Of a stretch of DNA of 64,000 bases, positions 1 to 64,000 are shown piece after piece. The position numbers and the translations under genes are program-made. The notes under the pieces are model-generated. The model did no database searches and was not told the DNA's origin. It saw only the letters and a program-made list of their open reading frames with translations. Source of the stretch: Torpedo marmorata (lineage: Eukaryota); contig OZ360243.1 in NCBI GenBank assembly GCA_977017645.1, positions 48,856,001 through 48,920,000 on the forward strand, in the 5' to 3' direction. Numbering within the stretch: the first letter of the stretch is position 1; every line of letters begins with the position of its first letter.

Positions 1-630
1 GTCCGTTCGGGCAACGTCCGACCGCATATACGTCCATGGTCCCATAATTATTCAGTTACCGCGAGCAAGTCCGCAGCAATTTATAAAAAGCAATCGCTAG
101 CTATAGGAAATTGTATACTGTATACCCAAACTGATCTGACTGCCGCGCTCTCCCCACAGCCCTGTATCAGTCCCCACACTGATCCCACTGCCCCGCTCTC
201 TCCCCACAGCCCCGTGTCGGTCCCCACACTGGTCCCACTGCCCCGCTCTCTCCCCACAGCCCCGTGTCGGTCCCCACACTGATCCCACTGCACCGCTCTC
301 TCCCCACAACCCCGTGTCGGTCCCCACACTGATCCCACTGCCCCGCTCTCTCCCCACAGCCCCGTGTCGGTCCCCACACTGATCCCACTGCACTGCTCTC
401 TCCCCACAACCCCGTGTCGGTCCCCACACTGATCCCACTGCACCGCACTCTCCCCACAGCCCCGTGTCGGTCCCCACACTGATCCCTACTCACAAATAAA
501 AAGTTTACAGGTACACTACAGTATCCCATATAGCTTTGCTAAGTATATAATATGGTGTTCGCACAATGTCCACATCGCATAACACCCAATTTCACAGAAT
601 GTATCGTGGACGTTAAGCGGCGCATACCTG
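1..630. mobile_element. Tigger/pogo-like (Tigger3/MER7-like) non-autonomous DNA transposon, left end cut by the window edge
   Basis: 1-50 (CGTTCGGGCAACGTCCGACCGCATATACGTCCATGGTCCCATAA) and 553-630 (GTTCGCACAA...GAATGTATCGTGGACGTTAAGCGGCGCATACCTG) resemble the two subterminal ends of Tigger3/MER7-type MITEs as recalled; not database-checked. Confidence 0.6.
141..486. repeat. 50-bp minisatellite, ~7 copies, inside the MITE
   Basis: Unit CCCCGCTCTCTCCCCACAGCCCCGTGTCGGTCCCCACACTGATCCCACTG recurs at 191, 241, 291, 341, 391 and 441. Confidence 0.95.
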
Positions 631-812
631 TGTACAAACTCCTTACAGACAGCGCGGGACTCGAACCCCGGTCCCGATCGCTGGCGCTGTAAAGGTTGAA
701 TCTGCCGCCGTTAGTACAAACTCCTTACAGACAGGGCGGGACTCGAACCCCGGACCCGATCACTGGCGCTGTAAAGGCGTTGCGCTAACTGCTACGTTAA
801 CCATGCCGCCCC
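631..812 (-). mobile_element. tRNA-derived V-SINE/HE1-like SINE 5' part, partly duplicated
   Basis: Reverse strand reads GGGCGGCATGGTTAACGTAGC...GGGGTTCGAGTCCC...CTGTCTGTAAGGAGTTTGTAC (A/B-box-like head); same family as 6951, 18235 and 56016. Confidence 0.75.
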
Positions 813-952
813 ACAGTATTATGTCCTGTTTTAAGCTTTGTTCTTCCTTTGATATGTTTACATAGGGGGTTCCCTTAGGGCTCAATTTCTGTTTTCCAGC
901 ATTTTATGTGGTCCGGCAATGGCCAGGTCCCAACGTTGCTGGATTAAAGAGG

Positions 953-2110
953 TACAACCTGTACTATTTTTTTGAGGAGATAACAAACAGGATTGACAGG
1001 GGAGAAGCAGTGGATGTTGTGTACTTGGACTTTCAAAAGGCCTTCAACAAGGTGCCACATATGAGGCTGCTTAACAAGATGAGAGCTCATGGAATTACAG
1101 GAAGGATACTAGCATGGGTAGAGCATTGGTTAATAGGCAGGAAACAGAAAGTGAGAATAAGGGGATCCTATTCGGGTTGGTTGCCTGTTACTAGTGGCGT
1201 TCCGCAGGAGTCAGTGTTTGGGCTGCTTTTTTTTGCGTTGTATATAAATGATTTGGATAAGGAATAGATAGCTTTGTGGCTAAATTTGCGGATGACATCA
1301 AAATAGGTGCTGAGGACACGGGAAGGCTGCAGAGAGACTTGGATAGATTAGGAGAATGGGCAAAGAGATGGCAGATGAAATACAATGTTGGGAAGTGTAC
1401 AGACACTTTGGTACAAGAAATAGACAGGCAGACTATTATTTAGATGGGGAGAAAATTCAAAATTTGGAGGTGCAAATGGACTTGGGAGTCCTCGTGCAGG
1501 ATACCCTGAAGGTTAACCTCTAGGTTGAGTCGGCAGTGAAGAAAGCAAATGCAATGTTGGCATTAATTTCTAGAGGAATAGCATACAAGAGCAGGGATGT
1601 AATGTTGAGACTCTATAGGTGCTGGTGAGACCTCACTTGGAGTACTGTGTACAGTTTTGGCGCCTTATTTGAGAAAGGATGTGGTAGCATTGGAGAGGGT
1701 TCAGAGAAGATTTACTAGAATGATTCCAGGAATGAAAAGGTTAGCATATGAGGAACATTTGTCGGCTCTTGGACTATACTCGTTGGAGTACAGAAGGATG
1801 AGGGGGGACCTCATCGAGACATTTCAAATGTTGAAAGGCCTGGACAGAGTAGATGTTACAGAAATGCGAAGAAATTTCTTTAGCCAGAGGGTCGTGAGTC
1901 TGTGGAACTTGTTGCCACTGGTGGCAGTGGAAACGAGGTCTTTGGGTGTATTTAAGACAGAAATTGACAGGTATTTGATCAGTCAGGGCATCAAGGGTTA
2001 TGGGGAGAAGCCTGAGGAGTGGGGTTGAGTGATAAGGATCAGCTCATGATTAAATGGCAGAGCAGACCCGATGGGCCAATTGGCCTACTTCTGCTCTTAT
2101 AATCTTTTGA
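953..2110 (+). mobile_element. CR1-clade LINE, 5'-truncated, decayed RT and 3' end
   Basis: Translations FFEEITNRIDRGEAVDVVYLDFQKAFNKVPH and LERVQRRFTRMIPG..RNFFSQRVV; frameshifts and stops. Confidence 0.92.
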
Positions 2111-2385
2111 TCTCTTTCCAATACCTCCATTTGTATCAGCCCTCAAGAGCATTCATGCTTGCAAACTTGAACTTGGTCAATTTAGACTTGATTTAGTCAT
2201 TGAACCCCAGTATTGCTGTTCACATCTTCCTGCAGACCATTCCCAATCTAATCTTTCCAGGGCATTTGTATGAGGATAGGTTTCTCCATGATCTTATGCA
2301 GAACCCACTAGCTTACACACAAGTCTAATATTGTGTCAACAAGCTGTCTGTCGCTAACAGGAGACTCTTTTTGTTGTGTGCCCAG

Positions 2386-2520
2386 TGTGAAGGATTAATC
2401 ACTGAGCTGAGAGCGCTAGAGGAGAGATACAGGAACAGCCAACAGGAGCGCAGCCAGCTGGAGTTACAGCTCAGGCAGTACAAGGAGGAAATCTGCAAAC
2501 TGAAAGGAGCATCTTGTCAG
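2386..2520 (+). CDS. ccdc136: CCDC136-like internal coiled-coil exon (CEGLITELRALEERYRNSQQERSQLELQLRQYKEEICKLKGASCQ)
   Basis: Acceptor ...TTGTTGTGTGCCCAG|, donor CAG|GTAAGT, 135 nt phase 0-0, heptad-like E/Q/L/K-rich peptide; joins in frame to the exon at 9734. Confidence 0.75.
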
Positions 2521-3169
2521 GTAAGTTGGTGAGAGGTAAAGCACTGAGGCTTTAGGTGGGGGACAGAAGGTTACAAAACACAACAGCCATTAAAGTTAAT
2601 GTGCACATCCTTGCCACTCTTGCAGTCAACCCCCGGAAAATGGTCACACTTCATTTTTCTGCAGTTAGCCGATATCTTAAGCTGAAGGAAGAAATCTGGT
2701 CCTCATCAAGAGAGCAGCAAGAGGGGCATGTACTGTCCAATACACTACTGGACAATGAATAAACGTTATTATTTCCTTGCTAAACTAGTGACACCAACTG
2801 GAAGTGAACAGTGTCCTACCAATGACCACGGGATTGGACGTAAGCTGTTATATGTGAACGGATAATCCATTTAAGGAATTAACCTGCACATTAACAAGTC
2901 TTGCAGTGCTAGGTCTTCCATTTCGAGCTGTTTCGAGTGATTTCCCACTACTGCCTGCAGCAGTTTACATGGGCTGCAATTGGATCAGAATTGGAAAAGT
3001 TCGTGTTTTAGATTGATCCTGGAATATAGGGATAGTTCCTCTATTTAGACAGAGAAATGTTGGAGAAAAAGGACAGATAGAGTTCTGCTAGCAAGTGGAG
3101 AAGAACCCAATCTTATTAAGATCATAATAATAGTCTACAAAATCAAAATGCAAAAGCTGGTTGACATCT

Positions 3170-3264
3170 CGAAGTAGAAACAGGAGATGCTGGAAATAGC
3201 AAATCAAACAGTTCCAATGCAGAAAGATAGAGTTAATGTTTCAAGTTGATAACCTCTCATCAGG
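3170..3264 (-). mobile_element. Penelope-like pLTR-derived fragment with degenerate hammerhead core
   Basis: Minus strand CTGATGAGAGGTTATCAACTTGAAACATT followed by ...TTTCCAGCATCTCCTG, matching the repeat family found at the end of the PLE at 6760-6845. Confidence 0.5.
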
Positions 3265-3859
3265 CTGCAGCACTCCTACTGTCCTTGTTGTTGCCTATTG
3301 TGTGTGTATGTACTGCAGAATGTTTCTCCTTACGGGGCACAGAGAATGATTCGTGTTGAATTGAAGCACAGGGGAATTCTACTCTGCTTCAAAATGAGAG
3401 AACTGAGGATCTGACTGAAGTACTATCGATTCCAAGGAACTTCTGAAAAGGAAAAGTTCAGCAGATCCTTTTTCCATCATCTGGCAGCTTTCTGTATTAC
3501 AATTGATTCTGGATCAGTAGAAAACTCCATCAAGCACTGAGCTAGGGAGTTGTCAGGGGGATGGGAGGATATGTGGGAGTAATAACATTTTCTGCCCAGA
3601 GTCAGACCTTCGGCTTGAAGCAGGATTATAAATGTGGTACAACTTCTTTCTCCGTGACATGATTGACTAACTCCACCCATGTGGAACTGTGGACTCTTTG
3701 AAATGATATATTAAGACTTTGTAAATTTGCAGACTAGATCCATTGATGGGAAACCAGCGATACAGATTTAAGATTATTGCAAACAGTCCAGAGGGAAATT
3801 AAGGAGGAAATTTGTAGCATCTGAGGAGGGAGAAATGTGTAACTATATTTTTGGATTAC

Positions 3860-4455
3860 ACTGTGTCGAAGGGTGGTGGGGATAATTCAATGCTTTTTTT
3901 TTTTTAACACCCCTCCCCCTTCCAATGCTTTTAAAAGTGCATTGCATAAAAGCCCCAGAAGGAAAAGTTTGGTAAGCTATGGGCAAGAATGGAAAATGAT
4001 TGGAGTCACGAAGGTTGTCTAAGGATACGGCTGGAGAGTTGGAATGATGGCAGATGGAATTTAATCAAGACAAATGTAAGATAATGCACTTTGGGAAGTC
4101 AAATTCTGATAGGACATATAGTGGGGACCTTCGAAGCATTGATGTACAGGGGAACCTGGAATGGAAGTCCATAGCCTACAACACAGGTAGATGGGGTAGT
4201 GAAGAAGACATTTGATTTGCTTACCTTCATAGGCTGAGGCATTGAGTATAAGAGTTTGTATGTCAAGTTGCACCTGTGCAAAGCATTAGATACACTGCAT
4301 TTGGATTACAACTTTTAAAAGGCATTAGGACAGGTACTTAAGTAGGAGAGGCATTGAGGGAAATGGTCCTACTGCATTCAAACAGATTAGTGTTGGTAGG
4401 CATCATAGTCAGCATGGATGAATGGTCTAAAATTGCTGTCCAATTCTATGATTCT
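3860..4455 (+). mobile_element. Old CR1 LINE fragments
   Basis: W-Q-M-E-F-N...K-C..H-F-G coding pattern at 4045-4100 and a CR1-like 3' end; boundaries approximate. Confidence 0.65.
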
Positions 4456-5759
4456 GAGCTGACACATCCTGGCATTCTGCGAATGTAAGAACAACTTGTC
4501 CCTATACACTTCCCTAAATGAATGTACTAATTAATAAGCGCGGAATTGGGAAGGAGGAGAAATAACAGAAACACTTACTGAAGGGAGAAAACACAGGCAT
4601 GGACACTTTAAAAGTAAAACTGAGAAGATTTCTGAGAACTGGTGGAATTCTAGTTCAACATAATAGGAACAAAATGACCTGTAGACAGAGGTTGGGGCCT
4701 CATGCACACAGAGTCAGAGATGGGGAACCAAATTGTGCAGAGATGGGGTAAGAAAGGGGCTGAAGTATTTAACGTTGAGGACAAGGAGTTAAAATTAAGT
4801 ATGATGTATGGAAGATCTAGGCAGTCTAAGTGATGGAACAGATCTAGAGCTTGAAACTTTGCACTATTTCACTGGGATATCTAGATTTTGTAAGGTTTAG
4901 TTCAACGTTGGGCAGGACAAAGTCAGCAAAGAAACAATCCTTGTGGTGAGGCTGCAAACATTGCTGTTAATGTTCTGGCTTTTTGTTATGACTAATGGGA
5001 GATTTGATGAGACAACTAATTTTGAGCACACAAAGGTGGTTGTATGATTGATAGGATTACAATAGGTATTCAGCCAATAAGCAGAAATTAAATTGCAGTA
5101 TAGGTGATAATTTACCATCTTGATGTTAAATAATTTGTTCTGATTACAGTGTAATGATGAAGGTCAATGAAAGCACTACAGTGTGGTTTAACAAATCTAT
5201 TTTTACCATTTGCATTCATGTTTTCAGCATTTAGCTGATAACGTGAACACTTCTACCTCACTTGGTTATACCCCTATACTGGTGGATTGTAGCATACTTC
5301 TCTGGGATACTTTGTTTCTCATGGGATGTGTGTGTTGAATCTATAGTTAATTTATCTATAGTGCTAGTATAATCAACTCTTAATATAATATAATCTTTCT
5401 GCATTTTACTATTCCCCTCAGTTGAAAGAGTTGAGTGATTATCCAACAGCTGAGCCACAATTTACAAGACGTTTAAATTGAAAGATACAGCACGGTAACA
5501 GACCCTTCCAGCCAATGTGCCCATGCTGCCAAAATAAACCCATGTGACCAATTAACCCAGCAACCCTGTACATCTTTGGAACTTCTATTCCTCTTTTCAG
5601 GTATCAGAGATCGCAAACTTTAATGATTCTTGAATTCCATCATCCTTCTGGATCTTCCACTGCTTTCCTATCTCTCTCCTTAGTCTTATCCATTGTCATT
5701 TTTTCACTATCCCTTTTGACCTGAACGATCAGTCATGAGTCAAAGCCTCAACTTCATCC

Positions 5760-6845
5760 TCTATATCCCTAACTCAATGAATTCTGCCACCTTCACTTTG
5801 CTACCAGTTTCCACCCTGCTCTCACTTTCACTTCCCCTGCCTTTCTCAACTTCTCAATTCCGGGGATTGATGAGTGACCAGTATCCCTTACAAGTCCATG
5901 GAATCCCACAACAATTTCAACTATGTCTCCTCAAACCCTGCTTCCCTGCAAGGAGTCCATTCCATTTTCAAGGCTTCTCCAGCTCAGTTGTATCTGTTCT
6001 GATGATGATGCTGCTTTCCTTGCCAATGCTTCTGAGACTTCTTCCTTTCTCCTCAACATGGTTTCCCTTCACTCACAATCAACGGTTGTCAACTGCTCCT
6101 GTTCGCTTACCAGTAGTTCTGCTCTTATCCTCAATTCTTCCAGGAGAGGGTTCCCTTTATTTTCAACTTTGTCCGGACCAGCCTCCATATTCAATGGATC
6201 ATCCTCTGTAATTTCTACTACCTTCAATACAATGCCATCACCAGATGCATTTACCCTCCCCTCTCCTTATAACATTCAGAAGGACATGTTCCCTCTGCAA
6301 AACTGGTTGACTCTTCCATTTCCACCAACCACTATTCTCTTTCTCAGTGCACCTTCCCATGCAACTTGCCCTTCTACCTTTTCCCTTTCCACCATCCAAG
6401 AACCCAAGTACTCCTTCCAGGTGCAAACTATAATCTAATTGTGCTGTTTTCAATTAAAAATTCTAAATTGGATGATCACAATTTTTATCTGCTCTATATT
6501 GGAAAAATAAATGCAGATTGAGTTATAGATTTGCAGAACACGGACATTCACTTGGTGAGGTGACACAATCGCCTTTCAATTTAATTCTCCATCTCATTCC
6601 CACTCTGCCATTAGCCTCTTCCATTGTTCAGTGAAGTTAAATGTAAATGTAAAGAACTGAATCTAAACTTCCAATGAGGCATATTTTGGCCCTCAGGACA
6701 TCACGCTAAACTTATCATTTCAGATAACTGTCCTTTCTATTTTGTGTCAGAAGTAGCCTGTTCTGATGAAAGATAATCTCTCCACAGACGCTGCCTGATC
6801 TGACGAGTATTTAATTTCTTTTATTTCAGATTTCCAGTAGCTGTA
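5760..6845 (+). mobile_element. Decayed Penelope-like retroelement (RT C-terminal region plus GIY-YIG endonuclease remnant and pLTR end)
   Basis: Peptide CKESIPFSRLLQLSCICSDDDAAFLANASETSSF resembles the PLE SIPYSQFLRLRRICS motif; 6490-6545 encodes LLYIG...RFAEH (GIY-YIG); frameshifted. Confidence 0.75.
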
Positions 6846-6950
6846 CCATTATGTATCTCACAGTTCCACATTTATTTTATTCTCTATTCTGTTTTCATTC
6901 TTTGCCTTGTATTTGCATTTCTTCCAGAAAGGTCAGCTGTGATTGACAAA

Positions 6951-7170
6951 GGAGGCACAGTTAGCGTAGCAGTTAGCACAACGCTGTTACAGCTCCAGCG
7001 ACGGGCTCGAATCTGGCGCTGTCTGTAAGGAGTTTGTATGTTCTCCCTGTGTCTGTGTGAGTTTTCTCCGGGTGCTCTGGTTTCCTCCCATCCTTCAAAA
7101 CATACCGAGGATGTACGTCAATTACCAAAAGGGCCTGATACTGTGCTGTACGTCTAAATTTAAATTTAAA
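6951..7170 (+). mobile_element. V-SINE/HE1-like SINE
   Basis: tRNA-like head, V-domain core GTCTGTAAGGAGTTTGTATGTTCTCCCTGTGTCTG...CCGGGTGCTCTGGTTTCCTCCCA, (TTTAAA)n tail. Confidence 0.8.
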
Positions 7171-8050
7171 GGCTCAGCTGGTACCACCACCAATTATATT
7201 AATCAATCTCTCTTTCTCAACTCTATTGTAGACATTTCCACTTCTCCCCTCTCTCTGCAACTTAAAACATGTTTAATTTCTGTCTTTCCCTCATTTTGAT
7301 GAAAAGTTGTCAACCTGAAATGTTGACTACTGTATTTCTTTCTCCATAGACACTGCTTGACTTACTTACTGAGTATTCCAGCATGTTCTGTTTTTATGAC
7401 AAGTTGAACTTTTGTTGGATGAAATTATTAATCTTTCTAAATCTTTGAAATTTTACTCCTCATTGACTTTTTGCTTTGGTAAATCTGCTTCTAAAGTTCT
7501 TCACCTGTTGTAACTGTCTGGCTTGTCTACAAACCTAATCTTACCAGAACCATCTTCAAAACTAATTTAGACTTTGGCAAAACCTGACTTAAATAGTTCT
7601 TACAGGATGGGATTATTAATAAAGAGCGTAGATAGTCAATTCTATCTCATGGGTGTTTTAGAGGTGTCATTTAGCTGGGGAGAAATGTGTCCAAGGCAAA
7701 TGATTACCTGATTGGTATTAAAACAACAATTAATGCTCCATTTCATATCAGGACATGGCTGTCAGTTGCCTCCCAGGCCTGTTTCTTGCTTGGTCCGACT
7801 CAGTTGCCAGACCCAGGGAGACTGAAAGGAGCCCTTCTGGAAGGTATAAGGGACTGTTGGAAAAGGATGACGTCCTTAATAAAAATGTTATGTGATTGTG
7901 AAAAAAGAAATGGGAAGGGCTGTGTTGCAGAAGCTATAAGGGGCGGCTAGGGAAGGAGAAAAACTCATTTCTAAAAAAGGGGCTGAATTTGCACAGAGCT
8001 TCAGGGTTTAAGCAGGGAAAGAAAAGGTCCCCTTTCCTTCTATTATGGAA

Positions 8051-8168
8051 TGGGGAATATGAGAAAGTCCAGGGGCTTGTAGTAGGGAATAAGTCGGTAT
8101 TTATAAAAGTTGGGAATATGGGAAAGTCCAGGGGCTTGTAGTAGGGAATAAGTCGGTATTTATAAAAG
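8051..8168. repeat. 59-bp direct tandem duplication
   Basis: GGGAATATG(A/G)GAAAGTCCAGGGGCTTGTAGTAGGGAATAAGTCGGTATTTATAAAAG occurs twice in succession. Confidence 0.9.
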
Positions 8169-8812
8169 AGTGCCTAGGGAGTGAGAGATTCCTGTAGAGT
8201 GCAATAAAGGCATAGGAACTCTCAGAATAACATTGCCAAATGTGAAAGGCTTTTGTAAAGAAGATGGAGCATGATCCTTATGAATGGTATAAAGGTCAGT
8301 GGGAAATGAAAGGTTATGACGGTGTGGGCTTTTGAGAGGATGCAATAAGGCCAAGGTAAAGATGTAAAAATTACTGAAAGGAAAAATGTGAGAAATAAAG
8401 GAATGACTGAGGAAGACACACAGTAGGGGATAAGAGACTGAATGAGGAAGATCTTTCTGGAGGATTGAAGAGAAAATGTTAACCTTCGATCTTTAAGTGA
8501 AATAGTGACTGTAGAATAAGGGGACATGGACTAATGTATTCCTTCACACACAGCGGATTGTGGGTATGAAATCTGAGCCAAAGTTTCTGGAAAAACTCAA
8601 GGGCCAGTTAAAAAAACTGAGATGATGAGGACTGATGCTTGCTTTAGATGGATGATCTAAATTCTCTTCTTCATCTATGAGTTGATCTGTTTAAATTTTT
8701 CTTCTGTGATATTAGTGTTGAAGAATTCTGTTGTTGCCTTTACTGAATTATGTCTGCTTGTCTTTGCTGGAATGAAATGTCTGTTAAATCTCAGCATGCT
8801 TCAATATTTGAA

Positions 8813-9838
<1,026 letters not shown>

Positions 9839-11126
9839 CCAGGTACTGAAGTTTTATTATCTTTGTAAACGTATTAGCAAATTTGGTCTTGGGTGACATT
9901 AAGACAGTCATGGGGATAAAGAGTGATTAGAGCAGGTTAAAGTTTGGGGCTGAGTAGGATACCATGTGGAGTTGAACAAGTTACAAACTGGGGTTGAAAA
10001 GGGAAAAGCACACTGTCTGCACCCTTTTCAGAGGAATGTAACTGTAAATCCATTAAAGTAACTAAGGAACAGGATTCCTGTGCTCTTCTTCCTTCTCTAA
10101 TCCAGGATGCACTGGACAGTGGTGATCAGGAACAAGAACACTTGGTGATTTCCCTTTACTCTACAACAGGACTCTGGACAGTAATAAGGAACAGGAATGT
10201 TGGCTGATTGCTCCTCTCTCTAACTTAGTGGTCCCAGGCCAGAGATTTACAGCAGGAACGCTGTCTGTTTTCACCTCTAACCCTGGATTGTAGTGACCCC
10301 ATTGCCCTGCTTGGGTTCAACAACCTCAGGAGAGATGAGACAAATTAAACTGGGATTGTTGTGCTGTAAAAGTTTACTTTTGTCCAGATCCCTTCTTCAC
10401 TCACTCATCCGTTTTCAATGCCATTGTGTAGTGACCATGCTGTGTGTGTCATGTTGTGACAGCTGTTTGAGATTAAAGCATATCACCAGTTGATTTATAA
10501 TTTTGTGAAAACCTATTGGAACACTGCTAATGTTCATTCTCTGCACAAAGAATGGCAGGGAGAACACAGTGACGTTCCACACAAAGCAGATTCATTGCTT
10601 TAATTCACCGGGTGCAAGTTCCTGATCTCCCCTGAGGTGGAGGAATTAGAAAGAAGCAGGAATTCTGCAGAGATCTTCGCTGGGTAACTGAGTAGGTAGT
10701 AGAAGAGGGAGGGAGGAGGACAGGATGGGGTGGAGGAAGTATCCCACGCAAACAGGGAGGGGGCAAAGTAGTGATGGGGGCAGGAGGAAGCTTTAAGAAC
10801 TGCATTGTCCCTTCCCAAAATATTCATGGTCGATCTTGGGAGGTTTATTGGTAGGGTAAGATTGGTGGTGTGAGGTAAGTTTGGCTGGTGTTTAAATATA
10901 GTATTACACTGGAGAAGAAACAAAATTCATCAGGAATGTAATTGAAAAAAAAATCACCAATTATTTTCACAGGGTGGGGGCTCTGGAAAATAATCTGCAC
11001 TGTGTTAACAGTGTGTGGGGCAGAGTGCTGTTGATGGAGAGAAGGGAGGGGGAACAGGCAGCACAGAGACTGTTAGAGTTACAGCTGGAATTTATCTGTG
11101 ACCTTTTGCTGCTTTCTTTCCTGTAG

Positions 11127-11210
11127 AGTCGAACCGGAGTGTGGATTCCATTAGAGCTGATGGTTATTGCTACAGCTGGTCATTCTTCCATGTCTCAGCC
11201 TCACTTCTGA
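11127..11210 (+). CDS. ccdc136: Probable ccdc136 terminal exon giving an alternative C-terminus (SRTGVWIPLELMVIATAGHSSMSQPHF*), possibly frameshifted
   Basis: Strong acceptor CTTTCTTTCCTGTAG|; phase 0; partial resemblance to the recalled alternative CCDC136 tail (GMWKPMVFLAIAAVALYVLP). Confidence 0.5.
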   Translation, partial: SRTGVWIPLELMVIATAGHSSMSQPHF

Positions 11211-11229
11211 CTCCTCAACAGCCAAAATG

Positions 11230-14220
11230 TGTTTGTTCCATTCCCACCCAATCCCCACCTCCCCACACTTCCCCTGCCTCTTCACCATCTCTGCACACAC
11301 CTCTCACCCCGACTCTCGCCCCCCCTCTTCCCCACCCCGCCCCCCCTCTTCCCCACCCCACCCCCCTCTTCCCTACCCTGCCCTGCCTCTTCCCTACCCC
11401 GCCTCTGCCACCCTGCCCCGCCTCTCCAGCCCCACCTCTTTCCCCCACCCCGCCTCTTTCCCCGCCCCGCCTCTTTCCCCGCCCCCCTCTTCCCCACCCC
11501 GCCCCCCTCTTCCCCACCCCGTCCCACCTCTGCCCTGCCCTGCCTCTCCCACCCCGCCCCGCCTCTTTCCCCCGCCCCACCTCTTTCCCCGCCCCGCCTG
11601 TTGCCCCGCCTCTTTCCCCGCCCCGCCTCTTTCCCCGCCCCGCCTCTTTCCCTGCCCCGCCTCTTTCCCTGCCCCGCCTCTTTCCCCGCCCCGCCTCTTT
11701 CCCCACCCCGCCTCTTTCCCCGCCCCGCCTCTTTCCCCGCCCCGCCTCTTTCCCCCGACCCGCCTCTTTCCCCCGCCTCTTTCCCCGCCCCGCCTCTTTC
11801 CTCCGCCCCGCCTCTTTCCCCGCCCCGCCTCTTTCCCCGCCCCGCCTCTTTCCCCACCCCGCCTCTTTCCCACGCCCCGCCTCTTTCCCCACGCCCCGCC
11901 TCTTTCCCCCGCCCCGCCTCTCTTCCCCCGCCCCGCCTCTTTCCCCCGCCCCGCCTCTTTCCCCCGCCCCGCCTCTTTCCCCTGCCCCGCCTCTTTCCCC
12001 CGCCCCGCCTCTCTCCCCGCCCCGCCTCTCTCCCCCGCCCCGCCTCTTTTCCCCGCCCCGCCTCTTTCCCCCGCCCCGCCTCTTTCCCCCGCCCCGCCTC
12101 TTTCCCCGCCCCGCCTCTTTCCCCGCCCCGCCTCTTTCCCCGCCCCGCCTCTTTCCCCCGCCCCGCCTCTTTCCCCACCCCGCCTCTTTCCCCCGCCCCG
12201 CCACTTTCCCCGCCCCGCCTCTTTCCCCGCCCCGCCTCTTTCCCCGCCCCGCCTCTTTCCCCGCCCCGCCTCTTTCCCCGCCCCGCCTCTTACCCCCGCC
12301 CCTCCTCTTTCCCCCCGCCCCTCCTCTTTCCCCCCGCCCCGCCTCTTTCTCCCGCCCCGCCTCTCCCCCGTCCCGCCTCTCCCCCGTCCCGCCTCTCCCC
12401 GCCCCGCTTCTTTCCACCGTCCCGCCTCTTTCCACCGTCCCGCCTCTTCCCCGTCCCGCCTCTCCCCCGTCCCGCCTCTCCCCCGTCCTGCCTCTCCCAC
12501 GTCCCGCCTCTCCCCCGTCCCGCCTCTCCCCCGTCCCGCCTCTCCCCCGTCCCGCCTCTCCCCCGCCCCGCCTCTCCCCGCCCCGCCTCTCCCCGCCCCG
12601 CCTCTTTCCCCCGCCCCGCCTCTTTCCCCCGCCCCGCCTCTTTCCCGTCCCGCCTCTCCCCGCCCCGCCTCTTTCCACCACCCCGCCTCTTCCCCGTCCC
12701 GCCTCTCCCCGTCCCGCCTCTTTCCACTGCCCCGCCTCTTCCCCGCCCCGCCTCTTCCCCGCCCCGCCTCTCCCCGCCCCGCCTCTCCCCCGCCCCGCCT
12801 CTCCCCCGCCCCGCCTCTCCCCCGCCCCGCCTCTCCCCCGCCCCGCCTCTTCCCCGCCTTGCCTTTTCCCCCCGCCCCGCCTCTTCCCCCTGCCCCACCA
12901 CTTTCCCTCACCCCGCCTCTTTCCCACCCCGCCCTGCCTCTTCCCCCACCCCATCTCTTCCCCACCCCGTCCCGTCTCTTCCCCACCCCGTCCCACCTCT
13001 TTCCCCTGCCCCGTCTCTTCCCCCATCCCGCCTCTTCCCCGCCCTGCCCCTCCTCTTCCCAACCCCGCCCCGCCTCTTCCCTCGCCCCACCCCGCCTCCC
13101 CCACCCGCCCCGCCTCTTCCCACCTACCCCACCTCTTCCCTGCCTCGCCTCTTCCCACCCGCCCCGCCTCACCCCCCGCCCAGACTCTTCCCCATGCCCC
13201 GCCTCTTTCACCCCCTGCCCCGCCTCTTTCACCCCGCCACGCCTCTCTCCCCGGCCCGCCTCTTTCTCCCCCCTGTCCCGCCTCCCCCAACCGCCCCGCC
13301 TCTTCACCCCGCCCCGCCTCTTCATCCCGCCCTGCCTTTTCACCCCGCCCCGCCTCTTTCTCCCCCTGCCCCGCCTCTTTCTCCCCCTGCCCCGCCTCTT
13401 TCTCCCCTGCCCCGCCTCTTTCTCCCCCTGCCCCGCCTCTTCACCCCGCCCCGCCTCTTCACCCCGCCCCGCCTCTTCACCCCGCCCCGCCTCTTCACCC
13501 CGCCCCGCCTCTTCACCCCGCCCCGCCTCTTCACCCCGCCCCGCCTCTTCACCCCGCGCCGCCTCTTCACCCCGCCCCGCCTCTTCACCCCGCCCCGCCT
13601 CTTCACCCCGCCCCGCCTCTTCACCCCGCCCCGCCTCTTCACCCCGCCCCGCCTCTTCACCCCGCGCCGCCTCTTCACTCCACCCTGCCTCTTCCCCGCC
13701 CCGCCTCTCTCCCACCCCGCCTCTTTCACCCCCCGCCCCGCTTTCACCCCCCGCCCTCCTCTTTGACCCCCGCCCCGCCTCTCTCTCCCCCTCACGCCCC
13801 GGCTCTCTTCCCCCACCCTGCCTCTCTCTCCCCCCTGCCCCGCTTCTTTCTCCCCCCTGCCCCGCCTCTCCCCCCACCCGCCTCCACCCCCGCTCGCCTC
13901 TTTACCCCCACCCCGCCTCTCTCTCCCCGCCCCGCCTCTCTCTCCCCCCGCCCCGCCTCACTCTCCCCGCCTCACTCTCCCTTGCCCCGTCTCTCTCCCC
14001 GCCTCTCCCTCCCCCGCCCCGCCTCTCCCTTCCCCCGCCCCGCCTCTCCCTTCCCCCGCCCCGCCTCTCCCTCCCCCACCCCACCTCTCTCTTCCCCCCA
14101 ACCCGCCTCTTTCCCCGCCCCGCCTCTTTCCCCCGCTCGACTCCCCATCTCTTTCCCCCGCCCGCCTCTTACCCCCGCTCCCCTCCCATCTCTTCCCCGC
14201 CTCTTTTCCTAAACTCCCCC
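11230..14220. repeat. ~3-kb C-rich minisatellite, 16-18-bp unit CCCCGCCCCGCCTCTTT and variants
   Basis: Directly visible; sub-arrays such as (CCCCGCCCCGCCTCTTCA)n at ~13430-13680; accounts for all the P/R/G-rich ORFs in the track. Confidence 0.97.
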
Positions 14221-14894
14221 TACCCCCTCTACCTTTTCCCCATCCCTTCTTCCCCAAGCTCTTGCCCTGCTCCTTTCCAGCTCCTGTTACTTCCATTTCC
14301 TCCCCCTATTCCTTCTCTTGCTTCCTTTCACCCATTTCCATGCCTCTTTCCTCACCACTTTCGTCTCAATCCTTTTGCCTGCTTCATTTTATTCCTTAAT
14401 TTCTTCCTTTCCAATTTCCCCTTGATTTCTAAGACTGAATGTTTGCCTGCTCTCTCTCCCAGTGTCCTGTCTTCCTGCTGTCCTGGGAATGCTACTGTAC
14501 ATATGAGCCCATTTGGAATTTCTGAATTCACATGTGCACTGCACACTGATCTTTATCTGTTTTCTCTGCCAATATTGGATGAAAGCTTCTCTCTAAATTC
14601 AGATTGAAACGAACAGCAGCTGACTTTGAGACACTCCAGAGCTGGGTGGAGTCAGAGATCGTATGGATAAATTAACTGAAACTTCATTAGCAGGGTTGTA
14701 ATCAGGGCTGTCAAATCGTTCAGATCTTTTGATGGCCTCCCATGTATAGAGAGACCCATTCTTCAAAGACATGACTGTGTATTGATGATCTGCTGCATTT
14801 CCTGGTGGACGTTCGACAATTCCGGTTTGAATTTCCAGATTGTAATAACTGACACTCGAAATATCACTCACGTTCTGAATATTTGTCACTGACT

Positions 14895-15330
14895 TATCCT
14901 CAACCAGTGACTGACTCTCTATAAATGATTGCTTGTCAATGATAGACTGTCAGTGAACGACCAGATCTCAATGATTGACTAAATCTGAGTAAGAAAATGA
15001 TCTTGGTGATTATTTACTCACTCAGAGTACAGTGAATGGTCAATGACCTAACCAGTGACTGCCTGACTTTCAGTGATTGATATCAGATAGTGACTGATCA
15101 TCAGAGTATGTCTGACCCTTAGGAAGTATCCAACTCTCAGCAGGTGACTGAGCCTTAGTGACTACCTGATTTCACGAACTTACCAGTGACCCACAGCAAG
15201 TGAGCAAACATCAGTGATTTACTGACCTCGATGATTGACCAACTCTGAGTGAGTAACAGACCCTAACGCAGAGATTGATCTCAATGAGTAACTATTCTCA
15301 GTAACTGACTGACCACAGAGAGTGATTCAT
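14895..15330. repeat. Degenerate ~18-bp periodic repeat (CAGTGACTGAC...CT)
   Basis: Recurring CAGTGA/CAATGA/GAGTGA + CTGAC/TTGAC units. Confidence 0.55.
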
Positions 15331-15575
15331 CGTTAAGTTTCTTCCACTGATGATTGGTATCTTGAACCTGGTGAATGCTAAGTGCTGATTACTAAACTCT
15401 GGGTTGCCATTTCCCTTGGTGGTACTCTTTTGGGAGAGGGTGTTTGAGTGGACATGTTGTAACACTTTTGCAGAGAACTTCCTGGTAATTCACAGATATT
15501 GAGTATGCAGATGGAGTCATGGTACCATTGGCTTTGGTTGCACCATCACTGCGCCAGCCCTATTCGATTTATGAA

Positions 15576-15581
15576 AATAAA
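15576..15581 (+). terminator. Candidate polyadenylation signal of ccdc136
   Basis: First AATAAA I found downstream of the acceptor at 11127, followed by U-rich sequence. Confidence 0.3.
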
Positions 15582-16304
15582 GCCAGTTATCATATTACTT
15601 TCACATTTTCTTCATTTTGAAAACCATGTCCAGTTTATATAATTCAATCTCTGCACCCCCACCCCCACCCCTGTCAGCCTGGTACTCCTTTCTGTATCCT
15701 TTCCATGCCTTTTTGCAATATGTTGACTAGAAAAGTTCACAATTTCTTAACTGGGGTTATACCAATAATCTGTGAAGAAGCAGGAGACCCTGACTACTTT
15801 AGGTCACTATTTAACACATCACAACATCTGATTTACTTTACTCACAACACAGAAATTATCTTCCTGTTATTGTCACCTCGGGCCCCTTAATTTGCTTTCA
15901 TTTTTATGTCCCTTTCCAATTAAGTCTCTTAATATTTTGTTCCATTGTGAAGAAGTTTGCATTTTCTCCAGTGAATGTCACCCATCACTTTTCTGCCCAA
16001 TTCTCCACTATCTTTAGAATTCCTTTAACTTGTCCACATCCATAATCCTCTGTTAAGTTCAAACAGACTGATCTCTAGATCAGTCGTTCAAGACGAGTAT
16101 TAATACAATTTAAGTATCATTGTAGAAGCATTATTCTCAATAATGTATGGAGTATTATTTAAAAATTGCGTACATTAATAGTATACCCAGAATACAATCT
16201 ACTGTGTACTATACCTGAGTGATATATGCATTAATACAAGATGTAGTATAAGCTCTAAAGTGCACAACATGTAAAACCATTTACTGAAACATTATCACCA
16301 ATAA

Positions 16305-17766
16305 CATGAGAACATAGAACAATACAGCACAGTCCAGGCCCTTCGGCCCATGATGTTGTGCCGACCGATTATATACCTACCTAAAAAAAACCAAAAACCT
16401 CCCTATCTCATAACCCTCTAATTTTCTTTCATCCATGTGCCGGTTTAAGAGTCTCTTAAATACCCCTATTGTTCCAGCCTCTGCCACCACCCCTGGCAAT
16501 GCATTCCAGGCACCTATAACTCTGTGTACTAAAAATAAACAAAAACAAAACTTACTCCTGATGTCTCCCCTAAACTTTTCTCCCTTCACTTTGTACAGAT
16601 GTCCTCTGGTGTTTGCTACTCCCGCCCTGGGAAAAAGATACTGGCTATCTACCATATCTATGCCTCGCATAATCTTGTAGACCTCTATTAAGTTACCTCT
16701 AATCCTTCTTCGCTGCAAAGAGAAAAGCCCTAGCTCTGCTAACTTGGCCTCATCAGACATATTTTTCAATCCCGGTAACATCCTGGTAAATCTCCTCTGC
16801 ACCCTCTCCATAGCTTCCACATCCTTCCTTTAATGAGGTGACCAGAAGTGTGGTCTCACCAGAGATTTATAGAGCTGCAACATTACCTCACTACTCCTGA
16901 ACTCAATCTCCCAACTCATGAAGCCCCACATTCCATAGGCCTTCTTAACTATCCTATCAACCTGCGCGGCAGCCTTGAGAGATGTATAGACTTGGACCCC
17001 AAGGTCCCTCTGTTCTTTCACACTGTAAGTATCCACTGTTAACCATGTACTCTGCCTTCGAGTTTGACTTTCCAAAATGCATCACTTCATACTTATCCAG
17101 ATTGAACTCCATCTGCCACTTTTCCGCCCAACTCTGCATCATGTCTATATCCTGTTGTAACCTACGACAACCTTCAACACTATCCACAACACCTCCAACC
17201 TTCATATCATCCGCAAACTTGCTGACCCATCCCTCTATTTCTTCATCCAGGTTATTTATAAAAATCACGAAGAGCAGGGGTCCCAGAACAGATTCCTGCA
17301 GAACTCCTCTAGTCACTGACCTCCAGGCAGAATACCTCCTGTCCATTACTACTCTCTTTCTACAGGCAAGCTAATTCTGAATCCACACAGCCAAAGGACT
17401 TTCTGAATGGGTCTCCCATGGGGGTCCTAGTTAAATGGCTTACTAAAATCCATATACACCACATCTACCACCCTACATTCAATTTCTTTTGTTACCTCCT
17501 CAAAAAACTCAATTAGGCTCGTGAGGTACGACTTTCCCCTCAAAGCAGTGGTGACTATCCCTGAGAAGACTGTACTTCTCTAAATGCTCGTAAATCCTGT
17601 CCTTATAATACTCTCTAATAGTTTGCCCACCACTGTTGTAAGACTTACTGGTCTATAATTCACACAATTCTCCCTATTGCCTTTTTAAACAAGGAGACCA
17701 CATTTGCCATTCTTCAATCCTCCGGCACCTCTCCAGTGGTGAAGGACGACGCAAAGATCATTGCCA
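16305..17766 (-). mobile_element. CR1-clade LINE, 5'-truncated
   Basis: Minus-strand peptides GVLQESVLGPLLFVIFINNLD..VSKFADD and MERVQRRFTRMLPG; 3' end near 16305. Confidence 0.92.
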
Positions 17767-18234
17767 AGTTATATATAAAGTTACATGGGTGGGTGCATTT
17801 TATGTAGAAGCATTATAAGAATACACAGGACATTGCAAGTTTTATATAAATATGTAAAATCTTTTCATTTGAGTTGGCCTGCTGCACCTTGATGACCTGA
17901 GTGAGTATAGATTTTGATTCTGGGAAGCATGGGATACCAGTGGTTGCTGTGGCCTGGGTTCCCTCCTTCTCCTGCAGCAGAACTGGTGATCTACCTGATC
18001 TGTTATCCCATGCACTATTTGAACACTCAAATTGCACTTGCAGAAGTTTTTTTCTGATAATGTTCATATGCAGCACCATCTCCAATGGGAAGAGGAATGC
18101 TCCTGAAACAGCGGCTTGAGTCGTCTCAGAAAAATAAAAGGCTGTCTTAAAGACTGGCAAGGAATAGTGATGCTATCAACCAACAGCTTCACTGGCAGCA
18201 GATTCAGGTATTTTAGTAGTCGGTCATATTTAAA

Positions 18235-18452
18235 TATAGACATGCAGCACAGTAACAGGCTCTTCCGGCCCACGAACACATGCCCCCCAAATACACCAAT
18301 TAACCTATAATCCCCAAGCATTTTTGAAGGGTGGGAGAAAACTAGAGCACCCGGAGGAAACCCACGCAGACACAGGGAGAACGTACAAACTCCTTACAGA
18401 CAGCAATGGATTCGAACGCGGGTCGCTGGTGCTTTAATAGAGTTGCGCTAAC
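18235..18452 (-). mobile_element. V-SINE/HE1-like SINE (duplicated at ~23598-23815)
   Basis: GGGTGGGAGAAACTAGAGCACCCGGAGGAAACCCACGCAGACACAGGGAGAACGTACAAACTCCTTACAGACAG is the reverse complement of the SINE core. Confidence 0.85.
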
Positions 18453-21279
18453 ATTCTTCTCAACTCCTCTCACTATACTGAGACCACTGTATATCTGTAA
18501 ACCTCTACCCTAACACCAGGAACATTTGACACCCAGAAAGTTTTGCTTCATGCAATGATACTAACTTGCTCCTAACCACTTACAGTGATGAGGAAGAGAT
18601 CCTTAACACCAACTGGAAAATGATCAAATCATTTAGTCTTGCAAAAACCCCAAAGCATTTGGTTTCCAATCTATTCTGTTATGTTCCCTGAATCAATCCA
18701 ATGTGATTAAAAGTAGTTGCCTTCGAAAACGCAGTTATGTGGAAGCAAAATGTTATCAAGAGGCCCCTGTAATGAAGCTGGCTTTCAATGTTGGCAGAAT
18801 GTACCCAGGTAATTATTTTGTGAACAGTTAACTTTCTATTTAGGTGCTACCTTGGCCAGGTTGTCATCATATGGAGATACTGTAGGGGTGCGGCTGTCGA
18901 GGGTGGATCTGTGGGGAGGGGTAGACTTTATTACTAGTCAGATGGAAAGCACTTGTTTATCCCTGTTTCCAGCATCCATTCTTGGTGAACAGACCCAATA
19001 ACAGCAATTGCATTATGAAGTTCACTTCCACGTTTACATTTTGACCATCATCTTGACCAGTTAAATTATTTGAAAGCAACTTAAGGCCTGTTAGACACTT
19101 AGGAAGTTGCGCAGGTGATACTCTAGATACTGTTAGTTCCTTTCATGAACAGCCCTTCTGTTCCCAAATGATCAAAACCCCTTAAATTGCCCAGTGACGT
19201 TACATTCACGTGGGAGTTGGCTTGATAGGATGTGAACATCGGGAGAGGAAGGTACCTGATGTGTCTGACACGTGTTTTGTTACTACTCGTCATCGCCTGC
19301 TCTCTGCTCAGTTTGGTTGTGAGTGAGGGGCAAAGCTGACAGAAAGTGGGAGTTTGGGATTGATACAGGATAAATAAAAGAGTTTGACACAGCAATTTGT
19401 TTGGGTTGATAATGGGGTTATGAGAAAAATTATTGGGAATAATTTGTGATAAAGGATGATGGAAAGAGTGAGACAATGTGATGAGCATGGAACTTGTACA
19501 GGATAATGATCAGAGAACGGAGCAGAATTGGTTTGGGATGGATATTGGACCATGCCAAGTGTGAGGCAGTGAGGTTAGCTTTGATGAAGGATTTTGGAGA
19601 AAGAGCAAGACAATGGAATGAGGTTGATTGATACACAATATTTGGGAAAGGGCAGGTCAGATGGATGGTTTGGGGTTGATAGAGGACAGTACGGAGAATG
19701 TGAAGCAGTAGGGTCCATTTCAGATTGATAAAGGGTGATGGAAGGATGGCAGAAGAGAAGGATTAGTTTGGATTTGCTCTAGAAAGCTGACATAGACAAC
19801 TGGCTTCTTGTGCTGTATGTTTCAATGTCTGGATGTGTGATTTGTCAATGCCATGTTTTTTATTCTAATATACCACAGTACCGATATCCCACAGAAATAA
19901 GCAATGGAGGTGCTCAGTTTGTGTTGAAATAACTACGTTTTGAAAGTACTCCGTTTTTGAAAGTTTATAAAATATAGTTCTAAATAAAGGCTGATATTTG
20001 GACCAATGCTTGAGTGTAATACATCAACAAATGCCTGCTTTAATATAGTGTCTTTAATGTAGTAGAACATCCCAAGGCACTTTCCAGGAGCTGTATCAAG
20101 CTGTATTTCATTACAAACTGCTTGAGAAAGAAATCAAATGTCCAAAAAGGTTGTTCAAATAAGGTGTTTTAGGATAGTCTTGGAGAAAAGGTGAGAGGAG
20201 AAAATTTCAGAGATCGTGGTCTCGTAGCTGCAGGAACCACGACTAATAATGGAAAGAAAATTGGAGCTGCACCTGATCATCATTGGAGGAAGGGTGGAGG
20301 GATGATTGATTGTTATTCTTTGCCATCTGATCACTGACTCACCCAGCTGCCAACTATCTCGTAGTTATAAATGTTGTATAACTATTCCTGCGGGTAATTT
20401 TATTGGTATTGTATTTAAGTAAGAAATTATTTCCTTTGTAAAATGGGGGTAAAGCGAGTATTGCATTGAAGACCTGCTTTTGAGAGTCCTTCTTTCTCTT
20501 TACATTGCACACCTTTGTGAATATCACCTGACCCCTTTACTCATTTATTGACACCTGCTCTGGGGGTAGATCAATCTAAAGGAAGATTAGCTGTGTCACT
20601 TTCCTATGTTAACTAGGTACCTAGCTTCAGACCCTTTGGACCAATAATGAAGGATGCTTTAAGTTGCACATATTTCCCTTCATTGCTTTCCTGAGGCCAT
20701 GCTTGCCATAAAGGTGGTTGATAGTAATCTGCTGTTATGCAGGATGTTGCATTGCTTAGAAGGCAACATCACCATCTATCAACATTTTTCTTCGACCCTC
20801 CCAGTCAGAGATGAGGTCCCAGGAAATTATAGGCTTTCATAAAAGAGATGGGGTTCTTGGGAATCCAGGACTTCAGCCCCCACTTCTGTCCAGAGATGTA
20901 GTCGAGAGTAGTGGTGACTCCTCCCTGAATCTCTGGGGAATACTGACCCCACACAAGCCAGAGATCCCACTATCTCATTCCATAGACATAGAACTTCTTG
21001 ATAGTCCAGGCCCTTGAGAGATAGTATTCCTTGAAGAAAACTGGTCCTGAAGAATGGTGGAATCCTTTTCAGCCAAAGTTCTCTCCCAGTCAAGAGGTAT
21101 GATGCTGTCCTAAACATTCAGGAGATGGGATGTGGGGGCATGGGATTTTTGAACCTACTCCTGCTCAGCAGAGATGTAAAGGAGAGTCCTGGGCACTCTT
21201 TTCCCCACCCCTTCAACAGATCATACAGAGATCCATTGTCCTTTCCACACCCTGGAGTTGTGTCCAGCGGAGCCAAGAT

Positions 21280-21715
21280 TCCCTGGAGATGGGACCCGGC
21301 AGATCTCGGGTTTCCCAGTGATGGAACCAGGAGATTTAGGATTCCCCAGTGATGGGAGCCAACTAGGATTCCTCAGAAATGGGACCCATTAGATCTAGGA
21401 TTCCTCAGAGATGGGATCCATTACATCCAGGATTTCCCCAGAGATGGGACCCATCAGATCTAGGGTTTCCCCAGAGATGGGATCCATTAAATCTAGGATT
21501 TCCCCAGAGATGGGACCCATCAGATCTAGGATTTCCCCAGAGATGGGACCCATCAGATTTAGGGCTTACCAGTGATGAAACCAGGAGATCTAGGATTCCT
21601 CAGGGATGGAGCTCTAGCAGACTAATATTTCCGAAATATGGATCCCAGCAGACCCAGGATTTTCATGATGGGATCCCAGCAGACCCAGGATTTCCCAGAT
21701 ATGGGACCCAGCAGG
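21280..21715. repeat. ~33-bp minisatellite GATGGGACCCATCAGATCTAGGATTTCCCCAGA (paralogous array at ~26690-27060)
   Basis: Directly visible; gives the QRWDPSDLGFP repeats in the ORF track. Confidence 0.9.
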
Positions 21716-22344
21716 ACATGATGCTCACCTCCTTGAGATTAGATTGCAATGAGACCCCTTTCTCAAAGGTATGTCTTGAACCTTGCTCCCTCAAAATACA
21801 ACCCTTGACATGCTCGTTTTTCTTGTCTCTAAACCACAACCCTCCCCCGCCCACCACACACAAATGTGGGCACCAGAGTATCCGGTATTAGAAAGTCTAC
21901 ACACCCTGACCGAAGTTGGGGTACAAATGTTCTGTCCCCTAAGCAATGCTCCACTGCCTTCTGCACTTTGTTATCAGATACAATGGCTCTGTTCACATCT
22001 TGTTAGAACTGTGTTGACTGGAATGTATTTTACTTATCAATGTATTAATATTAAACATATTTGAAATTGCTAAATTGATTTTTTTTCTGTCGTGAAGAGA
22101 ACCGAGGATTCATTGCTCCATGATAAGGAAAGAAATTCACGCTAATAATAACAATAGTGTTTGCAATAATTGCAGGAGGTAATAGTACAGATGAGAGGAA
22201 CTATTATACAGGTGATGGTGAGAAATCAGAACAGGTGAGAATGTGAAGTCACCGTCTGCTCTGGGATCTTTGTCCATACAGAACCATTTACTGCCTTGAA
22301 CTTGGAAAAGTTAGTTGGGGCTGACAGGAAATGTGAGTCAGATA

Positions 22345-25300
22345 TGGACCCCAAGGTCCCTCTGTTCTTTCACACTGTAAATATCCACTGTTAACCATGT
22401 ACTCTGCCTTCGATTTTGACTCTCCAAAATGCATCACTTCATACTTATCCAGATTGAACTCCATCTGCCACTTTTCCGCCCAACTCTGCATCATGTCTAT
22501 ATCCTGTTGTAACGTACGACAACCTTCAACACCTCCAACCTTCATTCATCCGCAAACTTGCTGACCCATCCCTCTATTTCTTCATCCAGGTTATTTATAA
22601 AAATCACGAAGAGCAGGGGTCCCAGAACAGATTCCTGCAGAACTCCTCTAGTCACTGACCTCCAGGCAGAATACCTCCTGTCCATTACTACTCTCTTTCT
22701 ACAGGCAAGCCAATTCTGAATCCACACAGCCAAAGTTCCATGGATCCCATACCTCAGGACTTTCTGAACGGGTCTCCCATGGGGGTCCTTGTTAAATGGC
22801 TTACTAAAATCCATATACACCACATCTACCACCCTACCTTCATCAATTTCTTTTGTTACCTCCTCAAAAAACTCAATTAGGCTCGTGAAGTACGACTTTC
22901 CCCTCAAAGCAGTGGTGACTATCCCTGAGAAGACTGTACTTCTCTAAATGCTCGTAAATCCTGTCAGAATACTCTCTAATACTTTGCCCACCACTGTTGT
23001 AAGACTGGTCTATAATTCACACAATTCTCCCTATTGCCTTTTTAAACAAGGAGACCACATTTGCCATTCTTCAATCCTCTGACACCTTTCCAGTGGTGAA
23101 GGACGACGCAAAGATCATTGCCAAGTTACCGGTATATATAAAGTTACATGGGTGGGTACATTTTATGTAGAAGCATTATAAGAATACACAGGACATTGCA
23201 AGTTTTATATAAATATGTAAAATCTTTTCATTTAAGTTAGCCTGCTGCACCTTGATGACCTGAGTGAGTATAGATTTTGATTCTGGGAAGCATGGGATAC
23301 CAGTGGTTGCTGTGGCCTGGGTTCCCTCCTTCTCCTGCAGCAGAACTGGTGATCTACCTGATCTGTTATCCCATACACTATTTGAACACTCAAATTGCAC
23401 TTGCAGAAGTTTTTTTCTGATAATGTTCATATGCAGCACCATCTCCAATGGGAAGAGCAATGCTCCTGAAACAGCGGCTTGAGTCGTCTCAGAAAAATAA
23501 AAGGCTGTCTTAAAGACTGGCAAGGAATAGTGATGCTATCAACCAACAGCTTCACTGGCAGCAGATTCAGGTATTTTAGTAGTCGGTCATATTTAAATTT
23601 AGACATGCAGCACAGTAACAGGCCCTTCCGGCCCACGAACACATGCCCTCCAAATACACCAATTAACCTATAATCCCCATGCGTTTTTGAAGGGTGGGAG
23701 AAAACTAGAGCACCCGGAGGAAACCCACGCAGACACAGGGAGAACGTACAAACTCCTTACAGACAGCAATGGATTCGAACGCGGGTCGCTGGTGCTGTAA
23801 TAGAGTTGCGCTAACATTCTTCTCAACTCCTCTCACTATACTGAGACCACTTTATATCTGTAAACCTCTACCCTAACACCAGGAACATTTGACACCCAGA
23901 AAGTTTTTCTTCATGCAATGATGCTAACTTGCTCCTAACCACTTACAGTGATGAGGAAGAGGTCCTTAACACAAACTGGAAAATGATCAAATCATTTAGC
24001 CTTGCAAAAACCCCAGAGCTTCTGGTTTCCAATCTATTCTGTTGTGTTCGCTGAATCAATCCAATGTGATTAAGAGTAGTTGCCTTCGAGAGGGCTGGGG
24101 GGGGGGGGGGGGGGAGTGAAAAAAAAAGTAGTTGCCTTCAAAAACGCAGTTATGTGGAAGGAAAATGTTATCAAGAGGCCCCTGTAATGAAGCTGGCTTT
24201 CAATGTTGGCAGAATGTACCCAGGTAATTATTTTGTGAACAGTTAACTTTCTATTTAGGTGCTACCTTGGCCAGGTCGTCTACATATAGAGATACTGTAG
24301 GGGTGCGGCTGGGGAGGGTGGTACTGTGGGGAGGGGTAGACTTTATTACTAGTCAGATGGAAAGCACTTGTTTATCCCTGTTTCCAGCATCCATTCTTGG
24401 TGAACAGACCCAATAACAGCAATTGCATTATGAAGTTCACTTCCACGTTTACATTTTGACCATCATCTTGACCAGTTAAATTATTTGAAAGCAACTTAAG
24501 GCCTGTTAGACACTTAGGAAGTTGCGCAGGTGATACTCTAGATACTGTTAGTTCCTTTCATGAACAGCCCTTCTGTTCCCAAATGATCAAAACCCCTTAA
24601 ATTGCCCAGTGACGTTACATTCACGTGGGAGTTGGCTTGATAGGATGTGAACATCGGGAGAGGAAGGTACCTGATGTGTCTGACACGTGTTTTGTTACTA
24701 CTCGTCATCGCCTGCTCTCTGCTCAGTTTGGTTGTGAGTGAGGGGCAAAGCTGACAGAAAGTGGGAGTTTGGGATTGATACAGGATAAATAAAAGAGTTT
24801 GACACAGCAATTTGTTTGGGTTGATAATGGGGTTATGAGAAAAATTATTGGGAATAATTTGGGATAAAGGATGATGGAAAGAGTGAGACAATGTGATGAG
24901 CATGGAACTTGTACAGGATAATGATCAGAGAACGGAGCAGAATTGGTTTGGGATGGATATTGGACCATGCCAAGTGTGAGGCAGTGAGGTTAGCTTTGAT
25001 GAAGGATTTTGGAGAAAGAGCAAGACAATGGAATTAGGTTGATTGATACACAATATTTGGGAAAGGGCAGGTCAGATGGATGGTTTGGGGTTGATAGAGG
25101 ACAGTACGGAGAATGTGAAGCAGTAGGGTCCATTTCAGATTGATAAAGGGTGATGGAAGGATGGCAGAAGAGAAGGATTAGGTTGGATTTGCTCTGGAAA
25201 GCTGACATAGACAACTGGCTTCTTGTGCTGTATGTTTCAATGTCTGGATGTGTGATTTGTCAATGCCATGTTTTTTATTCTAATATACCACAGTACCCAT

Positions 25301-27695
25301 ATCCCACAGAAATAAGCAATGGAGGTGCTCAGTTTGTGTTGAAATAACTACGTTTTGAAAGTACTCCGTTTTTGAAAGTTTATAAAATATAGTTCTAAAT
25401 AAAGGCTGATATTTGGACCAATGCTTGAGTGTAATACATCAACAAATGCCTGCTTTAATATAGTGTCTTTAATGTAGTAGAACATCCCAAGGCACTTTCC
25501 AGGAGCTGTATCAAGCTGTATTTGATTACAAACTGCTTGAGGAAGAAATCAAATGTCCAAAAAGGTTGTTCAAATAAGGTGTTTTAGGATAGTCTTGGAG
25601 AAAAAGTGAGAGGAGAAAATTCCAGAGATCGTGGTCTCGTAGCTGCAGGAACCACGACTAATAATGGAAAGAAAATTGGAGCTGCACCTGATCATCATTG
25701 GAGGAAGGGTGGAGGGATGATTGATTGTTATTCTTTGCCATCTGATCACTGACTCACCCAGCTGCCAACTATCTCGTAGTTATAAATGTTGTATAACTAT
25801 TCCTGCGGGTAATTTTATTGGTATTGTATTTAAGTAAGAAATTATTTCCTTTGTAAAATGGGGGTAAAGCGAGTATTGCATTGAAGACCTGCTTTTGAGA
25901 GTCCTTCTTTCTCTTTACATTGCACACCTTTGTGAATATCACCTGACCCCTTTACTCATTTATTGACACCTGCTCTGGGGGTAGATCAATCTAAAGGAAG
26001 ATTACCTGTGTCACTTTCCTATGTTAACTAGGTACCTAGCTTCAGACCCTTTGGACCAATAATGAAGGATGCTTTAAGTTGCACATATTTCCCTTCATTG
26101 CTTTCCTGAGGCCATGCTTCCCATAAAGGTGGTTGATAGTAATCTGCTGTTATGCAGGATGTTGCATTGCTTAGAAGGCAACATCACCATCTATCAACAT
26201 TTTTCTTGGACCCTCCCAGTCAGAGATGAGGTCCCAGGAAATTATAGGCTTTCAAAAAAGAGATGGGGTTCTTGGGAATCCAGGACTTCAGTCCCCACTT
26301 CTGTCCAGAGATGTAGTCGAGAGTAGTGGTGACTCCTCACTGAAACCCTGGGGAATACTGACCCCACACAAGCCAGAGATCCTACTATCTCATTCCCTAG
26401 ACGTATAACCTCTTGATAGTCCAGGCCCTTGAGAGATAGTATTCCTTGAAGAAAACTGGTCCTGAAGAATGGTGGAATCCTTTTAAGCCAAAGTTCTCTC
26501 CCAGTCAAGAGGTATGATGCTGTCCTAAACATTCAGGAGATGGGATGTGGGGAGATGGGATTTTTGAACCTACTCCTGCTCAGCAGAGATGTAAAGGAGA
26601 GTCCTGGGCACTCTTTCCCCCACCCCTTCAACAGATCATAGAGATCCATTGTCCTTTCCACACCCTAGAGTTGGGTCCAGTGGAGCCAAGATTCCCTAGA
26701 GATGGGACCCGGCATATCTAGGGTTTCCCAGTGATGGGACCCATCAGATCAGGATTCCACAGAGATGGGACCCATTAGATCTAGGATTTCCCCAGAGATG
26801 GGACCCATCAGATCTAGGATTCCTCAGAGATGGGACCCATCAGATCTTGGATTTCCCCAGAGATGGGACCCATCAGATCTAGGATTTCCCCAGAGATGGG
26901 ACCCATTAGATCTAGGATTTCCCCATTGATGAAACCAGGAGATCTAGGATTCCTGAGGGATGGAGCCCTAGCAGACCCAATATTTCTGAGATATGGGATC
27001 CCAGCAGACCCATGATTTCCATGATGGGATCCCAGGATTTCCCAGATATGGGACCCAGCAGGTCATGATGCTCACCTCCTTGAGATTAGATTGCAATGAG
27101 ACCCCTTTCTCAAAGGTAGGTCTTGAACCTTGCTCCCTCAAAATACAACCCTTGACATGCTCGTTTTTCTTGTCTCTAACCCACAACCCTCCCCCCGCCC
27201 ACCACACACAAATGTGGGCACCAGAGTATCCGGTATTAGAAAGTCTACACACCCTGACCAAAGTTGGGGTACAAAAGTTCTGTCCCCTAAGCAATGCTCC
27301 ACTGCCTTCTGCACTTTGTTATCAGATACAATGGCTCTGTTCACATCTTGTTAGAACTGTGTTGACTGGAATGTATTTTGCTTATCAATGTTTTAATATT
27401 AAACATATTTAAAATTGATAATTTGATTTTTTTTAAACTGTCGTGAAGAGAACCGAGGATTCATTGCTCCCTGATAAGGAAAGAGATTCACGCTAATAAT
27501 AACAATAGTGTTTGCAATAATTGCAGGAGGTAACAGTACAGATGAGAGGAACTATTATACAGGTGATGGTGAGAAATCAGAACAGGTGAGAATGTGAAGT
27601 CACCGTCTGCTCTGGGATCTTTGTCCATACAGAACCATTTACTGCCTTGAACTTGGAAAAGTTAGTTGGGGCTGACAGGAAATGTGAGTCAGATA
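22345..27695. repeat. Segmental tandem duplication, copy 2
   Basis: Junction ...GAGTCAGATA|TGGACCCCAAGG... joins the copy-1 end to the copy-1 start sequence; begins with the duplicated CR1 piece 22345-~23127. Confidence 0.95.
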
Positions 27696-28143
27696 CTGAT
27701 CGGGTACCAGAGGGGCCAAGGAGCTGACTCGACATCCCAGCATTGGTCTTTGAGGAATGTTACACACGGCTCACCCAACTAATTCAGAAGCTGATGCTTG
27801 TGGGGCACCTTTAAGGTATGAAGGAAAACAGATTTAATTACTTTAAAGTGAAAGGCGGTGCTGCTGGAGTGTTCGATAGTGGGTTGCTACATTGCTGAGT
27901 GATGATGTCTAATAGCCCCAGGCAGTGATGTCTTGTGCTAAATGTGATCAATGAGGACATGCATCCAGCTATTCTTGGGAGGGGGCAGAAATAAATGAGT
28001 AAAAATTATCCTCTTATTTTAACACTGACCCTAAAATATTCAGAAATAGCAGCTAAATTCAGTGGATTTGGGGCCCCCTCGGAATTCCCTGCCGTCAATC
28101 ACTGACCACATCTGTGGAATGGCAAACAAGGAATGAGTAGGGG

Positions 28144-28174
<31 letters not shown>
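28144..28174. repeat. (TA)n(GA)n compound microsatellite
   Basis: TATATATATATATATAGAGAGAGAGAGAGAG. Confidence 0.9.
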
Positions 28175-28679
28175 GGGAACATGACGTAAATACGTTCTGG
28201 AGAGTTTACCCATACAATGGAGTGGAAGACCGAGGTTAATCCCTTTCTAATAATACAATAGAAATGGAATTGGGGCAAGAGATTGCAGGGAAAGTGAGCC
28301 AGATTTACCCCATCCGGGGCAGAATGAACCCATTGAATACAAGGGGCGGAGTGATTTCCGACGCCCTCCCCTGTGGTTTCATCCACAAGTATTTTAACCC
28401 ATTGGATGGGAGACACACAATAATCCTTCCGTGGAGTTGGGGCAAGGGGGCAGGCTAACTCAAGACGAGAGAGTGAACACTGGGAAAGGTGCAGGCTCAC
28501 CGATACTTGGCTCTTCTGGAAAGTTAACCCATTGAATACTGTGCGGTTGGCGACTCCCTGCCACCAGAATGATAATTAACCCAGAGAACAAACGGGGAGG
28601 GATGAGGTTAGCCATCGTCCCCGCTGATCTGATGAACTCAGTGGCAGGGAGCCTGATTAACCCATTCCTGCCCTCGTGG

Positions 28680-28966
28680 TTCTAAACATGGGAGCGCTGC
28701 CCAATGAGCGGGCGGCTATGATTAGCCCCGCGCCCGGACGGGCGGGGCGGCGAGGGCCGGGACCAGTCGATTCGGCGGGGTGTTTATATGGACATGGCCT
28801 CGGGATTCCTGGCGATCCTGGGCTCTGACGTGAACTCGGAGCAGCCGTCACTTCTTCAAAAGTGCGGCCGGGCTGGGGGAGCGCTACCATTCGGCGAGAG
28901 GGAGGCGAGGAGAGCAGCCCACGACCAAAAGTTTGGGCAAAGTTTGAGAGGCCCGTCCCGGCCACC
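28680..28966 (+). promoter_or_regulatory. flnc CpG-island promoter and 5' UTR
   Basis: CCAAT at 28701, GC boxes (GGGCGGGGCGG ~28740), TATA-like TTTATAT ~28783, high CpG density, Kozak GCCACC before the ATG at 28967. Confidence 0.7.
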
Positions 28967-29309
28967 ATGTCGATGGATCACCAAGGACTAGCCGCCAACG
29001 GCCACGACGACTCCGAGATGCCGGCAACGGAGAAGGACCTGGCGGAGGACGCGCCCTGGAAGAAGATCCAGCAGAACACGTTCACCCGCTGGTGCAACGA
29101 GCATCTCAAGTGCGTGAACAAGGGGATTGGCGACCTGCAGAAGGACCTGACCGACGGCCTGAGGCTGATCGCCCTCCTCGAGGTGCTGAGCCAGAAGAAG
29201 ATGTACAGAAAGTACCACTCGCGGCCCAACTTCCGTCAGATGAAGCTGGAGAACGTGTCGGTCGCCTTGGAGTTCCTGGACAGAGAGAGGATTAAACTGG
29301 TCTCCATCG
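28967..29309 (+). CDS. flnc: Filamin C exon 1 (CH1 domain)
   Basis: MSMDH...[32 protein letters not shown]...[17 protein letters not shown]...KLVSI; MKLENV is FLNC-type as recalled; donor G|GTAGG. Confidence 0.95.
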
Positions 29310-29366
29310 GTAGGAGCACATCTGTCCCGTCCCTCTGCTAATGCACTCGGCTCTACTTGCCCCATG

Positions 29367-30325
29367 CACCGGGTGGTCCCCGGGCGCCCCTTGCTCCCCG
29401 AACCGGGGGGTCCCCGGGCGCCCCTTGCTCCCCGAACCGGGGGGTCCCCGCGCGCCGCTTGCTCCCCGAACCGGGGGGTCCCCGGGCGCCCCTTGCTCCC
29501 CGAACCGGGTGGTCCCCGGGCGCCGCTTGCTCCCCGAACCGGGTGGTCCCCGGGCGCCGCTTGCTCCCCGAACCGGGGGGTCCCCGCGCGCCGCTTGCTC
29601 CCCGAACCGGGGGGTCCCCGCGCGCCGCTTGCTCCCCGAACCGGGTGGTCCCCGGGCGCCGCTTGCTCCCCGAACCGGGGGGTCCCCGCGCGCCGCTTGC
29701 TCCCCGAACCGGGGGGTCCCCGGGCGCCGCTTGCTCCCCGAACCGGGGGGGTCCCCGCGCGCCGCTTGCTCCCCGAACCGGGGGGGTCCCCGCGCGCCGC
29801 TTGCTCCCCGAACCGGGGGGTCCCCGCGCGCCGCTTGCTCCCCGAACCGGGGGGTCCCCGCGCGCCGCTTGCTCCCCGAACCGGGGGGTCCCCGCGCGCC
29901 GCTTGCTCCCCGAACCGGGGGGTCCCCGCGCGCCGCTTGCTCCCCGAACCGGGGGGGTCCCCGGGCGCCGCTTGCTCCCCGAACCGGGGGGTCCCCGCGC
30001 GCCGCTTGCTCCCCGAACCGGGGGGTCCCCGCGCGCCGCTTGCTCCCCGAACCGGGGGGTCCCCGCGCGCCGCTTGCTCCCCGAACCGGGGGGTCCCCGC
30101 GCGCCGCTTGCTCCCCGAACCGGGGGGTCCCCGCGCGCCGCTTGCTCCCCGAACCGGGGGGTCCCCGCGCGCCGCTTGCTCCCCGAACCGGGGGGTCCCC
30201 GCGCGCCGCTTGCTCCCCGAACCGGGGGGTCCCCGGGCGCCGCTTGCTCCCCGAACCGGGGGGGGTCCCCGCGCGCCGCTTGCTCCCCGAACCGGGGGGT
30301 CCCCGCGCGCCGCTTGCTCCCCGAA
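29367..30325. repeat. 34-bp CpG-rich minisatellite, ~28 copies, at the start of flnc intron 1
   Basis: Unit TCCCCGCGCGCCGCTTGCTCCCCGAACCGGGGGG. Confidence 0.97.
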
Positions 30326-30711
30326 GTGTTAGCCGCGGGGCACTTCGTTGGGCGCTTGAATTCATTTCAGTTGAGTCGGTAGGAACCTCTCCAGCGGCTT
30401 AATGGTCTGTAACCAGGGACTGGCATCCAAGGTGATGAACAAGAGCCCACCGATTAAATGTACAGAGGGTTATTGTGATCTGGGACGGAGTTTGGAAGGA
30501 AGGACGGAGGGAGTAAATTTGGTTGTAACTTCAGGCAGAGAATGGGACCAATTTGTGGGGAGGACGTGGTGGAATCCATAGAGGAAAAAAGCAGCGAAAT
30601 GAGACCAACTGATTCTACTAAATAAGAGGGTCGATTGGCCGTTTTCTATGCTGGATCATTCTAGGAATTCTTCAATACATTCATTTGGAACCAATTTTGA
30701 TTTGTACAACA

Positions 30712-30864
30712 AAAGTAAATCACGAAAATCTGTAGACACCGTGGTTGAAGTAAAAAAAACACAAATGCTGGAGAAACTCAGCAGGTCAAACAGTGTCTTT
30801 TATGTAGCAAAGGTAGAAATACATAACTGACATTTCGGGCTTGAGCCCTTCATCAAAGTATGAG
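30712..30864 (-). mobile_element. Short Penelope-derived retroinsertion with hammerhead-like motif, 15-bp TSD
   Basis: TSD TTGATTTGTACAACA at 30697-30711 and 30865-30879; minus strand begins CTCATACTTTGATGAAGGGCTCAAGCCCGAAATGTCAGTTATG. Confidence 0.75.
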
Positions 30865-31221
30865 TTGATTTGTACAACATCTAGTGTCTCTGTAACATCT
30901 AGCACTTTTAAAAAAACTTAAACGAAGTGTTTCGGCAATGAGTGTGTGTGGTGAAGGGACCAGCAATTTGCACCATTGCCGTGAGCTATTGGTGGAGGAG
31001 CGGTGCTGTGAATCCATGCGCGTCTTTAGATACCACATCACTACTGGAAATGTGCATTTTCTGATCCGGAGAGGCTCTTTGGCCATGGGTTCTACCCAAG
31101 AGGCCATCATGTCCTTCTCCTTGGGGCATTTTTCTAATTGTTCTAAACACTTCTTTTGTTACTTGCCTACACTAAGGGGTAAAAACACAATGGAGGAGAA
31201 ACTCAGCAGGTCAAACAGTGT

Positions 31222-31326
31222 AAAAAGGTAAAGGTTCCATTATTGTCACGTAATACTACATTTAGAATGTAACATACATGAAATTCTTTAATTTTTGTCT
31301 ACCGTAAGGCAGACAGAGGGTCACTT
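31222..31326 (-). mobile_element. 5'-truncated tail of the 5S-SINE family, nested in a Penelope-derived fragment (31180-31375)
   Basis: Near-exact reverse complement of 44055-44165; it interrupts the CAAACAGTGT...TTATATATCAAAGATACATAACC continuity of the PLE-derived repeat. Confidence 0.75.
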
Positions 31327-33729
31327 TATATATCAAAGATACATAACCAACGTTTCAGGCTTGAGACCTCTAAAGGGTGTCACTTGCAGTGGCCAGTGAA
31401 CCGTGCAGGTGTCTTTGGGATGTGGGAGGTAATTGGAGTGCCAAGAGGAAACCCATGTGGTCTCAGAAAATGTGAAAGCTCTCCACAAATAGCTATCTCT
31501 GTCATCATCACTGAAGCAGATGATTGTCATTGATCACGTTGATATTGGGATCATGTTATACAATTTCCTACATTACAGTAAATCGGTTCTGTGGTGTAGC
31601 CACTATAAAGTGGTTAGGACATGGCAAGATGTGGAAGAGCCAGTCTTGATGCTTATAGGAATTTTGGGTAATAAAGGAAGATAATGACACAAGAGATCGC
31701 TTTATCTTCACAGTATCTTCAAGACTGAGACTGTCCTGGACCTTGGTGTCCTGTGGTTCAGTTGTGGCATCTGAATCTCGGGGTTGTGAGTTCATGTTTG
31801 AACATTGAGAGCAAAATCCTGAGCTGACACCTCAGTCGAGTTCTACATGATCAGAGCTTCTTTCTTTCTAATGAAACATTAAACAAAGTGTCTACCTGCT
31901 CTCTCACATCAAAATTCCTGTAGAACTATTTCAGGTTCCTTTATTATCATATACATGATGCTTAAAATTAGTTTACTTTTGTTTGCCTGTAAAGGCACAC
32001 AAAGATATTTTAAGAGAAAAAGACTATTCATCCCTTAATGAACAGCTCCAAAACAGATTGTTCTTGTCATTGCATTTAGAAGTGTGCTGTCATCTTTCCT
32101 AAACTATTTGTTGGATTTCCTTTGGCTATAATAAGGCTTTGGGATAACCTGAGACTGTAAAAGGTGCAATAGAAATGCAATCTTTCTTTGGCTACAGTTT
32201 GTCAAGGGATGCCAGACTGCTCACATCCTCGATATTCTATTTGACCGAGAGCTGAACTCCCAACTTCACATACTCTTCATTATCATCTGTCTCTTCCTCT
32301 GTATCATCCTCTGCCTCTACTCCTGCTTCTGAAACCTTTGGCAATATCAATGTTTGCATTTGAAGATTTAAATTCTCTTGTGACCAGTCTCTCATCTGCT
32401 ACTCTTAAAACATCAGGTTATCCCGGACTCTGCTCCCCACATTCAATTTGCAATGCCCCACTCTCGAATGTCCTCCCAGTATTCACTGACCCATCTCTGT
32501 AATATCAAACCACCTCCACAACTCTTTCTCCCAGAGATTCAAATTCCTCCATAGTCTCGTCTCTTCTGCGTCCCCCAGTTTCACCACATTCCCTCAGTCC
32601 TGTGCCTTCAGCTGCTGTCCTCAGCTTTGACATTCTTTCTCTGTGCTTCTCTACATTTCTCTTCAAAAGCTATCTCTTGGATCACATTTTTTTTTTTGTC
32701 ACCTGTTGCTTGATATCAATTTTCTGGCTGTTAACTGATCCTGAGAAATTTCTTGTGCAGCCTTGCTACATGGAAGATGCTTTAAAATACACATTGTTTG
32801 TTAAAGTACCAGGACTGGTGTGGAAATATCTTCTGCTTTTCTCCATGTTCTTGCTTTGCGATCATAGTAGCAGCTGATGTGTCTCAGAATTGAAGTGATG
32901 GAGAGTCTCTGGCATGAATGCTAATGTCTTGTGCTGATTGTGAAATGATTGTGTGAGCTTCTTGCAGTGTAATGAAGCAGTGCCTTGCAACAATCCACTT
33001 GATTTAGTCAGGCAGTATCTGTCAATAATCTCTTCTACATTACATAAGTGGAGATTTGGATGCTTTCATCTGTTAACCCACATCGTGTGGAAGAATGTAC
33101 AAATCCTGCTGCCTTTGTTTGAATGTGATCCTTGTATTTATTTTGTGGAAAATCGTTTTGGATCAAGATTTCGCTCCCTAAACTTTGAATACTGAGCAGA
33201 AAGGCTCCTAACCTTCAACATTTGTCTCCACTTATTTAATCTTGGTCAGGAGTTATAAATTGCCCCAGGGCCCTTGTACTAAAGATGGAAATAGAGGCGC
33301 AGCTGTCAGCTATTTGGCCCCTTGAGCTTGTTCATTCGTTCAAAGAAAAAAATCAGTCGGTCTCAGTCTTACAAGTTGCACCGTTGACCAATCGTCACAA
33401 GGCTCGGGAATAATTTGTTATTTTTCTTTCTACTTTTTCTTTACTATTTAACATTCATCCACCCCCAGCACCATGTCCAGTCAGGAAGTCATCCCCATTG
33501 GTAGTTCCCAGGCTTCAGCTGTCCGATCAGCTGCGGTTCTGTGGGTTGCCCTTCCAGAATATTCCCTGTGCATTTGCAAAGTCACGCCTGTCCTGAGTTG
33601 CTCTCCCCTTCCCCTCCCCCCCCCCCCACCCCCACCTCGGGCTGAGCTCAGGAGCTATATACAGCTGCTCAGGCTGCTGGCAGGAATGTGTCAGTGATAA
33701 CCTTGGAGTTTGACAGCTTGCGATGTCAC

Positions 33730-34560
33730 TCAAGATTCAAGATTGAATTTATTGTCATAGTAATAAAACAGTGTCATATTACATGAAATTTCTTTTTGCC
33801 TGCTGCAAGGCAGACAGATTCGCCACTGGCAGAAACTGCCTAAGCGCCTCTAACATTCCTTACAGTAAGAGAAAGAGAAGCAAAAGAGAGTCCCCCCAGA
33901 GTCACCGAGTGTCCGTAGATTCACCTCCAGCGCTTCCACAGCCATACAGAGTCCAGTCCAAACCATCGGCAACCCGAGCTCCAGATCCGAACCTCCAACA
34001 CGGTCAGGAACCCTTCGGCGCCCTCGGCACCCCCTCGCATCCCAGTTCCGATACCTGGTACTCCTCCAGCCAGTTTGAGCCGGTCTCCAGCAGTCCACAG
34101 CCTGGCGCGAGTCTCTCAACAGCAGTCTCCAGCAGCCCACAGCCTCCGCGGGTTCCTCGCCTCGAGTCGCCAGCAGCCCGCCGCATGCACTGGTCCTTCA
34201 GCCTCAGAGCCCCTCATTGGTCCGCCACCGTGGTCACCGTCCTGTGGGTCGTCTCCTCCGCTTCTCCTTCTCAGACGGGGGGGTGAGCTTTCCGTCCTCT
34301 GGTGCCCTGCTCCAGTCCTCCGCTTCCCCGGAGTCTACAGCCCCTCGTGGCTGCTGCCGATTAATAGGCGCTGCCATCTTGGGCACAGACCCAGCGGTTG
34401 CGGGATCTCAAACAAAACCACAGTCGGCTCCCTCAATGGGCCGTGCGGAGCCAACGGCAGTCGACTGGGTGGCTGGACCCCGCGGGAGCGCTGCATCTCC
34501 GCTCCCCGCGGGTCTGCACCAGCGGCAGCGCTGCAGCGGCTCCGGCAGCGCTGCCATTCC
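33730..34560 (-). mobile_element. GC-rich non-LTR retroelement derivative (Rex1/Babar- or RTEX-like 3' tail)
   Basis: Minus strand ends ...GAAATTTCATGTAA...TATGACAATAAATTCAATCTTGAATCTTGA; GC-rich body with AAGATGGCAGCGCC; family assignment is inference. Confidence 0.5.
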
Positions 34561-35469
34561 AGCACCAACTCAGCTCCTCTCCCAGCACTGCTCCTTCTAA
34601 GAGCCTGCTTGTTGGGTTTGCATGACCCTGTCAAATGCGTGAGGGCCTGACTGTCATCTTGCAGCAGCTTCAGTGTGAAATGGGAAACTTTGGAGTGTTG
34701 CAGACTCTCACGCTGTTCTGCGTGTGTGAAATGGACAATGAGGAGCATTGATTAAGTTGTATAATGTCAAAAAATGGGGGAATTGGCTGATATATCAGAG
34801 CCCTGATGATATTCCCACTGCAGATTTGTACTCCTTCATTGCCTGTCTCAGCCTGGATTTTGTGGTCCAGGTCTGATCTTGTAGAGGCTGAGTGTGGTGC
34901 AGGCCTCTCCCATCTCTACGAGTGCTTCTTGTGCCTGACTGTCGCACTTTCTTTGGACCTTTATTAGGGTCTGAATTTTCATTCCACCCAGGTTGTTTTG
35001 ATGTGTCGGTAACTCCCCTCCCTCTCCATACTTCCTTTCCCCCCCCCCCCCACAACCCCCCATCTCAATTTCAACACTTTGCCATAGCTTCTTCCAACTC
35101 CGTTTAACTGAATTCATGCTGCAAAAAGAGTACCCTGTTGCTTAAGTTTTTTTTTTTGCTGTCTGGCATTTGTCTTCCTCCAAGAATCCCTGTTGCTGCT
35201 CAAAGCATTTCTGAAGGATATTGTGATTTCTCTGCTCCTCCTTACAACTTGTGTTTGCGCTGATGTCTCTGCTGTGTTTGCAACATGTTGTTTCAACTTG
35301 TCGACCACTTGTTGCACAGAATTGATATTATTCTGGATTCTTAGGATCGGAACAGTGCAATAAGAAGAGAATTATGGAGAATACTCAGCAGGTCAGGCAG
35401 AATCTAGAGAAAGAAAAATGAAGTTGATGTCCCCGACTAAGAACCCTGCACTTGTTTTTAGCAAAGGAG

Positions 35470-37480
35470 GACAAAGTGTTTTAAAAAGGAAACTGGAATA
35501 CAAGAGTAAGCTTGCAGGAATCATTTTTTTTTAAATGGCAGTAAAAGTCTCTCTGAATATTTAGTGATGTTGGTGAAGACAAATACAGTCGGAATTGGGA
35601 GAAGTTGTAATTGTGAGCAAAGAATTGGCAGAACAATTAAACATGTACTTTGATTTTTGTTTTTGCAAAGGACATGGATAACCTCCCAGACAGGTGAAGG
35701 AAGCAAGTGCCTAGTGAGAGGCAGAAATCTGAAGAAAACTTGCATGAGTATTAATTTACCTTGCATTAAAGTCTGACAGATTACAGGGCCCTGATAACCT
35801 AAACACAAAAGTACTAAAAGGAGTGACCTTGGAGATGGTGGCCATCTTCCAAAATATTCTGGAGCAGCTCCTGCATATTGGAGGCTGGCAATAGAACCCA
35901 ACATTTTTTTTCCTAAAAGATTGAATTGCAGACCAACGTTGACATGTGGAGAAAATGCTAGAATGTATTATTAATAAATGCAATAATGGAATACTTGAAA
36001 AGCATTAACAAGATTGGACAAAGTCAGCATGGGTTTAGGAAAGGGAAATTGTGCCTAACGAATTTATTGCCGTATTTTGAGAATGTAACTTGCTGATTAG
36101 ATAAGGAAGCTCCAGCGTGTTTGGTCTATTTAGGCTTTCGGTAGGTGTTTGATAAGGTTTCTGACACACAAGGATTGTGTATATATTTAAAGCACATCGA
36201 TTGAGGGCAATATTCTGGCAGGGTTTGAGAATTTTACAGACAGGAAATGGAGTAGGAATAACTTGTTTTCAGTGGGCGGGCAGGCAGTGACTATTGGGTT
36301 ACTACAGAATTGGTGTTTGGGCCATAGCTGCTCTTAATGTATTTCAATTACTTTAGATGTGGGGTGAAACACAAAAGTCTGCAGACTGTAGTGAAAAAAC
36401 AGAAATGCTAGAGGAACTCAGCAAGTCTCGCAGCGTCCATAGGAAGTAAAGATATGTAAACGACGTTTCGGGCCTGAGACCTTCTACCTTGAAGAATGGT
36501 TCAGGCCTGAAACATTGTTAGGCATCTTTACCTCCTATGGATGCTGTGAGACCTGCTGAGTTTGTCCAGTATTTCTGTGTTTTCACGACTTTAGATGTGG
36601 GAACCCGTTAAGTGATAGAGTTGTAAAGAACAGAAACGGGGCCTTCAGCTAACTGAGTCCACACCGTCCAGGTTCTCTCCCAAAACTAGTCCCACGTGCC
36701 TGCATTCAGCCCATATTCCTTTAAATCTCTCCTATCCACGTACCTCCAATGTGATTTTTGACAATTCAGGTGAGCTAGCAAATGCTTGGCAGAGGCAGTT
36801 TAACATGGATAGATGTGAGATTATCTCCTTTGGTTCTTAAAACATAGAAATGGAGATCATTTCCTGAATGGTGATTGGGGTAAGGGGAGGTTCACACAAA
36901 AGCTGAGTGTCCTTGTCCACCAGTTGCTGAAAGCAAGTGGCACAATGGGGCTCAGTGAGGATTTGAAGGCAAGGATGACCTGTTGCAGCTACATAGAGCC
37001 TTGGCGAGACCACATCTGGAGTTTTGTGTGAAGCTTTGGACTGGAAAGAATGTTCCTGCCATGCAGGGAGTTGACCAAATTTTTCTTAACTGATTCCTGG
37101 AATGGTAGTGCTGACTTGTGAGAAAAGATGAAGTTGATTAGACAAATGTTCATCAAAGTTTAAAACAAGGAAAGGAGATGTCCAAGAAACATAACATTCT
37201 GAGCCAGAGAGGCTGCAGAGAGGGTGTTCCTGAAGGCTGAAAATTGCTGAGCCAGGGGGCAGAGATCAGGATCTGGGTCACATCATTTAAAATGTCACCC
37301 AGAGGGTGGTGAACCTGTGGTAATCTCTGCCAGTGAAGGTGGTGGAGATGTGATCATTAAATATAATCAGGGAGTAAGTAGATGCATGTCTTAATGCTGA
37401 AGAGCTGTGGAGGGAGGGGAGGCAGTTGCTCAGGTTGGTGATCAGCCACGATCAGATTGTATGGCAGAGGGCCATGCTCG
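35470..37480 (+). mobile_element. Old CR1 LINE remnant, interrupted at 36364-36587
   Basis: Encodes SQHGFRKGKLCLTNLL at ~36022-36070; CR1-like 3' region CAGAGGGTGGTGAACCTGTGG. Confidence 0.75.
36364..36587. mobile_element. Palindromic (inverted) Penelope pLTR-derived insertion with 14-bp TSD
   Basis: TSD ACTTTAGATGTGGG at 36350-36363 and 36588-36601; arms ~36390-36485 and ~36489-36587 are imperfect reverse complements. Confidence 0.75.
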
Positions 37481-37639
37481 TTATCCAAACTTCTGGTTTT
37501 GGTTTCATGATTTTTTTCATTCACTCTGAATAGTGAACACTTTTGCATGTAATGCATTTTACATTTATTTTTATCATGTGCACCGAGATACAGTGAAAAG
37601 CTTTCTTTCAAAGGCCAGCGCTCCCATCTCACTCGCCTA

Positions 37640-37778
37640 CCTGCTTCTGCTTATACCTGACGAAGGACTCAGGCCCGAAACGTTGGTTTACCCTTTACTT
37701 CCTATGGATGCTGCATGACCTGTGGACTTTCTCCATCACGTTTGTGCATTGCACTCGACCCAAGCATCTGAAGACTTG
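37640..37778 (+). mobile_element. Penelope pLTR-derived fragment with hammerhead core CTGACGA...GAAAC
   Basis: CCTGACGAAGGACTCAGGCCCGAAACGTTGG at 37656-37686 followed by CTATGGATGCTGCATGACCTG. Confidence 0.65.
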
Positions 37779-38759
37779 TTTAACTCTTGGCTTCTCCTTT
37801 GCCACTGGCAGCAAACCAGTCTGTGACAGACTGCTGGGGAGAGCATGGGTGCTGAATGAAAGCTTTGAAATGAGATGGACGTGATTCTTGCTTGTGACCA
37901 TGTATTTGAAGGAATGTCATTAGTGATGTGTGCTAGGCTCACCATAACACAAAGGCACTGGAGAAATGGGGGGAAATTACTTGAATGATACCAGAAAAGA
38001 GAGAGATAACAAATCAGGAAAGAGTGCACAGGCCTTGGCTCTCTTTATCTTGAAATTGGAAAGACTGAGCAAAATAACAGGATTTTGTCGTGGTCAGTCG
38101 ACTAGATGTAGTGATGGTATCCCAGTGATACATCACAGAAGCAGGTCCTTTGCCCACTCCATGTCCACGTTGGCCATCTATATTGATTCTTTTACAGCAC
38201 CTGGTCCTTCACCTTCCAAGTCTTGGCAATTCAAGTGTTTGTCGAGATACAGGCACGGACCTTCCCATATCTGAGCTGCCTTGTGCACCATCTCTCAGTG
38301 ATTAGCAATTTTTCTGACTGTTGCTCTTGTACCTTATTGGTGAAATGGTGGAACGAGTGTTGTTCTGCTTTTTTCCAAATAAAAGGAGTGACCGATCAGG
38401 AAATAGTAAGATGTGAGGTCAGTACAAGGAAAAGTGCTGATTGGTGAGTTGTCTTTTGTTTTCAAACTATTTATTTCTGCTCGGTGTTGATCTTATAGGA
38501 GCAGGAAACCACTGACCTGTGGAATGCACATCCTGCGTCACATGGAAACTCCAGGACAATTCCTGTCATCTGGACAAACATGGGTGCAGGAAGTGCTGTC
38601 AGCTGGAGGAGCTTGATCCTGAGTGACAGTTGATGTTGCTGCAGTCTGGGTGTGTGTTCTGGGGATAGCGCGCTTCGGGAATTGATCAGCCCCCAGCCCG
38701 AGGAACTGGTTGAATGCCAGACTGTTCCATACAAAAAACAGGCTTGTAGTTCTGGAGAT

Positions 38760-39850
38760 CCCAGAGGAATGTGCTGTCTGATCAGTATTTGGCTCTGAGT
38801 ACTGATGGGGAGCCATTTACCTTGTGGAGTGCCAACAGCCAATGTCATCGTGCCATGGGTAACTCAACTGTACAGGGAGCTAGAAGGGCAACAGTAATGG
38901 GGATTCAATGGGACAGTGCTTCTGTGTTTGCAGAAGTGATTCCAGGATGGTACACTCTGGTGCTAAGGCAAGGAACCCATTGAATGGCAGCAGAAGATTC
39001 TGCAGGGGGAGGCTGAACAGCCAAGGGATATTAGTACCAATAACAAAGGATTGAATACAGGAGCAACTGGCCTGTAGGCAGATTTTTAAAAAAAAATAAA
39101 ATAAATTAGTACTTCTGGTGCCGTATACCAGGCTTTCTGTTGCTTTGGGGAGGTTTTAAACCAGTCTGTAGGGGATGAGGAGCTGAACGTGTTGAAGATA
39201 GAAAAGCAGGGGTAAGATGTCGATGGTCTGCTCAATTGGTCAGAAAAATGTTAAGCGGAATTTAATTCAGAAAGGTGAGGTAATGCATTTGGAGAGAATA
39301 TTCACTTAGCAGGAGAATGTTGAGAAGTACATCCACAGATCCTCAAAAGGCAGTGGTTTGCAAAGCCACAAGAGGCATTTTCTTTTCTAAGCTGAAACCG
39401 AATCAAAGAGCAGGGAGATGAACCCAAAACTGTATGCAACACTAGCTGGACCATAATCTGAATATTGGGATAATCAATTCTGGTTACCCCATTTACAGGA
39501 ACCTGCTTCCACTGCAGAGGGTGCAGAGGAGATTTGAAGAACTGGCCAAGACTGGAAAATCTTTGCTTTGAGGAAAGATTGCATGTTGCTCGGGTTGTTT
39601 TCTTTGGAGCAGAGGAAGCTGAAGGGAAACTAATTGTGGTCGATTAAATAGAATGAACAGGAAGAGCATATTTCCCACAGTAGAGAAGTTGAAAATTAGG
39701 GGCATAGATTTGAATGAATTGGTATAAAGATTAAAATGGGCATAAAGAAATATTTTTTGTCAGGAAATGGTATCTTATTGCATTGGGAAAGTACTTGGGT
39801 ATGCAGCTAAAGAGCTGTGAGTTGCAGGGTTATCGACCTATGGTGGTAGG
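38760..39850 (+). mobile_element. Old CR1 remnant (ORF1 esterase-like piece plus ORF2 3' part)
   Basis: RATVMGDS-type coding at ~38885 and EGVQRRF-like at ~39515; heavily decayed; boundaries approximate. Confidence 0.55.
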
Positions 39851-42800
39851 TTGGATTGTCGTCGTACAGTATGGAAATGGGCTCTACAGCCTTGCCAACC
39901 AACAGGCACTAATCTGGGTAAGGTTGGGTAAATCTTTCACGACTGGCAGGGACACAATGCGTCACAATGTGCTGTAAACTCTTTTCTGGTATTGACTTTC
40001 AGGTTTATGGCCATGTGTTGTGTAGCTGTTTTTTCAGCCCAATGAGCTCAATGTCTGCAGTGTGGAAACTTTTGTTTTGACAATGTGTAACATAACTATT
40101 TTGGCAATTGAATCTAGGCGAATAAGTGAAAAAGAAACGTGTTAATCAAATTTTGGGGTTAATTTGAGGTATTGTGGGCAGAGGAGTGGTTAGCATATGT
40201 TTTTCAAAAGGCACTTGACAGAGTAACCTCTGCTGAGCAAAGTTGAAGAGATGGTAGCAGTCTGAATGTAAAATTAGTTGGGGACATAATGAAGTATGGA
40301 GTGATAAATGATTTTTCCAGATTAGAGATGTACAGAATGGTGATCACTGGGTTAATACAAGAGGCACTTTATTAATGACCTTGACATCCTATATTTGATT
40401 ATTTTAAAGTTTGCAGATGAAACATTGAGCATACCAATAGAAACGGATAGATGTGGAGCAAATAATTCTTTATGCATTAAAGTGTGAAGTGATACTTTTT
40501 ATGTGAAAGAACAAAAAAGCATTTGATCGTAATTATATAATTTGGTGTTACAGAAACACTAATCGAATGCATGTGTAATTCTTTGAAAATAATAAAAGGG
40601 GCAGACAGCAATTTATTTTTGTAATATGTGGAATGCAATATAGTATGAATTTTTGTATTTAAAGCTTACAAAGCATGTATGGCCTTTGGAATAGTGGCAT
40701 GGGTGCCAAGAACAACATAATCTCTAGGATGACAGGGTCACAGGGAGAAGTGTAGGAGTTTTATTAGTGTCCAGTGGTGAGGGGACTTTCTTGTATGAAA
40801 AGATTGCAGAAGCTTCAAATTGTTTTGTATTGGAGCAAATTATTAAGGTGATTTAATATAGGTTTTCTACCAGAGGGCATTGATCTAAAAGGCAATTGAC
40901 ACGTGAAAGGCAGTGGAAAGTGCCTGAAATGCACTTCCTGAAAGGGTAAGGAAACCGATGCAAGTTTGCAATAGTTGAAAGTTTCAGATGAGAATTGGAT
41001 ATATAAAAAATGAAAGGGAAGAAAAAAAAATAGAGCAGTGGGGGAGAAGAGCAGGATTGTGGAATTGGGTAGCTCTTTTAAAGAACAGGCACAACCTGAG
41101 CTGCTTTGTCCTTCCTCTGACTTCTATGAAGAGTTAGTTTTGAACAATACAGAGACACAGTTGTTCAGGATAAAGATCACAGACAATCTAACTGCACAGT
41201 CATTCTTTGTTGGGGTAAACCCGCTATGTATGGAGTTGTTTATTCGAGGCAAAGATTATTCAATACAACTCTGCAGGAGGGCTGTCAGTTTATTCAGGGA
41301 AACAGTAATTTGGTGTAACAGTGCAGGATCTGTTCAATTAGGGTAAGGGTTGCCCATTGTCTGTCTATGTTCTGGTTTAAACAAATAACCCTTGCTCTGA
41401 ATAAAGAATGGAGTTGCTATTAATTTGGGCCATGGGGTTGCTGATGATTTGGTTGTTTGGAAAGGTAACTCTTTTGTCTTGTGTGTTTTTATCCTTTCAT
41501 GGTAAAGTATGAATGAATCTTCAGTCAAGCCAGATGAGCTTCTGTGTCAGCTTGTGCCTGAGCAAATAGTTTGGACTTTACATCACCTTCTATCTGTGCA
41601 GAATGTGTGCAGCAGACTGGTACACTCGTTGCGTCTCACTTGCTCTTGTTTTTGGTATTCAGTGCTTGCCATCCATGTCTTATGCTCTTAAGAGTGTGAG
41701 AGGGGGGATTAGATGGGAATGCAGAGAGTTGGAGGCATGTAGCTGATCTGATCTGGACAAATTGGTGGAAGTTGCAGATTTTTTTGAAGTTTATTGACTG
41801 GAATTTCTGACAGCATCGCTCCTTTCTGTGACAGAAGCAAGGGCCACTGGGAGCTTTGCCAAGACGGGTCTGGTGTTGGAGGAAATCCTTCTGTATTCTG
41901 CCTTGAGGGGGAGGGAAACATGAGGCTCTGAAATCCTTAGGATCTGCTGCCTGGCTGCACTGGAACATTACTGGCTGTGGCCCCAGATGAGTGAGAGTGA
42001 TCTCTGCAACAGCTGGGAAGTTGTGGCTCACAGGGAGAGAATTACTCATGGTGGGGGGTGGTTCCAGCACTTGTTTTGATCAAGCTTTGGATGATCACTG
42101 ACCAGAGTTCCTTTTTGATTTTATTCAATGTTGTAATTTTCCTGTGAATAATGCCTAAATATTGGGAGAGTCACAAGAACTTGAGAAAGAGAAGCAGGAG
42201 TGGACTGCTCTGGCATTTGATAAGATCGAGATTGATCTTTTCTCTTTTGCACAACCCAAAATGCCTTAATTACCTAAAGTTTAAATAAAATCTGTGTTGA
42301 ATATATTGAGTCTGCATAGTCCTCTTGTGTAGAGAATTCCAAAGATTCACAAAACTCCTGGGTGACCACATTTTTTGTTTCCCTTGATTGGCTGATGCTT
42401 ATTGTGTGACTAACCCTCTGCTCCAGACACTCCAGCTAAGGGAAACATTGCCGTCAAACCACACGAGCTTTTGCATGTTTCAAAGGGATCGCATATTAAC
42501 TTTCAGTAATATATTACAAAGACACAGAGGTCTCCCTTTTGGTCTTTCTCAGCATTTTTTCCCCCACCAAAGTAAACAACTTTGCATTCTCCCCACTTTG
42601 TTCTATCTGTCATTCCTTGTCTCTTCGATATCCCCTGAAGCCTCTGTGTGTCCTTCTCGATAACCACTCTGCCACTAAGCTTTCTATTATTATGAAATGT
42701 ATATATTCCCCTCATGCAAATCATTGATGTGGATTATGAACTGTTCAAGTCCCAGTAATGATATCTACAGCAACCTACAGTAATCTGAACCAAATAACTA

Positions 42801-43423
42801 ATTTTCTATTTTGTTTTCTGACCATTCACCAAATCTCCATACACCCCCAGCATATTACACAGTCTAAATATACACCATCAATTGGCTTGTCCTTGCAGGT
42901 ATCTCTTCTACCAATTACATCCTCAAATTACACTCTCAAAGATTTATCAAACAAGAGTTCCCTTTCATAAATCGTGTTGACTCTGCCCAATCCATTTATT
43001 TTTTGTCCTGCTACCATTTGGTGATGGATTCCAGCACTTTCCTTGCTGCTGCCATTGGTGGGGGTTGGGGGATTGATGATGGATTGTATTTGTGTGGAGG
43101 CGTGCACACAATTGATTAGTGATTGAACAAAACTTCCCCTCCACCATCTCATCAAACACTCCCAATGCAGGTACTGCATGGGTTTGGTGAGCTAGAGGTA
43201 CAGGTTCTGGGAAGAGATTTAAATAGGTTCACAGTGACCATCTCTGCAAGTCTTTCTGAATATGTTCCTTGAAGTTTTTTTTCCCCCTGTGTCAACTCTT
43301 TCACATCTGCCCTTCTGTCTCTCCTTACCACATGTTTTTGCCTTGTACTGTGAAAGATTATAACAACATTGTCTTAATGCTTTACTGTTGGTTCTAACCC
43401 AAGTACTGATTTTTAATTCACAG

Positions 43424-43672
43424 ACAGCAAGGCCATTGTGGATGGGAACCTGAAGCTCATCTTGGGCCTGATCTGGACTCTCATCCTCCATTACTCTATC
43501 TCTATGCCCATGTGGGAGGATGAGGATGATGAAGACATCAAAAAGCAGACTCCCAAGCAGAGATTGTTGGGATGGATCCAGAACAAAATCCCACAGCTGC
43601 CTATCACCAACTTTCACCGGGATTGGCAGGACGGCAAAGCACTGGGAGCATTGGTGGACAACTGTGCACCAG
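43424..43672 (+). CDS. flnc: Filamin C exon 2
   Basis: CAG|AC AGC AAG: (D)[28 protein letters not shown]...ALVDNCAP; donor G|GTAGG. Confidence 0.96.
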
Positions 43673-43950
43673 GTAGGAGGCAGCATTAGATTAATGGCTC
43701 TAGCGAATTACTGGAAAGTTTCTGAGTGGATAAGGTGGCGACAGAACTTGACGTGACTGCGAAGTTGACTGTATCAATTAGGGTCATTGAATTATCGGAT
43801 GTGTAGCTGCACACGGGTGAGGAGAGATTGAAGGCGAATGCTGGGGGATGGGGCAGGGTAGTTCACTGGTGAGAGTTTTGAAAGATCTTTGTGTTAGGAG
43901 GGTGACCTTGTACACAAACTGCTGAGAGCTAATGTAATACGACTGGGATT

Positions 43951-44166
43951 GTCTGATCTCTGGAGCTAAGCAGGCTCAGGACTGGTCAGTATTTGGAGGG
44001 GAGACCGCCAAGGAACACCAGGTGCTGTAGGTTTCTGTGAGGGGCACTGGACAAAGTAGCGACCCTCTGTCTGCCTTACGGTAGACAAAAATCAAAGAAT
44101 TTCATGTATGTTACATTCTAAATGTAGTATTACGTGACAATAATGGAACCTTTACCTTTTACCTTT
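43951..44166 (+). mobile_element. 5S rRNA-derived SINE (SINE3-type), 5'-truncated, inserted in a CR1 remnant
   Basis: 43951-44034 aligns with the 3' two-thirds of 5S rRNA (GTCTGATCTC..AGCTAAGCAGG..CTGGTCAGTA.TTGGA.GGGAGACCGCC..GGAA.ACC.GGTGCTGTAGG), followed by an unrelated tail ending GACAATAA...(ACCTTT)n. Confidence 0.85.
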
Positions 44167-45347
44167 ACAACAAGCAAGCAGGAAGCCAGCCTTTATTGCA
44201 CGAGCGTTTGTGTATTAAGGTAGTGATGTCTTGTTCCAGTTGTATAGCAACCTGATCTGAATCGGTTTGGAATACTGTATCCCAGTCAGATTTCTGAGGA
44301 CGGACATCTTTGTCGTGGACACTGTGCGGTGATTGATTGCCTGAGAGTGTCCTGGGATGATGGGTTTGTCAGATGAGGGGAAATTAAGCGGACTGAGCCT
44401 CTGCTCTTGAGTTTGGAAGAATAGGTGGTGAGCTCAATGAAACATCAATTGGTACTGGGTTTGACAGTGATGTTTTCCCCCAGCTCGGGTGCCGAGGACC
44501 AGGGGCCACAGTCTCAAAGCAAGTGGTCAGCCATTTGGGGAAAATGAGATTTCTTCACTTTATTAATGCATCGTTGGAATTGTCAACCCAGGAAATCTCT
44601 GCAGGCTCCATAGCTGAGTAGATTCAAGAGAGGGCAATAGATTTTTCGACATTAAAGGAATTGACAGATGGAAGTTAGTGTTGGAAAGGGGCATTGAGGT
44701 TAGAAAGTCAAATATCTTATGAAATGGCAGATCAGGCACAAGGGGTCAAATGGCCAACTCCCGCTTCTATTTCTTGTGCTTTTGAAAGACCCACCTTATG
44801 CACACTTGTTATGTTTTCCGTGCTACATTTTTCTTGAGTGAATCAGTTGGGGAATGTGACCCTTGCAGGCTGTATGAAAGTAGCAGTGAGGGATACGATG
44901 AAACAGGACTCGGTGCACCAACAGCTTATGAAGTGTGGATGGATTTGAAAATGCTGAATTGGTGAAGTTTAATAGAGCTGTGTACAATTAAAGATAAACA
45001 GAACCAGATGGGAGTTTGGCTGGCACAGTCCCCTGCAGCACTATTAGCCTTGAACAGGAGCAGTGATGCTGATCGAATGTTCACTCTGTCGTTGGTGTAA
45101 TTTGTTAATCAGTGAATGTACAAGGGATCAACTTCAATGAGAACTGCAACTTCTTGGTTCCCGATCCAAATTTGTGCATTAGGTGTTTTTAGAAGTGTCT
45201 AAGCAATTGCTAAGCTAAGTGTCTAAGCTAAACTGGGGAGTAGTGTGTCCCATGTAGTTTCTGGGTGTGAGGGCTCTCTCAGCTGTCGGAGGCAGGGATT
45301 TGGTGCCACGTTGCTCATTGTTTGAAAGGTGTTTGTTCTGCCCACAG

Positions 45348-45445
45348 GTCTATGCCCTGACTGGCAGGATTGGGACCCAAATCAACCTGTGGGGAATGCC
45401 CGGGAGGCCATGCAACAGGCTGATGATTGGCTGGGGGTTCCTCAG
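45348..45445 (+). CDS. flnc: Filamin C exon 3
   Basis: (G)[32 protein letters not shown]; AG/GT boundaries. Confidence 0.96.
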
Positions 45446-45656
45446 GTGAGTGTCTGCACTCTCCTCTTTGCATCTGTGCAGATACAACCGTATTGTGGAA
45501 CAATTTCATTGGAATCTCTTGCTCGCACAACACAAGGTTCCTTATTGCACTAGCTCTTTGAATCCAGACCATCCTCATACTTGCTTATCCTTGTGAGTTT
45601 CTCTTGTTTCACCCCTTACCAGCTCTCATCCCAAATCTTTGTTGCTCTCTCTGCAG

Positions 45657-45804
45657 GTAATTGCCCCTGAGGAGATTGTGGATCCCAATGTAGATGAACA
45701 CTCAGTGATGACCTATCTCTCCCAGTTCCCAAAGGCAAAGCTCAAGCCTGGTGCACCCCTCAGGACGAAACTCAATCCCAAAAAAGCCAGAGCTTATGGG
45801 CCAG
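45657..45804 (+). CDS. flnc: Filamin C exon 4
   Basis: [49 protein letters not shown]; donor G|GTAAG. Confidence 0.96.
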
Positions 45805-45949
45805 GTAAGGACATGCCCTTCTGTGATACCCCCCAACCTTGTCCGCTAACTATCCCATCTCTTTCTCAACATGGGGAATGTGCTCCCCAGTATTTCTATG
45901 CTGTATCCATCTGGGGGCACCCTTTTTAACCTGGAATAAGTGATGGATT

Positions 45950-46200
45950 GCAGTAAAAACACACCAGAATGCTGGAGGAACTCAGCCAGTCTTGCAGCGT
46001 CTATAGGAGATGTATTGCTGACGTTTCGAGCCCTTCTTCAAGGAATAAGCAAAAAAAAACAGGAAATCTCAGAATAGAGACAGTGCTGGCTGGGGGAGGA
46101 GTCCAGACGAACAAAAGGTGTTAATTGGATATGATAAGGGGAGAGGTGAGAATTTGTCTGTGTGAAAGGAAACGGAAAAGGAGAGAGACAGAGCTGGGGT
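45950..46200 (-). mobile_element. Penelope pLTR-derived fragment
   Basis: GAATGCTGGAGGAACTCAGC...GACGTTTCGAGCCCTTCTTCAAGG, same family as 30712 and 36364. Confidence 0.6.
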
Positions 46201-46380
46201 ATTGCGCTCTAAGCTTGGTTAAGCAGAAGACGAGTCTGGGTATATCTTTTGACTTGGGATAATGCAGAATGGTGTGTCAGCTTGACCATGGCCATAATCC
46301 TGTTGTGAGGGATGGTGGTATCGTTTGACCCAGTAGGAATGTTGTTGTGATATATTTTAATGCCTTGTGTTTGAACGTAG

Positions 46381-46499
46381 GGATCGAGCCACAGGGAAAC
46401 GTAGTCCTGAAGCCGGCAGAGTTCACAGTGGAGACTATCAATGCTGGTCTTGGAGAAGTCCTAGTCTTTGTGGAGGATCCTGAAGGCCACACTGAAGAG
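46381..46499 (+). CDS. flnc: Filamin C exon 5
   Basis: (G)[39 protein letters not shown]; AG/GT boundaries. Confidence 0.95.
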
Positions 46500-46712
46500 G
46501 TAACGAGTGTAGGAATTATCCATACTTTTTTGTTGGTATTTACAGCATGTCGATGTTATTGAGAAGACCATTTAATGCTCAACCCCACTTTGTTCCAGAG
46601 GGTGGACCATGACTGTGTTGGGATAGGATTGTAATGAATACATTTTGTCTGTGGCCTGGTGTGGCAGTGACCAGTTGCAGATCAACGTGACTGTTTTGTT
46701 TTCTTTGGACAG

Positions 46713-46790
46713 GCACGAGTGACCGCAAACAATGACAAGAACCGCACATACTCTGTTTCCTACGTGCCCAAAGTTGCTGGACTTCACAAG
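46713..46790 (+). CDS. flnc: Filamin C exon 6
   Basis: [26 protein letters not shown]; acceptor GACAG|, donor AAG|GTAAC. Confidence 0.95.
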
Positions 46791-47067
46791 GTAACTCTTT
46801 GATTATTCAAGATGGTTTACTCTGTCCAGAATGAGCTCTGCGTCCATCTTCATCTGTCTCATGATTATGCCCTGCCCTTGTGCACTGGCTGTCAATCAGT
46901 CCACTTGTAAGTTTTGGTCATGCATTGACTTGTAGGTCCAGCATTCCTGCCAAGCATTCCCTTCACAAGCAGCATAATGTTTAGGAGCTGCATGCCAATA
47001 GCATTTCCATGATGCAGGCTCATTGCCATAGGTTCAGCCTTCTGGAACAGTGAGGTACACCTTGGCT

Positions 47068-47179
47068 GTCGGTTATGTATTTCTACCTTTGCTACATAAA
47101 AGACACTGTTTGACCTGCTGAGTTTCTCCAGCATTTGTGTTTTTTACTTCAACCACAGTGTCTACAGATATTCGAGATT
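47068..47179 (+). mobile_element. Short Penelope-derived retroinsertion, 12-bp TSD
   Basis: TSD TACACCTTGGCT at 47056-47067 and 47180-47191; near-identical to 30715-30830 in the opposite orientation. Confidence 0.8.
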
Positions 47180-47530
47180 TACACCTTGGCTCTGCTCCCT
47201 TGCTTCCCATCCCCAATTAAAACCAATCAATCTGGACCTCTGAACCCAAAACTTGGAGCGGGGGAGGGAGTTTTTCCATATTTCCCCTGCCATTGTGTGA
47301 GGAAGTGGCTACTGATGGTCCTTCTGAAAAGGCCCAGTCTGGTTTTGGTGCCTTGTTCCCACCAAACCTGAGCAAGTAGTTTCTAAATACAGTAAAACCC
47401 CTGGTATCTGGCACCTATGGGGATTGGTAGATGCCGGTTAAGTGTATTTTCCGGTTGCTTGAGACTTACTCTTACAATGGCTAACTAATACACCTGCATT
47501 AAGATTAAATAGTTTAAAAGACAAAATTAC

Positions 47531-50500
47531 TATAGTGACTTCAATCCAACAATAGTGACTTGGAGGCTAGGTGAGATACTTGTTTTTGACGCGTTTCAAT
47601 TAATTTACTTGCAGCAATCTTCAATGACTTAAATATCTTCTTTAAACGAAATATAAACAGTTCTTGATAACGATGTTTAATGAATTCCTTTAAACGATTC
47701 CTTTGACTGTATTTAGATGTTCAATTAAATGACTTTAGACTTTAAACCATCAATGAAACGAGTTTAAACGTTCAATGAAACGGTCAATAAAAGATATGGC
47801 GATCTCACTCACCCTCCTCCGTCGCCATCTTTTCCTATTCCTTTTCCTGATTCGCGCGCACGCTGCCGTCAATTCCCAACTGCGCATGCGCCCATCGGCA
47901 CTCTAGCGCATGCGCAGAGTACTAAATAGGCCTAGCACGGCCTAACGAACACCGCGACTCCTCCGTAACCCGCCGAGACCATCGGAGCGCCGCGACCAAG
48001 GTAAGTAATTAAACTTACGATTCTTACACCGGCCCCTAATTATTATAATTAGATGCAATGTCTTAAATAATAATTACACAATCAATTATGAATAACAATA
48101 ACCATATAACATTCAAACAATATACAAATCTTCTTTCTTCATAAGACCAGAGTTTACCATAACTCTGAATCAACAAAAGTCTGTAACCTGTAAAGTATAC
48201 AACAACAAATAAAGTCAGTTTGTATTTATTAAAGTTCCTCCGTCTCCAACAGAAGGCAGACCTTGTTAATAGGTCTATTTGGAAAGCCAGTCCAAGTTTT
48301 AATTCGAACTTGACGCACAAGTCCCCTTTTGTCCTGAATAGTCTCAATAATTTTTTTTTTCAAGTAACCAGGAGTTTCTTGGAGTTGAATTATCCATAAT
48401 AATTACAATGTCTCTTCAAAGTTCTTTTATCGCCAAAATCTTTGAGTTAAAACCTCGACCAGTAAACCTCAAATCTTCCTCAGACAAAATAGATAGTTTT
48501 TCTTTTGAATTTAACACGAGGCACTTCAGCATGTCGTTTCACTTTATTTCTTTCTTCAGTATTCCACTTCTCGTGAAGAATTTAAACTCTTAGAATTAGA
48601 ATTTGAATATTTATCTGATTCTCTTGATGTTAATAAATGAGTCTCTTTAACCACTCTGGTATCTATTGCCTTTTCCTGCAATTCCAAATCCAATTTTGAA
48701 ACTTTCAATTCAGTCTCAGTTCCTTCTGAGAAATGAATAACTTGATCTGAAGTGAAAATATCATGTGATACATTGGTATTTCTATTGTCAACCCTGCTGT
48801 GGTAAACTTGAAATTTTTGAATTTCTTCATCTTGCTTGTTACATTTCTGCAATGCAATGTCACTTTCTTTCTGCATTGTTAATAGCTGAACATTCAATTT
48901 ACATTCTTGATTGTTTTCTATAGTCAACTGTTTTGTGTTATTAACCAATAACTTGTTCTCTTTCAATTACACATGAATAATCAATAATATTATTTGCAAC
49001 ATCTTCTAATACTTAATTCTTATCCATTTCTGATGAACATAATTCCTTCAATGTTTTAAATACCCTTGATTTATTTTCACATTGATCTTTTTTCTTCAAA
49101 AGTGATTTTATTATTCAGTCTTTTGCTCTTCCCTTAACTCATCAACTTTCACAACCGAAATCCTGTTAATATTTATCGCTAACCGTTCCTGAGCAATATC
49201 ATTATTTCTTTCCAATGGTCCATTGATTGTCCAACCAAGCTTGGTTCTAACAGTGTAAGGTCCATTCCTTCTACTCTGTATTACTTCTAGTGGTTCCAAA
49301 ACCTTTGGCACATCTGAACCAATCACATTTCTATCTGAGTTAATTTCAGGTAAATAAACCTTCCACAGATAAGACAAATGATGGATGTCATTTTTATGAG
49401 GAATGTTTCCTTCATGCACAGGCATAGTCTTCTGAGTGTATAAACTTGGAAGATCACAACATTTTTTGTCATCCAATCCAGCAACCTCTAAGCCTGAAAC
49501 AATGCTGGTTTCAACTACCTTTTCTTGTCCCATGGTTTTTAAACATAATTCTTGATCTTCTTCCTTGAATATTAAGTTTATTCATTCGTCCTTCCGTGCA
49601 AAAAGATGCAATGCTGCCTGGGTCTAGAAATGCATATGTTTGTACTGTTGCATCCCCTTTCTTGGTCTTGACTTGTACAGGCACGATCGAAAGTTTGCAG
49701 TTATCCACACCGGCCCCGGTAAGACCACTTGTCTGAACCGAGGTTATAACATTGTTTTCTGTTGTTTCCTTTGTTTCTGTTTGCTCCTTTTCCAATTCCT
49801 TGTTTCTTTGATGGATATGCAAAATTCTAGGATGTTTCAACTTACATATGTTACAATTAATTCGCTTCTTGCAGTTTTTACTGATGTGCCCTTTACACAA
49901 ACAGCTAAAACATATTCCATTTTCCTTTAAGAAAGTGATCTTCTCATTATGTTCCTTCTTTTCCAACCATAAACACATTTCCAAAGCATGTCCACCTTTA
50001 CAGAACAAACAACTCTTTTCTTCAGGCAAACTTTCCTTTTCCTTATTTACTTTGTCCTTTATTTATAATTGACACATTAGTAGCAAAAGTACTCTTTTTC
50101 AATTTCGGACTAGGCTGTGAGTTAGACCTCATTACATCTTTGTTCCCCATTGAATTGTCTCTGGTATTTCCATATATTGGATCTGTTTCAATGTACACCA
50201 GTCGTTCAAGAAAATTTACCAAATCCTTTAAGGTAGCTCTTCGACTGTAATTTTCTTGTAAATCACAAGCCAAATTTCTCCATCTATCCCACAACTTGTA
50301 AGGTAATTTTTCTAAGATGATTCGCATATTACCAGGAACTTCAAGCTCACGAATATTATCAATATCTTCAATGGCATTACAACATCCTCTTAAAAATAGA
50401 GTATATTCTTGTAGAGCCTTTACATCACTTTGTTTTATTGATGTCCATTTAAGAGCTTTATCCATATAAGCTAAAGCAATTCGATGCTTGTCGCCAAAAT

Positions 50501-52909
50501 GTTGTTCTAGTAAAGCCTTAGCTCTGTCTAATCCTCTTTCTGAGGACATATGTTGACAACTCTTTACCAGTTCTTTTGGATGTCCCTTTGTGAACATTTC
50601 CAAATAATAAAGACATTCATCACGATCTTGGCATTTACTTTCAATATTGTGTTTGAAAGATCTCATAAATGATTAGTACTGAAGTGGATCACCATTAAAA
50701 GTTTGTATCTCTTTCTTGGGTAAAGAGAGAGACTGTAACTGAATCAATGATGCAGCAATTTCATTTTGTCTTCCTTTGGATGACAATACATTGTTCTGTT
50801 CACCGTCTCTTGTTGCAGGTAATGTATCTGGAAACCTCACTGGTGTAGTTTCTTCCATATTTTTTGATGCTTGGCTCAAATAACAAGGAAGCTGCATCGT
50901 TCGACTGAACCCAAGCCGCAGCTTTGTCTTCAGATGTTACCACTGGTACATGTGACTCGATACCAATATGCTCTTGAAGGATTTGTCCTTGTATTTGAAA
51001 GTCTTGTACCCCTGTTTCTAAAATGTCTACTCTTTTGGTTGGTTTCTTTTCCTGTGACTCTTTTTTTAAAAAAATATGACCTTTTTATTATCAGACACTT
51101 TGGATAATTTACTTTGAGCACCAGATACTATTGAGCCTCCTATTGCTTTCTTTCTGGCTTTGGCAATAACAATATCTATTTTTAGCTCATGCTGCTCTTT
51201 TTTCTTTCTTAGCTGCTCTTGTCTCCTCCTTAGCTGTTGGCTCTGTCTTAGCTGCTCCTCCTGTACTCTCTGCCTTAGCTGTTCCTCCTGTTGTCTCTGC
51301 CTCTGCCTTAGCTGTTCCTCCTGTTCTCTTAGTTCCTCCTCCTGTTCTTCTAAAATATGTTTATCCTTAAGAGAATTTTGTTGTGCAAGAAGAGCAGCCA
51401 ACTTAACATCAATCATTGTATGTGACGATGCAGAACTTGAAGTATGAGAAACTCTGGATCTCGAACCAGAACTTCGTTTGCTTCTCCTGTTTTCAGCATT
51501 TGAGACACTGTCATTTGCTTGTATTTCGTCCTGCACGTCATATGTTGTCTTCATACTTACCTCTTTCTTCATTTCGACATGTACATCCTTTGCATCTTCA
51601 TCCTCTTCATTTTCTTCATCCTCTTCATTTGGTGATACATTTTCAGCCATTTCCTTGTTATCTTCTTGTTCATCTAACGAAGCCGCTTCTTTTTCCTTTA
51701 CCAGCTTCAATCTTGCGATGAGAACCTTTTTATTTCCACTTGTACCTATTTTCAGTCGCTTCAATTTTCTAATATCCACAATCTTCATGTCTTCAATACG
51801 TTGGTCCTCAACAGCAACATCAGCGGTTGCTGCGTCAGCTGCTGATGCATCAGTGGCTGCTGCGGCAATTTTACTCGTCTTGTTCCACTGTCTTTCAAGC
51901 ATACACAACACTAACCAAATCAACAGTCCCCAATGGACCAGCGGCAGCAAATCCAATCTGTGTTCTAACTTGCCAAAGATACACAGGAGTCCACAGACTT
52001 ATGCCTACCACTTCAGATGACTGTAATGTGCTGCTATTCACAAACGAGTTTCAACCACAATATCCGTCAATAATATCGCTGATTTTCCAAAAATGGTTTC
52101 TCCAACGTATTTAAAGGACACTTTACTATAAGATTTGAAGCTTTAAATCCCTCTCTGGCTGTTACTCATGGCAGATGGATGTGGATTACAAACTGCCCCC
52201 AACTTGAGGCATCTCCAAGATGGCCACCATTTTATTTTAAATATCAGTCCAAAGCACAGAGAGATTATTCTATCTTCTTTTCCTTCAATTTTCTGTTCCA
52301 AACAACCACTTTTATTGACTAAATATATAATGACTTCAATCCAACAATAGTGACTTGGAGGCTAGGTGAGATACTTGTTTTTGACGCGTTTCAATTAATT
52401 TACTAACAAAGTCCGATATGTTCAAAAAACTTTATTTACACACGTGACTTGCATCAATCTTCAATGACTTAAATATCTTCTTTAAACAAAATATAAACAG
52501 TTCTTGATAACGATGTTTAATGAATTCCTTTAAACGATTCCTTTGACTGTATTTAGATGTTCAATTAAATGACTTTAAAGACTTTAAACCATCAATTAAA
52601 CGAATTTAAACGTTCAATGAAAAGGTCAATAAAAGATATGGCGATCTCACTCACCCTCCTCCGTCGCCATCTTTTCCTATTCCTTTTCCCGATTCGCGCA
52701 TGCTCAATGCGCACACTCCACCACGCACACTCCATCGCGCACGCTGCCGTCAATTCCCAACTGCGCGTGCGCCCGTCAGCACTCTAGCACATGCGCAGAG
52801 TACTAAATAGGCCATGCACGGCCTAACAAGCACCGCAACTCCTCCGTAACCCGCCGAGACCATCGGAGCGCCGCGACCAAGGTAAGTAATTAAACTTACG
52901 GTTCTTACA
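47531..52909 (-). mobile_element. BEL/Pao LTR retrotransposon, non-autonomous, in flnc intron 6
   Basis: LTRs 47531-48028 and 52326-52909; 5-bp TSD ATTAC (47526-47530, 52910-52914); purine tract AATTAGGGGCCGG abutting the 3' LTR; BEL-type gag and protease. Confidence 0.92.
49111..51956 (-). pseudogene. BEL/Pao gag-protease, frameshifted
   Basis: Gag-like LPKKEIQTFNGDPLQY..CLYYLEMFTKGHPKELV; three Cys/His knuckles (CLFCKGGHALEMC, CFSCLCKGHISKNC, CNICKLKHPRILH); aspartic protease motif TYAFLDPGS; split over 5 ORFs. Confidence 0.88.
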
Positions 52910-53696
52910 ATTACTTACACTGAACAAACTTCACTTGCAGGAATATATAAACCTTAAAGCATTTCACTTTATTTTCAATCACATTCTTTGAAAACATTTA
53001 ACTGTCGCTGCATCTGCAGGTTCCTCCCCACACCCCACCCCACGGAGCTGCCCGAAAGACGAACAATAACATTATAGATAATTAATCCCACCTTCCCCAA
53101 GTTTACAGATAAAGCCTCTGACTGGGGCAACTCTTACTAAGCAGGGATAAGGAGACACTTTAAGAGAGTCACCCCAACGGCGAGCGGCATCAACAAGCTC
53201 TTGATCCTGGGCGACGCCATTTTATTCAAACACAACTTTATTCAAACAGCTGCTACGAGCAAAGCACAACCAAGGCACTCTGCTGGCTGAATATTTGCTC
53301 CCATCTTCACCAAAAGTTTGTGTTACTTCAGAGAACATTTTACTTTTACAATTTTAAACTTGCATACTTTTTACCTATTATTTTATTCTTATTTATTTTA
53401 ATTTTTAAAATTTATTTTCCTCGTTTTTTTTGCCGGTTGCTTGAGGCTGCCGGTGGCTTGAATTTCGGATACAAGGGGTTTTACTGTACCTCATTTGCTT
53501 CTTGAATTATCTTCAACTCCAATCACCTCTTAATCATCTAGGCTGACTGCAGCCACTCCCCAAATCAGATTGCGTGCCCTGATCTTTGTAAACCTCAGAA
53601 GTGTGAACAATTTAGAGTTTTAGGAGGAAAATTTCAGTTAGGGTTGTTCAGCAGTCGATCTTGCATTAAAATTCCCTTCTTTGTGCATGTTTCCAG

Positions 53697-53859
53697 GTCA
53701 CCGTTTTATTTGCTGGGCAGCAAATTGACAAAAGCCCTTTCAAGGTGCAGGTTGGCATGGCTCTGGGTGATGCCAACAAGGTGACTGCTCAAGGCCCTGG
53801 TCTGGAGTTGAACGGGAATGTGGCCCATAAGCCAACGTACTTTGACATTTACACTGCAG
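53697..53859 (+). CDS. flnc: Filamin C exon 7
   Basis: [54 protein letters not shown]; AG/GT boundaries. Confidence 0.95.
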
Positions 53860-54745
53860 GTGAGGAGCCAAGTGAAGTCGGGGTTCCCACTGGAACACGT
53901 GGTGAGGTGGAAGGGAGATAAAAATTTTAAGGTTATGTTTTGTTGTGGAGAGATGGGACTGCCATCTTGGAATTTCTCAGTGACAGAATTTTACGTTTGG
54001 ATTGGAGCAGAATGTTAATGAGCTGTTTAGTGGGGAAAATAAATTTAAAGCTTTTGGAATAAATGTTCTCGCTCTGAGAACTCAAGGGTGGTGTCACATA
54101 GAAAGAAACTAAAGGCCCACCATCTCTGTTGCAGATTTAAATTCTGCTTGTGTACCACTTTTCCCATATAAACTTAAAGTAGTTCTGTCCACTTGCCTTT
54201 TGAATGTTTTTGTGGAAAGGTTTCAATGCAATGTTTGCTGCTCCCCCAAACCATCCAAGAATGATTTTCCCTCTTGCTCATAATTTTGAACAATCAGCTT
54301 GGTTTACTGATCCACTTGCCTGAGAAAAGTTTCTTTCTACTTTCTCCAACAAAACCTCTTGTTGTTGAATGACTCTAGATCTCCTTGTGACTACCTTTTT
54401 TCTCGGAGGAGACCAATCTCAGCTTCTTTGGCCTCTCCACATACTGAAGTCGTTTGCCTCTAGTGTCCTGTCAGTAAACTACCTTTGTATCCTGATGGCC
54501 TCAACTGGAGAACAAGGCCTATTTTGCAGAGTTATAAAGTTTCACCAGGCCATCCATGCTCTTGTATTTGGGGCCCAGTAAGTAGGGAAAAGTTTGTGGC
54601 TTTGGAGGGGTTGTGTTTAGAGACCCCTCACTAATCCAGCAACCTGTTAATGTTGACTGGAGAAGTAAAGGATGAATTCCATCTGCTGAAGGAGCTGCCA
54701 GTGTGTGTGCACGGTTGGTGTACTGATACCACTCTTTCCCCTTAG

Positions 54746-54946
54746 GTGCTGGGACAGGAGATGTTGGAGTCGTCATCGTTGATCCCCAGGGCCGGCGGGA
54801 TACAGTGGAGGTTATTCTGGAGGATAAAGGAGACAACGTTCTCCGCTGCACCTACAGACCTCTGCTCGAAGGTCCTCACACCATCCACGTGACGTTTGCT
54901 GGAGCCCCGATACCCAAGAGTCCCTTCACTGTCAACATCTCAGAAG
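54746..54946 (+). CDS. flnc: Filamin C exon 8 (GC donor)
   Basis: (G)[38 protein letters not shown]...[10 protein letters not shown]; ends GAAG|GCAAGG. Confidence 0.92.
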
Positions 54947-56015
54947 GCAAGGACAATGAGCATTGCATGTGGGCTCTTTCTGTGCATCACTCGTGTCTTA
55001 ACCTTTTTTTTTCCCCCTGAGAGGGAAGCAAGCAAAAGGTGACAGATAGTGATGGGGTAAGAGAACAGAAGAAGTTAAGAAATGTATGGTGGGGTATGGA
55101 AGAGAATATATACGTAGAGAGGAAGGAAGGTGTGAGGGAATGGACAGGGAGGGTGTGTGGGATTTTGGGGCCGAGAGATGCTCAGGAGGGGAAAGTAAAT
55201 GTTCGAGATAGGGAGTTTGTGGGTGTGATAGAGATGATAAAATGGAGGTTTTGTGAAGGTTGGTATCTAGCTGGGCTTCATGAGGGGGGACTGAAGCAAG
55301 CAATGGATTGAAGGCTAACACTTTGACACAAGCATAGAATCAGATGTCACTATTTGCAATGTCACAAACACAATCAATTCACAATTAACTATTTTGGGAA
55401 AAGGCAATAATCTTTTGAATGGAGCTTGTGGTTCTATGCAGTAAAGTTTCCACAAGCTATCTCTGTGTGTGCGTATGTATAAAATAACCTTTGTTTCTAA
55501 AGCACTCTTCACAACCCTGGGGTGCTCCAAAATGTTCTGCAAGCAGTGAAGCCAATGTTTGAACACACAGCACAAACTGAGATGTGTTGATGTTTTTTGA
55601 ACATGTTGCTGGTGGAGAATTTTGATCTACAAATTGTGCTGTCAAACATTTTGCCTCTTCAGGACTGAAGGTGGGTTCAGGTATTGGAACCTGAGGGTAT
55701 TGAATCAGGAATTGGCACCATTGCTCTTCTGGGCAGTGACTTTTTAGTTTAATTCTGATGTCATTGAAATGTTTAATTGGTGATCTGATCCTGTGTTGTT
55801 AGTTTTTGTCACTTTTCAGCATTATGGTTAGAAACTAATTACATAATTCTTCAGCACTGTTATCAAAACAAATGATTAAGATGTAGTATTCAGCGGGGAG
55901 GGGGAGGGTGGGGAATCTTTGCTAACAATACAGATTCAGTTTTGAAAGTATTCCTGAGCTAAATGAGCCATGTGAATGTTGATTAAATGGCTCCCGAGAT
56001 GAGAGGGAAAATAAT

Positions 56016-56283
56016 TGGGTGGCAAATTTAGCGTAGCGGTTAGCACAGTGCTGTTACAGCGCCAGCGACCGGGGTTCGAATCCGGCACTGTCTGTAAGGA
56101 GTTTGTACGTTCTCCCTGTGTCTGCGTGGATTTCCTCCGGGTGCTCTGGTTTCCTCCCACCCTTCAAAAACGTACAGGGGTTGTAGGTTTATTGGGTGTA
56201 ATTGGGCGGCACGGGCTCATGGGACGGAGGGCCTGTTACCATGCTGTATACATAAAAATTATAACTAATAAATAAATAAATAA
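56016..56283 (+). mobile_element. V-SINE/HE1-like SINE, near full length
   Basis: A box TAGCGTAGCGG, B box GGTTCGAATCC, V-domain core, (AAAT)n tail. Confidence 0.88.
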
Positions 56284-58195
56284 TCATGCATTGTGCCTGC
56301 CTGGACACTTGTGTGCAGATGTGAAGGTGATGCCAGCTTCCATGCCAGAAGGGAGCTTTATTTCTGGATATTTATCCAGCATCATAGAGCATTGTGTAGA
56401 ATGAGGGAGCATGGATTTTTATTCTCCAAGGAATGGCCAGTTAACTTGAATAGTTAGCCTATTAAGCGAAGCCTACCAAGACTAATCAATCACTTTATTG
56501 TTGAACAGATACTACTCATTGGGAAGTAATTCTGAATTTACTTGTGCATATTAAGTAAAACAAGGTTTTATTTTGTGAGAAAATTGTCTTCCTCATGGGT
56601 TTCAGAAAGATGGAAGAATCGGACAGCATGGTCAGAATAGAGGATCTATCTTTGTCAGTCGCATTGTTTCACTAAACACTGGGCGATGAAGGTGCTCCTC
56701 TGTCAGGGACTCAAAATTTTCTTTAAGAAGAAATTGTTACTGAAGGTTGGAAGATGCCCAATGTGCTGTTGTGGAATGGGTAACATTGGGCCAATGTGGG
56801 GACTGGTTAGGACAGAAAGTTATGATGAAGCAGGACTTGCTGTGTTCATCTTGAGGGGAGGACTGGTTTAGCCCAGGATAATAATGAAGATTCAAGACTA
56901 CTCAGACTGTGCCTGGTTGGAGTTGGCTCTGCTACATTGGCAGTCTGTTCGAAGGCCAAAGCCTTGACCTTGATTTGGAAGCTGGGGCTGTAGAGGTGAG
57001 ATGAGGTGGCATTGGAACGCCATTTCAGTCCACTATATTATGAATGGGACTGGTTTGCGGGTGGGGGGGGAGGGGCTCCATTTCCCCCAACCCCACTAAA
57101 CTGCAAGAAACAGCACAGATCTTTGCCTTTCACATCATGTTACATCTCTTTCATCTTCTCTTCCTCATGATTTGTGCTCGGACTGACCTCAGGATCCCCC
57201 CTTCCAACCCAGGCTGCTACACCAGCTCCAATTCTGATCGTTCCTCAGTCCATCCGCACCCCGCCGGCAGACAAGGCAAAGAAAGCACCACCCCCTCCTC
57301 CCAAACCCAAACGACCACGTTAGTATTGGCCTGAACTGAGTGGCTACCTGTGCTTGTCTGTATGAGGGTGTGTGTGTGTCATGCGTGTCTGTATGAAGGG
57401 GTGCTGGTCATAAGTCTGAGGGAAATATGAGTACTTCTGACCTTCTCTGTAAACATTGTGCCTGTGTCCATGTAAGGGCTTGCTTGGGCTGCTGTTGTGC
57501 CTGCTCTGTGCATGAGGATACTGGCTTGTCATCCAGGCCCTGAGATGGTCAATAACTTCATGAGTCAGTGAGGGTTGGGGGTGCTTAGTGGCTTCTTATT
57601 CCTGCTCTTAACTAATTTTGGTCATTGGCTACAGTGCCATTGTTCTGGGAAGGGCAAGTTGGCTGCTGTGTTTTACTGGAATGGCTCGGAATTCCTGCCA
57701 AGTCTTGAGCGGAACAAATTGTTGATCACTGGATAATTCTGTGAATTATTTTTTACAGAATTGCTTCTCCCACTGTATCTGGGCTTTTTTTTATTAATGG
57801 AAATAAGAATTGGGTCTTGATTAATTTGGTCACTGTATGTTGCCTTCCTTTCCTGGTCAGGGAGGTGGTTTGTCATCTGTATGTGGAGAGGTCATTCCCT
57901 CTCCTTGGCCAATGATCAGGAACAGGAACCCTTGCTGATTTCTTGCATCTCTATCCCAGTCTTCTGGGCAATGAGTAGGTCCAGAAAACCCCACTAAGAG
58001 TGGAGCCTGGGCTACAGTCTTCTGGCAGAAATGGCTGTTTACTCACATGCTAAGTCAGCAGTCAGGCAGGTTCTCCGATTCCTCGTAACAGGAATCCTGG
58101 AGGTCTGGTAACGGTGATGTGACTGCGGGTTGTGGCTGGGCTTTCTGTGGACCTGATGTCTTGACATTCATCGGAATCACCTGTGTTTCTGGCAG

Positions 58196-58333
58196 CATGC
58201 AATCCCAATGCCTGTCGAGCCTCGGGCAGAGGTCTGCAGCCCAAAGGAGTGCGAGTCAAGGAGGTGACTGACTTCAAAGTCTTCACTAAAGGAGCCGGCA
58301 CTGGGGAGCTGAAGGTTGTCATCAAAGGACCCA
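58196..58333 (+). CDS. flnc: Filamin C exon 9
   Basis: (A)[45 protein letters not shown]; donor A|GTAAGT. Confidence 0.95.
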
Positions 58334-58899
58334 GTAAGTTGGTTGGGGGGGGGGGGGAATTGTGGATTTTGTATCAGCTGGATGTATCCCCGGGGGAGGG
58401 GGGGGGAACGGTGTAAATATTGATTCTGGGTTGTTGTGGAGCTTGGGAAAGGGGTAAGTGATGTTAATCTTCCACGTTGTGTTAATGGGTTTGTTCCAGC
58501 CTGTTGTAAATCATTCTCCTTCTGCTCTGCTCCTCACTGTGCATCTTTCATCTGTCTGTGAGCTTTGTTGAGTCACCGTCTTGGTGAATGATTGATCCGA
58601 TTTCTAGCACAGCAGTTGTTGTCCTCTTTTCCCCCATGTTCCACGCTGATGTCCTCTGATCGCTGCACTTGGCTGCTGGAAAATGGTGACCAGAGGTTTG
58701 CCAGCCAAAGTCCTCTGCCAAGATATTGTGAAAATCTTTGGCCAACAGTGATCTTGTCATTGAGAGATGCCGCAACAATCTGATCCTCACTGCAATTGGG
58801 CAAAAGCTCTAGTCACTGACTGACATGAGTGGGGAGATGCAGCTACCAAAAGAAGCGATTGGCCAAAGTCACTCAATGGAATTGTTTATTTTCTTCCAG

Positions 58900-59026
58900 A
58901 GGGCACAGAGGAGCAAGTGAAGATTCGTGATGTTGGTGACGGTGTCTACGAATGTGAATATCATCCAATGATTGGGGGCAAATATGTGGTGACCATCACC
59001 TGGGGTGGTTATGCTATTCCAAGAAG
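58900..59026 (+). CDS. flnc: Filamin C exon 10
   Basis: (K)[41 protein letters not shown]; AG/GT boundaries. Confidence 0.95.
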
Positions 59027-59497
59027 GTGAGTTGTATTTAGCCAAATGTTTCTGGTTCATTCAATTCAGAGAATTAATATTTTGATGTTGCATTTTCTCA
59101 AGTTCAAATTTATTTACCAGTACAACCTGATGAAACCGCGTTCTCTGGTCTATGGTGCAGAACAGTTGAAAACACATGTACAGACATAACAGGCAAATGA
59201 TATATATACACGGTACATATATTAAAATAAATATTATTAATAAATAGTGGTGTCTCAGAGAGATGTTGACCTGTAGAGCTGGAGCCAGAGAGGTCTATCC
59301 ACCTCTGGGTTAGAGTCAAATTTTCAGGTTCAAATTATTTGACAATAATGAAGTATGTTGGGCTGAGCCCTGGGAGAAATGCCCTGCTTTTTATTCCCAG
59401 CTTAATACCTTGGAATCTTTTGTGCTGCTGCTAATTGTGCACCACTAGGAGATGCGGTGTTGGAAGTATGTGTACTGATCTGCTGCTGCCCCCTCAG

Positions 59498-59634
59498 CCC
59501 CTTCGAGGTGCAGATTGGACCTGAAGCCGGTGCCCAGAAGGTGCGAGCCTGGGGACCAGGACTGGAGACAGGCGTGGTGGGAAAGTCAGCTGACTTTGTC
59601 GTAGAGGCGATTGGGACTGAAGTTGGGACACTCG
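59498..59634 (+). CDS. flnc: Filamin C exon 11
   Basis: (S)[45 protein letters not shown]; donor G|GTAAGT. Confidence 0.95.
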
Positions 59635-59875
59635 GTAAGTGGAGTAACTTCCTGATATGGTGGAGAGGCCTCCATTTAGGATCGACACTGGTTCAGATCC
59701 AAGCTCCTGACCCCAATCCATTCACTGCATTTTCTCTCTGTTCAACCTACATTTAATTAAGTGCAGGAATGGCTCAATAATGAGACTCTATATTGGGGTG
59801 AGCTTTTCTTGATTTAGTGTACCTGCTGTTGCCTCTGCTCTTTGAGAACCGCTGGCTGTGATTTTCTTTCTCCAG

Positions 59876-60069
59876 GTTTCTCCATTGAAGGTCCCTCGCA
59901 GGCCAAGATTGAGTGTGATGATAAAGGGGATGGGTCGTGTGATGTGCGATACTGGCCCACTGAGCCTGGTGATTATGCAGTTCATGTGATTTGTGATGAT
60001 GAAGATATTAAAGACAGTCCTTTCATGGCTCACATCCTGCCAGCAAACAATGAAAGCTTCCCAGAGAAG
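59876..60069 (+). CDS. flnc: Filamin C exon 12
   Basis: (G)[64 protein letters not shown]; AG/GT boundaries. Confidence 0.96.
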
Positions 60070-60839
60070 GTGAGTGTAGAGCAGTGCATGAATAGAGCAA
60101 ATCTGTGGTGTGGCCTGTTGGCAGAGGATCAGCAGAGGTGGGCTTAGAGAATGCTGTTTTGAGGCTTTGGAATTTAGTGTAAGGAGCATATTTTGAAATT
60201 TGCAAATGTATGAAAATATTATCAAAGAAAAGTGAGTGAAATATTTTGGGGTGATAGATTGTTGGGGTCGAGAGCTCATTGGCAAATGGAATGCAATGTG
60301 GAGAATTGTGCACTTGGAAGGATGTTTTGCTACACCCCCGATTAAACCACCTTGTAGGTCAGGGCTCTGAATTTTGCTATCAACCTATTGGTTTTGGAAA
60401 ACTACGCATATTGCAAGATGATGATTTTAGGATCAAGGGTGAACTTCGGAGGAGAGATGACAAACAAAGAGTGTATTCTCTAGCACGGTGAAGATTGGAT
60501 TTAGTAAGAATTTTGTGATTTTAATAGTAGGTTGTAAAATATCTGCCAGTAGGGGTGCACAGGTGGAAGGGCATAACCTTGAGCTCCCTTGTTCTGGCGA
60601 TAATAGATTACAATGCATCCTCCCATAATGATCACAACTTTGTTTTAGAGTTAACTGAAAGTTGTAGTATGTTTGTCCTGGTGCTGCCATCTGTAGTTCC
60701 TCAGTTGTGCACTGGATTCAATGCTCGCATTTCCACAAGGTGAAGATTGAAGGTGATGCTTCCTTCATTTTATCGAAGGCCTTTTGGAAACAAAATCAGA
60801 GTGTGAGAATACCACACAGAGCTCGTGAAACCGATGGGT

Positions 60840-61050
60840 GCAAAAAAAAAAACAAACTGCTTGAGGAACTCGGCGGGTCAAGCAGCATCTGTGGGGTCGA
60901 AAGATTGGCCAGTGTTTCTGATTGAGACCTTGCATCGTAACCCGAATCATCATTCCCTTCCCTGCACAGATGTTCCCTGACTTGCCAAATTCCTCCAGCA
61001 GTTCGGTGGGTGTATGTGATCTTTTTTTTTGCTCCAGATTGCAGGTCTCC
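60840..61050. mobile_element. Older palindromic Penelope pLTR-derived repeat
   Basis: AACTGCTTGAGGAACTCGGCGGGTCAAGCAGCATCTGTG ... CACAGATGTTCCCTGACTTGCCAAATTCCTCCAGCAGTT form inverted arms. Confidence 0.55.
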
Positions 61051-61149
61051 ATTTCTCTAAACCCATGGCGGCAATGACTTTCAGTGTAGTTCCTGTTTGC
61101 CTCTGAGTTAACTGCTCATGACTCTTGTCTCATCAATCTTTCCCTTCAG

Positions 61150-61263
61150 GTAAAGGCTTTTGGTCCAGGTCTGGAACCGACAGGCTGCATTGTGAACAAA
61201 CCAGCTGAGTTTACTATTGATGCTCGAGCAGCTGGCAAGGGGGAACTCAAGATCTATGCACAG
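61150..61263 (+). CDS. flnc: Filamin C exon 13
   Basis: [38 protein letters not shown]; AG/GT boundaries. Confidence 0.95.
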
Positions 61264-61275
61264 GTAACAGCTTGT

Positions 61276-61538
61276 AGTCTCGGTCAGTGCCAGTGGGAGT
61301 TGGGGGATGTGGGCAGTCTTGGTCAGTGCCAATGGGGGTTGGGGGATGTGGGCAGTCTTGGTCAGTGCCAGTGGGAGTTGGGGGATGTGGGCAGTCTTGA
61401 TCAGTGCCAATGGGGGTTGGGGGATGTGGGCAGTCGGTCAGTGCCAGTGGAGGTTGCGGGATATGGGCAGTCTCGGTCAGTGCCAGTGGGGGATGTGGGC
61501 AGTTTCTCAGTGCCAGAGGGGGTTGGGGAATGTGGGCA
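61276..61538. repeat. 39-bp G-rich minisatellite, ~6-7 copies
   Basis: Unit GTCTTGGTCAGTGCCAGTGGGAGTTGGGGGATGTGGGCA. Confidence 0.92.
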
Positions 61539-61700
61539 GAGATGGAGGCAACTTTAACTGAGTGGATTTGCTGATTTAAATAAAAAAATAAATAAAAAGT
61601 GGGGTGGGAATATTCTATTAGTCAGATTTGAGGGCCTATTTAATAGATACATCAAGGATTCTCAACTACAGCTTGCCACACTTTGTTTCTGTTTCTCCAG

Positions 61701-61844
61701 GATGCAGAAGGTGTTCCTATTGATATCCAGATCAAAGATAACCGGGACAACACGTTCATCTGTGTGTACGTGCCACAGAAGCCCATCAAACACACAATCA
61801 TCATCAGCTGGGGCTCTGTCAACGTCCCGAACAGTCCCTTCAGA
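61701..61844 (+). CDS. flnc: Filamin C exon 14
   Basis: [48 protein letters not shown]; donor AGA|GTAAGT. Confidence 0.95.
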
Positions 61845-62256
61845 GTAAGTGGGGAGTACAAGCGTAGGTGGCAGATATGAATGAGCAAATCATACCCAGT
61901 TGGAAATTTTGGGGAGAGGATCTAGAAACCAGGTGACACTCCTTGCCACACACGGGAGATGTGGGTAGTCGGCGCAATTGATGGGCTGGGGCCGGCCTGA
62001 TGGAAAGGGTTAGGATGGGGAGTGGTGGGGGAGTGGGAATTAATGATGTAAAAGGGCTGGAGTGGGATAAAGACACAGTGATGAACTTGATGTGGCAGAT
62101 TCAGATTCACCTGGATATACAACTGACTTGTTTTTTGAACTGTCTTGTTAAAAATTGTGCTACTTGTCTTGTGTTTCTCAGTTATCAACCTTTGCAATTC
62201 CCTGGAATATGCCCCAAATTTACTGTAGTAACTTTTGCATTTCATGTATGCCTCAG

Positions 62257-62380
62257 GTATCTGTGGGTGAAGGCTGTCACCCACAGAAGGTGAAGGTGTA
62301 TGGACCAGGTGTGGAGAAAACTGGACTCAAGGCCAATGAACCTACCTATTTCACAGTGGACTGCAGCGAGGCTGGACAGG
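62257..62380 (+). CDS. flnc: Filamin C exon 15
   Basis: [41 protein letters not shown]; donor G|GTGAGT. Confidence 0.96.
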
Positions 62381-62892
62381 GTGAGTTGCTGGGAAATCCT
62401 CCACCCAGTTCCTGCCTTTGTTCTTTAGAGGAGAGAAATAACATCAGCAACTGCAAATCAGTCAGTCAAATGCTGACTGCAGAGTCGATAATCCAGCATA
62501 AAATGAATTGGTGCTTGGAAAAGGTGTAGGTTGATGACTGACTGCTATCTTGGATTTGTTAAAGGCATTTGTGAGGGTTGATGTTGTGGACATGGACAAA
62601 GGCATATAACAAAATGCTGCACCATAGATGTCAGAAAAAGTTGTAGCATGGAAACCAAAAAAGGGATTTGACAATCTTGTCGTGGGGATGGTGTGTGTCT
62701 GGCAGTCTGACGGTCCAGACCTGTGGTGAGGGGATCCAGGGTTCATTCCTCTTGAAAGTTGTGAGACGACAGAGATGACCATGGTCTGTGTTAGATGGTG
62801 ACTCACTCTTAGTATTAGAAACCATGGACATGACAGTCCACCCCTGTGTGCTGTGTGCTGGCTTATTCTGTTGCTGCTCTCTTCTCTGACAG

Positions 62893-63053
62893 GTGATGTC
62901 AGTATTGGCATTAAGTGTGCGCCAGGGGTTGTGGGACCAGCTGAGGCCGACATCGATTTTGACATAATTAAGAATGACAATGACACTTTCACGGTGAAGT
63001 ACACGCCTCCAGGCGCCGGGCGCTACACCATCATGGTGCTGTTCGCTGACCAG
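62893..63053 (+). CDS. flnc: Filamin C exon 16 (gene continues beyond the window)
   Basis: (G)[53 protein letters not shown]; donor CAG|GTACAC. Confidence 0.96.
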
Positions 63054-64000
63054 GTACACGATGCTGCTCTGACCCTGTTGCACAAGTGCATGTTCGGTTA
63101 TAATTTTTCTGTCTTCTGTTGAGAGGGTTTGTGATTGTATTGTGAAGAGCAATCTCCCTACAATAGCAGAAAGAAAGGGAAAGGAGGATATTCATCCTTG
63201 TCCACAATTAATTTAAATCTGCAAATCCTGAACGTTGATCAGCACAGGATCAATGGGGAGAAACTGGGCGGAAGGAGCATTTATCTGTGAGAGGATAATC
63301 AGAGGAGGGGGAAAGATGGGTGACAGGACCGTGTGCCAGGTACACAATGATGGTTGGGCAAATAATAACTTGGGATTAGTGGATTAAAATGAACAGTTGC
63401 TACTAGTTTAGTTGGTAAATCATGAAGGGATGTGCAGTAGTTGGGAACCATCTGAACCTGATCAAGATTTGTCTGAATCTCCAGATCAATTACTTGGCTG
63501 TATTTCACTAAGATTTGGCAACACCATTTTGAAAGCTCCAATTGATCTCTCACCTCCGTCCTTTTTGTGGGACAGGTGATACACACTTCCACAAATGTGG
63601 ACAAACCCTGCTTCATGACAGCACTCTTGAATTTTCCAGTTCTAAGTTTTGTTCCCTTTCCCCTCCTCCTCCTCTTGTCTCCTCACCAGTATAGATTTCT
63701 TTCTAGATATCTAATCAATCCTTTGTCTTAAATACCTCAGTCGCACCATCCCATGATCTTCTGATGCAGATATTCTCTCCCCTTAATCCATTTGGCTCCA
63801 GAATAATTCTGATGAATTTGCACTGGAGCTTCCTGAGGTGTAGTGCCCAGACTCTCAGTGCTGCCAGACTGGGGTTCCATCCAGACCTCATCCATCTGCA
63901 GCACAATTCCAGTCCTTTTGAGGATAAAGGCCAACATTTTATTAGTGGGGTGGATTCTCTCAATGTGAGGAAGATGGCAACGGAGAGGTTTCCTTTTTGT

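Follow-up and report, generated by a model that had tools for sequence, protein, structure and literature searches.

The window, a stretch of 64,000 nucleotides of the Torpedo marmorata genome (contig OZ360243.1, positions 48,856,001 to 48,920,000), contains a 153-bp insert that is enclosed by perfect 15-bp direct repeats and carries a hammerhead motif on its minus strand. Its features, of which the element itself probably derives from a Neptune-type Penelope-like element (PLE), are as follows.

30697-30711, no strand: direct repeat copy (TSD), adjoining the 3' (tail) end of the insert
30712-30864, minus strand: probable 5'-truncated copy of a Neptune-type PLE, the final 153 nt of the element RNA
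30713-30749, minus strand: PLE tail of ~37 nt, between the short and the long 3' ends of the family; the insert has the long end
30750-30864, minus strand: 3' part of the pLTR, a segment that precedes the ORF start in locus L061 and follows the ORF stop in locus L066
30822-30862, minus strand: minimal type I hammerhead motif, laid out as in the text and Fig. S3 of PMC4209133
30828-30829, minus strand: predicted scissile bond, 3' of the GUC triplet in hammerhead numbering
30865-30879, no strand: direct repeat copy (TSD), adjoining the insert's truncated 5' end

The position of the scissile bond in the insert is the one we presume from hammerhead numbering. The base at 30712 may be untemplated. 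The 15-mer of the TSD occurs twice in the window, both times flanking the insert, and the chance of such a repeat is ~1e-6 for a 40x40 search area. The 15-bp TSD around a 153-bp insert given in the initial annotation is exact, and it does mark one insertion event, as was claimed there, but not the boundary of a family of short units. The left flank (30330-30711) matched only itself, so that no paralogous empty site was found, and the ORFs of the flanks are short and uninformative. About 370 bp to the left of the insert lies a GC-rich 34-bp minisatellite (29356-30325) that is open in most frames.

The insert belongs to a very large family. Copies were counted across 6.2 Gb of genome by exact or degenerate sequence patterns, and the loci sampled for closer study are those that matched first, on the first contigs, rather than a random draw. 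A 34-nt stretch of the window has 2,456 exact matches in the genome, a degenerate pattern for the hammerhead core has 71,909 (the reversed control has none), and more than 100,000 motif matches appear when stem II is left free in the pattern. At all 30 of the loci L001-L030, the element extends past the right-hand boundary of the window copy. In long copies, the sequence equivalent to the insert is preceded by ~220 nt of 3' UTR and, before that, by an ORF with reverse transcriptase (RT) and GIY-YIG domains, on the same strand as the hammerhead. The insert is identical to the 3' end of one long copy (L065) at 146 of 150 aligned positions, and to that of a second (L066) at 109 of 111.

Locus L066 has a 971-codon frame without stops, which carries KPADKG, YIDD, CARRMCNTC and IYCIRCSLCGFLYIG, that is, the motifs DKG, YIDD, a CX4CxxC linker and IYC..C..YIG. 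The CARRMCNTC linker, at residue 839, fits the CX2-5CxxC pattern which, between RT and endonuclease (EN), marks Neptune or Nematis elements (10.1101/2021.04.23.441226). Pfam matches to the frame (RVT_1, E 6.6e-6; GIY-YIG, E 0.003) both lie below the curated cut-offs. The 3' end is thus contiguous in L066 with a single ORF for a PLE-type RT with a C-terminal GIY-YIG domain. Locus L061 is a partial tandem, another PLE trait, in which pLTR and tail stand upstream of an ATG-started frame (ATG at 2572); this frame stops after 83 codons, and the long ORF starts ~150 nt beyond the predicted cleavage site. In L061, two long PLE pieces also form a large inverted arrangement (2821-7675), where the N-terminal portion of the ORF includes a proline-rich repeat region.

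The family also shows a tail, as defined in PMC11167929 and 10.1101/2021.04.23.441226, which gives it two fixed 3' ends; its copies are truncated at the 5' side to varying extents, include inversions and have TSDs of variable length, all as in EN-containing (EN+) PLEs. The most probable explanation, to which we give a probability of roughly 0.92 on sequence comparisons, is that the insert is the 5'-truncated 3' end of an abundant autonomous Neptune-type PLE, namely its last 153 nt, comprising the end of the pLTR and the tail. The clade assignment is by motifs, with a linker that is common to Nematis as well. That the insert is a PLE-derived retroinsertion had been proposed initially, and the TSD and the 146/150 identity to the end of a long copy bear this out. 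Comparison with ORF-linked PLE termini matched the insert to the 3' ends of L065 and L066, which contradict the notion that this end is absent from intact elements.

The ends of family copies were mapped from the first 100 matches to a sequence motif that lies downstream of the hammerhead, which gave 98 distinct contexts, some of them duplicated loci (L104/L117, L180/L182). Counted from the predicted scissile bond, 44 of the 98 have their 3' end at +69..+82 and 53 have it at +107..+118, with a single copy running on; 97 of the 98 sampled copies therefore end at one of two fixed sites ~37 nt apart. The 5' ends are scattered: 45/98 copies extend at least 300 nt, and 54/98 get as far as the ORF stop or past it. 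In a set of 60 loci, many copies have 5' inversions and TSDs of 9-17 bp. None of the 98 sampled copies has its 5' end at the predicted scissile bond (+1), and the nearest ends, at -2 and +3, lie at inversion or rearrangement junctions. Ribozyme cleavage as the process that sets the 5' ends was rejected on this count. There is a mild enrichment of 5' ends at -21..-35, where the insert ends (15/98 against 4.8 expected, in an interval chosen post hoc), of which ~11 remain once L104, which has an internal deletion, the paired arms in L109 and L121 and the seam common to L131 and L134 are taken out.

Because of this enrichment, a preferred short source has to be kept in mind, and the 153-nt unit could in principle form a non-autonomous, retrozyme- or SINE-like family with a source copy of its own, mobilised in trans by the PLE protein. 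The clean TSD would suit such a unit, as would the seven flank-ending loci described below and the seam shared by L131 and L134. In rotifers, pLTR sequences are also reported to be enough for integration in trans (PMC3846280), and animal retrozymes have been proposed to derive from pLTRs (10.64898/2026.07.22.740005). The numbers speak strongly the other way. Among exact matches, 52,172 continue with family sequence past the 5' boundary of the insert, against 705 with a different next base. The first 30 of the latter comprise 15 continuing point mutants, 8 jumps to another piece of the element and 7 loci that end in flank at the same base as the insert. Scaled to 705, this amounts to ~165 copies stopping at the boundary, an undercount since flanks starting with A are missed, and copies that stop there make up well under 1%. 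The 7 flank-ending loci, moreover, have both long and short 3' ends. The insert is a single unit between its TSDs, not a tandem repeat with a hammerhead in each unit, and it spans the cleavage site instead of being bounded by two successive ones; nor does the family have fixed, ORF-independent boundaries common to many copies, as retrozymes would. We regard a non-autonomous family as very improbable. The initial annotation had posited such a family, and a unit beginning with the ribozyme; neither description holds, for in the 52,172 continuing copies the element runs on upstream, into the 3' UTR and the RT/GIY-YIG ORF.

Some rearranged copies deserve mention. L131 (437-689) and L134 (422-673) are head-to-head fold-back mini-insertions of ~250 bp, 98% alike and ~88 kb apart on one contig; they share the same non-element seam but have different flanks and different apparent TSDs, and a short derivative may have been recopied here. 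In L190 and L038, a piece of the 5' ORF region abuts the pLTR near -35..-45 without a change of orientation, probably as the result of a template jump.

The hammerhead motif reads, on the minus strand, CAUACU (30862-30857), UUGAUGA (30856-30850), an extra A, GGGC-UCAA-GCCC (30848-30837), GAAA, U, GUC (30831-30829) and AGUUAUG (30828-30822). Stem I has 6 bp with one bulge and stem II 4 bp with a UCAA loop, and the core consists of U3-U4-G5-A6-U7-G8-A9 plus the extra A, with U15.2, G16.2, U16.1 and C17. These letters agree base by base with those first noted for the motif, and its description as a minimal type I hammerhead (min-HHR) of the kind found in PLE pLTRs likewise stands: the type I layout, the extra base after A9, G10.1-C11.1, stem II, GAAA and an NUH triplet are all present, as in PMC4209133. 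The Rfam models gave no hammerhead at the gathering threshold in the window, where the lone nearby match is a chance SNORD47 (E 1.5). In a 50-nt monomer, stem II is predicted to form (p ~0.997) but the pairs of stem I only with p 0.015-0.02, and the hammerhead fold has -8.4 against -12.1 kcal/mol for the minimum free energy structure.

The window copy has moreover decayed. The family consensus is GAAAC-GUC-GG, with C15.2 in 92 of the 100 matches listed, and the U15.2 and A1.1 of the insert (8/100 and 6/100 of those listed) are copy-specific changes of the CpG type. The palindromic 15.2-16.2 pair of the family is hence absent from the insert. Self-pairing of the helix III segment is at +1.2 kcal/mol in the insert against -3.1 for the ACGU form of the family; with ACGU lost by CpG decay, the predicted dimer helix is removed. 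Judged by its sequence, the motif in the insert probably has weak RNA cleavage or none.

The two flanks also occur in a related sample (X1), where they carry 9-10 substitutions over 290-390 bases (~3%). Its left-flank contig reaches 28 bases into the element. The right-flank contig has 22 loose letters matching family positions 30820-30841, with both CpGs intact, and these are joined to the TSD through one TGAG; the implied allele is 19 bp shorter and has no core box. As each junction is covered by one low-depth contig with fewer than 31 letters on the element side, this shorter allele is a hint only. It suggests an insertion older than the ~3% split, loss of the core box in the X1 orthologue and a lack of constraint on the motif at the window locus. 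Recent mobility, as first proposed, fits the family, but the window copy seems to be common to X1, with flanks ~3% apart.

The same junction bears on whether the insert is the remnant of a longer insertion after a later deletion, in which case its 5' end would say nothing of reverse transcription. The likely X1 orthologue is 19 bp shorter at just this junction, between two TGAG 4-mers, so the 5' end of the insert does get remodelled, and internal deletions occur in the family (L104). On the other hand, a full 15-bp TSD abuts the junction both in the window and in X1, and a deletion would need to have stopped exactly at the TSD. A later deletion is the least probable of the explanations weighed here, and truncation on insertion is preferred.

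The family is unusual in the core of its hammerhead. The consensus CUGANGA calls for a Watson-Crick pair between positions 3 and 8, and here the pair is a wobble: U3 stands opposite G8 in 100 of the 100 core-pattern matches listed. With stem II left free in the pattern, 103,678 matches have U3 and 2,917 have C3, so that U3 makes up 97%. Copies with an older loop have U3 in 96 of the 100 matches listed. Thirty older copies were anchored outside the motif; 15 of them could be read by eye at position 3, with 12 U and 3 C. Since U3 predominates in older copies too, it is a trait of the lineage and not decay. A register with C3 and an extra U was rejected, as the dominant subfamily has no C there, and the alternative register is also excluded by older U3 and C3 copies, which align in one register. 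A rescue of U3 by A8 is absent from the 100 matches listed (0/100), and the few A8 copies look like CpG decay.

This core has a precedent. Text searches of the literature for a U3-G8 core did not supply it; it comes from the supplement of PMC4209133, where, in the part of file 2 concerned, one PLE-linked row from Saccoglossus out of 44 has U3-G8 and two rows have U3-A8. The U3-A8 combination is listed as a natural covariation (PMC3088659). In a type III ribozyme, changes to the CUGA turn lower activity except for a G:C swap (PMC9901934). On its sequence, the family motif is likely a dimer-dependent min-HHR with a U3-G8 wobble core.

Among 90 loci of the C3 type, the three free pairs of stem II are kept in 80, 78 and 82; five loci show an A-U swap at 10.2, and 2.2-1.2 of stem I switches between U-A and C-G. 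The pair G10.1-C11.1 gives no covariation support, because it was fixed in the search pattern. Double changes among 44 haplotypes, compared with the numbers expected under independence, are 4 vs 2.3, 0 vs 1.4 and 4 vs 2.9. The pairs of stem II are thus largely kept, but compensatory changes barely exceed independence.

The family motif may be an active ribozyme that can do with U3-G8 when its fold is brought about by two copies or by the ORF protein; cleavage would then process the element RNA, which is compatible with truncation as the origin of the insert. Stem II, GAAAC-GU and the layout are kept across older subfamilies, an Anolis PLE hammerhead cleaves only with protein (PMC11167929), and a U3-G8 motif is listed for the Saccoglossus PLE (PMC4209133 supplement). 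Set against this are the count of 0/98 copies starting at the cleavage site, the near-independence of compensatory changes, the low activity of single CUGA-turn changes in the type III ribozyme (PMC9901934) and the loss of the ACGU palindrome in the window copy. On balance, we consider an active ribozyme possible but doubtful. Equally tentative is a second proposal, that a succession of Neptune subfamilies amplified with a cleavage-dead U3-G8 core while keeping the fold, the hammerhead being selected as a structure and not as a catalyst. If so, it might have a structural role, for example in binding protein or in making the RT pause, with 5' truncation biased as well towards its upstream edge, and the family would be a natural test of the need of Penelope elements for self-cleavage.

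The metazoan min-HHRs of PLEs (Cervera and De la Pena 2014, PMC4209133) are likewise of type I with an extra base between A9 and G10.1, have G10.1-C11.1 and a palindromic C15.2-G16.2 without helix III, and occur mostly as dispersed single truncated copies. Within that set, the Neptune motif of Acropora digitifera shares the 4-bp GGGC stem II and CGUC, and the Saccoglossus kowalevskii(1) motif shares U3 with G8. The differences are these: U3-G8 in 97% of matches here against 1 of 44 rows in part of the Fig. S3 text of PMC4209133, and more than 100,000 matches against 4,000-9,000 copies in coelacanth and Xenopus. A text search of supplement file 2 of that paper found no entry for shark or Callorhinchus.

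[quoted passage not shown] The Poseidon element PAc of Anolis carolinensis (Frangieh et al. 2024, PMC11167929) also has two fixed 3' ends downstream of its hammerhead, an AT-rich target and no sign of products starting at the cleavage site. It differs in having C3-G8 and an ORF that begins inside the hammerhead, where the present family has U3-G8 and, in L061, a long ORF that starts ~150 nt beyond the cleavage site. Animal non-LTR retrozymes (PMC7229834; 10.64898/2026.07.22.740005) are similar in being short, non-coding and pLTR-related, with a type I hammerhead and a long TSD, but form tandem repeats with canonical motifs and circular RNAs; the insert, in contrast, is a single unit, and its family is contiguous with an ORF in over half of the sampled copies.

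The likely course of events can be drawn by analogy with PAc, from which the steps are inferred, and not from the present family. The GIY-YIG endonuclease of the element would nick AT-rich DNA, and reverse transcription would start at the downstream one of the two fixed internal sites, the tail site. In PAc, the tail is delimited by two internal sites at which the RT starts, and insertion in vitro can do without cleavage (PMC11167929). cDNA synthesis would then abort 36 nt upstream of the scissile bond, just after the hammerhead had been copied, and a staggered second nick would give the 15-bp TSD. Uncleaved RNA is the likely template, given that the cleavage site lies within the copy. The motif in the insert would be a neutral passenger, further decayed at two CpGs. 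Dispersed single min-HHRs are attributed to truncated PLEs, and minimal PLE hammerheads are reported to have low activity even as dimers (PMC4209133).

The window locus is ordinary, one of ~70,000 truncated ends, and dispersed truncated PLE ends with a single motif are of a kind described in 2014 (PMC4209133). Interest lies at the level of the family, a very successful PLE lineage in which a wobble replaces the C3-G8 pair. Whether PLE hammerheads need to cleave is left open by PMC4209133 and PMC11167929, and a U3-G8 family with C3 relatives in one genome offers a matched natural pair for this question.

Other copies and repeats lie nearby. A BLAST search within the window gave a 95% copy (47067-47182) and about ten older relatives of the insert. 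The 95% copy is a second young one, with an 11-bp TSD (47057-47191 in all), and it begins at the GUC triplet; starting 3-4 nt upstream of the predicted scissile bond, it has no other part of the hammerhead. An older pLTR fragment (31181-31369) is broken by 103 bp of inserted sequence (31223-31325), which shares 98% identity with 44058-44160 and also follows a truncated copy in L026; it resembles the 3' terminus of a different retroelement. Older PLE subfamilies are represented by inverted pLTR pairs at 36394-36583 and 60843-61003, and there are further old fragments near 7290-7395, 35375, 37658-37746 (with a C3 core) and 45948-46049.
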